DNA from: Trichosphaerium sp. ATCC 40318
Lineage: Eukaryota; Protista; Tubulinea
Assembly: GCA_038496445.1 (NCBI GenBank)
Contig: JALMLS010000612.1
Span: forward strand, 62,001-126,000
Length of the DNA stretch: 64,000 bases
Reading direction: 5' to 3'
Position numbers and translations under genes: made by a program. Shown here one piece after another: positions 1-64,000 of this stretch. How positions within the stretch are numbered: position 1 is the first letter of the stretch; each line of letters starts with the position of its first letter. The notes below the pieces were generated by a model that worked only from the letters and a program-made list of their open reading frames with translations, had not been told where the DNA came from and ran no database searches.

Positions 1-780
1 CCTACAACAAAAACAACATTTACTGTTAGGATAGACGGAGATATTGTGACACTTCCACTCAACACAACGTTCGACGAGATAGAGGTCATATTCCTAAATG
101 GTGCATTACCAATCAATGTTTCTCATTGTTGTTTGAATAGTTGATCCATACGCTAATGACTCGCCATACCAGTAATTAACAGGCCTAAAACTTGTAAAAT
201 AGAGCTGTTGCCATTGTCCGAATATCTCTCGGATTAGCGTTACATACATTTGAAACCTGCTTTGATTCTATTCTTCGAAATGGTAACTTCACATTATTCA
301 CGTATGCACGACCGTGCATAGCTAGTATTGATGTTGAAGTTAAAAGCCCAGAGCTGTGAATGAACAAATACTTATCCTAACCGTCATAAACATGACAACA
401 TTTATTAAAACAGTTTAGCAAAAGTTATCGGAGTTTGTAATATACAAAGTTCCCTAACTTCCCCCAAAGGGATTGTTGTCACGTGACACCCAGACACTGT
501 ATTACTACCGTGAGGGTTTTTGTTGACAGCACCGTTTTGAACAGTGTAATATCTGCAACTATGCTACGTATAGCACGAGATGTATCAGTTTGAACTGAAT
601 TGGATTTAATCACCAGTCTAGCTTACGCTATTAGGATAGTATTTCACTATCTACCAACATCACTGGGAGTGTTGTCACACAATTTCCCCAGCAGCACAAC
701 GTATTGATTGGGGAATAGTGATCAGCTATTATTATTTGAACCCATTGCTGGCCAACGCTATTAATTGCTTGCTGGGGTGA
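1..780 (-). CDS. Probable multi-exon gene, unknown (possibly extracellular) protein, running off the left edge
   Basis: Short open minus-strand segments (e.g. TLIGNAPFRNMTSISSNVVLSGSVTISPS; ORF 185-367) flanked by GT/AG-like sites; no recognisable domain and start not located. Confidence 0.3.
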
Positions 781-1173
781 TTACAATACCACTGTGGATA
801 TAATCCATGGGTCCGGCACCCTTACGATGGATGTGAGATGCAAAGGCTTTTTATTTGTGGTTGCACGAGCATATTTTTATTGTGGTTTGCTGTAAGCGCT
901 CATGAAAGGCCTAATTGACTTGCTAGAAGCTTCTTAGGCAAACAGCGTTTGAAAGCGTGCTAATTTAAGTTGTTTGCAACATGGAGAGGCTAATCATTAC
1001 TGCAGATGATAGTTAGCTCTACTAACAGACATGGGGTAATAATTGGCGCAGTCTTACATTATAGGAAGAAAAATTCGGTGGTCGAATAAATCAAACATTT
1101 TTTAGTGCAATTTGTGTAATATTCTAGTATTTATTTTGTAAATAACGCTTTTTTTTTGACATGGATTGATTTC

Positions 1174-3136
1174 TCACAAGTTCCTGTATTGTTCATAGGT
1201 GAAGTTTTCAAATGGATTTTCTTTTGCAGTGTCTTCAGTAAACTGCGGTTCTCTTAAGAAACGCCTATCAACTTTTGAAGGTGGAATTCCTGTTTTTGCT
1301 TCTCTAGTATTTAAGATATCAAATGCGTCATCCTTTGTTTGTGGTACGCCTAATGATTTATCCTCATACTTCTTGGGCAGAACGACTGTACCTAAACAGA
1401 ATACTATGAGCTTTCATTGTAACTTTTTATTACATTGCTTTGGCGTACTTGTCGTGTTAGTATTTTGGAGTGTTTGAGGATTGGTTAGCCAAGGAGCGTG
1501 AGCTACTACATCTGGTATGTAAGGTTTTGTAGGTGGAATTCCAGTCCTAATTTCGCGCTTGTTCATCGCTGGGGGATCCAGGGAAACTAAAGGTAAGGGC
1601 GCAGGCTTTGTTGGAGGTATACCTGTTCGAACTTCGCGCATGTTCATGTGAGGGTTGATTGAAGGATTACTCGGCTGTGTTGTTGACACGATATTCGATG
1701 CTAAAAGTTGTGGTTGTGCATCAAAGGATATTAGATGTTCTTCATTGTTTGTTGCTGGAATTTTCTTAGGTTGCAAAAAATCCAAAGCTACCTTTGTAGG
1801 AGGGATACCCGTTCTTGTTTCTTTAGTGGTGGAATTTGTTGTTGAGTTGTTTTTGATAGATAAATTAACAGTGTTTTTAGGTGTTAAGTTTGCGTTCGCA
1901 TGATGCTTATTTTTCATTCCAAGCATGCCTTTATCATGAAGTTCTTTAGGTGCTTGATTTCCGGTACAAATCTATGAAAAAAATTAAAAATACAATTTTC
2001 TCTTGGTTACGTTTATCCACAGAAAAAAAATACTTACTTCGTGCCATACTGTTATTCTTGGTTTTTTGCCGTACAAGATTCTATGGTTGCCAGGAGGAAT
2101 AGAACCTCGTGACATTCTTTTGGTGGCGTATCCACACCACATGACGGCACTTTTTGGATGTATATCTATCCATTGATCATCGATGGGATCGTGAAGCTGT
2201 AAGCCTTTGCTTGTCGAACCGAGATTCAAAGCGAAAAGTCCTTGATTGATTGAGAGTCAGCAAAGTAAAAAAGTCAAGACGAGAGAAAAGTATACCTGGG
2301 TCATTGTGTGCAATGCAGTTCATTGGAGGGATACTTCGTTTCTATCCATAATGGTTAGCAACAAAACGGCGTTTCATGAGATCACGTGCCGTGTTGCTAT
2401 TGTAGTAATGAGCGAAATCAAGCATGCCATACTTTGGTTTTGTATCATTGGTTTCGAGCATTGGTAACTTCTCACGTTTCCACAAATCTGATACACTACA
2501 TCCAAAGAGAGTCTCGCACAAAGCATACATCATCTGATACATTATCGAGTCTGTTAAACGGCTTAATCTAGCTAGAGTATCTTGCAGTTCGGGTGGATAC
2601 AAAGCTGTGTCGATGTATCTGTACGAAAGTGAGAATTATTGTAATCATGCTAAACATTGCTTTTTATGCTATGAATGTGTACCTTCCTGTGAGTATACGG
2701 AAGCTTTCTTTATGGGGCACAGCTACATAAAAAATAGTTAGCACGTTGGCGAACTTTATTTGAAAAACCCAAAATGGTGCTAACGGTTTTTCAACGGTTT
2801 GGGTAATATAAATTTAAATATGGACATAGTACCATTGTAACCCATTACTGTGGGATAGTGAAAGGATTCTTTATGGGATTTAGTGCGTTTGAAGAATAGC
2901 TCAGCCGCGTTCAGGCTAGACATTGTAATCTGTTTTAAATGTTCCGGTAGGTTCATCACAGCCCATCCACGACGTTTTAGTAATCTGTGAAGCTTGGTTA
3001 TTTCTGCTGTATCTTGATTTAGTATTTTAATGAGCTCTATGGGTCCTACATGCGCCTAGATGCTGTTAACACAAAATAACTACTGATTCTGTAATACCAG
3101 AGTACCACCTTGACCCACAAGGCTTGATGCTTTCAT
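1174..3136 (-). CDS. 2OG-Fe(II) oxygenase (IPNS/DIOX-like) with a long C-terminal tail carrying repeated (R/K)ExRTGIPP(T/S)K motifs
   Basis: Spliced exons give DIOX_N-like LLKRRGWAVM...FFKRTKSHK, an HxD iron motif CIAHNDPG (~2297-2320), GLQL..DQWI and a distal His/Arg GNHRILYGKKPRIT; the tail (ORF 1414-1926 plus last exon 1174-1391) has 4 clear repeats; start exon tentative. Confidence 0.8.
1270..1824 (-). repeat. Dispersed coding repeat: KETRTGIPPTK, REVRTGIPPTK, REIRTGIPPTK, (degenerate KSLGVPQTK), REAKTGIPPSK
   Basis: Copies at ~1792-1824, ~1606-1638, ~1525-1557, ~1333-1360 and ~1273-1305; amino acids conserved while third codon positions differ. Confidence 0.85.
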
Positions 3137-3418
3137 AACGCTAGGACGTACTGTCACGGTGTTTTTTTTGCCTTTTGAAAATTCAGCGAAAATGAAGCTT
3201 AACCATTCGAAAGTGTACAAGGTTCTCAGTTAGAGTGAATAACAGATACGCTATGTAAACAGTTTATGCGCTATGAAGATCATACTGAGTCCAGTCTAGC
3301 AAGTAGTTTTTTCTTTACAGTTTGACTGGTTTTTAAGCCAGCCCCTTGCCCGTTTTGACAAGGATCGCGTGTTGATACAAAAAAAGAAGTAACTCAGTGC
3401 CATGATAATAAATTATAT

Positions 3419-3580
3419 GCATTGCTGCTCGGATAGTCCCCTCGCTTAATTGGTGCAATGGCTGCGGCTGGAGTGATTTGAGAAATGGGGGTGTGATAAC
3501 CCATGCGACCAGTGAATCTTCGACTGGTGCGCAATGGGTTGGCTAGCTATATGCTTGAGCCATAATCGAACGAGATTACT
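3419..3580. ncRNA. Candidate structured non-coding RNA (series of hairpins) between the oxygenase and HSP70 starts
   Basis: GC-richer island with stems cattgc/gcaatg, aacccat-gcg-accagt-gaa/ttc-actggt-cgc-atgggtt (3498-3540), ggct-agc/gct-agcc and taatc/gatta; family not recognised. Confidence 0.35.
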
Positions 3581-4076
3581 TTTAAGCATAATTTCAGTTT
3601 TGTACATGGCGTATTTCTAACAAAGAATTGTGGGATTGAACCAAACAATGAAAACCAATAAAATAGAAATTTAACTGATTTTGATGCGGTCTTAAAACTC
3701 GGTTCTGCTGCCACAGTGTTGTTTGCCGTGTCTGAGGTGGCTTTGGCGATGTTACAAACTATTCACAAAGGCAAACTGGTAAATCAAACAAGCGTTCAAA
3801 AGCATCAACTTTTGTTTTCAAAAATAGTTATTTTTGTTTGGTACAATTCTCTTTGTCGCGTTAGGCAAGTGAATACTGTACCCCAAAAAAAAGTTCAGTG
3901 AACACACAAAGATAGATTTTAGAACAATAGTCGAGATAACATTCGATAAGTTTCAGCTGGGATTTAGTGGAAATTCCACAGAAATCTCGTTGATTTTCGC
4001 ACTTCTCATAAAGAATCGCTTCAAAAACAACATCATTATTTAAAAAACAATACAAACAACACAACAAAACATCAAC

Positions 4077-5993
4077 ATGACTCAATCTACAAAAATAACT
4101 GGACCATGCATCGGCATTGACCTCGGAACGACATATTCTTGTGTCGGTCACTACAACAATGGTAAAGTCGATATCATCGCCAATGACAACGGTAACAGAA
4201 CAACTCCAAGTTATGTTTCGTTTGGAGATACAGAACGTCTTATTGGTGAAGCGGCAAAGAACCAAGCAGCAATGAATCCAGCCAACACTGTTTTTGATGC
4301 AAAGAGATTGATTGGACGTAAATTCAATGACCAGTCAGTTCAGAGCGATGCCAAACACTGGGCCTTCAAAGTTATCAACAAAGACGGAAAGCCACACGTT
4401 CAAGTCACTTTCAAAAATCAACTCAAGACATTTACACCAGAAGAAATCAGCGCCATGGTACTTTCAAAGATGAAGCAAACAGCGGAGAACTACCTTGGAC
4501 AGAAAGTCACAGATGCCGTTGTCACAGTCCCTGCCTATTTTAACGACGCCCAGCGTAAGTCTACAAAAGACGCTGGTATCATTGCAGGGCTCAATATCCG
4601 AAGAATTATCAACGAACCTACAGCGGCAGCACTTGCTTATGGACTCGACACAGCAAACAAAGGCGAGAGAAATGTTCTAGTTTTTGATTTGGGTGGTGGT
4701 ACTTTTGATGTCAGTCTTTTGACCCTCGATGAAGGTGTCACTGAGGTACGCGCCACAGCTGGCAATACTCATTTGGGTGGCGAAGATTTTGACAACAGAG
4801 TCGTTGATCATTTCATCAAAGAGTTCAAACGCAAACACAACCTCGATATTTCAAACAACGACCGTGCCCTAAGGCGTCTCCGTACAGCATGTGAACGCGC
4901 AAAGAGAACACTTTCAAATGCTACAATGGCATCTATCGAAATTGACGCGCTATATCAAGGCACAGACTTTTTTACGAAACTTTCAAGAGCGCGTTTTGAG
5001 GAGCTCAACATGGATCTTTTCAAGCAAACTCTTCAACCAGTTGAACAAGTTCTCAGAGATGCCAAGATGGACAAACACAGTATTCACGAAATCATTCTGG
5101 TTGGCGGATCTACGCGTATTCCAAAAATACAGAAGATGCTCTCTGATTATTTCAACGGAAAGAAACTCAACAAATCTATCAATCCAGATGAAGCCGTTGC
5201 TTATGGTGCCGCTGTTCAAGCTGCGATCATTGCTGGCAAAAAAGACAAAATATTGGACGACATTGTTCTCATTGATGTCGCTCCTTTGAGTATGGGATTG
5301 GAGACCGCAGGTGGTATCATGACGACTCTAATTCCAAGAAACACGAAAATACCAACCACCAAAGAACAACATTTCACTACAGCTGCCGATAACCAACCAG
5401 CCGTTGCAATTCAAGTGTTTGAAGGAGAAAGAAGGTTCACAAAGGACAACAGAGCACTTGGTCAATTCAACCTGACGAACATTCCTCCAGCTCCTCGTGG
5501 TGTACCAAAGATAACAGTATCTTATTCCATTGACTCAAACGGTATTCTCACAGTGAGTGCTAAAGACGAAGCAAATGGTAACTCAAAGAGTATCGAGATT
5601 CAAGCGCAAACAGGCAATCTGACAAAAGAAGATATTGATAGAATGGTTGCCGAAGCTGAGAAATTCAAAGAAGATGATGAGAAAGCATTACAACGTGTGG
5701 AAGCAAAGAATAACCTCGAGAATTACGCTTTCCATGCACGCTCTACACTTGAAGAAAAGAATATAAAGGAGAAACTTGCACCAGAGGAGATATCCACACT
5801 TGAAGAAGAAGTCTTGGATGCAATTCGATTTACTGAAAACAATCCAAACGAAAGTGCTGATACATACAACACAAGGCGTACTCAACTAGAAGAGAAGGTC
5901 AACAAAGTAATGGCAAAGATTCATCAAGCATCGAATCAACCAAATGCCGGTGCTGGAGAGCCAAAACAACCAACTGTAGAAGAAGTTGAATAA
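4077..5993 (+). CDS. HSP70: Cytosolic-type heat shock protein 70, intronless
   Basis: 638-aa ORF with [44 protein letters not shown]; ends PTVEEVE. Confidence 0.98.
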
Positions 5994-6257
5994 ATGTAAT
6001 ATAACCCTTAGAATCTCTTCATTTTCTTCTTTTTTTTCTTATCTCGAACGCATTCAAAATTTAATCTATGTAGTTAGTTAGTACTGTTCAAACTTACCCT
6101 TTTCTTCATTTAAAAGTACTTTGGGTTTTTTTCACCTCTATGTAAATGATCAAGCCTTCACGACCTCGACCAATCTTTTATAGGAAGTACGTTGAACCAT
6201 GTAGCATGTACAATTTGCACTGTTAAAAAACGCAATCTACAAAGAGAGTGATTTATT

Positions 6258-6974
6258 TCAATGAATAGCTACATTGGTCGCTTCAGTAGTACAATTCCAC
6301 GTTCCATCTGGTAGATACTGTGTAAAACCGACAGTATCTGGATTTGTTAAATCATATTGACATCCAGGTAAAGTTGTACCAGGTGTTTTCACCAAATACT
6401 TGTTCGTGGTTTCCAAACGAACGCTTAAATTAGGATATGGTGTTGCTTTAGACCATACAGCGTAGTTGAAATTGTCTTCCTTCTTCCATGCAAGGCCAAC
6501 AGAGAAAGGAAATTGAGAAGGAAGAAAGGGAGGAAAGTTGACGATAACAGAGTTATTGTCATTTGGCCTTGGAGGGTCATCTGTTATCTCTAGATTAAAG
6601 CTTGATTGTATGATGCTCACTTGGTATGTACGTCCTGGTTGTAGAGGTAGATGGGAGGAAACAGAGTCTCCTTTAAGAAAACGTTAACTATTTAATGAAA
6701 AGCGGTTATTTAACATTGCAGACGCACCTAGCGACACGTAAAGGTAGTCTTGTGTATTGTAGGGTTTAAAACGCCATAAAAATCCTACTGGTAGTTTTTG
6801 TGAATAGCCAGCTGGTTTATTGGCTGCTGGGGTTGCTCCTCGGTAAGTCACGAACCGAAATATCTCAAAAGTGAACGTTGATGCGCTGTTATTTCGCACT
6901 ACTAGCTGTACACCATCCGTGAGGATAACCACAGAGAATATGGCAAAGATTACTACACCTGCACGGAATGTCAT
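6258..6974 (-). CDS. Small secreted protein of unknown function (2 exons)
   Basis: Signal-peptide-like MTFRAGVVIFAIFSVVILTDG; ORFs 6684-7073 and 6258-6620 join across a short intron near 6675-6735. Confidence 0.6.
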
Positions 6975-7226
6975 AACACTTTTGGTGTTTTTAAGCTCTT
7001 TCCTTGACTTAACATTCAATTCAAAACCGTTCGTTCCTGCCTCCCAATAACAAATTATGAACTTCAGATGCAACGCAAACGAGTGGTTAATATTAAGAGA
7101 ACGCCATTCTCCTTATGGTTAGGTATTTGGAAGCCACGAAGCCTTTTTACTTTAAGATTTATTTCTCGTTTTTTTCTTTTTTTCTTCAAATTACAAATTA
7201 AGCTAGATCTCGTATATGCTTGTTTA

Positions 7227-10200
7227 CTATGTCATAGCTGTCCCTTTAGAAGCGCTTTCACGTCTCCAAAATGTGAAAAATCCGCTCTTTGGACGTTGCT
7301 GTGTTGATCTCTTTGTGTTGATCAATTTGCTCACTAAATCGTCTTTGTATTTCCATTTTTGAACTTTAGCAAGCTGTATACGATGAAGGCGCTTGGCTGT
7401 GAATGTAAAGTCAATTGATTCAAGAAGAACTGATTGATCTACATTATAAGCAGGGTCTAGTACAATAGCAGACATAACATTATCTAGGAAGGAACTTAAT
7501 CAAGAACAACGCAACAACAAGCATAAAAAAAACTGGAGTAAAAACATGTGCAATGCCACTTTTTTTTGTAGTCTTCAGCCTTTTTGTACCTGGTATAGGA
7601 GTATCGAACTCGTCGCAATTTAGGTTATACATCGAAAATACTTGTTTGAGTTGTACAAGTGTCAAATCAGGACAGATACCTTTCGAGTTTGTTAAGTAAA
7701 CCACATAAGATATTCTTGGGTACCTTTTTTGAATGATGGCTTTATGACATTGGCTTTATTAGAAAGAGCGAGCAGACACGTAAGTTGGTAAGTTTCTTTC
7801 ATGTATTCTTCCATTTTCGGTATCATTTTCGTTCCTAGTAGTACGTGAGCAAAAGTTCAGTTCACCCGTATACTAAATTTCTCTCACCTTTGTCAAGGTT
7901 TGTTAGCTCTGCGTTCAGTAGACTGAGGTGCATCTTAGTCTTTACAGCAACAGGGAACGAGCATAGATCACGATGAAGTAGTATTGTATTAAATATAATC
8001 TGGTTCATCAGTGAAAACATTTGAGCAAAGAACTGAGAAGCAATACTACTTTGAACACGACTTCTCTACACAAAAAAAGTTAACGGATCATTTAGCTCAC
8101 AGCCACCGAGTGAAGCGTACCTGTAGGTAAGCCAAATACCTCTTCAAATATAATTTAATGTTATCTACAGATGCTTGAGCATTGCCACTTACGAGGTGCA
8201 AGAGCTAAGGAACGTTTAAGAATTAATGTTTTGTTTTTTTTGCAAATTATGGAGGTATGTACGTGTGGCTTTATGCTTGATATGAGCTTGTTACCCATCG
8301 AAGAGAATGTACGCAGTAGTAACCTGCCAAGTGTGTATATCATTTTTTTAATTCTATTCTCAGCCAGTTCGTCTCTTGCTAGTCCTGGACGCTCCACTGC
8401 CAAGCTCTAAAAAGGTACCATTAACAAACACGAATTTCGTCCTTTTGTAACATACTTGGCGAATGAGATGTAGTAGAGATGCTACTGTACTCAACCAGAA
8501 AGCCATTAAGGCAGAATCTTGTTCACTAGCCTTTAAGGAGTTGTTAGAATCTAAAGTGCAAAAAGTATGCTGTTTACCTTGATGCTCTCATTTAATGCCT
8601 TTGGTACATAGGATAGTATACGAGATGACTGTAGTACGGTACTTTGATCACCTGTAGTTAAGCACTTCCAATAAACCAAGCATCTGAAAATTACAAAAGC
8701 AGGTGTAGGTATTTCGTTAACGAAACAAAACTCTCCATTCTCCTCTAGTAAAAAAATTAGTTCCAAAAAATAACCACAAACAATGTTTTGTCAAAAAAAC
8801 TCTGTTGTAAAAGTGGTTTGTACCGAACTGACAACGAATCGCATTATCTACCAGCATCTTCTGAGAAGTAAAGCCAGTTGACCCCAATTCAGATTCTAAC
8901 GTCTTAGTTATATAAGCTTCAGTATTGGCTTTCTAAACAGAAACCAAATGTAAGTAAATAAATAAAATGATTTTGCAATTACCGAAAGAGTTTCATGCTT
9001 GGCAAACCCGTTTCCAGTATTTCCATTTGAACCATTCGAAGGACTGTCAAATACATTCCTTACATCACGCCTTTGGCGTAAGGTTTTTATTAGCTTATCA
9101 TTCTCTCTACGAAGTGTAGCTAACTTATCAATAAGAGAAGCTTGATTCTTATCCTAATTCGTCGTTAAATTAGTGCACAAGGGATACTCGGCACTGGGTC
9201 AAAAAAACAAGTTAAAGAGTTTATCCTGACTACAACGCTGAAAAATCGCGTTCTCAGTCTAGATTGTAGGTGACAGGCGATGCAAAACGATTTTCTTTTG
9301 ACAGTTGTTTGTTCGTTTTTTTTTGGCGTACGTCAAGTTTGTCATCTTGGTCCGTGAGTCCTCTTCCTTGTCTGTTACCAACAGTAGCATATTGAGCTGC
9401 CGAAAAACTTGGTTTCTCATGCATTGATGTGATATCTACAGATGTAGGTCGACGAGATTTTGTTGTCTTTAGAGTATTGTATTTATCTGCAAGGCTCTTG
9501 TACTTTGCACGCCAAAGGTGAGCTTCTTCTTTGTTTTCATCACCAGCATCAGGAGATGCAATAGAAACACGTTTCTTAGACTTACTTTCCTTTGTATCAT
9601 CGTCATCAGAGTTGTTAGACAAGAGGAAATTATCTTCAGTTGGTGGAGACTCAAGAGCACGTCTTGGTTTAGGAGACTCAAACATAGTCATCAATGATGA
9701 TTTCTTCTTTTTGTGTGAAGATTCCTTTTTGATTGGCTTCTCGTCATCAACTAGAACATCTATCTGGTCTTCATGATGTGCTACTGATCGTTCACGTGCT
9801 TCTTCAAGGCGCGAAATGTGTTCAGCGCGTTGAATTTCTTGTTCTTCGCGCCATTGCTCCTCTCTTTCGTTTGACTCATTTCTTAGCTTGTCTAGCTCGT
9901 CTTGATGCTCTTGCTTTAACCTTTCTATTTCTGCTTGATGCATACGCTTCATTTCTTCCATTTCTTTTTGTAAAGAAATGATTTGTTCATCCTTATCGTC
10001 AAGTTGCGCTTCAAACTTTGCTGTTTTCTCCTCAAATACTTCGGCTGTTTCATTTTTCTCACGCTTGGACTCTTCAAGTTCATTCCTGGCTTTCTCCAGT
10101 AATCCTTTTAACCTTTCATCAGCCTATTGCGTGAGTCAAAAGAATCCTTCTAATTTTTGGAAAGGAAAGAAAGAAATAACAAAGAAAGTTCTTGCTTGTT

Positions 10201-13200
10201 AGTGCGTATTTTTATATACCTGACTTTGCTTCTTTTTGATCTCCGCCTTCTCTTTTTGTTCAGCTTCAATTCGAAGTGCTTTTGCCTTATACATTTCTAG
10301 CTCTTCCTCAATTCTTCTCTTTTCTTCAGCTTCTGTCTGGAACTTTGTTTCAAGCAACTGTGCACGCTTTTCAAGCTGTCTTTTTTGCTGTACAATATTT
10401 GAAAGTTGTCTCGCTTCAACCTTAAGTGCACGAAGCAATCGCCTAATACAAATTTAGCTGCCAAACAAACCAAACAAGAAAGAATAAAAGAAGTCGTACA
10501 CTGCTTGTTTACGTCTCCACAAACACTGTGCGTGTACTGCACCTTTTTTCAATCTTGAGAAATACTTCCTGGCAACATAACCACGCCAATGTGCTGAAAT
10601 CGAAGTAGCAGCTCTTTCGCGCCTGTATTCCACCAAAAGGAGCTGGGCATTATGTCTTCGACATGCTGTAAAAACCAAGTCAGTCAAATTGTTAAACTCA
10701 GACTAATATATAACCTTGTTGAAGTAGTAAAGCAGCGTTCAAACATGTGGAGAGGTGTACTCTAGCGTTATACGATCGTACAACCTACGATCAAAATAAG
10801 AAATGGCAGGAACCTATTAAAAGCAAAAACTAAGGCATACAGTTTGCAATGTTGTGGCGGCTTGTGTTTGGCGTTTATCGGACACAAATTCGTATGCTAA
10901 GCTTCTCTTCCATACTGAAAACCATTAGATATTTAGCGCCTTACTTTATGGTACTATGGAAAACCGGACGTACAAGACTGTATCAAATGAATACATCTTT
11001 TGGTTTCAACGTAAATACGCCTCTGTCTGAAGCATCGCCAGTTCTTTTGTATGATTGTCACAGCCTGTGATAATCTCTCTGTTCTTTTTTGTTCTAACTC
11101 AGCGAGTTCACCTTAAATAAAAATAAGAAACAATAATCGCAAATGACACGTACCTGTCTTCATGAAAATCTTTGTAATACCAAATCTAACACGTGCAGGG
11201 TCTAGTCCTATCCTCTCAGCTAGAAGTTCAACTGCGTCTTTGTAACCACTGGCAGTGGGTCGAGGAAAGTTCTTTATGAGGAGGTTATACCTATTACATA
11301 CTGTGAAAAAACAACTCGTAAAAAAAAAACAATTAGTACCGGTTAAAGAAAAAGTCATATTTCCTTCGCGTTGGAAAACCTGCTCTACAAATACGTATTG
11401 ATTCAATAACACCACCACATCTTAGCTGCAACAATGGTTAGACGAAAACATTCCAAGTGACTTAAAAGCCTGAGTACCTGACGAAGAACTGTATTCTTGT
11501 TGAACAACAAAGGTTGTTTTTCTTCGTTGGGCTTAATACATCTAATGTAATGTGGAGAGGTTCCGTGAATAGTCTTCATTAGAGTTGATAAAGAATCCTA
11601 GAGATTACATCAAAGCAAGAAACTACCAAACTACCTGAAAGCTACCTTGAATTGTAATGCAACACTCTGTAATCCATACTTGCGTCCTCGAGATTTTGCT
11701 CCTCGTCTACCACCTTTACGACTAGGAGGAGCTTCCACCTTCTTCTGCACTGGTGCTTTGAGACCTTTGACAAACTTGTTCGCACTCTTTGTTATGAGTA
11801 TAAGTTGTAAAGGAATGACGAAATCTTTGTTCTTTATAAGAAAGGAATCAGATGAATAGGTCACTAAAACTCATGCTTAGTATTCACGTGATAAGAATTC
11901 TTGAAAACCAAAAATTACGTACCATCTCCTGCATAATGTTTGATACCGAACTCCAAGTTAGAGAATCGTGGTTTATAAAAATTAGGCTCTTTGCCAACGT
12001 TATTGTAAAGTTTTCTATGAAAGAAATTTGTAAGCAAAAGTTCTGAAGGGTATGTCTTATGTGAGCGTACTGTGTGAACGTGTCAGCAGTTGCCTAGTGA
12101 GTTGTAAGATTGAGTTTCAAGAGGATGAGTTGAGTGTTACCTTTGGGAAACGACACTCTTCGTCTAATATTTTTAGGATGCCCATAGGTTGTTCTATCAA
12201 GTCCAAGCAAGGTTGGTTATCATTGAACGCAATATCAGTCCATCCAATTTTTTCTTTCTTGTACTCTTCTTGTTCAAGTTTAAATATATGCTAGTCATAA
12301 CATTTGAGTACACCATTTTACATGAATACTTATAAGGTACCTGATTAAATTGTTGTTGAAGTACTTCATTAGCATAGTTGATACAAAATTGTTCAAAGCT
12401 GTTTGTCAGAAACGTTTCAAACCCATAAATATCTAGACAAGAATCAATTGAATGGCGTTTTATAGGCTCATTAATTGTTATGCTGTCTTACCTAGCACGC
12501 CAATAAAGTTCTCCATCTTCCCTGATGTATTGTTTATACTCTTGTTTATACGCAAAACAAGCCTATAGCGTAATGAGATTTTTAGTTAAATCATTTTTTG
12601 GTTTACCAGTCAAATAGTCTGGAGTACAACAACATTGACAATGAATCCCTTGCGCCTTCAGCATCTCCCACCTTAAGTGGCAAAAAGTACACTTCGTTTC
12701 CAGCGCTTACTTTACGCTGTGTGAAAGTTTTTGACATATCAGCAGCAGGCATGCCCTAGTACATAAAACATTTTAGAAACCACAATATTTGGATAGAAAA
12801 CGAACCAATAAGTCTGCAGCAATATTCACGGATTCCTCATTGACTATAACAGCTTCATCATCCGAAGCGGGTTCAAAACTAAGCAGTAAAGTTACATATA
12901 GTCACTGTACAAACATCTATCACGCACGTGATATTACCAATGTGAAGAATTGCAGCCAAAACACTAAAACAAACATTTGAGCAATCTTTCAGAAAAAGGT
13001 TTTGTGGTACCTGAAAATATTTTCTTGCTCCTCTTCTGTAATACCAAGTACTGATAGTGCTTCTATTGTTCTTTCAAATACTTTAGCATCATCAACGTGA
13101 GGAATATCAATATTATCGCTTTGATTTAAATAGTGAAATGTAGAAGCTGTATCAAGTTGAAATTTCTCAAAAAGCTCATCTGATGCTCCGGCACAAAGCT

Positions 13201-14570
13201 ATTTATTTGTAAGACGTTTTGTCTTCAGGAAAAAAACATCACACGTGGCTTACCTGATAAAAAATGTGATAATTTCTTTCGCCTGTTCCTATTTTGACCA
13301 GACGAGACTTTTCGAGTAGATACGTTCTTAGATTAGCACCAATAATGTTCCCTTTACGATCAAATTGAACCTCTAACCACTTACCAAAACGACTAGAGTT
13401 ATCGTTCCTGCAAAAGAAAACCCGATTAACATTACAAACCTTCCGAAAAAAATACGAACCTCAAAGTCTGGGCGTTACCAAATGCCTCTAGTATTGGAGT
13501 GCTTTTAACTACCTTGTACTCTATCGATCTCTCTGATGTAGTACCCATTGCAGCAAAATAACGCAGCAAGAACTAGCGCATCCTTGTGAATACAAGGTGT
13601 CAAAACCAAAGAGGTACGTACTTTTGTTGTCTGTAATAGATAAAATTTAGTTCACAGAATAATTCGGAAAAAAACAGGACATTGTGACAGGTGTCATTCA
13701 AAATAGAACGCAATGTCACTTTTTTTTTTTTTTTGATAAGGTCGTACCTCCGTCTTACCTGCTCCAGACTCTCCTGAAACAAGTATGGACTGATTACTTC
13801 TCTCTGTTAACATGGAACGATAAGCTTGCTCAGCAAGAGAGTATACCTAACAAAGATGTTAAAGAGTCTCGAATAGGAATCGTCAAAATTCTGTTTGCTG
13901 TCTCGTACGTGTGGCTGTAGTTTATCGATTGGTTGTTGAGCATACCCACGCATGTATTCATCTTGATAAATAGGCAATTGCTACAATTTTGTGGGTTAAG
14001 AATTAACTGTAAAAAGTGATTTTTGTTTTTATTTTAAACGCGTGTAGTACCTGGTACGGGTTCAGTGCTATCAAAATAGTAGAAGAGAAGGTGTAAATCT
14101 GGTTTTGACGATACCGCTGCTCGAGATTGTGTAATACTGCTGGCTCATGCTGTAGATGTAGAGTGAGTAGCGTGGCAATTTGTAGTATTTGACGTACGAG
14201 CAAAGAAAGTACAGTAAGATCATCTGTACCTTCTAGTATCTTTGGATTACGCCCATAAAGGCTATCTACAGGTACATCTACATACTGTAGACAAAATTTT
14301 TTAGCGAAAAGTGTCAATTCTAGCTTAGTACTTCATCGTCTTCCGTTAGTATCGTTATTTTATCTACTTTACCATCTTTAAATACTACGGGATCCTCTAC
14401 AATTTTTGTAGTCAGTATTTTAAAGCATTTTGGCTTTATAAAGCAATAGTGCTGCGTGACATACCAACAACTGCGGCTGTAAATACTTCCTCAGGTTCGG
14501 GGTTATGTGCGTCTCCTGGGTACTTCTCGACAAGCCAAACGCGTGCCCCTTTAACAAATGGTTCTGACAT
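7227..14570 (-). CDS. Class V/XI-like myosin (motor, IQ motifs, coiled coil, DIL cargo domain), many exons
   Basis: [25 protein letters not shown]-loop, [57 protein letters not shown]; IQ repeats ([12 protein letters not shown]); DIL-like [16 protein letters not shown]; start [12 protein letters not shown]. Confidence 0.93.
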
Positions 14571-14964
14571 TTACCTTTAAAATGCTACCATTTGCTCCCG
14601 AGATGCGTTTGTGATGATTTTAAAGGCGTGCACTATCAATTCACATTACCAGCGTCACAAACCCTTTTTATCATTACGGTATGACGCCATTTCATGATGT
14701 TTTACGCGCCAATGGCTGTACAAATAATGTACTGTCGTTTCACCTGTATTTGTCATATCGCGCGTATTGCGATCAGTAAATGATATCTGAGCGTAAAGAG
14801 TAACCCTTATGCAATATCAACAAGCACTCGGAGTTTATTTTGCGTCACAAAAGTCTATGCATGTCACAAAATACCTTATCACGCGTAAAGAGTTGGTGTT
14901 ATTGCTACACTTGTTATAAAGTACTTTATATTAAGATAGGGAAAAACTAATAGCGCCAGGCAAT

Positions 14965-17008
14965 ATGCGCGTACGTAACGTCGTTGCCGCACAAAGCCGA
15001 AAAATAGGTATGATGGCGCTTAAAATATGAATGTACGCAGTTAAAAAACACAATCAGGCAATACTGCCCACAAAACACCAAATCGCCACTGGAATGACGT
15101 AAGAAACCAAAGATATTTTTTTGATAACCATTTGGCGCCTAAACTGAATATTCAAACAACGAATGACTGGTATGGTGTTTCTAACTTGGACGTTAAACGA
15201 AATGGTGGTAGAGGCATTTTATTCAAGTAAGGAGCAATGACAAAGCAAAACGATTCTCAAAAAAAGCAAAAAAACGTTTGACTTTTTGTGGATGTTTGAC
15301 GAAATAACTAAGTGTCTTGTTATCTTTTAGGCACAGTGACTCCATATTAGTGGCTCTGAGAACCATTTATCCAGAAACAGAGTGGTCTGAATTGCAATTA
15401 AAGCACGTGCGGTGAAATAATAAAGATTTGCAAATAACAGGATTTTTTTTAAGTCGAGTGCCAAAGAGTTACTTGGATAACGTTGCAACACTAAAACAAT
15501 TGATGGAATCTATAGGTTCTAAAATTGGTATCCAGTCCATGGAGCACTGGTACAATGTCACACTCGAAGACATTGTGCGTCATGGCGGAGGAAGAATAGT
15601 AGAGAGGTACTTTAAACAAAAAAGTCCTCAACAGGCACTTTCTTACATGCTCTAGGTATGACAAGTCTATATCTCGTGCCCTCAAATCTATCTTCCCCGA
15701 GATAAAGTGGATCGAATGGAAATTTAAGTATGTAATAACTTTGTCTGGCACCAGCTCATAAGATTCTTATTTATTTCTAGGCATGCGCCTTTGGGGTATT
15801 GGCAAAACATGGAAAATCAGCGTAATAAGATGGACTTTGCGAGCCAAGAGCTCAATTACAAGACAGTTGATGACTGGGAAAGGGTAAATCGCAGGTCTTT
15901 AATAAAGCACGTTGGTCTTGGCCTTTTAAATGAGTATGTTGGCATCCTTCAGACAATGTTCTAATAGTTTCTTGAGATACAACAATTCAGGTTCCAAAGC
16001 GCTAAGAGCTATCTATCCTGCACACTCATGGGATCACATACGATCGAGGTACCTGTGATACATCATTTAACGATCTAACTATCAGTAGGAGAAGCTCAGG
16101 GCACTGGCAAACCAAACAAAATGTTATTAATTTCCTGCAAAGTATGAGAAAAAAACGAGCTTTGAAACTAAAGTGTTTAGATACTGAAAGGTTGTTGGGT
16201 ATAAAGAATCCTAATGAATGGTATCGTGTATCTAAAAAACAACTTATGAAACTTGGTGGTTCAGGTGTACTTAACGGACAGTTCCCACAATGCCTACGTT
16301 ACGTGTATCCAACACAAAACTGGAAAATGGAGCAGTTCAGCAAACGAGAAAAGCGATCATACCAAAGGTATTGTTAATGCCACTACAATCTTATTAAGAT
16401 TATAAGGATTCTCTTCATTCTTTCTGCACGTGCCTTAACGCCGTTTGAAGTACTTGAAGACGCTAATATTGCTGAACGAATTGGTTCAGTTCTGCCTGTA
16501 ATTGTTGACGTCTTTGTACCAGCACTCAGCCTTGCACTCGAATATCAAGGTACGTCACTATCTCCACTTACAAATGAGTTGATTACACATATTTATTAAT
16601 CTATTAGGAGAGCATCATTACCATGATAACATAGCGTTATATGGGTCTGCGAGCTTCCAAAAATCTCGAGATGACGTCAAACATCAAATGTGTAAATCGG
16701 CTGGTAACAAACTTTGTTTTTTTGCTTTAACACCACGTCAATTTATTAAAAAGATACCTGTAGGTATTTCCCTTATAAAAATACCTTACTGGTGGGACTT
16801 CAAGATTAACAGTCTGAAAGCTACAATCACCTATTTCAGGTAATTCCTTTTGTTTGTTTTTTGCACTTTTTTCTTGATTTTTCTTTGTGTTTGTTTTGCC
16901 TGTTACTCAAACAACATTTGCAGGCCGGATATATTGCTCACTATGTCAAAAAAATCAAGGCCTGTTATAGAACCTAGTCTTGCTCAACGTAAAGGATACT
17001 TTAAGTGA
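14965..17008 (+). CDS. Tandem ~60-aa W-rich repeat protein with C-terminal PD-(D/E)XK (Vsr/RAP-like) nuclease-fold domain
   Basis: Four repeats of pattern W..N.R.F....L.I....DWY.V....GG.G.L...L..IYP...W; C-terminus DVFVPALSLALEYQGEHHY...RDDVKHQMCKSAGISLIKIPYWWD; basic N-terminus MRVRNVVAAQSRK. Confidence 0.75.
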
Positions 17009-17619
17009 TGAATAACAAGTGCTACATCTAAGAGGTTCAACACCGAATTGTAAACCTACGATCGATTCTCATTGTGAAATCACACTGTGCTAAACATGTG
17101 AAAAGCATCAGGCAAATGGGACAGGATGAGTGGTCCCCCAAGGTCAAAAAAAAACTAGCTTCGCTAATGAGACACTCCTTAATCCAATTAAAAGGCTCAC
17201 TGTTTCTACACGCTGTGTAGTTCAAAAAAAGACCTGGAGCAAGTAAATCAAATAAACACAGTTTTTAAGTGACTGACCTCTAACTAATGTGATTAAACAG
17301 TTTTGTTGATTAATAGTAGCACATCACTTGCAAGTTACTTAATTAACAAATTCAAATATATTGAAGTAAACTAACGTTGACTATAGCTAAAGAAATCAAA
17401 CTAAACAATTATTCGATTTTGTATTGAAACACATGTGAATTGGAAGAATTTATGAAGAAACTTGAACATGACATAGAACACGCTAATAGCTCAGTTAACA
17501 CTAAGTATGTTGTACCTCTTTTGAATGCACTTAATACTTCTTTCATAAACTACGTTCTAGACATAGACATGATTCAAAGGTACTGCTTTATCCACATATT
17601 GAAATACATAAACAAATTA

Positions 17620-18809
17620 TCAAAAGATTGGCGAATAATTATAAAGTAAAGCTAGCAAACTTGTGAGCACTCTTCCTGCCTTCAGAAACATAAAGTTTGA
17701 AATCATGGCTTTTATGGCGTCACCAGTATGTGGAATATTTTCATCGGTATTCAAACATTTTTTCGGCATGCCATTGAAGACATATACTGGATAATTGGAA
17801 GCAAGGTCAGTTCACTGTACACATGATAGATGATTAAATAGTTGTACAAAACTACTTGAATCATGACTCACGATAGAACACGCAAATTGCTTTTCTACAA
17901 TCAACACTAAGTTCTTGATTTCTTGAAGTGATTACCTTTTTTTTGAGAAGCCACGGTCATGATGATTTAGAGTTACAGCTTGAGAAGATAGAATATTCCT
18001 AATATTTTGGTCTGCACCCGCCATATACCGAGATTTGAGGCCATAAGATGTAAAGTTGAGTGGAAGCGGGCCATCCATTTTGAAGTATCCCATAGCTTTT
18101 GGATCCTACGCTTTGTTAATACTCCTTACGCCTTTTGACATCAATCCAAATCACACCTCACTAACAACAGCTCCAAATAACTCCAGGCCTAGACAATGTC
18201 CAATAATAACAAAGTAACCTCCATTGTCCACATCCTAATAGCTCGTGAGGTAGTATCATTTCAAAAGCAATATTATTGCACAATGTCATACCTCTTTCAT
18301 CCATGATAGAAATAATTTTCCAACTCTGTACAGGTCTGATGACGGAGACAATGATGCGGCACCACCAGGGAAAAATACCTGTTCAACAGACAACATGTCA
18401 AGAAAATGTCGTAAACATTTCGGAATAATAATAAAACAAGGTTGCTTACACCGCTAAGGGCCTCAAAATAGTATCGAAGTTCTTCAGTAGATGCTGTAGA
18501 GCTTTAGTGCGTTAAGAAGCAAGAAAACGGAATTTGCAATTCAAAACGTCATGCTGGATACAGTATTGGTACTGTGCGAGCCCCAGATGCTTCTAGAAAC
18601 TGAAAAGAACGTATTAAGATCAGTTGGAATAAAGGTAGACGTACTTTTGGGTACGAAGCCGGGAAATACTGACCTCGCTTCGACTCTTGCGTAACAACCC
18701 CAAAAATTGGACTATCATTAAGTGCATATACTAAAATCGATTAAATAAGCAATCGTGCAACGACTGCACCTGCAACCACAAGTAATACGCCAAGGGCTGC
18801 CTTGGACAT
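17620..18809 (-). pseudogene. GGH: Gamma-glutamyl hydrolase (peptidase C26); 3' part frameshifted (pseudogene or consensus error)
   Basis: Signal peptide MSKAALGVLLVVA; PIFGVVTQ, FLEASGARTVPI, FFPGG, nucleophile GHCLGLE, NHHDRG; downstream YPVY / LQWHAEK / NIPHT / VSEGRKSAHKF / YNYSPIF are split among different frames. Confidence 0.7.
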
Positions 18810-19331
18810 GTTTAGAATATTTAAGAGACATTGACCGGAGGAATACTGTTCTGGGTTTTGCTCCCGCATGGCACTACAGACACTTTAAGAATAAATCAGT
18901 CTTTGGTTTGACGAGTGCAATGTTGTTTACACCAAGCATCCTAAAGCCAACTGTTAACAACGCTGAAGAACATAAGATACCTGCCTAGTAGTTTCCTGCT
19001 CATTTATGTGACATCTGACCTCTTGTTTGCTGTACATCAAAGCCTTGAACTACCTCGCAGGCCTTTGTTTTGTAAAACGACAAATTATCTTTGCGTCAAG
19101 TGTACTTAGCTAAAATGAGTACTATAGACTTGTTGAAGTATTGGCGGTTCAAACATGTTTCATGAAACGCCACCTTCCTTTATAAGTCTTACAAAGAAAC
19201 ATGAATAAACCCTTGTGGAGAGAGAAATTTATGTTTCAATAGTGATTTTATTCTTATTCACAGTTTAGTTTGAACTATTGGTGAAAAAGGGAACAGTATT
19301 TTTTCATACGAAAAAAAACAAGCTTTTACCC

Positions 19332-22300
19332 TTATACACCACCATAGTCCATCTGAAGTTGTATACTTGTAGAAAGCTGTCTTAGGACTTGTTCTGGGTC
19401 AGGGCCCTTGTTTATGATTGAGCACACTTCCAAGTACTACAACCACGCATTAGACAACATTAAAAATACTGCCAAAAAAAGTTAAAAGGTTACCTCTAGT
19501 CCCTTTTCTAGTGCCCATTTACGTGCAAAGCCAGAGTTAAAATTGCTATGTTTGCCTCCTGCTTGATCGGACTTTAGTCCTACAATGATAACCTTGAGAT
19601 TTGTTTGTCCAAAGTTATCAGCATCTAAATACCACTGTCTTGCAGCTAAAAAAACAATTAACAACTAAAAATAAAAACAAAACTTTCTTTTCATTTGAGG
19701 CAAAGAAGAAGCTCTGTACCTTGAAATGACAGTTTATCACTAACATCAAAGCATATCACAGCACCTAATAAGTACTTGGATGCATGAACAAAAGGATGCT
19801 TGTCACTACAACAGTTATACACAGCATACAATCCGGTACAAAAAAAGTAGGTAAAAATAAAGAACAAATGTACCTGTCATAAGCAGGGTCTCCACCTCCT
19901 GCTCTCACCCTAAGTCAAGGTTGTTATGTAATCACCTAAGTTGATGGCCACTCTTGTTACATAGCGTACCGTTGTAATGCTTTTAATTCGAGTTTGACGC
20001 TTCTTTTCTTTTTACCGATTTTGCTTAAAATTACACTCGCCCATTCAGGCGTAATTTGAAATTTCTACGCGTGGTAAGCGATATTCTGATTAATAACAGT
20101 TTTTAAGGGCAGTTGAACAAAGTTATGAATTTCTTCCTTTCCGCATCATCACGTACCGGTTTTTCTTCATAGGCGCCGTAAACAGGTGTAACGTACCTAT
20201 TGAGTTGAATTGACATTTGTACCAAAGGAAACAATATTTGAACGGTTACCAACGTACTTGGAGTACTCAAAGTACTTTTTTTTGTTCGCAGAGCTTATAT
20301 CTTTGGATTTAAAGCACAATTTGTTAATGAAAGTGCTCTTACCTTTAAATTGTTACTGCAAGGCCTCTAATAAATAATACACGCTGCGAGAGCGTATTAT
20401 GGCCATTTCTAGATTTAACGACATACCTACTCCCGGTGCACCAGTAACGTATATTCTGTACTTGTAGTCGTATGACATTACGAAGGGATAAGTTTTAACG
20501 CGTAGTAAACGACTTGCGTTGAACTAGCGGTTTTTTTGTCAATTGTTCATTTTTTATTGTGACATTCATGAAACACGTAAGACCTTCGGAACTTTAGATT
20601 TGAACATAAACAACCCTTTTTGGGGATTTATTAAAAATACATATAGAGGTAGAGCCAAGCCATACTACTTACTGGTTGAAGGTAACACGTGCTTTGTTCA
20701 CTAATTGAAACCTCATATTTTTTTACAGAATTTCAACATTGTGTGCTATGTTCTCCAGAGCTGATACCTTGGTGCTATCAAGCTGATTCATTATCACATC
20801 TAATTCAGTGGTCCATTCACCAAACTCTCTGTGATTTACAGCCTTGAATATGTATTTACCACTCTTCCCTGATGATTCACGTGATTGGCTTAAAGAAACA
20901 AGTTGGAATTCATGTTTTTCCAAATGTTGAATGCCCATCATTAAAGAATCAACTTGAAGATACAGTATAGGGCTACCAAACTAATAAAAGTGTAAAAAAC
21001 AACAATAAGGCTAAACCGCACTTTTTTTAGGTGACCCACAAAAAAATGTACAAGAAAAATAAAGTTGATAAAAGAGCTTTACCTGGTGTGCATGTGTTGC
21101 TTTTAGGAAACCGAATAAAGCGTTATTCTTTAGTTGAAAGTATAACAGACGCTTTGTGTGACTATCACTTGTTGTTAACTCTAGATAACCTGATACTGAA
21201 GGTTTAAAGAAGAACTCTGGCATCATAAATGTGCTCGCCTACAAAATCCGTTAACAAACTCTCATTGATTATTTGGTTCGTACTTTTTGTGCTTCTTCTA
21301 GAGCTTCTTTTTGTTTCTTGATTGCAGAAAGCCATCTATTTTTCTCAGATACAGTATTAGCAGTAAATAACAAGCTATCTTCCATTGGATTAACCCACAT
21401 TTGAATAGTGTTAACAACGCCTAAAAGAAAAATAAGATAAACAACTCATTTGCATCCAATAACGTGGATGTTAACTGGAATAGGGTGGCTATATTAGTGC
21501 GTACCCATTTCAGGAGCATCTGGGATGTCATGAAGAACAACGTCTTTTAAGTGAAAAGTGGCATGCACGTTTAGAGCATAAGAGTTTTCTCCTTCGGTCT
21601 CATGTTTTTTCATTAAATGGCTACGCTTCTTCGAGGTATCATGATGATCATTATCAATAGTAATAACAAGCATTGTAGATAACAGATGACAAGTATAATT
21701 CGCTTGTTGAACTGTCCCATGTTGTGATGACAACCCTTGTAGGGTACCGTCCATGATCCATTCTTCTTTAAAATCATCCAAATTCTAACGATAATGAGAC
21801 AACAATTGGTTTGTTGTTTTCGAAATCACGTGGTAAAGAAAAAATTCTTTGATGTAAGGGTGTAACGTACCAAAAAGCTAAGATCCACTTTTCTTGTAAG
21901 TTCCATAGCCTTACTATGCGCTTGTGATGAGTTGTATGCCTTTTTCCCTTTTTTGATAAAATTTTTGATTTCTTCAATTGTTTCTTTTACAAGCTCGCTT
22001 TCTTCAACATCTTCATGTGGTATCTTTCTAAGAAGCTCCTACATGATATAATTAACGTTTCAGACTCTTTATTTATATCGCTTTTTTTTTGTACCTCATG
22101 AAGGTCAATCAGCGTCTCTCCGTGCTTGTACTTTAGGAAGTTAGTATTTTAATCATCGAAAAATCGTACTATTTTCTTAAGTAGTGCCTCCAAGCTATAA
22201 TCAACCTCTTCGAGTTCGGTACGTAAGATAATAGCAGTGTCACGTTCAAAGTCAGAAACTGACTAGATGTTTATGTTAGGATACAAAAGTTATCGGTGGT

Positions 22301-25300
22301 TTTTTCAATCCAAAAGAGTAAAAAAAGGTGACTGTTCTCTTTTAGCACGTACGTCTAGGAACTGGTCCAATTCCTTTTTTTTATGTCTTGTCTTTTCTAT
22401 AAGTTCATATGCTATTTCAGCATTTGCAGGATCAAGAAACTGACCGTAGCACTGTAAATATCTTGCCTATAAACAAAAAATCAGCAAAAAAAAAAAAGCA
22501 AATTTGAACCCTTTAAAAGTACTTGCATTACGCTTATAAACATCAGCTACAGTTTTTACAAAATTATATCGTAGAACATGGTCTTCTAGTCTTGCCAAAT
22601 GTCCATATGTTTTTCTATACATATCGATAACTTTACCAAAAATAGTATCCAAAGCTTCAGAAGAGAAGTATTTACTCTTTTTCAATGGCATTAGGTATCC
22701 CTTTTGGTAAAAACATGAGCGACATTGGCTATTCTCATCTTATTTAGTAGACGTACCTTTACAAGAACACCAAGGTTATTCAAGTTTTCGCGTTCATACA
22801 AGAGAATCTAAAGTTAAAGTTTAGCAAACAAAAAAAATTGCAACGTTTCCAAAAACCCAACAAGGTTGCTCCTATCCTCTGTTTGTGTTCATTCTTACCT
22901 CTTTATTTGCTACATAAAGACTTGCTTCTTCCTCTAAACGAGATTTTTGTTCTGGTTCTTGTATCCCGCGCTCAACACCATCTATAAAAGAATTAAAACG
23001 AAGACCATCAAAGAAAGAGTTCAGCTTACGTTCGACTTGACCAGGTATCCAACCTCCTTCTCCTGCTAATACGGTAATATCGGCTTCTTCTGATACTCTG
23101 CGCTTTGCATTACCGTTACTTTGCAAAGGTTTAAGATCTTCAATAAGTTCTACAATCTTGCGAACATTTTTAGCTTTCGCAAGTTCATAGCAAGTTTTAG
23201 CAACTCTGTCTTCAAACTACAAAATATCAGTCAGCATTTAAATTTTGTGACAGTTTTTTTAAGTCACGTACAGTGAACTCTTTATATGGGTCTGCTCCTG
23301 ACTCCAATAGTTTCTTTACAGCCACAACATTTTGATTTGAAATAGCGTAAAACAAAGGCGTTGCAGCTTGACTTAAAAAAAACACGTGTTAGGATTATAC
23401 GTTTTGTGGAGTTTTTTTCTCACCTCGTGATGGCATTGATATCCACACCGTTCATAAGGAACAGGTCCAATAAAAACCCATAGCTCTGTAAAGCAAGTAG
23501 ATGTATTGGTGCCTCTATTACAGTGGTTGTAAGTGCGTTTATATCCATTTTGTGAACGACTAACAACTTCCGGAACAACTTATGACAGTTAGCATAGGTT
23601 CTCGTAAGGATTTTGTTGCCGTACTCTCAAGTAAGATATGTATTTGCTCATGTGTAGTTTATCCGCACTGGCAAGGTAATGCATTATTGTCATGCTATTT
23701 GTGAGTACGTTCTTATTTGGCGAAGCACCAGCAGCAAGAAGCATGAGGCAGGCTTCGAAGTTCTATCCAAAACTTAGATGAAAAACACAATAAAAAAAAT
23801 AATAGTACTTGGTGCTTCGCAGCCAATAGCAGTGGCGTAAGACCTTCGATATCTGATTGCCTTTGGTTTAAATCTGATCTCTTTTTGCATTTAATTGTGA
23901 GCTTCAGTTTCTCTGTTGAACCACTTATGCATTCTTTCTCAAGCAAAGGATCAACTCCAGTAGGCTTACAGAATCTTTAGTACAAGAAGAGAAAACACAT
24001 CTTCTTACGCTTGCAGAAGTCCAGCTTGACCTCATTGCACTCGAGTTAATAATGGTTGATTCTGGTCTTGCTTTTTTGTATTTTTTTGGGATATCTATGG
24101 AATTTGTTGGAGACACGCTCATACTCAACCGCTGTTTTTTTTTCTGCAACACAAAAAATTAGAAAAAAATAAAATGAACTATTCTAGGCTTACAACAGAC
24201 GCTGACCGCCTTGTTTTCGTTGAGCTGAAAAACTCTTTTGACCTGGGCGATACTCTTTCTGTTTTACTCCTTTGTCGCACTAAATGGGTTTGGTACTTGC
24301 ATAACCGAGGTGAATGGGTCCTTTAAGAAACGTACTGTGAGATGAGGTTGAGAAATACTCTCCAGACCCACTGCTACTCTGTGAAAGTCTGTTCTTAAAG
24401 TACAGTTCCAAATCTTCATCTCGGCTTGCATTCGATACATTATGAAGTAATTTAATATGACTTTGAACCTAGCAGAAGCAGTGAGGATTTTGTGTTCAAC
24501 AAATAAATACTGTGTGAACGGGAAAAAAAAAAAAAGGAACTAAATACTTTTTTTCGAGCACGTGACGTACAGCGCTCAAGTTGTTTTGTTCTATTAGATC
24601 ATCGACTGCAAACACTTCATAGTCAAACATATGTAATCTGTCCTTACAGAAAAGAATATACTTGCTCACGTTATCAGCTGCAACGTCTGAGGTTTCAATT
24701 CTCGCGTTTGGTATCAGTGTGTTTATCAAACTAGTGTTTTTAGTAGGTAAGGATAAAATATGGTAAGAATATTCGGTACATACTCGCATAGAAGTCTACC
24801 ATCACCCAATAATTCGATTGTACTTTTAGACTTCAAGCATCTCTAAATTTCACGTTAAAATTTCTCACGGTTTATTTTATGTTGCTGCTATTGGCGTGCC
24901 TCCAAGTGGTCGGGAAGTAATTGCTGAATCCAGTATAAAAGATCTTTTTCAAGTGCACTCTCTTGGCCTACTGCAGGAGTACTCTGTCACGTGATTTTAG
25001 TAAAAATAAACGTATAAAGTTGAATTAAATCGATTTAAAAATGTACATCTGTGATCGTTGGGCTACGAGATTTATTCTTCTTCCAAACATCATCATTATC
25101 ATGGAACCGCTTCTGACTTCCAACAGCATCAATAACCTGTAGTTTTAAATCAAAAGAAGAAGTATACCAAAAAAAAGAGTGCAAAGCACGTTTTTCACAT
25201 GAAAAAACGAACTGAACGCTATCCTGCTTCAAAAAAGAAAACACTGCAAAAAAACAGACGTTCAATTGGTTTTACAAAAAAGGCACTTACTTTTCTCTCA

Positions 25301-25879
25301 AAAAGCTGTTGCATCAAACTACATGCTTCTCCTCTACTAATAGTACCATAATGGCTTGTTATTTTATCCAACGCCGCACTACCTTACGGAGAATATTTTA
25401 GCGTGCTAGTACATCAAAACATGAAAAGGAACCTGTGAAGCTGTGTGGTATAGGTTTAAACCCTTTTCGGTGTGTCTTCAACTCTAAATTCCGATGCTCA
25501 AATAAGAACTGCTCTAGCACGTGACAATCAGGTGGTTCGACCTATTTATCACGTGTTAACGATCGTTTGTTTTTAACAATAATATTTTCTTTTAAGAGTG
25601 TACTGGATTTTCATGGAGAGGTTCTAATGTTCCTCCACGTGCTGATTTAGAATCATTATGCCATTTCTAACGTTATTTGGTGTTTGCCGCACATTTATTT
25701 TAAACAAGGATAAAAAGCCATACCTCTGAGCCACTGTTACTTATCCTTCTTTTAACCTTACGTGATTTTCTTAGCTTCTTCCTTATAGATGCTTTTACAC
25801 CCTTGCTCTTTGTCTTAAACGATCGTAAATACGTTTCCGGTATCAAATAACGTACATGAGAGTGCTCAGGGGTGCTCAT
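19332..25879 (-). CDS. Multidomain protein: calponin-homology + ankyrin repeats + degenerate DH (RhoGEF) + 2 PH + C-terminal atypical Ras/Rab-like GTPase domain
   Basis: CH: LGDGRLLCE-LINTLIP...NVSKY..F..DDL; ANK: GLTPLLLAAKH, ATPLFYAI; DH-like GYLMPLK...TIFG; PH C-terminal helices EKNRWLSAI and EFGEWTTEL; P-loop GAPGVGKS, GAVICFDV, IVGLKSD, YLEVCS; 5' exons (MSTPEH...) tentative. Confidence 0.75.
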
Positions 25880-26183
25880 GAGGTATTTTCTTCTTCTAGA
25901 ATCACAATAAACTGAAGTAACATAGTTTGGTTTCTTTGAAAACAAAAGGAACGGACCAAACCGAGTTTTACATCCCACTTTACGAACAGGATTTGGCTAA
26001 ATCCTTAGTACTTCAGAAACCATTACACGCAAAACAAAGCAGTGGAAACGAAAGTCCGGGTTTTCGCCAAGTTTCAAAGACTACAGAGTATTGCGGAACT
26101 ATTCATTTTTTCTTTTTGTTTACAATGTTCAAATATCAACAAAGGGTTGTGTTGAGTGTACTCTTCATAGGAACTGGATGTTA

Positions 26184-26938
26184 TTAATAAATATGAGGGT
26201 TCAAGGGATCAAAACGAGGTGCTCTCCGGGTCGTATTCTTGATCAAGATGCTCCTCTCTATCATTCTAAATAACCAGTTGGATTTGCCGAAAAAATATTT
26301 GGGTTTGTTGTAAAACAAGCACTTTTTGTCAATGGCTTACCTTAGCTTTTGAAAAAGCGTTATTAAAGACACAAACAACATCCGTGAGCTGCTTCTTGCA
26401 TACTCCATAAAGCTTTTTCTATGTACTGGATCGGCTGATGTAAAACTGCCTGTGGTGGATTCAAGGCGTGCCTTACGTGTTGATTAGCGTGCATACACTG
26501 CTATGGTTGTATTATTACGTGATGGCTTATCTGGAGAGAAAAGTATTCCAGTTGGGATTCTGCGACTTCCATGTCGCTGAGTGTTGCCTTAGGTAGGGCC
26601 TGTTGATTGCGTATACGCTCTTGGACTTTCAGGATGATGGCTTGTTGTAGCACTGGCGCGTTTTAGTAAAAACGTTCTCGGACGTTATGTTTACCTCTTA
26701 TGGTATTGATGGTATTAGGTAGCAGTGCATTAGTCGTTACGAAGCTGACTTGCTTTGATACAGTCCTGCAGTAGCGTTATTGACGTATTTATACTTAAAC
26801 ATACCTAAGACTCCTCCATGGGCGTGGTATTAACGAAGCCGTTATCTTCTGCGTTGAAGTTCTAGCAACCGAGGGTAAATACGAGAATATAATTCGTGTG
26901 ACATCTAAAGGAAGGTTGGAGAAGTAATCAGCTTGCAT
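26184..26938 (-). CDS. Small F-box-like protein
   Basis: N-terminal YFSNLPLDVTRIIFSYL matches the F-box LP.E....IFSYL pattern; about 5 short exons. Confidence 0.55.
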
Positions 26939-27024
26939 CGTTGGGCGGTTGTGGCGACTGACAGCGACTCTGACAGAAATTTCGTGTTAAGTCAACAATT
27001 GAAGTCACTACGCTCTCAAGTGAC

Positions 27025-28254
27025 ATGTTACGTATTCGGGGTTGTGCGTTTACCACAAGAAACGCAAAGTGTACGGTTTTCAGTTATTGTACGTTTAATT
27101 AAGAGGTAGATCATAAAATACAACGCAACAATGTGCCTAACACGCGTTACTGCCATTCAAAACCAAATAATTCATCATTACCGAAATTAACCGTCTGCCT
27201 GGACTTGAACGAAACGCTCGTGTGCTCAAATCCTGTACGTCGCTTTGTAGAAGTTCAACTGACAAAAAAAAACTGCATGCCAAGCGAATGTAGGCCTTAT
27301 TAACAGCATACTTTCTCGTTTTTCTCTAAATAAGTTTGAATAGTTTCCCGAGAAGCCAGAGTGGTTTGAAGACGATGAAGATATTACAGACGTAGCTGAG
27401 TCCCTCCCAGAAGTCCAGAAAGAGCTAGAGGGACTTAGTGTCGCTTTCAAGACTGTGGGAGAGTTAAGAAAATTAACTTGGAATCATTGGATGCAAATTA
27501 CTCAGGAGTACAGTATGTCACGTGTTGAGGATTTTTTAGATTTATTCTTACATGTGAATAGACTCAAGAATGGATACTAAAGGTGATACATTCGAACAAG
27601 TACGAAAGAATATATTCAGAGGCGTACCAGCAGCTCCAGCAAAAGTTGATTTACTATCACGTGAGTTTTAACTTTTTTTGTTGTTCTCATGGTATACGTA
27701 GCACCACATAAGATATATTACAGGCCTCATTTAGACCATTTTGTTAAGGAGATTAAAGAAATGGAAAATGTTCAAATGTATCTATACACTGCTGCTTCAA
27801 AGGCGTTTGCTGATACAGTAACAAATAACTTTGCACCAGATTTCTTTACAAAGAAGCTTTACAAGGATACAGTACATGAACAAGGAGGAAACAAGCCTTT
27901 GTCTAATTTAGGCACTCCTATAGAACGTACAATACTAGTAGATAACACAGAAAAGTACTTGAAAGGACAAGAAGAGGTAAACAACCAACTCTTGGTGATG
28001 TTTTTTTTTTTTGACTTTGCTTTTTTCTCTTCTAGAATGGTATTCTCGTACCGGACTTTTATGGTTTCGATTTCCAAATGGAAAATGATGCTGCTTTATT
28101 ACATGTTCTATCTGTCGTTCAGGCAGTAAGTGGAGAAGAAGATATAAGACCAAAATTAAAAACATTAAATGATTTGTACAAGACTGAACAAGACGGTAGT
28201 CAATATGCTGTTCGTGAAAGGTACTATAAAGAAAACATCAAAGTAGTTCAATGA
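27025..28254 (+). CDS. FCP1/SCP (NIF) HAD-family phosphatase-like protein with possible mitochondrial presequence
   Basis: LTVCLDLNETLV (DxDxT variant), YYRPHLDHF, LYTAASKAFA, KPLSNLG...TILVDN, NGILVPDFYG; N-terminus MLRIRGCAFTTRNAK is Arg/Lys-rich with no acidic residues. Confidence 0.8.
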
Positions 28255-28732
28255 GATCTATCACCCAATATTGAGCTTATCCACACGTGTACCAATAAAA
28301 TTGCTTTTCTCCATACGTGTTGCAAAACAATGATCCATTAATAAATCCATAGTCTGCTTATTATTGCTATCTACAACGTACCCTCCAAGTCTTAATGCAA
28401 TTATACAAGGGTCTAACAGTACAACAAAAATTATGTCAATGGTAAACCAAAAGCTGTCAATACTCTATGCATAGTAAGTTGGCAGTATACTAACAACTGT
28501 GTTAAAGAAAAAACTGTATCGGATTATACATGCGAAGAAGGTTAACATAAATAGATGGAGTGCATGTGATTAGCTTTAACTGTCCAAATTTCAAGGTGCA
28601 AAACTAAATGTCAACAACAACTTTTGTTTGGTTCAAAATCTATATTTACAAGAAGGAAAAGTAGTAGGAGTACCTCCTACTACAAAAGAAGGCTATTGTG
28701 GGACAATATAAACAAATTAATAAATTAATATT

Positions 28733-29809
28733 AATCTAATCATTGACGTCTAGTGCCAAATCAGGATCAAACTCAAGCTCTTTCATGTAGTCCATAAAAC
28801 CGTCAATAAATTGACCAGCAAATTCACGTATTACTTCTATGGCAACTCTCTTTTCTACAGCTTTTTCTCCTGTTAATCTAAAATGCCTCTAAAAAAAAGT
28901 AAGATATTTCAGTTTTACAACATTATAAGGTGTTTTATAGTGTATCTGTTATATCCATATTACTTACAGCGCCTGTGCGTATTACTAGATCGATAAAATC
29001 TTGGATTTTAATCCCGTATGTTCTACCAATTTTTAAAGTCTATCAAAGTGTCTATTAGTTTATAATACGATTGAAAAACGCTATTTCTAGCGGTTTTGAG
29101 ACATTTTAGTGGTTTTAAAGAATAAAAACCGGTTTAGAAAATTAGTCTTTCGATTGCTGATCACTTACGTCGTACAAGACGTTTAGGCACGCTTGGTTTA
29201 GGTATATACGCCTTTTACCCTTTCCTGACGTAGAATTATCAATACGCCTCTTTTCTTCCATGCCTGTTCCAAAAAGCTTATAAAACCTATTAACATAGCG
29301 CCATTAGTCATAACTGGTATTGATTGGGTTGTTTATACTCACCACTTAACAAAAGCCTGTTTGCCGTTGGGTTTATTAACGTAAATCCATATTTGTATTG
29401 TACAAAAGCCTTGGAACTGTTTCTAACCAGAAATATATTAAATAGAGCCTTTGGACCAAAACGGTTTTTTTGTTGATGGATACGCACCAAAAAATCAACG
29501 TGCGCTTTGTTCTTACGCTCCATATCTAAGTAGAGCGTGACAAACTCAATTATCTCCCTCACGTAAAATTTGCCATTCTTTGATTTGTCCATCACAAATA
29601 GGCATCCTAAGTGCGTAGGATCTAATGGTATCGTTTCACTAGGTACTTCTATTTGTAATAATCCCTCAATAGTCCGCAAAAAAGGTTAGTCCACTAATTA
29701 CTACGCAAAAAAGCAGCCGTACCAAGTAGTTCTTTGGTTTTCTATCTCTAGAGCGTATGCGCTCATACTCTTGTTGAATATATCTATCATATGGTAGACC
29801 GTTTCCCAT
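28733..29809 (-). CDS. MG-starting (myristoylation-type) EF-hand-like protein
   Basis: MGNGLPYDRYIQQEYERIR...; EF-like LFVMDKSKNGKFYVREIIEF; about 6 exons ending DPDLALDVND; first intron acceptor reads CGG rather than CAG. Confidence 0.6.
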
Positions 29810-29852
29810 ATGTACAACAGAGGCCCAGTTCCAGAGGCCAGTTACAGGCTAT

Positions 29853-29875
29853 ACTTTACTTTACTTTACTTTTAT
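29853..29875 (-). repeat. (AGTAA)n microsatellite 3' tail of the retroelement
   Basis: Plus strand actttactttactttactttt, immediately inside the left TSD. Confidence 0.85.
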
Positions 29876-30080
29876 TCCGGTCAAGATTCAGTTTGACGGT
29901 CTTACAAATTTGTTTTTACAACTGTTTTGTCCTCCCATCTTCATCCACTTGTCGCCAGGGCCCCTGATAGGGGTCTCACATAAAGTTAGCCCATGATATT
30001 CATCATCGACCAAGGTAGACCAGACTGTGTAGAATACCTGCCCAGCTCGGACCGCGCACTAGCTCCGTATGGAGGCGTAG

Positions 30081-33000
30081 CTAGTCAGTGTTAGTAATGT
30101 TGAGTTTTTTATATAGCTCATGAAACATGATGTTTCTTTTATCGTAGACGCGTTTGTGGCCGTTCAGTATTCGGAGTTGCAGCTGTTTGAGTTTGTCTTT
30201 GATGTATTTCGGGTCATATCCTGCATATTTACATGCTTCAACTGTGTTGGTTAAGATGTATGCTCCTGTGTACGCTTCTCTAGCGTATTTAGTTTTTTTT
30301 GCTTTTTTGTTTTTTCGTTTCTTGGTGTTGCGGAGGTTTTTATTGACGTAGTTTTTGATTTCCTCTGTATTTTCTGTACGTACATCTTCAGTTGCTTTAC
30401 AATGGTTGATTATGTGATCTGTATCTTCTTTGTGGTGCCCGCATAGTATGCAGCTGGGTTCCTTGTATTTTTTGTTGAAGTAGTCAGTGTTGTGTGGTCC
30501 AGTGGCTTTATTTAGTGTGTATCTGCCACTTAGGTTGTTGTTTCGCAGTTTAAATTGGAAGGTGGTGATGTTGTCCATTAGTGGCATTTTGTCGTTGATG
30601 ACTTGATTGGATATCTTATGCTCAACTTGTGTCAGGATTGGGAGTTTGGCATTCATGTCTTTTTCATGTATTTGGTTACTGATGTTTCTGATCCGTTTAC
30701 GGATGTTTCCTTCAATGATTTCATTATCATTGTATAAGGTGTAGTTGAAGGCTACTCGTCTATTCGGCGTTGGAGGCTTCTTCAAGTATGTTCCTTCCTT
30801 TGCTAGGGTGTCCGCTTCTTCGTTTCCGTGAAGAATCCATTCTATGTTTTTACCAAATTGTTTCTCAAGTGCTTTAAGTTCTTTGTTTAGGAGTTCCAGC
30901 TTCTTAGGTTGGTTTGCGTATTTCTTTCTTTTTTCTTCTACATGACTGGGTACTTTCCAGAATTTTGTGTATGATTTATGTTTGTCTCTTTGTTTGATTG
31001 TTTGTAGGATTTCTATGATGAGTGATGCATTGTACGCATTCATTCTTTGAGAGTGTTTCCATTTGTGCCAGTTTTCGACCGCCGTGATGACGTATTTGGA
31101 GTCTGTGAAGAGGTTGATGTTTGAGGTCTGGTGTGTGTTTTTGAGTGCCCAGAGTGCAGCTTCTAGCTTGGCTGCGTCAACTGTGTTTCCGGTAATGCAT
31201 GGTAGCGCTACATTGTTAGGGGAGCTTCTATTGAAGTACACTCCGAAGCCTGCTGTGTCGCTGTGTTCCATCTTGGAGCCGTCTGTCCATATGTCCACTG
31301 TTTTGCTGGGTTCAGTGGGTGGTTCCCATTTCTTATATATTTCGTAGTGTTGTGGTTGTTTGATTTTGAGGTGATTTCGTATTTTTCCATTTCTTTTTGA
31401 GATCAGTGCTTTCAGTTGGTTTATGTAAGTTGGTGTGACGTATTGTATGATTTCAGCACTTGTTCTGATTTTGTTGTTTATCGTTATATCAGCCCATGTT
31501 GTATTGCTTTTAACTCCGATGCGTTTGAGAATCATTTTTTCTTTTCTTGTGACACTGTTTATTATTGTTCTATATTGCGCTTTGGTTGATACGCAATTAA
31601 TTTTGAGTTCCTGGAGCATTTTGGTATACGTTGTTATTCTGTCGTCATTTATTTCTTTGGCTGCTATTAGTGGTAGGGATGTGTTGTTTTCTGTGTATTT
31701 CTCCCTTCCCATTTTGTTTAGATATTTGTTATCGTTAAGTCTTTGTTTTGTGGTGTTGGCTGCCAGGTCTGTTTTTGGTGCGTTGAGTGCAAATATGTGT
31801 GTGGTGGCGATGAAGCTAGTCTGGTTTGCCGTTTTGGGCGGTATGACGCCTAATCCTCCTTTTTCCGTATCTATCCATAGCTGCGCCTGTTTTGTGTAGT
31901 AGGTAGTAGATAGTGAGTGGAGTATCGCTTTCGCTAGCCTGTTTCTTAACATGTATGTTTGTTTGTAGGGCATTTCGTAGAAGTTGCAGTGGAATTGATA
32001 AGCCGGATTGATGATGTTGTTTACGATGTCTATGCGAGCTTGTATGGGCATTCGCTTATTTTTAATGATGCTTAGACCCCTATCATAGTTTTTGATCGCT
32101 GCATTTTGGTCTCTGGTCCAGTCAAGTTGGGTATTTATGTGTATTCCAAGGTATCTATATGATTTTTTGTTTCCTACATTGTCTATTTGGATTATTTTGT
32201 TGTCGTGTTGGAAGGTTATTGGTTCATCTGTGTCGAGTCCAGTCATGTACTTTGTTTTCTTTAGGTTCACTGATATACCATTGTGTTTAGTGAACTTGAA
32301 GAATTCTATGAGCATTAATTTTAGGTTTTCTCTGGACTTGGCTATGAAGACTAGGTCATCACAGTATGCTAGGAGAGGTATGTGTAGGTTTGCGTTGTTG
32401 CAGAATCTGTATCCATTTATGTTTTTTCGGATGTGTTCGATAATAGGGTTGAGCACAATGATGAAGAGAAGGGGCGAGAGGACGTCTCCTTGTCTAACTC
32501 CATTTTTGATTTCGAATTGTTCAGATAGTCCATTATTGGTGAGGATTTTGGCCTTTCCACTTAGAAATGTTCCTTCTATGGCTTTTATGAACGGTTCTGG
32601 GGTGCCATGTACTCTAGGGTTTGTCTGATGCTCCAGTGTTCTATGCTGTCAAACGCTTTTGATATGTCTACGTATGTTAGATGTATGTCTTTTGATTTGT
32701 ATTCAAGTTTGTTATCTTCAAGAATGTTTGTGAGGTTGATGACGTGTCCAATGGTGGATTTGTTTTTCCTGAATCCGTTCTGTAGTTTGGATAGGAGTTG
32801 GTTCTTTTCCATGTATTCATACAGTCGGTTATGTAGTATACGTGTGTATATCTTGTGTTGTATGGCTAATAAAGCTATGGGTCTGTAATTTTTTGGGTTT
32901 GTTTTGGATTGTCCCTTTTTGTGTATGAGGTAGAGTATTGAGATTCTCCAGGCTTCTGGTGTGGTTCCTTTGTCGAAGCAGTGTTTCATAACTGCTTCTA

Positions 33001-33973
33001 GTATTTGGTGATATCTCGGAGAGAGGCTGGTTATGATTTCTGTGGTGATTTTATCTTCGCCTGGTTGCTTTCCCTTTTTGGTATCTTCTACCGCCTTAAT
33101 GTATTCAGCATGCGAGATAGGATTGGTGTTTATTTTGATGTTTATCTTGGGTTTGTTCTTTAGCCAGTTTGGGATGTTATCAGGTTTTGGCGAGCATTTC
33201 TGGAGGATCTCCTTCCATGTATTCGCGAAGATGTTCATTATTTCTCTTGGGTTGACTGTGTATTCTTCTGTTATGGGGTCTTGCAGGAGGTTAGTGGTTG
33301 ACCTATGTCGTCTTTGCAAGAGTCTGTCAAAGAAGGATTTGGGATCGTTGTGGTATTTATTTATTAAGTTTGTGACTCTCTTTTGGATGAGTTTTCTCTC
33401 TATGATGGCAGTTCTTTTGTTTACTAGTTTAGTAAGACGGTTTTTCGACCACTTTAATTTGCTTGTGATCTTATGTAGGTTGGTGACGTATTCTGGTAAT
33501 GGAGGTGGTTCATTGTCGGTGTTCTTTTTGATGGTGCCTAGCACCTTGCTTAATGTTTGTTCAGCTTTGTTTAACATTTTTGGCGTTAAGTTGTAGTCTT
33601 GTAGGTCTATCTTTCTAATGATTCGGAGTGCGAGTGATTTAGCTGTTTTTAGTTGTCTTAGTTTTTTGTCTGAATATGATTTTCTTTTCTTCTTTGATCT
33701 TACGCCTAGTTCTGTCTCGCAGGTTTCGTATATGTGTTTGTTTATCAGTTTTACTAGGAGGGTAGGTGACGTATTTTCTGTATTTATCAGTTTTGCAAAT
33801 TCTCTTTCTATTTCTGGGGTTGTGTTGATATTATTTATGAAGTCTGTTTGCTCTTCATCATTGGAATTGTAGTTAATCGAAGGTCTCATTTGTGGTAAGG
33901 TTACATCTATTTTATTTGTATTTACATTTGCGAATTTATAGGTTAGTTTGACTGGCCGGTGATCACTGTCAAT
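30081..33973 (-). pseudogene. Retroelement ORF2 (RT-RNase H) disrupted by a 1-nt frameshift near 32605
   Basis: ORF 32585-33889 (RT N-part) continues in another frame as GTPEPFIKAIEG...GVRQGD into ORF 30081-32456; RNase H catalytic Glu reads Lys (AKLEA). Confidence 0.85.
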
Positions 33974-34162
33974 AGGCTATGAAAATAGCGTAATACTCTA
34001 AGTCTGTCGTGGCTTAATCGAGCTGCGAAAGAAAAAAAAAATTGGTTTAGGTTCCTATTTTTGGAAGAGCATAGTGTAATGGCGAAACAGGCTACTCCTT
34101 CAAACTTCAACGACGACTTGTTTTTCTGGAACTTTTTTTTCTATTGAATCAATTTTTGTTTT

Positions 34163-36201
34163 TCACTTTTTTGTACAAGTTGTCCGTAGTATACAACTAG
34201 ACCTTTTAGGTAGTAGTCATCTACATAATTAAGCTCTATTTCGCAGTTGTCTCCCTATGTAAAAATTGTTTGTGAGCCGTCACAGGTAAGAGACAAAAAA
34301 AGGTTGCAACTTTTTTGGAAGAAATGAAAAAAAAAAAAGGCAACAACAAAAAAAGTTGTATTATGCTTTGTGAGTTGAGTCTTTTTTAATATACCTCTTC
34401 TATTAGATCCGTAAGCTCTTCAGGAATAGTGTTTCTGGGTAGAAAGTACACAACGTTTGTTGTTATTTGTCTTGTAAAAGAAAACAACTCGGTCCTTTTT
34501 TGGAAAATGAGTTATTTTTACGACACAGTAAAACGCTGCGAATATTTTTGTACCCGTTTATAGTCATATCTGAAAGTGAAAAATCTTTTCTAGAGCTATA
34601 ACTAGGTCCTCCCCATGGTGGAGATAGTAATACTGAATCAACCTGGTAAGATAAGTCAGTACAAAAATGGCAAGGAGCGAAAATCCAAAAAACTCGCTAG
34701 CGTACTCTAAAAGGGGATGCAGTCTTCGTATAATCTGCAAGAATAAAATCGACATTATTTTCTACACCATATACACTCGCGTTATGTTGAGCCAGAAGAA
34801 TACGCTCTGGGTTAATCTCCATACCTGAAAAACCGTCAATTTTTACCCGACCCTACCTTCCTTTCTCGAACAATTTCGCTTTGCTTTCTTTTGACGTACC
34901 AAAGGCAAATCCGCAGTGTTCTGCAAATTGTATAACATTACCGCCAGCGCCTATAAATATTTATTAAAAAACCCTTAGGAAAGGGATGAAACAACTAAAA
35001 CCATTTCCAAAAATAAATAATGGCGTACCTGTCATTGCATCTAACACTAAACATGTCTTTCCAAGTGTTTTTGATATCCTCTGTGCTTGATGTTTTGCTA
35101 ATAATTCCGGTGTAACAGAGTACCATCCTTCTATAGAAAGAAGAGTATTTTCAGTAAAGGTACGAATAAAACAAAACAAAAACTTTTCAAAAAAAAAAAC
35201 CGTCATTCCAGTTCACTTCTTTTACTTCGATGTAGCGTTGCATTTCAACAAAAACAAAGGTGACACCAGGTAACAATAGTTTAGCTTTTAATAAAAACGA
35301 AAAGAAGAAAATTACTTGATTGGTGGTGCAGTGAGGGAGGAATGTTGTACCTTCGTCCATTTTTATGCCTTGATCAAATTTCGAAAATAATGAAAATCTT
35401 TGATACCAATACTTAGCATTACACTTGCCAATACCTCCATAATTGTTCTTTGTATTTTTCTTTGGTTTTGGTTCCTCAGGTTGAATTTCATCGATTGTGG
35501 AAGGTTTGAGTGGTGTAAGATCAGAGGGTAGGCTGTCACCGCTATTCTTAATTGTCGAAGGACTGAGAGCAGCATCATCTGGTTTCGTGTCACTGCGCAC
35601 AACCAAATCTATGTCCATTGCTATTGCATCATCCGGTTCTTTGTTTGTAGTATGTTCTGCAGTCGTCTGAGTAGAAAGTTGAGAGTCTGATTCAGGAGCG
35701 TTTGTGACTGGAATATTCTTTGCCTCTGTTTCTAATGCCTGCTGTGGCTCTGAGTACATAGTGGCTACGTTTTGCTGTTGCTCATTTGCTTCTTGATTGG
35801 TATTTGCTGGCTTTTTTCGCTTTTTTTTTCTGCGCCTCTTGCTTGACCGTTTGGCTCGTTTGCGCTTCTTGGTGTCCTATGGCGTCGTTAACGCGCAATA
35901 AAATATACAGCAGTACGTTTGTAAATGAAAATGTCATAGGTAGACCATCACATCGCGCTACAAACATCTCTGGAGCAAAATATGATGCACTTGGGACATC
36001 TGTATCTTCTTTTTCGTTCTCTCTTTTCAAAACGTTAAAAAATATGCGCAACGCGTAGGATCACGTACCTACAAGTGAACGCGGATATGTATAGGTTTCG
36101 TCCATGAAATACCCTAGCTAGACTTTTATTGATGTTGCTATATCATTTTTCAACGTACTTGCAACATGCTCATAGGAGCCTTGGCCAATCTCTTCTTCCA
36201 T
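34163..36201 (-). CDS. TGS1: Trimethylguanosine synthase
   Basis: [78 protein letters not shown]. Confidence 0.93.
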
Positions 36202-36312
36202 TGTCAATAACGTGTCTTAACTGAGCTAATAAGTCAAACTCTTGCGTTAATTGCCTAGATCAAGCAGTACAACTGTTGTTTGTCGAGTATTGAACGAAGA
36301 TCAGACCCAACA

Positions 36313-38919
36313 ATGTCCACAACACAAACACGCGGTAAGTCAAGCGCCACTGGTCCACGAACACGCCGCAAGGAGTCACAACTCAAGTCAATTGCCATTT
36401 CCGCCGACTTGATGAATGTACCTTCTAAAAAGAGTGCAAAGTCTGGTAGACGCAAACAACGAAGGAAAAAGTCAGTTTCAAGGCGACAAAAGAAAAGTAC
36501 AAAGTAGAAAGTGACCAAATTCGCTCTAACATTATCGCAGCCTCTCGTTCTGCTAAGGTGGAGTTCTCACAGCTCACAATTGCAAAAAAATATTATGATG
36601 GTGTTACACTGGACATAAATGGAGGGTCGAAAGGTCCTGCTCTTGAATACAACTCAAAATCGAAGGAGCTCATAGTACCAGCAGTATATAAAGACACTCC
36701 TGTACGTAAACAAAATGAAAAATTGTTCTAACGATCTTGATACAGGTAGAAGTCGTTATTTTTGCGCCAGCAGGAAGTAGGGAGCACTTATGGAAGGAAT
36801 TGTGCAGTGTTACAGAGTCACAACCTCACATTCGTCGATTTTATGCTTACGGCTTTAAAGACATGTTCTTTGCAGGTAACGAAGTACCTTCCTTTCTATC
36901 GTAACAATGTAATACGGTTGCAAACCTATTTTGATTGTTATTTCCTTGTTTTGCATTATACCACTTTACTGACGCATCGCCGATTTCTCAAACTTATTGC
37001 TAAACAATTAAACAATCAGGTGGCGGAGAAGAAAAGTGGTCAGTCGAGAAAGCTCCGTTCTTAATTGTAGAGCCTAGAGGAAGAAACCTAAGAGATTTTA
37101 TGAAGCGTGATGGCGGTTTCGCTAATCTAGCAGAGGTATTGCTTCGTCATTTTATTTGTGTTTTTTTCATTTTTTTCTTTAATTTTCTGTTTAAGGCCAT
37201 AAATGCTGCAATGAGCTTAGCTCAGGCACTTGATCATCTTCATTCGAGAGGCATTGTATTATGTGACATTAAGCCGTCAAAGATATATGTCGATAAGCAC
37301 AGGACACCAAAGTTTGCTGATTTTAGGTAAGCTTTTTTTATATCCATAAAAACCTTCTCATTGGTTTCGTGTAGATATGCGTTTCTCTACGAACGAGAAA
37401 TGACTACTGGTGGATGTACACCTCTTTGGGCCAGTCCTGAAATGTTACATGTATTCATGTCTGCTCATCCTGATGATAAACATGTCAAAGCAAAGCGTGT
37501 CACTCCAAAAACAGACGTACAAAAGATGGATTTTTTTTTGCAACATGTTGCTTCTAAAACACTCTAGATTTTCTCTTTTGGATACCTTCTTTGGCTTTTA
37601 TTGTGGTCGACCACCACAAGTACCTACGTAGAGCCATACCCTGACTTGCAAAATTTAGAAGAGCTTCAGCATGGTAGGTTTATAATGACGTGGTGTACAC
37701 TAAGAATAAATAATAGCAATCACAAGTCACAAAGGCAGACCTGAGCTGCCAAAAGATACGTCAACTGAAATACGCGAAGTAAGTTCCCTCCTTATACTGA
37801 CTTGGTTCTTTTTGTAAATAATAACGCATTTAGGTCGTGTATGGTTGTTGGCAAACAAATGTATGGGAAAGAGCAGATGCACGGTATGTTACAACAGTTT
37901 GATTTGTTTTTTTTTTCCTTACTTTTTTGTAAAGTATGCTGGTAAACAGTTTGAAAGAAGTGCTGCTTGCTCTTGATCCTACGAGGCACGAAGTCCAATT
38001 TATAGGTAAACGGTTATTCATACATTCCTATATTGTATTCACATTATCATAGGCACTGATAAACTAGCCTGGACAGGTTCAGGACGTCTTGTACAACAGG
38101 TACATTCCTTTTTATTTGATTATTTTCCTCATGTTGTACAAGAAAATCTTGTGGAGCAAAGCTCCTACATTCTTGCTTTTTGTATCTACCTAGTACTAAT
38201 GTGGTTTGATAGCCTATCAATGTTGGTGACAAGATTAGAGTGTTTGACCTATGTCGTATTTCGACATCGATGAGGGAGTTTAAGCGTAAGAATATTGTAT
38301 TATTTATATCACCAAGTCTATACTTTCCTGGTGTAGATAATAATATCTCATCTCTTTCGGAAATAGCTTGTAGCTATGAAAATACAAAGGTTATGGTTGT
38401 TACACAAGATTTACCTTGGTACGTCTTTTTTTAAACAATAAATTGTTTTCTCGGCTTTTTTGGTTCCCACGTGATTGATGTTTATTTAAACAAAACAAAA
38501 AAAACATCAATAACATGGATACCCTAGAAGACAAGTATCTAGTTGACCCTAAAGCGTTTATGGCGCCAAACTTTTTTCTCTTTTTTTTTTATTAATCGTT
38601 TCTCTGTGCTTTTTAGCAATTGTTTTACGTTAGTGAGATGGTTAATTTACTTTATAGGGCTATTTTAAATAAACAAGATGAACTGGCGTCTTACGATAAC
38701 GTCGGCATTTTTAGCGCTTTTGGAAAGCAAGGGAATTTTATTGATACGATGAAAACAGAAGTTTCAGGACCTTTAAAAGGTCTAACTACTGTCGCTATCT
38801 ATGTTTTAGATGATTCTAACACGGTAGTATACCGTGACGTACCTGAAAGGGTACCTCATCGACCAGAATATGGTAAAATAAGGGAAGCATTAGAAAAACT
38901 CCCTTCAACCGGTGTTTGA
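36313..38919 (+). CDS. Predicted pseudokinase (TKL-like fold) fused to a C-terminal bacterial-type thiol peroxidase (Tpx) domain lacking the peroxidatic Cys
   Basis: Kinase: LHSRGIVLCDIKPSKI, KFADFR, TPLWASPE, KTD-IFSFG, RPELP, CW...ER; in-frame spliced link to PINVGDK...VLFISPSL...VVTQDLPW...GPLKGL...VLDDSNTVVY...PEY, a clear Tpx pattern. Confidence 0.8.
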
Positions 38920-39383
38920 ACTTGTCAAGAAAAAAAAAGCCAATCGCCTTTTCACATCTCAAGAGTACACAGTATATCTCACTCTTGATTATATTTATTT
39001 CATAAGCACACGTGATTGGTTTTTAATAAAGAAACAAAAGGATGTTGCTATTGAGTTGTAATTTTAGGAATAAAAACAGATCAAGAACAAGAATAAAAAC
39101 AAATAAAGGTATTGATTTATATTGTCCTGTACGAGAGCTCACGCTATAAACCCTTTTGAGCACATACGTAGTTGTGTGCACGCATCGTTATTTACTAGCG
39201 TTGACTTTTTTACAAAATGTGGAACTTCCTCCAAATTTGTTTTGATATTTCCGAACATCATTACGTATAGAGTACGCGCGTAGTATACCTAAGAATTGTT
39301 GCAGTTGCTTAACTTCCGTTTACGTTAATACTTTCCTTTTTTGAAGGCCACTACAAGAAAACAGCACAGTATCGCAACACCTC

Positions 39384-40349
39384 ATGCCTTACTACACAGC
39401 TGCTTTCAGCTTTGTTAGCACTGTGTTGCTAATGTGCAGCCAGCTTGATATTATAGATAGACTTGACTCTACTAGCCCTGATACTACGAACTACTCTGCC
39501 GACGGCAGAAGAGGAGGCGGTGAAGTAAAGATGATTGTGCTTCATTACACAGTTGAAGATATCGCTGGTGTGTGGGACATTTGGGCAGACAAAGAGAAAT
39601 ACGCAAGCTCTCACTACGTCATTGACTATGGTGGTGTTACGTACCGAACCGTAGAAGACAAAGAACGCTCTTTTCACGCTGGCTACGGTTACTGGGCAGG
39701 TACCAATGACGGTAACTCTCATTCCATCGGAATTGAGCAAGTTAACCCAGGGTTTACCTACGACAGCCCTAAAAACCCACACACTGGACGAAGAGACGGA
39801 GTTCGAGTCGGTAATGTTGATAAGCGCTACTGGTTCCACTATGACGAAGGAATTATCGAATCAACGATAAAACTAGTCAAATGTCTTATTAACAAGTACG
39901 ATATCAAGCCTTGGAACGTTATAGGCCATAGCGACTTGAGCGTCTTTAAACAAGATCCTGGTCCATTGTTCCCTTGGCGTAGACTCGCTAAACAGCATGG
40001 TATCGGTATGTGGTACAACGAGCATTGGGTAGGATTGATGGTAAAGTACAGCAAAATCAAAGTAACGACGGAGCAATTCAGGCAATATATCGTGGAGCTA
40101 GGACATCGTTGGGAAGATGCTGAGTTAAGAGATGACCCAAGGGATGCAGAAAACTATAAAGGAAGATATCCTAATAGAATTAAAGCGTTTAAGATGCATT
40201 TTAATCCTAGACAATTTGCTTCTGCTGTTATTGATAGAAAAACATTCTTTATTGCACGGGATTTAGTATATCAAAAGAGAATACTTGAGAGAAGGTTTAA
40301 TGTTATGGATAGATATAGTTACGATTGGAAAGACTTGGTAATCAATTAA
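39384..40349 (+). CDS. amiD: Secreted N-acetylmuramoyl-L-alanine amidase (Amidase_2, AmiD-like), intronless
   Basis: IVLHYT, SSHYVID, SFHAG, SIGIE, VIGHSD, KQDPGPLFPW zinc-amidase motifs; hydrophobic N-terminus. Confidence 0.92.
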   Translation: MPYYTAAFSFVSTVLLMCSQLDIIDRLDSTSPDTTNYSADGRRGGGEVKMIVLHYTVEDIAGVWDIWADKEKYASSHYVIDYGGVTYRTVEDKERSFHAGYGYWAGTNDGNSHSIGIEQVNPGFTYDSPKNPHTGRRDGVRVGNVDKRYWFHYDEGIIESTIKLVKCLINKYDIKPWNVIGHSDLSVFKQDPGPLFPWRRLAKQHGIGMWYNEHWVGLMVKYSKIKVTTEQFRQYIVELGHRWEDAELRDDPRDAENYKGRYPNRIKAFKMHFNPRQFASAVIDRKTFFIARDLVYQKRILERRFNVMDRYSYDWKDLVIN

Positions 40350-40604
40350 ATCAGTACACCCATTGAGCTGGTTTTTATCTGTAGCGCTAACTAATAAACA
40401 TATATTTTTGCAACTATCTCCCTGGTTTTTTTTGTGAGAATCAAGCTAAAAATAGGCTTGTATTAGCGTTTTCTACAGTGTGAATAACTCTTAAGATTTT
40501 ACTGGAAGTAAAATTGTTGAAGCACTTTCTTCAGTCATTTGACACTTGACATTTCGTCATTTAGTAATTTCTTCGTTTGGTCTACTCTGTTTTTATTTAC
40601 ATAT

Positions 40605-41736
40605 TTATGGATACCAAGTATCAATAAAGTCGAGGATAGCTTCTCCTAGATCGCTACCATACGAAGGGATAGCAGAAGTGCGTCTCAAGTGGTACGGGCT
40701 TTCTAACTGAATCGCATCAATTGTACCACTTGAAACACTTCCATGACTTCTAACAGTAAATCCACCAGTAAAATATCCGTCGGTTCCAGGTCCTGGTTCA
40801 GTAGGAGAAGGTACAACGTGGTAAGTTGCATCCAACAGTCCGCCAAAGCTAGTTGCGCCTCTTATCAGCTCTGAGAATGGTACACCCGAAGTAGCAGCAA
40901 GATTAGCAACACTGCCTTTTGGAGAAACTGCATTCAAGCCAGCGTCTAAATAGCTGTGAGTTGCTATCACCATTATTGTTTTAAGGTGTACCGTTCTTGT
41001 TCAAATTCGTCTTTGAGATAGCATATCCGAGCTCCACCCATTGTTGTGAATGACTAGATACTCCATGTACATCAATGAGTAATCCTGCACCATGTTCTAA
41101 TACTACTCTGTCTTTTGCACAATTGATAAACGCATGATACTTATCCCTAAGCAAAACAAGGTTACAACGCATTCGGATAGTCTTGCAGGGTATAACATAA
41201 TCAACTACCCTATTGAAAGTACGCATACCATATTGAAAGAGCGGAAGCGTCAATAGCTTGATCTGGGTCAATACGAGCACGATTCATATCTACCTTCTTT
41301 CTTCCAATATTGGCCACAATCACGTGTACTTTCTGATTTGTTATCGATTCGATTGTTGAAACAATCTTGTCCGCAAGGTTGATTGTGCGCGTGTCACGTC
41401 CCTTGTTGCCTAGAAGAAATCAGCAAATCCTTCGAAATAAGGGGAATCGTACCTGCTGGCTTATCCGGAATACTTGCTGGATCGTTTGTACCACCATGAG
41501 GTACAGTAATTATTATCGGAAGGTCACCTGTAGTGTACGATACATATTGATCTGCTCCGTCATAGTTTACATCGCCAGCTATATGACTTGCAAGTGGGCA
41601 TGGATCAAACGCAAATGAAAGAACCACAAAAGCGCAAAGCCCTAGAGATGTATTTTTAGCTTTCTTCAATAGAGCCCTTTCGGTTATTCTCTTTGAGTGT
41701 ACCTATCAGAGTTCGTAGTGTTTTATTTGTTGTCAT
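40605..41736 (-). CDS. Secreted N-formylglutamate amidohydrolase-like zinc hydrolase
   Basis: GDLPIIITVPHGG, RKKVDMNR, GLLIDVHG, YFTGGFTVRSHG, DAIQLE; signal-like LIGLCAFVVLSFA; about 5 exons. Confidence 0.8.
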
Positions 41737-41780
41737 CTTGATTGTTTATGTTAGTTTTTAATAAAGTAAAATAAGCAAGA

Positions 41781-41869
41781 CACGTGGATCACGTGATACA
41801 AATCCGTGAATATATGACGCAATTTCACAAGTTTTCATGAATACAAAAACTTTATTTGATTTCACGTGA
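41781..41869. promoter_or_regulatory. Cluster of three CACGTG (E-box/G-box) motifs just upstream of the FGase-like gene
   Basis: gacacgtggatcacgtgat at 41779-41797 and tttcacgtgat at ~41860-41870, within 45-135 bp of the ATG at 41736. Confidence 0.4.
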
Positions 41870-42087
41870 TTTATACAAACATTGCCGGGCGAACTACTTT
41901 AGGCAAAACAAGTAGCCTTGTATTGTTTGTTATGGCACATAACACGTATCAGTCACCTTCATGGCGAAGCTGTTCATTGACTTGAGCAGAAACAACTGAA
42001 ATAGAGAATATTCAAATTCCACGTCACGACACTTCCCGACATTGAGATGCATACAATTTGCACGCAGTCACATAGTCCTAAGACCTA

Positions 42088-42354
42088 ATGATTGCTAACT
42101 TGCCAATCGTTGTTTGTTTACAGAATAATGGTTTAGAATCATTAGTAGAGCATCTCTGTAATAACAAATTTGTTCATGTGCTGCAACCTAACTCATATCC
42201 AAAGCCATTATTGCTCTTCAAAAATGTAGAAAGCAATAAACAAGACCTAAAACAAAGGCTACACACCAACCAATGTACAATAAAGTTGGAAGAATATCAC
42301 TATATTGTTGTGCTTGCTAATAAAGAATCCATTGAAGTTGTTAAAACAATTTAA
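42088..42354 (+). CDS. Possible last exon of a small unknown protein
   Basis: Open frame preceded by a branch-like gctaac and acceptor tacag (~42123); no domain recognised. Confidence 0.25.
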   Translation: MIANLPIVVCLQNNGLESLVEHLCNNKFVHVLQPNSYPKPLLLFKNVESNKQDLKQRLHTNQCTIKLEEYHYIVVLANKESIEVVKTI

Positions 42355-42643
42355 CTGAATTGCGATTATCCACGTGTAAAAGTACAATCGAATTTAGACT
42401 CGATTGTCCTTGCAAGTTAGCAATCACACCGGACGAATGATGCAAAAATAGTTCGTATCGTTCACAAACACTTGTGAAAGAATGGATTGTCTTTACTTAC
42501 TGAAAGGAAGTTTGTTGTAACAACAACCTATCTTGGCAGGCACGGAGATGGGTGGTAGAGTTGGTATTGGGTTCAACGAATGGAATTCAGTTGTGTAAAA
42601 ATGTCAACCAACAAAAAACACAAAATCATCAACTATTAACACC

Positions 42644-44015
42644 ATGGAAACAAAATCAATGCAGTTCACCAAAATAGAAGCCAAAGGAGACGCGTTTTGC
42701 CCTAGAAGCGGTTCAAGTGCTTGTTTGATTACTGGTAAACTGTACAGCTTCGGTGGCTATGAAGAGAAAGGTTAGAAGAGCATTTACGACACTTGTAACT
42801 TATTACAACTTAGGAAAGAGATATTTTAACGATCTCCACGTTATGGACCTTGGTACGTATTTCGATGGCGTAAGCAATGTGTTTTAGCATTTTTTAACAT
42901 CTGTTAAGCTACTTCGACATGGTCAAAAGTAAACGTTGCTGGCGTACTACCAGGACCTAGAAGCGGACATGGTTCATTCGTTTTAGGTACAAAGGAAACA
43001 TAAAAACAATGCTGACAAACGATAGGCGATAAAATGTATATTATTGGCGGTTCAAGCTTTTTTCTTGACAAGTCGTACTATAATGATATCTGGACATACA
43101 CCCCTAGTGCGTACACTTATCTGTAACACCATTAACTCCTTTTTGAAGGCACAAACACGTGGGATTTAGTCAAAATCGCAGGAGAATCACATGTCGGAAG
43201 ATCATACTTTTCAACTACTTGTGTATGGCCTTAAACTAAATTTTAATATTCTTAATTATGACCATAGGATGGCAAACGCTATGCTTATATGTATGGTGGA
43301 TCAAGTCTTGCTACTAGAGAGTTTTTCAATGACTTGTATCGAATTGATATTCAAGAAAACAAAATTGAAAAAATGAAACCTACAGGAAAAGTACCTGTAC
43401 CTCGTGATGGTGCTACAGCTACTATTTTGAATAATAAGTTGTATATTATTGGCGGTTATATGACTTCTGGTAACATCGAGGTATACTGTGAAACAGTATA
43501 TGTCCTTGACCTTGGTGAGTTAAGAACTAATCATAACCTTGGTTTTCTTATTTTTTTCTAAAGCTACAAATGTCTTTACAAAGGAAACATATGATGGTCC
43601 TTTCTTGGGTAAGGCGTGGCATTCTGCAATGCCCGTAGGAGATAGAAAAATTATCGTTTTTGGCGGTGCTGGTGCCGGTTATATTTGCAACGATACCTAC
43701 CTATTCGACACATGTAAGTTACTTATGGTTTTTCTTGGGTTGCAATTAATTGTTGTTTATAGCCTGCAACGAAATTTTAAATGTTACCAAGAGGGTCTTA
43801 GGTGATGCTCCTTTACCAAGATATATGCAAGCTAGTTGCTATGATACAACAAACAATATTGGATACATTGTTGCTGGTGCTGGTGTTCCTTACTCCAAAT
43901 ATCCATACTATAATGACGTACATTCTATTGTGCTTCAAGAGGTATGTAAATTTAGTACACTATGTGCTCCATCTCATCATTCTTTTTCTAGCCTCTTGAG
44001 CCACCTCTTGAATAG
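42644..44015 (+). CDS. Kelch-repeat beta-propeller protein
   Basis: Six repeats with PRSG.., LYSFGG, MYIIGG, YMYGG, IIVFGG and 'ND' motifs across many exons. Confidence 0.9.
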
Positions 44016-44402
44016 TAAGTAATAGTACATGACAGAAATAATATAACAAATAAACCTTCATAATTCTACTTTGTTTTTCTCTATGAGACCAAAAGAAACC
44101 CGAATGTTCCTGTCCCTCATGCATCACAAGCAGGCGAATATGACTAATTTTTCTGCTTCACAGTTGCGTTTACTTCAACATATGGATGTAGTTTTCTTCA
44201 GATTCAAGTCACTATTGCTTACTGCAACAATCAGTGAATACTACGAAACTAACTGTCATTGGTTCTACAATGAAGCTTCAAGTCTGGTTTTGGTATATTT
44301 AAGGCTCTGTTAATAACGTTGCAAGTAAGTTTAGTTACCTCTCAAGTCATAGTTGGTCTAGGGCTACAAATAAACTCACACGCTTCGTTCAATAGCGTTC
44401 GC

Positions 44403-44766
44403 ATGTCACAAAGAGCCGCTCAAAGAGCTGCTGCTAGAGCTGCCTCAAAAGCAGCACAAAGACTGGCGCAAAAACAACCTGCTGTTCCTCGTAACGATAT
44501 ATTGACTCTATACAGACAATTACTGAAAGCGAGGTCGCAATTAACGTATACTGACAAAGTACGCTATTTCCACATTTAAACCCAAAAATGTAAACTTTAC
44601 GCGTAGTCTTACTACTGCTACCGGATGAGACTCGAATTTGAAAAGAAGAGGCCAAAAATTAATAATACAATGTATTACAAGGTACAGTGTGTACCACATA
44701 CCGTAATTCACCAAATTATAGCGCGGAAAGTGGTTTTTAGAAAACGGTCTTGGAGGACTCTTGTAG
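44403..44766 (+). CDS. LYR-motif mitochondrial protein resembling the human MIEF1-uORF product (L0R8F8/AltMIEF1)
   Basis: ILTLYRQLLKARSQLTYTDK-SYYCYRMRLEFEK...RGKWFLENGLGGLL parallels the LYR...LRYTDR.FY...RREF...FLNGKLG pattern; 3 exons. Confidence 0.75.
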
Positions 44767-45841
44767 CTTCGAAAAACACCAAAAAAAATACACCCAAGCG
44801 ACCACCGCGCGTAGAACATATCAATGCGCTGCATCTGGTACTCATAAAATACAAAAAAAAATAAAAGATTTCAAAAGTTGTAAAACAACATTGCTTGAAT
44901 TAACACATTCATTATTTGCGGTACTGTGCTATACTCTTTCAGTTGTACACATACTAAGGCACGTTTTTATAAATAATATTACCGTGTCCTAACACATAGT
45001 TGTGCACAAATTTTGTTTTTGTTTTTGCAATGACATTCAACTGTCTTATTACACATTGGTAAAAACTCCAGAGTAAAAACAGGCTCAGCAGAAAACCTAG
45101 TACATTGAACAGAAGTAAACATAGTCTTTGACTACATCTTATTTACCCAGTTCGTACGCAAAATGCTGACTTTTTGTCGAACCTTGAGACAGGCTTCAAC
45201 GCCCGGAACATCTTGTACTCTAATCGCCCGAACCATTGAAGGAAACTACGCATTGTTTAGGATACCGCTGACAGCGTCAGTGTTAATAGAATATTCGTCA
45301 TAAAAAATTTGTGATAAGAAAAGACAAGTCAAAAAACTACAAAGCGAAATTTTTTAGTTTCGCTGTCAAACATTTTTCCCAAATTGTATTCTCAGCCGCA
45401 AATAATGGTTTCTTTAGTGGGAAATCTAGGAAGAAAAAATCTCCAAGGGAAGTTCTTGAGTGCTTTTTTACGTTACGCCTTCCTAGGAAGCGTTTTTGTG
45501 CAGTTTCCTTTTTTATATCTCCCTATGCTGATAAAACAGTTCGTACTAGCGTACATTATTGTTTTTTGGCGATGACGCTATGTAGCGATTGAATTCTAGT
45601 GAGTACTAGGCTGGACCGTTTTTGACATTTGGATCGTTTAAATATAGCCGAGACCACCTAGTACGTCAGCACACTCATGTTATTTCCCTCGGAACACGTT
45701 TCAACGCTGAATAATCGTTGCGAGCGCAATTCTGTTTTACAACCCACTTAATTTACATCAAAACCGAACAAAAACCACAACAGACGCTTTCCGCGGAAGT
45801 TTTTTCGCCTTTAGATACTTAACGTCAATCAGATATACAAA

Positions 45842-47869
45842 ATGGCTACCTGGGACGTAAACGACCAACCGGACTACTCTCAGCACCTATCGCAGGAGCA
45901 ACTCATCGCTGAATTTAAACGAGTATGGGATTACGCTGATACAATTTACAACGAGCTTCTCACGAAAGAGGGAGCATACGCACAGCCAATACAACTGCGT
46001 AATCAGTACATTTTCTACAAAGGACACATGCCAGGTTTCTCAAACATACAACTACAAACGAAGTTCATGAATAACAAGTCCTTTAACCAAGAAGTACGCT
46101 ATTTAGATTTGTTTCAAATTCACAAGCGATTTCTCACTCTACAAAAAGTTTGACACACTATTCGAACGTGGTCGTGACCCAGACGTGAATTGTCCTACCA
46201 AGTGTCACTCACATTCGGAGGTAAGACCAAATCAGAGCCTCCGCAAGTTCTGAATTTGAAACTAATTATTCCGCAAGATACCCGATATATGGCCAGCAAT
46301 GGATAAAATTGATGAATACATTGTAGAGTGCCGTAAACGGCTATTGAAAGTCTTGACCAGCAACGACTATGCAAAATATCGTACGTTCTATAAATTTTTT
46401 TCAGTCAATTTGTCTAGTCTTTTGACATTTCCAATCCGAGCTTTTACTTACAAACTTATAGACAGCGCATTTATGCTATGCATTGAGCATGATTTGATGC
46501 ACCAAGAAACACTTCTTTACATGTACCAGCAACTTGATGGAAAATACAAGAAGAAGCCTACAAGCATTCCAAAGCTAATCACAGATACTGTGCCTTTGGA
46601 TGACAAACGCGTAGTCAAAATCCCAGGGGCAAAATTGAGACTTGGGGCTGATCGTGACTCAATGCCTTGGGGATGGGATAACGAGGCATGCTTGAGGAGC
46701 TTTTTTCTTACCTCAAAATCTTCTAACATTTCGCTTAGTATGGCAAACTAGAGGTGACAGTGGACACAGTATACATGGAGAGTCAAAATATTACTGTCGC
46801 TGAGTTTTGGAAATTTGTAACATCAGGAGCTTATGCTGATAAAACAAATTGGGCAGAACCTGATTTTGCTTGGAAAGAAAAGACAGAAATAAAGGTACCA
46901 ACGGCGAAAAATTAAAAAAATCTCAAACTCACGCACACAGTTCCCAAAGTCATGGGTCTTGAAAGACGGCAAATACTACGTCAATACTCTATTCGGAGAA
47001 CTTGTAGAGGCAGAGACTTGTAGATGGCCAGTTTTCTGTAGTCTCGCAGAGGCAACTGCGTACTGTACTTGGAAAGGCGGGCGTATCATGTCTGAGGCTG
47101 AATACAATCGCGCAGCGTACACTGCCCCAGATGAGGCTAAACCACGCCTTCATCCGTGGGGTAACGAAAAACCAACGTCAGAGCACTGTAATATTGGTCT
47201 AACGAACTGGGCACCAACACCCGTTGGTACTCATCCTAAAGGCATGTCATTTACCAGTTTTTTATTGTTTCTTCTGATGGCCATACAGGAGCATCCGCAT
47301 GGGGCATTCACGACCTTGTTGGTGATGCATTTGAATGGACTTCAACTGCTTTTAATGGGTTCCCTGGCTTTGTCAAACAGGAGGTATGCTTTTATTCTTT
47401 TTTGCTTTTTTTTGTAAGTTCTAATGTGTTTGTTAGACGTATCACGGTTACAGTGCAGATTTCTTCAGCGGAAAGCACTTTGTTATAAAAGGTAAATAGT
47501 GTTTGAAGTACTACAAATTATCAGCTATTTCTTCATGCCTGTTCGCTCCACGTGGAGAAGACATCTTATTATAAATGCCCAATGAAATTACTTGGCTGTG
47601 TGCCGTATACATTGCGTAATTGATAGACGTCTATCGCTTGGAGCGAGCAAGTCAAGAAGTGGTGTTGTGATGTTTCTTAAATTGGAGACATCATGTCATG
47701 TGACGTTTTTTCTTTTTGAACTTCTTGTCTTACTCGTTGCACAGGTGGATCGTACGCGACAGATGCAGCCCTTGTACGGTCAACTTTTAGGAATTGGTAC
47801 CAAAAGTATTATCCATACATGTTTGCCAAGTTTAGAGTCGTGTATGATAAACAACAAGGAACAAAATAA
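45842..47869 (+). CDS. egtB: Stand-alone EgtB-type sulfoxide synthase (DinB + FGE-sulfatase domains), ergothioneine pathway
   Basis: FYKGHMPGF, FERGRDPDV..CHSHSE, iron motif EHDLMHQETLLYM, WGWDNE, WPV..SLAEA.AYC.W, DLVGDAFEWT, YSADFF, KGGSYAT, FRNWYQ. Confidence 0.9.
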
Positions 47870-48359
47870 AAACACATACGCGTTTAAACCTGACGCTACC
47901 CTTAATTTGGTTTCGAACTCCATAGCTGAACAACCATAGTTCTATATACACGCCATACGTTAATAAGGAAGCGAGAAGTTGACCAATAGCCGTTTTTTTA
48001 TCTCGCAATCAGAAATCTGGGGTAAATTCCAAAAAAACGAGTTTGACCAAATTATCTCAAGTTTCCTTTGTATTCTTTCGCGGATTCTAAAGCAACAACG
48101 TTATCGTTTCTCGCTACACTACATTTAAGTGTAAGTATACCAAGGTATGGTTAAATTACGTTCTTTTGCTATGGGTTACTGTTGTGGCGCTATGCGGTAC
48201 GTTTGTAGCAGTCCAGCAACTTATGCGCTGATGTGCCCAAAGTGACCCAAAAACTAGTAATTTACTGCAAAGTCGCATATTCACGACCAGCTTAGCTGGG
48301 AGCGATAATTGTGTCTACTTTTACCTCAACACGCCGACCGCTAAGTAAATTAGTAGCAA

Positions 48360-49342
48360 ATGGGTGGTTTATTCGGAAAGAAAAAGAAGAAGAACAAGAG
48401 CAACGACAGTAGTTTAAACGTAAATGGATCTGACGCAAACAAACAATCAACTCTGATCAAAGTGTTAACTATAGGCGATTCAGGTACTAATAAAGCGCTA
48501 GCAACCATAAATTCTCCATTTGTGATTGTTAATGGAATAACTCAATAGGTGTTGGAAAAAGTTCGTTGTTGTTGCGCTACAGCGAAGATATATTTCAGGA
48601 AGGTTATGTATCAATTGGAACAGATTTTGTAAGCGTCTTTTAAAAAGTTGTCAATTAAAAAGAACCACAACTCTAAAACGGGCTTTAGAAAGTAAAAGAT
48701 ATTACGTTCAACAACAACGGAGACGATACGAACCTTAAAGTTCAGATATGGGACACTGCAGGGCAAGAAAGGTGAGTTTTTCTGATAATTATTTTCAAAA
48801 CGATTTTTTGGTGCAAGAAGTTTATCATGACGCAATTTTTTAGGTTCCGTACAATTACTTCAAGTTACTATAGAGGAGCTGAGATTATTCTTGCAAGTTT
48901 TGATATAACCAAGCAAGACACCTTTCAAAATCTTCAAAAATGGTTACAAGAGGTCAGCCGTTATGCTGATAGCAATGTTACTATTGTAATTGTAGGCTGT
49001 AAAAACGTACGGTCTTATTTTTTTTTTCTTCTTTTCAATTAAAAATGACGTTTACGTGCTTGGTAATTTTATTAAAACGGTGCTCCTAGGATCTTGGAAG
49101 CGAAAGAGAGGTTACAGAAGATGTTGCGCAAGTGAGTAGTGACAGTCTTGCAAATTATTTTCGTTTGTTTTTAATTAATGATTGTTTAGAAATTGGCTAT
49201 TGACAATGGCATGAAATACGTTGAGTGCTCCAGTAAAACAGGAGATAATATAAACCTCACAATCAACACAGCGCTCGTAGAGCACTTTGCAAATAAGAAT
49301 AGACTCGAGATGGGCGGCGCTGGGCGAATGGACGAGTTTTAA
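48360..49342 (+). CDS. Rab1-related small GTPase with N-terminal MG + polybasic anchor and no C-terminal cysteines
   Basis: [39 protein letters not shown], ECSSK; starts MGGLFGKKKKK and ends GGAGRMDEF*. Confidence 0.9.
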
Positions 49343-49571
49343 AAAAGCAAAACGAAAAAACACTTTAAACACAGTGTTTATTTATTTAGCGTACATAATG
49401 AAGCTAGATTGTAAGATAAAGTGACAGATAACATTGCCACGAGCTAAGGCGTGTTTTTTTGATCGTGTGAATGACATTTGAAAAAAACAACGCAGCGAAC
49501 TTTTGTTGACCTTCTTTTTTCTCCGTTCCCAAGAACTTTTCCGTTGATTACTGAACGTACAAATACTAAAA

Positions 49572-52082
49572 ATGGGACAGCAAGTACCAAAGATTGCACT
49601 AGAGAAATGTATAATAACGAACAGTGTGCAAAACACAATGTTAACCGACTAATAGTTAGTGAGCATGAAATAGAACAGTTGGAGCTAAACTACAGGAAGC
49701 TTATTGCAAGGAAAAAGACTGGGTCAAGGTTTCACATTCGAGATAACCTCAAGAGCACCTTCACGGATAGGGGACTTGATAGAAAGGAGTTTAAACAACA
49801 TTTCTTTAAAAGTACACTATTTGTAACCAACTCCTTCTGACATGCGTACAAGAATACCCGGAGCTAGCTGATGCACTGTATGCCGCGTTTGATACTGAAA
49901 AAACAGGTTCAATAGACTTTCAGTGCGTTTATCGTACTTCTGCTGCATTTTAAGTATGTTAGGCACTTCGCAGCTGGTATGGCATTATGCTCAAAGGGTT
50001 ATAATCACGAAAAATACAACCGTAAGCTAAAACCTGCTAATTCTTTATTTTTGTTTTTTTCAACAAACAAAACACAACTTGACGCCTGATCTCTACCCGA
50101 TTGTTAATTTTCCTAGTCCTTTTTAATATGTTTGACAAGGATTGTAGTGGATCTATTGACGTTAAAGAACTAGAGTACGGGAATTATGTTTGTTGAACAA
50201 ACACGTGCTGACTTGCTATAGGGCGTTGTTTAGCAGTACTTTGTTTGCCACTGATAAAATCGTAAAAGCCGCTGTTGAGACATTTGAACAACGTGCGTTC
50301 ATATGTTATTCCCTTATGTTTTTAAAGTGTATTTTGCTTATAATTTTTAGAGAATGAGAACACATACTTGGAAGCACTTTATGACTATACAGCTTCTTCT
50401 GCAAACGAAATGTCATTTAAGAAAAATGATATTTTAGTACTTCATAAAAAATTTGATAATGTTTGGTGGTGGGCACAGAGTGGTTCAACAAAAGGATATG
50501 TGCCATCAAACTATGTTAAAATAGTCGAAGATAATGCATCAATCAAGGATAGGATACCAAAACGTGCTGGTGAGTACCTTAGCGACCAAAAGGGTTTTTT
50601 TGGGCAAATCGTTGCTGTTTATTGACTTCTTTGTTTTTTTTTCTAGGTGCTTCAAACCTTGACTTGAAAACTACTGCAAAAAAGCTAGCCCAAAAAGTAA
50701 TGAAAGAAGCTGACGGAAATAATTCACAACAAATCTCTAGAGAAGAATGTACGCACAATATGTTTGACTTGTTAAATACTAGTCTAGTAACGCTTTGTGC
50801 CTACAGGGAAAACTTGGGCTGCAACGTCTTATGAAGTGTCTATCATGTTAAAGGAATTTGATCACTTTGAGCTTCCAATTCCTGGCTGTGCGTAAAAGAA
50901 AGCAAACTATTACTTTTTTGGTTTATTTTTTTGGGTTTGGTCTGATTTCTTGTTTTTTTTCTCTAGCGTTTGCCATATCATCACCTACACAGTTCGCACA
51001 TAGAACACATTTGAGTGGTTCAGGTAACTTTGGTGTTGATGAATTACCTGCAGAATGGAAGGACCTTTTAAAACAAGCTGGTATTTCAAAGAAAGAAGCT
51101 CAGGTACTTTGTTTGTTCAGCTTAAGATCTCAGTTTAGTGACGATGTGATTAGGATCCAGAAGTTCAAAAGATGGTTCTTGGTATTGTAGCAGAGCATGT
51201 ACCAAATGCAAAAGAGAACTCTCAGGTTCGTTCAAAGCAGAGGAGCATCATAAGATTCTAACTTTTTTTTTGAAGGCTAAAAAAAGACCTACAGCAGAAC
51301 ATGGTACTTCTACGCCACCTACGGTACCTCCTAAGCGTCATAAGCCATTACCAAAACCGTAAGTAATATTTAAGACCAATTAATCGTTATACTAACAACT
51401 TGTTATAGTGGTAAACCTCATAAACCAGTTAAACCAAACAGGGTACATTATCAAAAACAATTTGCCGTGTTTGATAGTTTTTTAGAAACCACGACCTCCA
51501 CCAAAGAGGCCTGAATCAAAGCCTAAATACAAGCCAGAACCAAATTTAACTACCACTGGACCACCGCCACCACCGCCTGTTCCACAACCTGTTGCAAAGG
51601 TTGAGCCTGTTGCGACTACATCTCCTACACCTGCTGCACCTAAGCGTCCTGCGGTTGGAGGATTTCTTGCTGAAATACAAACTGGAAAGAAGCTACATCA
51701 TACTGAAGTTAATGAAGATAAGCCAGAACCAACAGATTCTAACCCATTACTTGCTGGTATTAAGAATTTCTCAAAGAAGAAACTCGTACACGTGCGTAAC
51801 AAAAGATTTTTGTTTACTGTTAGTGTATTTTTTTGATTAACTCGTTTGGATTAGGTTGATCCAGAAGATGCTGACCTTAAGCAGCTTGACGATCAACAAT
51901 TGAATGGCTTAGCAGGTCTTCTAAGTAAAGCAATTGCATCGAGACGAGAGTTTATGACAGAGAGCACAAGTAAGTTCGATTGCCATAAAAAACTTGATAT
52001 TGGTTTACTATTGTTCACCTCTTAATATTTTTGTACAGATAATGCTGATGAAGACGAAGATGACGAAGAGTGGTCTGATTGA
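49572..52082 (+). CDS. WASP-family Arp2/3 activator with N-terminal NCS/recoverin-like EF-hand domain containing an inserted SH3, then CRIB, Pro-rich, WH2-WH2, C and acidic domains
   Basis: MGQQVPK; EF loops DTEKTGSIDFQH, DKDCSGSIDVKE, DGNNSQQISREE; SH3 ALYDY...WW...GYVPSNYV; CRIB ISSPTQFAHRTH..LPAEWK; FLAEIQTGKKLHH, LLAGIKNFSKKKL; LSKAIASRR; ends DEDDEEWSD*. Confidence 0.88.
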
Positions 52083-52228
52083 TGTATTACAATATTGTCC
52101 TATAAATAAGAACCCAACAACTGCTCATGTTACCGTCTTTTTTGGATTTATCTCATAAACAAAGTTGTTTTCAACTGTTTGAGGGGTTGACTATTTTATT
52201 TCTTTAATATTACACTAGTATTACAATT

Positions 52229-55200
52229 TTACTTAGTTTCTAGAAGGCTAGTTTGTGCTTGTGTATTATACTTATCAAGTATTTTTATAATACGTTCAAA
52301 AGAAGGCCTTTCATCAGGATCGAAAGACCAACATTCAAGCAACAGACTTGCAAGCCATGAAGGTGTACGTGGTGGGAGTATAGGGTGATAGCCTTCATCA
52401 CGAATCTTTGTTAAAGTAGTCAAAATATCTTGGTGTGAGGCATGTGGTTCCTTTCCTGCCTGTTTGAGAAACACGTGATTAGAAATACAGTGGCTTGAAG
52501 AAAAGTTTAAAGTTTTACCAGTAATTCGTATGCTACACATCCAAACATCCATGTATCTGAAGCTATGGAGTATGTTCGCTTTAAAGACTCTGGTGCCATC
52601 CACCTAGAATATTGAAATTAGTATGGACGACAATAACAGAAAGTACGGTTTGACTGAAAGTTCGTTTGAAAAAGCGTACCTGACAGGTCCTACAGTTGTT
52701 TTAGTCTTGCCTTCACCTGATCTAACAGTTCTAGAAAACCCAAAATCTGATACCTTAGGTATCAGTGTATTATTAGATTCTTGTAAAAGAATATTTCTAC
52801 ACGCCAAGTCCCTGTAACAACAATGTCAAAAGGTTGTTTTCATGCCAATATTTTGCTATCTACCTGTGAATAATTTTCTCCTTGTGTATGTGTAGTACGC
52901 CACGTGCTATACCTAATAACATGGAATGACACGTCTCAATACTAATTAGAGGCCTTGAAAAAGCTATAGCATCTAGAGACCCTCCAGAAAGGAACCTGCA
53001 TTGTATGAATCAATAAACGGTTAAACCAAAACTAGGAACAAAAGAAGAAACTTACTCCATAACAATAGCTGTTGTAGTTTCATCTAGTATTATGCCATAC
53101 ATTTGAACTACGTTTGGATGTGGTCTTTGATTCATAACACTAATTTCGGATACAAAGTCAGCAAGTACTTCTTGCTGTACTTGTAATCCTGTTTTCACAG
53201 CAACATGAATGGCTCTCCACTTCCTTTTGATAAAACAACTTATTGATACAATTCTTGTGCTAATTAACGTGTCTTACCCTTTATGTACGACCCCGTAGTT
53301 ACCTCTACCTAACTCTGTACCTATTAAGACTTCGCTAGAGTCAATCTTCCATCTCTTAAGAGCATCGTTTCCGTTATCTTTCTCATACTTATCACAAACA
53401 CTACGAATAGCTTCTTCTTTTGTTTCAAGCGATGTGTTGTCGTATACAGTCGCCTCTAGAAGCATAAAGTTAAAACACACCAGATCGCTAGTAAATTCTG
53501 AAGAAAAGAATCGTATATCGCTGTAGTAGCAACTAGGGACGATTTAGGATTTTTTTAATCTTACCAATACTATATCTCTTTTTGGTTTTAATAACAATAA
53601 CGACTGTAATGATGGCGATGATTATAATCACTGGTATAGCCACACCAAAAAATATAGGTAATATATTTCGCACATCCTCTTGTATTTGATTATTTTGAGG
53701 CCGTTCTGTGGGTGGTACAGGCGGAAGAATATCAACTAGTTAAGAAAAAAATGAGAATTTGGATGTAAATGAAAAAAAAAAAGATACATACGTTGCCAAT
53801 GTTGGACGTATGGTAATGCGTCTGAAGATAGAAATTGATTCGTAAAAGTAACCCAAAGTGAATTTACGCTTTCTATTATTATATCTCCAGGCACTATCAT
53901 TGCAGGCGTTAGGTAACAGATACTTCTTTGCTTTTTTTGTTTTGGTTGCTGGAGAAAATTACGTACTTCCAACAGCGAATATGCCTCCATCAGTGATGCC
54001 TTCAGATACGTATAATAATTCTACTTCATCTCGGCCTTTAATAACCAAGTAGAAAGGCTCATATCCACGTGGTGTAAGACCTCCAAAAGCGTACCCGAGA
54101 ACGCACATGTCTCCTTCAGGGTGTATTGAATAAGGGCCGAAACCGTGGATGTATAGATTTCCTATATCTACATCTACGAGTTCTATATTATAATACTCTT
54201 GTATGTTATCAACGGTGTAGTTAAACATGTGTATTGTAGCTAATACAAACAATTAAACAAATAACAAAGCTGGGTTCTGAAAAGAAAAAAGTGTGAGGAA
54301 AATCATTATCACTACCTTTAATAGATGTAAGTAAGACTTCGGCTATTATTTGGGGTGATTGAATGATCGGGTTAGTCAAACCTATATAAAATCGTAAATA
54401 TTGATCACGTGATGTTTTTACGTACTAACTACGAGCTGTTCTTTGTTCTCGATTTGTGTAAAAAAGAAATGAGATAAAAATTTAAGGTCAAGCCTATCTC
54501 CTTTTGTGTTGTTTATAGGGTTTATAATGGGCCCAATATCATTAAAATTCGTATCTAATGTCTTGATAAATAATTGATCTCCTTCAAGCCAACCCATTAC
54601 AAGACTTTGTCCATTCAATACAATCTTTGGACTTGTTATTGAGGCGTTTCTTAGAATAATCCTTTCATTCGTAATAACATCTCTCTCGATTCTTCGGAGA
54701 TGTAATACTGTATCATTTACATACTTCACATCAACTATAATACATGTAGTATTATCTTCGAACACTTCAAAATCCATTAACTGACGAAACAGAAAATCAG
54801 AGTTCTTCCTTTAAAAACAGAATTAATAACATCATTTAATTTAAAGTGATACATCGCTGCAATAGAAAACCGTACCACGAGCTTGATGAGTACAAGAACG
54901 TATTGTTGTATGAATTAGAGAATTTTTCTCTAAGCAGTTGATGAAAAAGTAAAAAATGTGTCAGTAACACAGCAGTCAGCTACTCGCCTGAAACTGCCGT
55001 ATGTGATACTTTAAGGTTTGTATTTCAACAGGAAGATCGAAACAGATATGCACAATAAGTACATTAAACGCAATTATCATAGAAAATATGTGCCGTGATC
55101 TTTTCAGCAAAAAAGGAACTTTAAATTCCTTTTTTAAGAGCATCAACACCTTTTTCCGTCGAATGAATAGGCCAAATCTGCTTAAACAGTGATGTACTAC

Positions 55201-56350
55201 TTATCCCTGAGGTGAGGTCGCAAACAACACCGTTTATTAAACAATTTTGTTCACTATCTTATGCAACATCCCAAACAGCCAAAAATGATGTATTGTATTC
55301 AACATGCGCGTGTAGTATGTATGTATCATTTTTGGCTGTTTGGGATGTTGCATAAGTTAGAAAGAGGAAAAACACTGTAAACATTTTTAGAAAAAGTGCC
55401 CTACAACAAATAAAAAGCGTTTAGCTCGGTTTTATATCGCTAATCAAGATCAATAAGCGGAACTTGACGTTTTTAGCGGAGCCACAACTATCATTTTAGT
55501 GTGCACACTCAGGTTCGATGCAATAGTACTCTTTATACACTTTCAAGGTATAAATGATGAACAATAAAAACCTAGCGAGAAGATTTTCACATCTTACAAT
55601 AACGTCGTACCATAAAAACAGTAAAACGTATTTATTTTTTTACACGGCTACAGGTTTATATTAAGCTCTCATACTTACTGTGTAGATCCAAAGCATATAG
55701 TGCTTACACCATAGCACATTCAACTGCTTAGCGAAAAAGTCTCTAGTTGATATACTTAAATCTGTCGAATATACAAACTGTCTAGAGCCTCCAAAGTTCT
55801 CAATTAGCAAGTGAAATATATGGATACAATGTATTGTGTCTGAGGAAGTGAATGTGCAATACAGCAATCTCCCAGCACCTTCACCACTAAACGATGATAT
55901 GGAATCAATACTGGGATCATATGAAGATGTCACTCCAAGCGGCCTAGACCAGAGTTAGAGAGAAATCCTCCAAAACGCTAAAACAACTTCTTTTTCCTAA
56001 AAAAATGTAAAGTTACCAGCAATCATTTAGTTGAGTAATATTCTTCCTGTCGCTCATACGTTTAGAGTTATACACGTAGTAATATTTATGCTACTACTTC
56101 GCAATTCTACGACGCTCATAAAATAATAATCATCATCTGTGCTATTTAATACTGATATTGGTGTAAACGAGTTGTCTAGGTCCACTACAGCTAGTTTAGG
56201 CGTACGAAATGGTTTACATTTAAAAATTGGATAAAACAGTATTAATTTACCTGTTGTTGTTCTTAAAGTAGTCGTTGGGTACTGTGCATTGCATACAATT
56301 AGCAGTATAGCTGTAATCAGTATTTTCGAATATATTAGCTGTAAGCTCAT
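52229..56350 (-). CDS. Receptor-type tyrosine kinase (signal peptide, ectodomain, TM helix, TK domain)
   Basis: Signal ILITAILLIVCNA; TM IFFGVAIPVIIIIAIITVVIVI (~53590-53660); LGRGNYG, VAVK, HRDLACRN, SDFG, PVRWMAPE, CW..DP..RPSF; ectodomain exon joins approximate. Confidence 0.82.
55254..55360 (+). ncRNA. Long near-perfect hairpin (candidate pre-miRNA/hpRNA, or MITE-like inverted repeat) within the RTK locus
   Basis: 32-bp perfect inverted repeat 55258-55289 / 55325-55356, extendable by G-U pairs on the + strand. Confidence 0.5.
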
Positions 56351-56722
56351 CACATGGGTATCTTTTTCAATTAAGATCTGACCTTTGATTGTTTCGTAAA
56401 TACTACCAAAGATACTAAAGAAATTCAATTCCTACTTTGGATTGTTGGGATAAAACTTGCCGAAAACTTGGCTTGTTTACTACATTGGACTTATAGCCTT
56501 GTAACTATAACATACAGTGTAACTGTACTACTCTCCTAGCTCACCCAAAAAGTCCCCAAAGACAGTTGTTCACAGAAGCATTTAAACGGAGCGAAGCACT
56601 TCAACCAACGATTATAAATAAAGTTGTGATGCACAATTTCACCCTTCTACGAATAATAATTTAAACGAGTTACGCCGTGACAGTCGTACAATTAGATAAT
56701 ATGGGGTACGTATGAGGGCCGT

Positions 56723-58611
56723 CTAGGACTTTATTATTGGTGTTTCGCCGGTTATAAGCACCATTACAACAGCGTGACTTTCAACAGCCGCAGAATATCC
56801 GCTCTGGAACGATCCCAAGTCTTTGTGTGCTATAATATCCCTCACCTACTACTTTTAGCTACTAATTCTTAAATACGCGTTCGAATACCTTGTGAGCGCC
56901 CCCTTGAAGACCCAGTTCCTCCCACGTTACAGAAATGGTTTGTTTCGTAGTACCACGGTTAAACAGGACAGCAGCGTATCTGCCTAAACAAAAATACTGA
57001 GATGACGCACAAGAGTCGTTTTGTCAATAGCGTTTTTTTAGCGTACCATCGACTGATAACAACTTTCCCCATACTTCAAGATTATCTTTAGAATATATCC
57101 TATCTCCAGCACACCCAGAAAATGGATTTTTTTGATAACACAATTGGTTTACCTTTCAACAATGTTTTAACAAATTCTTACTTTTTTCTCAAAATCAAAA
57201 ACTGTTTTGTTTTCTTTTACAATCTCGATACGTACCTCGATTACTTCCTTTGAAAAAATGTGTTAATGAGGATTTAGTATTATTAGTTAACAGCTTAAAT
57301 TGTAATTACCGACAAGAAAAGGTTACCTTGTTTGTTAAAATGTCCAAGATTTCTTTTGACATATTACGAAGATCATTTCCAGCAATCAGTGGAGAAGACG
57401 TTATAGCCCACAAAGCAAACTGTGACTGTGATTCTACAACTGTAATGCCAGAATTACCTACTTCCTAACGAATAAACTGTAAGCTTCAAAGACGATGAGC
57501 ACCTGTACCAAGAAATCAGGGTCATTCCATGCTACAAAACAGTCAGAAAGTTCCTTTGAAAATGCAAGCAACGTGCCTCCTGGAGTTGCTTGATAACTGC
57601 GGCCTGCAAGGGTGTCTAAGTTAAACATTATGTCATCCCAATTATCTTGAATATCTCTTGAACTACGCCACATATTCGCTATACTAGGACACCACGTGAC
57701 ATTCGAGTCCTACAGGTATGATTCAGGTTAAAAGAAAAGAGGTAAATAAGTACCTTTGTTTCGCATCCGTTATGACAATTACTGATGAGGATAGGGCGTT
57801 TGTTTGCTGCTATCAAATCTCTCCAACGCTTCATAATCACGTATGGGTTCTCCTTTACACCACATGCATCAATCTTAAGCATATCAGATCCAATATAGGC
57901 TTGTGAGCAACTTAGTAAACAAACCACGAGATATAATATCAAGTACCAAAGAGCTTTGAGTCTTGTACTTCATAGCCTTCACTTGCTGGTACGTCTTTGT
58001 TGCAAAAATACTTGCCTGCATCTACAAGAAATACCTTTTAGTACAGAATTCACTCACGTGATCACAGGGTACCGGTGTACATTCCCCACTTGAGGCCCAG
58101 GGCATGTATTTTATCGATCATTGGTTTAAGACCATTTGGGAACTTTTGTTGGTTTATCTGCATGTATCCGCTTGAGTTGCGGATAGCATGACCAGTGTCA
58201 CTTCCTTACAACACGTCAGGTATCATCAACACAGCAAATGCATACCTGCCCACCAGCCACCATCAATGTTGATGTACTCATATCCAACATCCTTAATAAA
58301 TTTTTCATGTCAGACAAAAAAGTCACTAAACTTTTCGTAGCCAAGAAAAACTTTTATGCGCTTTTTTTTTGGAGCTGATTGCTTTGTACCTTCATCCCAT
58401 TAGTTGCCATAGCCTGCGCTGTCTGTAGGAATAAATCTTCGTCAATGTTACGATGAAAATGATTCCAAGAGCTCCAACCCATTGGTGGCGTTCTAAGGCG
58501 ATAAGTTAGCTCTTAATAGCTGCGTTAAAACTGCTTTAACCTTGCTAGTCCATTATCAAGCGCTGTAACGCATAAAATAACTACTAATAACACTGCTAGA
58601 AGTCGTATCAT
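56723..58611 (-). CDS. Secreted/lysosomal GH27 alpha-galactosidase-family glycoside hydrolase
   Basis: Signal peptide then [44 protein letters not shown], nucleophile [36 protein letters not shown]. Confidence 0.93.
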
Positions 58612-59257
58612 CTGGGTAAGTCTCAAAGACCAAATGATGGGGGTCTATCGCTTAAAAAATGTGCACTATCACGTGGTTAGTCTTAAGGGCCTCTGGGCGA
58701 TTTTTCGAACCCGTTTTAAAACCTTGAAAAATCATGTTTTTTCCATTTTTCTTTTTTGAACGTGTAGAAAATGGGTGTATCTGTAGCAATTAAAACAGCC
58801 ATTTGGTAATATTTTTTTGAAAGCGTGCAATTCATAACGAAAATTTTACCGTGCCCAGTTTTCAATACATGATCGCTATGTAACCAAAACGCTCCGGTTA
58901 AAATTACAGGTTGGACCAAGTTGGCCGTCCTGAGTTATTTCAAAAACACTACCATTTTCGTTTAAATTACTGTTACCAGAATGGTAATTTTCTAAAACAC
59001 GTGACTGTGAAAAGTACGCTGCCAATGGTCTAAAATCAGAAAATAAGGATGTGCATATCTAACAAGTAAAATTAGAGGACGTTCCACTTAAACAACAGTT
59101 TATTTTCGACTACTCTACCTAGTGCCACTGCTACGCTTGCAGCAATTACATTATTACTAGTTGGGACTACAACAAATAAAACGATGGGCAGAAAACGGAA
59201 GACCATTGGAATTGGCATTCCGTACGCTTTAGCGTCAATGCTTACCTAAGGTATCCC

Positions 59258-61296
59258 ATGAGCGGTGATAATCTCCCTATACATGAAATAAGCGCTTTTA
59301 AATCGCCTGGAAAAGTATTGGTGGTTAAGTTTAATCGTATCCTCTCAAAACTTCTTTAATACCTTCCACACGAAACGCTCCTTGATTTTATATAGACAAT
59401 GGCGAATATTGTCTTGGCGGTGGTGGAGACAAGCTTATACACCTGTGGAACCCATACAAAGGGACTCTAATCAAATCTTACAAGGGTCACGGCTACGAAA
59501 TTAACGATATTGACGTGTAAGCACAATTTTAAACTAAAATGCGTTTTTTCATCTCCACACGCAACAAATAATCAAATAAAACCTTCTTATCTAACTTTTA
59601 TAAAGAAATAATGATAATTCTCAAATAATCTCTTGTGGCGGCGATAAAGCTCCTTTTTTATGGGATGTAAGTACCGGACGTGTACTACGTAAGTTTCAAG
59701 GACATGTATCTGTACGTTAAAGAAAAAAAAAAACTTGGGACCTGTCATTGCGCTTTTTTGACACATTGCATTTTTTTCATTGCGTGTCACTTCTCTTCTT
59801 TTTTTTTTTTTGTTGACACATTGTATTTTTTATGTAGAGGATAAATTGTATTTCGTTTAACAGCGATTGTTCTTGCTTTGCTACTGGTTCTTATGATAAA
59901 ATGCTTAAAATATGGGATGTAAAGTCACGTAATTTTAGACCTATACAGACAATGGAGGATGCTATGGATAGTATTTCGTCTTTGTATATTTATAATTACG
60001 AAATAATAACAGGGTACGTATTTTGACGTCAAAACAAACAAAAAAATGACGGCGACATACGAGTGGTTCTTTTTCTTGAAACTTGTTTTTGATCTTTTTC
60101 TGGAACTCTTTTTATCTGCTTGGTTACGAAAAGGCAATGAAAAATGATGTTATTGTTGTGTCGTGCAGTGAAGCGGTAGTTCTTTTTGTGGATTTTTTTT
60201 TCGAACATTAGTTTGTACAGAAAACAACCATGGTCAGAAGAAATTTGAACTTTTTTCATACTTTCTTAAAACCAAACGGCACAAAGTTTATCATAATTTT
60301 GTTATCATATAACAGTACATTTTAATGAATAGAATGAAAAAATAAGTAGAGAATATGTGCGTTGCAATTGCTATAAAAGTAAATCTTCCTAATAAGGCGT
60401 ACAGGAAACGTTACTTTCTTTTTACATTATTTTCTTCTTTATCAAGATGTTTATTTTCAATGAGCCTTCTTTGGTAGTAATTGCTTGGTGTCAAAGTATT
60501 TATAAATACTCAAAATATACGAAAACTGGCGTGCTTCAAAGTTTTATCTGGATAAAACAAAAATCCACTAAGTCGTAACTTTACCCAAAAATTTTCGAAT
60601 AAAAACCGAATACCTGTTAACACTCACGTTTTATGTAGGAGTGTAGATGGAAGGCTTAGAACATACGATATACGTATGGGAGAGTTACGGACAGACGTTA
60701 TTGATGGTACGAAAATGTGAATATTTCTTTTTGTTTGCTGTTTTTTTTTTTAGTCCGTTCCTTCTCATGAGTTTTTGTAGAAGCTGTTACTTCTGTATGC
60801 ATGTCAAATGATGGAAATATTATACTAGCAGGAACTCTAGGTATGAGACAATATAACATGTTATGCCTAAGAATTCAACAACTAATGTGAAAACCTTTTT
60901 ACGAGTTGTTTTCTTTTTCTTAGCTTTACTCTTTTTTTTCTCGCCTGTTCGAGAATAATGTCTGCAATTCCTTTGTAACTAATAAGACGCTACTTAGACA
61001 GCACTATAAGACTACTTGACAAGTCAGATGGCACACTATACAGCGAATACACAGGACATGTGAACAAAGAATTCAAGATAACGTCTATGTTTACCGGAGA
61101 TGACGCATACGTTGTGAGCGGTTCAGAGGATGGAAAGATAGTTTATTGGAGTCTTGAGACAGCAGATAAAGTCGGGGAAATACAAAAACATAGAGGTTTA
61201 GTATGTGGGTTAGATCATCACCCAGAGAAACCTATTATAGTATCTGCAGGCGTAGACAAACAAGTAAGGCTATGGGGAACGTCTAAAAAAAAATAA
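59258..61296 (+). CDS. WDR83: WD40 protein WDR83/MORG1
   Basis: NGEYCLGGGGDKLIHLWNP, YKGHGYEI, GSVDGRLRTYDIRMG, LDSTIRLLDK..G...EYTGHVN, VVSGSEDGKI. Confidence 0.88.
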
Positions 61297-62276
61297 ACGT
61301 AATTATGTAAAATCCGCGTTTTTTGAATATACTCCATTGTATGCCCTTAAACTATCTTCTACGATATTGCGTATGCGTACAAACGTGTAAAATAACTCGT
61401 ACACGCCAAATACTGCATGTAACAAAGAAGAAAAAACTACTTCCTTTAGTATACAATAAATCCTGCGAAAACACCGGCATTTCAGCGCATTAAGGTATAG
61501 ATATATTACAACATCGATAAAAGGCAGAATTCTGGCCTCTGGCTTACTCTTTCTGGACCAAAAAAAACCAAAAAAATGCTATTCTGACTTTCTGTACCTC
61601 CAGAAAACATTCCGGCGTTTTGAGTTTATAGTCTCAAATACGTTTACAGTCACTATAGCTATCGTTTAAGGGTAAAATTAGTTGTGGTGTGCGTTTGCGT
61701 AAAACCCGACAATACAAAAAAACCGTCAGGATTGCGACGAAACTACCGCCATGTTGTTTACTACGCGTATATACACCCTCTGAAGCATTTTCTGTACCTT
61801 CATTCTATTTATGCAAGGTTTCACTTTTCATTCCTTTTCAATGCAGCATTTGTACTGTAAAATGTTACAATGTGACCTAAAATAAACGGTGGAAACAAAT
61901 AAACCGCCCTTGGGCCCTTTTTTGTCGCGCAATTCATTATTCGAAAAAGTTGGTTTTCGAGAAATGCTGCCTTCCTCCGGTGGTCCTTCAGAACGCTATC
62001 ATCATCTTTATTATAAATACATATACAACACGCCAATACAGTTCACATGCACGCTCCCTTCGCTTTCCTAAAAAGTATCATCTTCCGGAAAGCTTTAAAC
62101 TCTTTTAAAACTCTTTTAACTATTTGATTTATTATCTATTATTACTTGTTTAATGATAACAGGAGCAAAATCCTGTGTAAAAAAAATCGTAAAATTATTT
62201 TGTCAGAATATCACAAATATTTAACAACAACACAAGCAACGCAACACAAGCTAGAAAACAACTCAAACTATATAAA

Positions 62277-62983
62277 ATGAACAGCAGAAAGGACATACTA
62301 CCTCCATACAAGTTCCATAAGATTGTAGACGCATGGCAAACACCAACAGAAGATGGTTGGCGCTGGCATCAAACTGGACAACGCCAGGTCAAGCACTATG
62401 ATAATAAGCGCATTTACTACAAGTGCGCTCGTTCTACATGCCCTGCAAAAAAATATATTCAAAGACACAACGACAATGCTCAAATGTACGTACACAAAGG
62501 CCCATTTTCGATGTTGATACAGAAAAACTCTCCTAGCTTTGGAAGTTCAGTGAGCTTTTTATTTTTTTTTGTTTTGCGGATTTTTTTCGTTTTTTTTCGT
62601 TTTTTTTACCTTTCGGGAAGCTAAGTTTCTACTACAGGCTAGTTATGTACACAAACCAACATAACCATGAAAAAGAGACATCTGGTGTTGTACCATTGTC
62701 TTTACGCCGAAGACCAGCGAATAAAACACCAAAACCGTCCAAACAGCCGACAATATACAAACACACTCATTTTAACACAACAAACTTTAAACCACGCGTT
62801 AATGTTAAACCACAATGGAAACGTAAATTGATGGTCATCACACACGTCGGAAAGTATCAAAAGCCCGCAACATCACAAGACACAACACAACTCCGACGTG
62901 TAGATGCATCTGCCAGACTATGGAGGATGAACCTTGAATTTATATGCTCCCCGAATACACCATTTCTACTTAGAAGCCAGTAA
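62277..62983 (+). CDS. Divergent WRKY-domain transcription factor (WHQTGQR variant), 2 exons
   Basis: DGWRWHQTGQRQVK...RIYYKCARSTCPAKK; intron 62486-62637 joins to LVMYTNQHNH, giving a C-x4-C-x22-H-x-H zinc finger. Confidence 0.85.
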
Positions 62984-63718
62984 ATGGCCATAGTCAGAAG
63001 ATTTACATAATTCAAGCGACTTGGCTTTTGGCCAAAAAAAAAACACTTTGTACTACTAGCAACCTCTCTTCTCCCTAAGAAGCCTTCTATATCACCTCTT
63101 TTTTTTCTACTACGGCTTCTCTCATTGGGCGGGAAGAACTGGATTTATACGATTCTCCAGAAATGTAAAATAGCTTCTTTTTTGTTCGATAACAATATTG
63201 TGGCGTTTAAATAATAAAAAAAAACATCAATATGACAAATTGCAGACTATTTTTTTTTCCGTCAAACGTTTTTTGGAACAAATCAGTTTTCTTGAGGTAG
63301 TGTGTACATTTCTTGATGTTTTGATGTGTAGTTCGTTTATTTTACATGTTTATACATCGCTTAGTACATTAGGCATTGTTATTTAGTTGATAGGAATGGA
63401 GTTTTCGGTTTAGGAGTAAACGACCGAGGGAACATTCCGGGGTTTTGAAAAAAAAAAGTTAAAATACTGCACGGAACATTTATCATTCGAACTGAGTTTG
63501 GTATTGTTCTATCTGACTTGAAGCAGATAACACAAATACCTAATAATTATTAAATAAAAGCGAATTTAGAGAAAATTGTTCGGGTTTTTGTTGGAGACAA
63601 AAAAAAAATTTAATTTCGGCAATTCTGAAACATGAAATTCTCGAGAACATTTAAAAAGTTCATCACGTTATAAAGTAGATGTTTTTACAAACATATAAAG
63701 TAATTTTAAAATTCTTAA

Positions 63719-63970
63719 TTATCGTAGAAATAATAAATCCAAAAAACAAAAAAAAAAAAAGTCGGCAAAAAAACGAAAGAAAATCTTGACGCTAATCACC
63801 TTATCTGTTGTTTCAATTATCGTATCAGGTAGAGGGCACGTATATACATACCTACCCTGGGTATTACCCGATTTACTTCTTTGTAAAGCGAGCGGAAGAA
63901 TGTCATCCGAAAGAAGTCCTTCTACAAGCGAAGAAAACGTCTCATTTATAAACTCTATTGGAATAGGCAA
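63719..63970 (-). CDS. Probable 3' exon of a gene entering from beyond the right edge
   Basis: Open frame starting just after a branch/acceptor-like ctgataaaagttttag; no domain recognised. Confidence 0.35.
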   Translation of the reverse strand: MPIPIEFINETFSSLVEGLLSDDILPLALQRSKSGNTQGRYVYTCPLPDTIIETTDKVISVKIFFRFFADFFFFCFLDLLFLR

Positions 63971-64000
63971 CTAAAACTTTATCAGTCCTGTTTTCTATAT

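What the first reader, a model, noticed from the sequence alone, without database searches (positions are those of the whole stretch)
49572..52082. Calcium-sensor WASP: NCS-type EF-hand domain with an SH3 inserted between EF3 and EF4 replaces WH1
Seen: exon phases are consistent with one ORF: MG start, recoverin/frequenin-like domain (EF3 DKDCSGSIDVKE and EF4 DGNNSQQISREE canonical, EF2 ending in His), a complete SH3 in the EF3-EF4 loop, CRIB/GBD, poly-Pro, two WH2, a central helix and an acidic DEEWSD end. Established: WASP proteins normally start with WH1 and are switched by Cdc42/Rac at the CRIB; NCS proteins can act as Ca2+-myristoyl switches. Inference: an Arp2/3 activator that directly integrates Ca2+ and Rho-GTPase input, with the internal SH3 possibly clamping its own Pro-rich region. 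I do not recognise this architecture from described nucleation-promoting factors.
Basis: partly seen in the sequence, partly recalled or inferred. Interest (0 to 1): 0.8.

Follow-up and report, generated by a model that had tools for sequence, protein, structure and literature searches.

The report
EF-hand/SH3-headed WASP-like actin nucleation factor
A marine amoeba (Trichosphaerium) makes a single mRNA for a protein that joins a calcium-sensor-like EF-hand domain, with an SH3 domain looped into it, to the Rac-binding and Arp2/3-activating parts of WASP; I found no published description of this layout, and calcium control of it is only inferred.

Summary
A 16-exon, 547-residue gene lies at 49572-52082 (+), with every intron GT-AG and 40-95 nt long.

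- **One transcript.** Two transcript contigs from separate studies (1743 and 1705 nt) each carry all 15 splice joints. That includes 50887>50967, the joint between the EF/SH3 half and the CRIB-VCA half.
- **Public record.** An unannotated MMETSP0405 peptide of Trichosphaerium sp. ATCC 40318 is identical to my spliced model.
- **Domains above Pfam cut-offs.** EF-hand, SH3 and PBD/CRIB all pass.
- **EF hands.** EF3 and EF4 fit the PROSITE EF-hand pattern. EF1 is degenerate and EF2 ends in His.
- **SH3.** It sits in the EF3-EF4 linker on its own phase 1-1 exon.
- **VCA tail.** The evidence is motif-level: WH2-1 is below the Pfam cut-off and WH2-2 gets no profile hit. The C region is predicted helical, and the tail ends DEEWSD.
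- **Not supported.** The N-terminus fails the N-myristoylation consensus. "NCS-type" cannot be told apart from calcineurin-B or troponin-C types.
- **Relatives.** I found none, but my searches were of limited sensitivity.

The scan had already noted the same architecture on another scaffold of this genome (s1-393417, s1-387283, s1-387410).

Best reading: a WH1-less WASP-family Arp2/3 activator with a new regulatory head. Ca2+ gating is plausible but untested.

The parts
49572..52082 (+). Whole coding region: 16 exons, 547 aa (transcript runs from at or before 49490 to about 52121-52174)
   Evidence: Manual splice model. All 15 joints are in spliced contigs of 3 studies. Identical to public peptide P0151 and to transcript contig L001.
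49572..50355 (+). EF-hand head, N part (aa 1-152): N-terminal helix, degenerate EF1, EF2, EF3
   Evidence: Pfam EF-hand_6 3.8e-11 and EF-hand_1 2.2e-10. PDB phmmer hits to calcineurin B, troponin C, KChIP1, GCAP and recoverin at 1e-10 to 1e-6, with a gapless EF2-EF3 alignment to KChIP1. The helix-loop-helix pattern appears in the AF2 models.
49891..49966 (+). EF2 loop DTEKTGSIDFQH (aa 78-89, split by intron 3). Non-canonical: Glu at loop position 3, His at position 12
   Evidence: Read directly from the sequence. No PS00018 match.
50134..50169 (+). EF3 loop DKDCSGSIDVKE (aa 114-125), canonical
   Evidence: PS00018 match. Best Pfam EF-hand stretch.
50351..50569 (+). Exon 7 (aa 151-224): complete SH3 domain (core 50368-50526) on one symmetric phase 1-1 exon, lying in the EF3-EF4 linker
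   Evidence: Pfam SH3_1 2.9e-14. AF2 pLDDT 94-98. Foldseek and VIA matches to SH3 domains: TM 0.9, Z 11, including amoebozoan myosin-I SH3. ALYDY, E170, WW, G199, P202, N204 and Y205 are all conserved. Intron phases.
50545..50887 (+). EF4 part of the head (aa 216-285): entering helix, loop DGNNSQQISREE (50712-50747), exit helix
   Evidence: PS00018 match. Pfam EF-hand_1 21.6 bits, 1.4e-4, below the cut-off when scanned alone. Weak alignments to EF4 of hippocalcin and to the DGK-alpha EF hand. Helices 227-246 and 255-273 in the models.
50888..50966 (+). Intron 9 (79 nt, phase 1): boundary between the EF/SH3 head and the WASP-like body
   Evidence: Joint 50887>50967 is present in contigs of X1, X3 and X4 and in L001.
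50975..51019 (+). CRIB motif ISSPTQFAHRTHLSG (aa 288-302)
   Evidence: Pfam PBD 2.2e-9, 37.9 bits against a cut-off of 21.3. Aligns to the Entamoeba PAK CRIB and the N-WASP CRIB.
51044..51198 (+). GBD helices LPAEWKDLLKQAGISKKEAQDPEVQKMVLGIVAEH (aa 311-345)
   Evidence: Aligns to N-WASP GBD 8s5t_A over query residues 9-64 of the piece 280-547. AF2 helices 313-321, 326-329 and 332-345 at pLDDT 73-80.
51276..51650 (+). Basic proline-rich region (aa 355-448): 34% Pro, 21 Lys+Arg, six PxxPx[KR] motifs and one [RK]xxPxxP motif
   Evidence: Composition and motif count. Predicted disordered.
51657..51710 (+). WH2-1 GGFLAEIQTGKKLHHTEV (aa 451-468)
   Evidence: Pfam WH2 17-18.4 bits, E 0.0017-0.0048, below the cut-off of 23.1. 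Aligns to N-WASP WH2 in 6uhc_H.
51741..51857 (+). WH2-2 candidate NPLLAGIKNFSKKKLVHV (aa 479-496, split by intron 14)
   Evidence: Motif level only. No Pfam hit. Aligned to the second N-WASP WH2 within a non-significant alignment.
51900..51956 (+). Central (C) helix LNGLAGLLSKAIASRREFM (aa 511-529)
   Evidence: The pattern L-x3-L-x3-I-x2-RR fits the C-domain description in PMC3298513. AF2 helix 508-532 at pLDDT 61-72. Aligned to the N-WASP C region.
51969..52079 (+). Acidic tail NNADEDEDDEEWSD (aa 534-547, split by intron 15)
   Evidence: Read directly from the sequence. Trp is third from the end, as in WASP-family A regions (PMC3298513).

Best explanation
This is an expressed gene of the amoebozoan Trichosphaerium sp. 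It encodes a WH1-less WASP-family nucleation-promoting factor.

The C-terminal body is CRIB/GBD, a basic proline-rich region, one or two WH2 motifs, a central helix, and an acidic tail with Trp. It most likely works as in WASP/N-WASP and the Dictyostelium WASP-B/C type proteins. The GBD holds the C helix in an autoinhibited fold. A GTP-bound Rac-type GTPase at the CRIB releases the VCA. The VCA then delivers actin monomers and activates Arp2/3.

In place of WH1 there is a four-EF-hand head of the NCS/calcineurin-B kind. Only the EF3-EF4 pair looks able to bind Ca2+, and a ligand-competent SH3 domain is inserted in the linker between those two hands.

My most likely reading of the head is a regulatory and targeting module:
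- The SH3 binds PxxPx[KR] motifs, either its own six in cis (extra autoinhibition) or those of neighbouring molecules (clustering).
- Ca2+ occupancy of EF3/EF4, which flank the SH3, changes how the head is presented.

Shown here: the gene, the single mRNA, the domain identities, and the absence of WH1. Inferred: Arp2/3 activation, Rac binding, Ca2+ binding, and any coupling between them.
For: - One mRNA: full-length spliced contigs in two independent studies, plus partial ones in a third. The MMETSP transcript L001 and peptide P0151 are identical to the model.
- Pfam above curated cut-offs: EF-hand_1 51.6 bits, SH3_1 48 bits, PBD 34.5 bits. No WH1 hit at E<=1.
- EF3 and EF4 match PS00018.
- EF2-EF3 aligns without gaps to KChIP1. 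Recoverin aligns over residues 42-129.
- The SH3 fold is confident, with all ligand-binding residues kept.
- CRIB and GBD helices align to N-WASP and PAK.
- The order PRR > WH2 > WH2 > C > acidic-W matches N-WASP and the family description in PMC3298513.
- AF2 predicts the GBD helices and a 25-residue C helix in otherwise disordered sequence.
- WH1-less GBD+WCA proteins that bind Rac GTPases are known in Amoebozoa: Dictyostelium WASP-B/C (PMC8305917) and WAWH (PMC3298513).
Against: - The VCA rests on motifs. WH2-1 is below Pfam's cut-off, WH2-2 has no profile hit, and the VCA piece alone gives no significant PDB hit.
- The EF part of both AF2 models has low confidence (pLDDT 45-70), because I had no EF-hand homologues for the alignment. 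That EF3 and EF4 still pair around the inserted SH3 is therefore not shown.
- EF1 and EF2 are degenerate. In calcineurin B and KChIPs the EF3/EF4 sites are high-affinity, largely structural sites (my own knowledge), so Ca2+ may not act as a switch.
- There is no myristoylation consensus.
- No basic region lies upstream of the CRIB.
- I found no orthologues, so conservation of the Ca2+ ligands and the VCA could not be checked.
Confidence: 0.55

Rival explanations
1. Same WASP-like activator, but the EF/SH3 head is a constitutive scaffold. EF3/EF4 bind Ca2+ (or nothing) structurally, as in the C-terminal pair of calcineurin B or KChIPs. The head simply replaces WH1 as a partner-docking or targeting module: the SH3 binds a proline-rich partner and the EF groove binds a target helix. 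Regulation then comes from Rac and SH3/PRR interactions only, not from Ca2+ transients.
For: Only one EF pair is canonical, and EF1/EF2 are degenerate. The myristoyl-switch consensus is absent. The head is no closer to switch-type NCS proteins than to calcineurin B or troponin C. The SH3 is intact and resembles amoebozoan myosin-I SH3 domains, which dock proline-rich partners.
Against: Both EF3 and EF4 keep every canonical ligand position, including the bidentate Glu at position 12. That would be unexpected if Ca2+ binding were irrelevant. Placing the SH3 exactly between the two Ca2+-binding hands invites conformational coupling, though this is inference.
Confidence: 0.3
2. The protein is a Rac effector or adaptor, not an Arp2/3 activator. 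On this reading the WH2-C-A-like tail is a chance or decayed resemblance, and the protein acts through its SH3, PRR and CRIB only.
For: WH2-1 is sub-threshold and WH2-2 is undetected by Pfam. There is no significant sequence hit of residues 445-547 to any solved WASP-family VCA. The alignment of the tail to N-WASP is not significant by itself.
Against: All four VCA elements occur in the right order and spacing directly after a Pro-rich region and a GBD. The C motif has the hydrophobic i, i+4, i+8 pattern followed by RR and is predicted helical. Trp sits in an acidic run at the very C-terminus. VCA elements are short linear motifs that profile searches routinely miss (my own knowledge).
Confidence: 0.1
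3. Gene-model artefact: two neighbouring genes, an EF/SH3 gene and a CRIB-VCA gene, wrongly read as one.
For: None found. De novo assemblies can merge neighbours: L001 does join the upstream Ras-like gene to this one.
Against: The 50887>50967 joint is a precise GT-AG splice that keeps the frame. It lies inside single contigs from three runs of two studies that also carry the other 14 joints. There is no stop and no start between the halves in the spliced ORF.
Confidence: 0.02

Closest known systems
WASP / N-WASP (and Dictyostelium WASP A)
   Same: CRIB plus autoinhibitory GBD helices, a proline-rich region, tandem WH2 motifs as in N-WASP, a central helix, and an acidic tail with Trp. The order and spacing align to N-WASP.
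   Different: No WH1/EVH1 domain and no basic region upstream of the CRIB. The first 285 residues are an EF-hand head with an inserted SH3. Basic residues are instead merged into the Pro-rich region downstream of the GBD.
WAWH proteins ('WASP without WH1', Kollmar et al. 2012, PMC3298513), including Dictyostelium WASP-B and WASP-C (PMC8305917)
   Same: Amoebozoan proteins with GBD, PRR and VCA but no WH1. The Dictyostelium WASP-B GBD binds several Rac GTPases.
   Different: None of the three described WAWH types has EF hands or an SH3. Type I is simply WASP minus WH1. Type II has N-terminal CxxC motifs, a Ser-rich stretch and a coiled coil. Type III has a charged region of about 800 residues. 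None of these features is present here. Whether this protein groups phylogenetically with WAWH was not tested.
Four-EF-hand sensors of the NCS / KChIP / calcineurin-B kind
   Same: An N-terminal Met-Gly, about 60 residues with a non-binding EF1, and EF2-EF3 with the short 'S.kG..EK' linker aligning without gaps to KChIP1. EF3 and EF4 are canonical, and EF4 is in register with hippocalcin EF4.
   Different: An SH3 is inserted in the EF3-EF4 linker and the domain is fused to a WASP body. There is no CPxG in EF1, EF2 ends in His, and the myristoylation pattern is not met. The scores do not separate NCS from calcineurin B or troponin C.
SH3-based control of WASP proteins in trans (Nck/Grb2 on N-WASP; Sla1, Bbc1, Bzz1 and myosin-I SH3 on yeast Las17). 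From my own knowledge.
   Same: An SH3 domain and a PxxP-rich WASP region are in the same system. Here there are six PxxPx[KR] motifs and an intact SH3.
   Different: Here the SH3 is part of the same polypeptide and sits inside a Ca2+-binding domain. Whether it binds in cis is untested.
Pan1/End3 and intersectin (EH-domain endocytic scaffolds linked to Arp2/3). From my own knowledge.
   Same: EF-hand-derived domains combined with actin-assembly motifs (Pan1) or with SH3 domains that recruit N-WASP (intersectin).
   Different: The head here is not an EH domain. Pfam EH scores 14.4 bits against a cut-off of 22. It also has a CRIB/GBD, which those proteins lack.

Membership tests
WASP family (sensu PMC3298513: proline-rich region plus C-terminal VCA) | WH2 (V) motif(s) | tested here: inconclusive
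   WH2-1 scores 17-18.4 bits against a Pfam cut-off of 23.1. WH2-2 has no hit. Both fit the LLxxI...L[KH][KH][VT] motif and align to the N-WASP WH2s.
WASP family (sensu PMC3298513: proline-rich region plus C-terminal VCA) | Central (C) amphipathic helix followed by an Arg/Lys doublet | tested here: met
   L514-x3-L518-x3-I522-x2-RR fits the pattern quoted. AF2 predicts helix 508-532. This is motif level only.
WASP family (sensu PMC3298513: proline-rich region plus C-terminal VCA) | Acidic C-terminus with Trp near the end | tested here: met
   The tail reads ADEDEDDEEWSD, with W545 of 547.
WASP family (sensu PMC3298513: proline-rich region plus C-terminal VCA) | Proline-rich region upstream of the VCA | tested here: met
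   Residues 355-448 are 34% Pro and include a PPPPPP run.
WASP family (sensu PMC3298513: proline-rich region plus C-terminal VCA) | Activates Arp2/3 complex | not testable with these tools
   Needs a pyrene-actin assay.
WASP subfamily proper (WASP/N-WASP/Las17) | N-terminal WH1/EVH1 domain | tested here: not met
   No WH1 hit in Pfam at E<=1. The N-terminus is occupied by EF hands and an SH3.
WASP subfamily proper (WASP/N-WASP/Las17) | CRIB plus autoinhibitory GBD | tested here: met
   Pfam PBD 37.9 bits against a cut-off of 21.3. Aligns to the N-WASP GBD through the third helix.
WAWH (WASP without WH1) | GBD, PRR and VCA without WH1 | tested here: met
WAWH (WASP without WH1) | One of the three described layouts: type I basic region before the GBD; type II CxxC motifs plus coiled coil; type III charged region of about 800 aa | tested here: not met
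   Residues 270-287 before the CRIB hold one Lys. There is no CxxC at the N-terminus, no long charged region, and the protein is 547 aa (sequence; definitions).
WAWH (WASP without WH1) | Phylogenetic grouping with Dictyostelium/Entamoeba WAWH sequences | not tested
   No WAWH sequences were available to me as references.
Neuronal calcium sensor (NCS) family | Four EF hands in one compact domain of about 190 aa, with EF1 inactive | tested here: inconclusive
   Four helix-loop-helix units are predicted, and EF1 is degenerate. The domain is interrupted by an SH3, the fold confidence is low, and the scores equal those for calcineurin B and troponin C.
Neuronal calcium sensor (NCS) family | Cys-Pro (CPxG) in the EF1 loop | tested here: not met
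   No Cys in residues 1-95. The EF1 region reads FTDRGLDRKEF (sequence).
Neuronal calcium sensor (NCS) family | N-myristoylation consensus MGxxxS/T | tested here: not met
   The N-terminus is MGQQVPK, with Pro at the Ser/Thr position. The PROSITE PS00008-type pattern is false.
Neuronal calcium sensor (NCS) family | Ca2+ binding and a Ca2+-induced conformational change | not testable with these tools
   The only evidence is that the EF3 and EF4 loops are canonical.
SH3 domain | SH3 fold with the ALYDY, WW, P and NY ligand-binding residues | tested here: met
   Pfam 2.9e-14. pLDDT 94-98. TM about 0.9 and Z 11 to solved SH3 domains. Residue check.

The most novel reading that the evidence does not exclude
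The protein is a coincidence detector that makes Arp2/3 activation directly Ca2+-dependent. In low Ca2+, the EF3-SH3-EF4 unit clamps the protein's own basic PxxP region, or the EF groove binds its own amphipathic WH2 or C helix. Ca2+ binding to the two hands that flank the SH3 releases this clamp, so full activity needs both a Ca2+ rise and Rac-GTP at the CRIB. I know of no nucleation-promoting factor with a built-in Ca2+ sensor.
Probability: 0.22. Interest if true: 0.8.

Novelty: new variant of a known kind. Interest (0 to 1): 0.55.

Why it matters
Branched-actin assembly and Ca2+ signalling are both central to amoeboid movement and phagocytosis. In the described systems, however, Ca2+ reaches Arp2/3 activators only indirectly. 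A WASP-type activator with its own EF-hand sensor, and with an SH3 wired between the two Ca2+-binding hands, would be a simple, testable case of direct coupling.

It is also a natural example of a domain inserted inside an EF-hand pair. The SH3 sits on a single symmetric exon, which points to exon shuffling as the route.

Other notes from this scan report VCA-like tails on unrelated proteins in the same genome. If those hold, this adds to a picture of Trichosphaerium as a lineage that recombines the Arp2/3-activating module freely, which bears on how nucleation-promoting-factor families arise.

Even the conservative reading extends the known range of WH1-less WASP relatives (WAWH) by a fourth layout.

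Tried and rejected
1. **Relatives.**
   - A word-indexed search with the full protein, with residues 1-152 in full-length context, and with the piece 1-290 found only the protein's own cluster plus SH3-only matches.
   - I spent the exhaustive HMMER search on the SH3 exon, to obtain a protein id. Its top 150 hits are multi-SH3 proteins, so it says nothing about orthologues.
   - ESM Atlas feature searches gave only noise-level hits (0.80, or none), after four refusals because the service was busy.
   - Scans of metagenome and viral contigs found nothing.
   - My own degenerate DNA pattern (EF3 loop, gap, ALYDY, gap, WW) matches the gene's transcript L001 but returned nothing from metagenome contigs, not even the JGI record of L001. 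That blank is therefore uninformative.
2. **Fold of the EF head.** AF2 had only SH3 rows in its alignment, so the EF part scored pLDDT 45-70. Foldseek, VIA-wide and Atlas fold searches were filled by SH3 matches or had TM below 0.35. The fold of the head is therefore not tested beyond secondary structure.
3. **VCA by sequence.** The piece 445-547 gave no WASP-family hit against PDB.
4. **Rejected ideas.**
   - The two-gene artefact is ruled out.
   - An EH-domain identity for the head is ruled out (Pfam EH 14.4 bits, below the cut-off of 22).
   - A giant-virus origin has no support: there is no viral relative and the gene has 15 spliceosomal introns.
   - A Ca2+-myristoyl switch is unlikely because the consensus is not met.
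5. **The 540-aa variant P0008.** It cannot be derived from this locus by GT-AG splicing and is on no contig on record. Its origin is left open.

Full report
**What is there.** Reading 49200-52500 and its three forward frames, I spliced a 16-exon gene on the + strand from 49572 to 52082. All 15 introns are GT-AG and 40-95 nt long. The ORF is 1644 nt, or 547 aa. The ATG at 49572 is preceded by an in-frame TGA at 49545 with no ATG between them. Local GC is about 37%. The short introns and that GC content fit the published Trichosphaerium sp. draft genome, which has GC 37.69%, a mean intron of 75 bp and 8.7 introns per gene (PMC10521059).

Public runs hold spliced contigs of this locus. When laid on 49450-52250, a single 1743-nt contig of run X1 (study P1, 2015) and a single 1705-nt contig of X3 (study P3, 2023) each carry all 15 joints exactly as modelled. 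That includes 50887>50967, between the EF/SH3 half and the CRIB-VCA half. X4 and X2 (a third study) carry subsets. No alternative joint was reported, and in particular no skipping of the SH3 exon. These contigs lack the introns, so they derive from RNA. Independently, the collection holds a 547-aa peptide, P0151, from the MMETSP0405 transcriptome of Trichosphaerium sp. ATCC 40318 (taxid 498012, Amoebozoa). It is identical to my model. Its 2282-nt transcript contig L001 maps back to the window exon by exon. The two-gene artefact is excluded.

**The head (aa 1-285).**
- Pfam finds EF-hand_1 (3.5e-14, three stretches) and SH3_1 (9.4e-13), both above curated cut-offs, and no WH1.
- EF3 (DKDCSGSIDVKE, aa 114-125) and EF4 (DGNNSQQISREE, aa 246-257) match PROSITE PS00018.
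- EF2 (DTEKTGSIDFQH) has Glu at loop position 3 and His at position 12, and does not match.
- The EF1 region (FTDRGLDRKEF) is degenerate.
- Against solved structures, residues 1-152 hit calcineurin B, troponin C, KChIP1, GCAP1/2, NCS-1, hippocalcin and recoverin at 1e-10 to 1e-6. The EF2-EF3 alignment to KChIP1 is gapless, and recoverin aligns over 42-129.
- Residues 216-290 align weakly, but in register, to EF4 of hippocalcin and to the DGK-alpha EF hand.

The head is therefore a four-EF-hand domain of the NCS/calcineurin-B kind. The scores do not single out NCS. Two NCS hallmarks are missing: the CPxG in EF1, and the MGxxxS/T myristoylation consensus (the N-terminus is MGQQVPK).

**The SH3 (aa about 155-209).**
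- It lies between the EF3 exit helix and the EF4 entering helix.
- AF2 models it at pLDDT 94-98.
- It superposes on solved SH3 domains at TM about 0.9 and Z 11. Myosin-I SH3 domains of Entamoeba and Acanthamoeba are among the best matches.
- It keeps ALYDY, the RT-loop Glu, WW, Gly, Pro and Asn-Tyr.
- It is encoded whole on exon 7 (219 nt), a symmetric phase 1-1 exon. The head/body boundary intron is also phase 1.

This exon layout is compatible with assembly by exon shuffling. It is weak evidence, because 8 of the 15 introns are phase 1.

**The body (aa 286-547).**
- The CRIB ISSPTQFAHRTHLSG and the following helices score 37.9 bits on Pfam PBD against a cut-off of 21.3. They align to the Entamoeba PAK and N-WASP GBDs.
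- Next comes a basic Pro-rich region with 34% Pro, 21 Lys/Arg and six PxxPx[KR] motifs.
- Then WH2-1 (GGFLAEIQTGKKLHHTEV; 17-18 bits, below the 23.1 cut-off), a second WH2-like motif with no profile hit, and a central motif L-x3-L-x3-I-x2-RR.
- The tail reads ADEDEDDEEWSD.
- Order and spacing follow N-WASP and the family description of Kollmar et al. (PMC3298513).
- In a full-length AF2 run, the only ordered parts outside the head are the GBD helices (pLDDT 73-80) and a helix at 508-532 (61-72).

The VCA piece alone finds no WASP-family chain in the PDB by sequence. The VCA is therefore supported at motif level, not statistically.

**Relatives and literature.** None of my searches found a relative with this head or this architecture. 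All were limited in reach, and one failed its own positive control. Absence is not shown. The scan's notebook lists the same architecture on another scaffold of this genome (s1-393417, s1-387283, s1-387410). A follow-up there states that a few other protists have relatives, which I could not verify. In the paper library I found no nucleation-promoting factor with EF hands. The three WAWH types (WH1-less WASP proteins) have no EF hand or SH3. Reviews of CRIB proteins in protozoa and of Dictyostelium Rho signalling mention none either. The Trichosphaerium genome paper does not discuss WASP or actin regulators.

**How it most likely works.** By analogy with WASP/N-WASP and Dictyostelium WASP-B, whose GBD binds several Racs (PMC8305917), the GBD should hold the C helix until a GTP-bound Rac binds the CRIB. 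The WH2-C-A tail would then activate Arp2/3. The head replaces WH1 as the input or targeting module. Its SH3 has many candidate ligands in the protein's own basic PxxP region, in cis or between molecules. The two canonical Ca2+ loops flank the SH3, so Ca2+ could change SH3 presentation. Each of these steps is inference. A sober rival is that EF3/EF4 are structural sites, as in calcineurin B and KChIPs, and the head is a constitutive scaffold.

**Verdict.** I file it as a new variant of a known kind, a WH1-less WASP-family protein with an EF-hand/SH3 head.

Noticed in passing
window 50351-50569 (exon 7) and introns 6, 7 and 9: The whole SH3 domain sits on one symmetric phase 1-1 exon. The EF-head/CRIB boundary intron is also phase 1. 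Skipping exon 7 would keep the frame and restore an uninterrupted EF3-EF4 pair, but no such joint appears in the transcript contigs.
   Followed up: partly
window 48827-49342 (+) and L001:1-540: The upstream neighbour is a Ras/Rab-like small GTPase gene (Pfam Ras 1.1e-14 on one exon). The MMETSP transcript contig L001 runs from its spliced last exons through the 230-nt spacer into the WASP-like gene. This is either read-through transcription or an assembly merge.
   Followed up: partly
P0008 versus P0151, aa 60-66 and the C-terminus: A second peptide from the same transcriptome is identical except that KQHFFKK is replaced by KL and the last two residues are missing. It cannot arise from this locus by GT-AG splicing and is on no contig on record. 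It may be an allele, the product of the second locus, or an assembly error.
   Followed up: partly
window 51737: Run X2 (2024, a different coded organism or sample) carries T>G here. This changes Asp477 to Glu between the two WH2 motifs, and suggests a second strain or population carrying the gene.
   Followed up: no
window 52229-52810 (-): The downstream neighbour on the minus strand is a tyrosine-kinase-like Ser/Thr kinase (Pfam PK_Tyr_Ser-Thr). Its stop at 52229 lies about 55-110 nt from the 3' end of the WASP-like transcript (52121-52174), so the two genes converge with nearly touching 3' ends.
   Followed up: no
same genome, other scaffolds (scan notes s1-390495, s1-397182, s1-400907, s1-400978, s1-401078, s1-397445): The scan's notes list several unrelated Trichosphaerium proteins that end in, or contain, WASP-like VCA tails: a calpain-III array, a vWA/TPR protein, a STAND NTPase, an F-box protein and a SAM-WASP. 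If these hold, the Arp2/3-activating module is unusually mobile in this genome. I did not check them.
   Followed up: no
window 36313-38919: The scan's notes mention a pseudokinase fused to a cysteine-less Tpx-type thiol peroxidase domain in this same window (s1-390768). I did not examine it.
   Followed up: no
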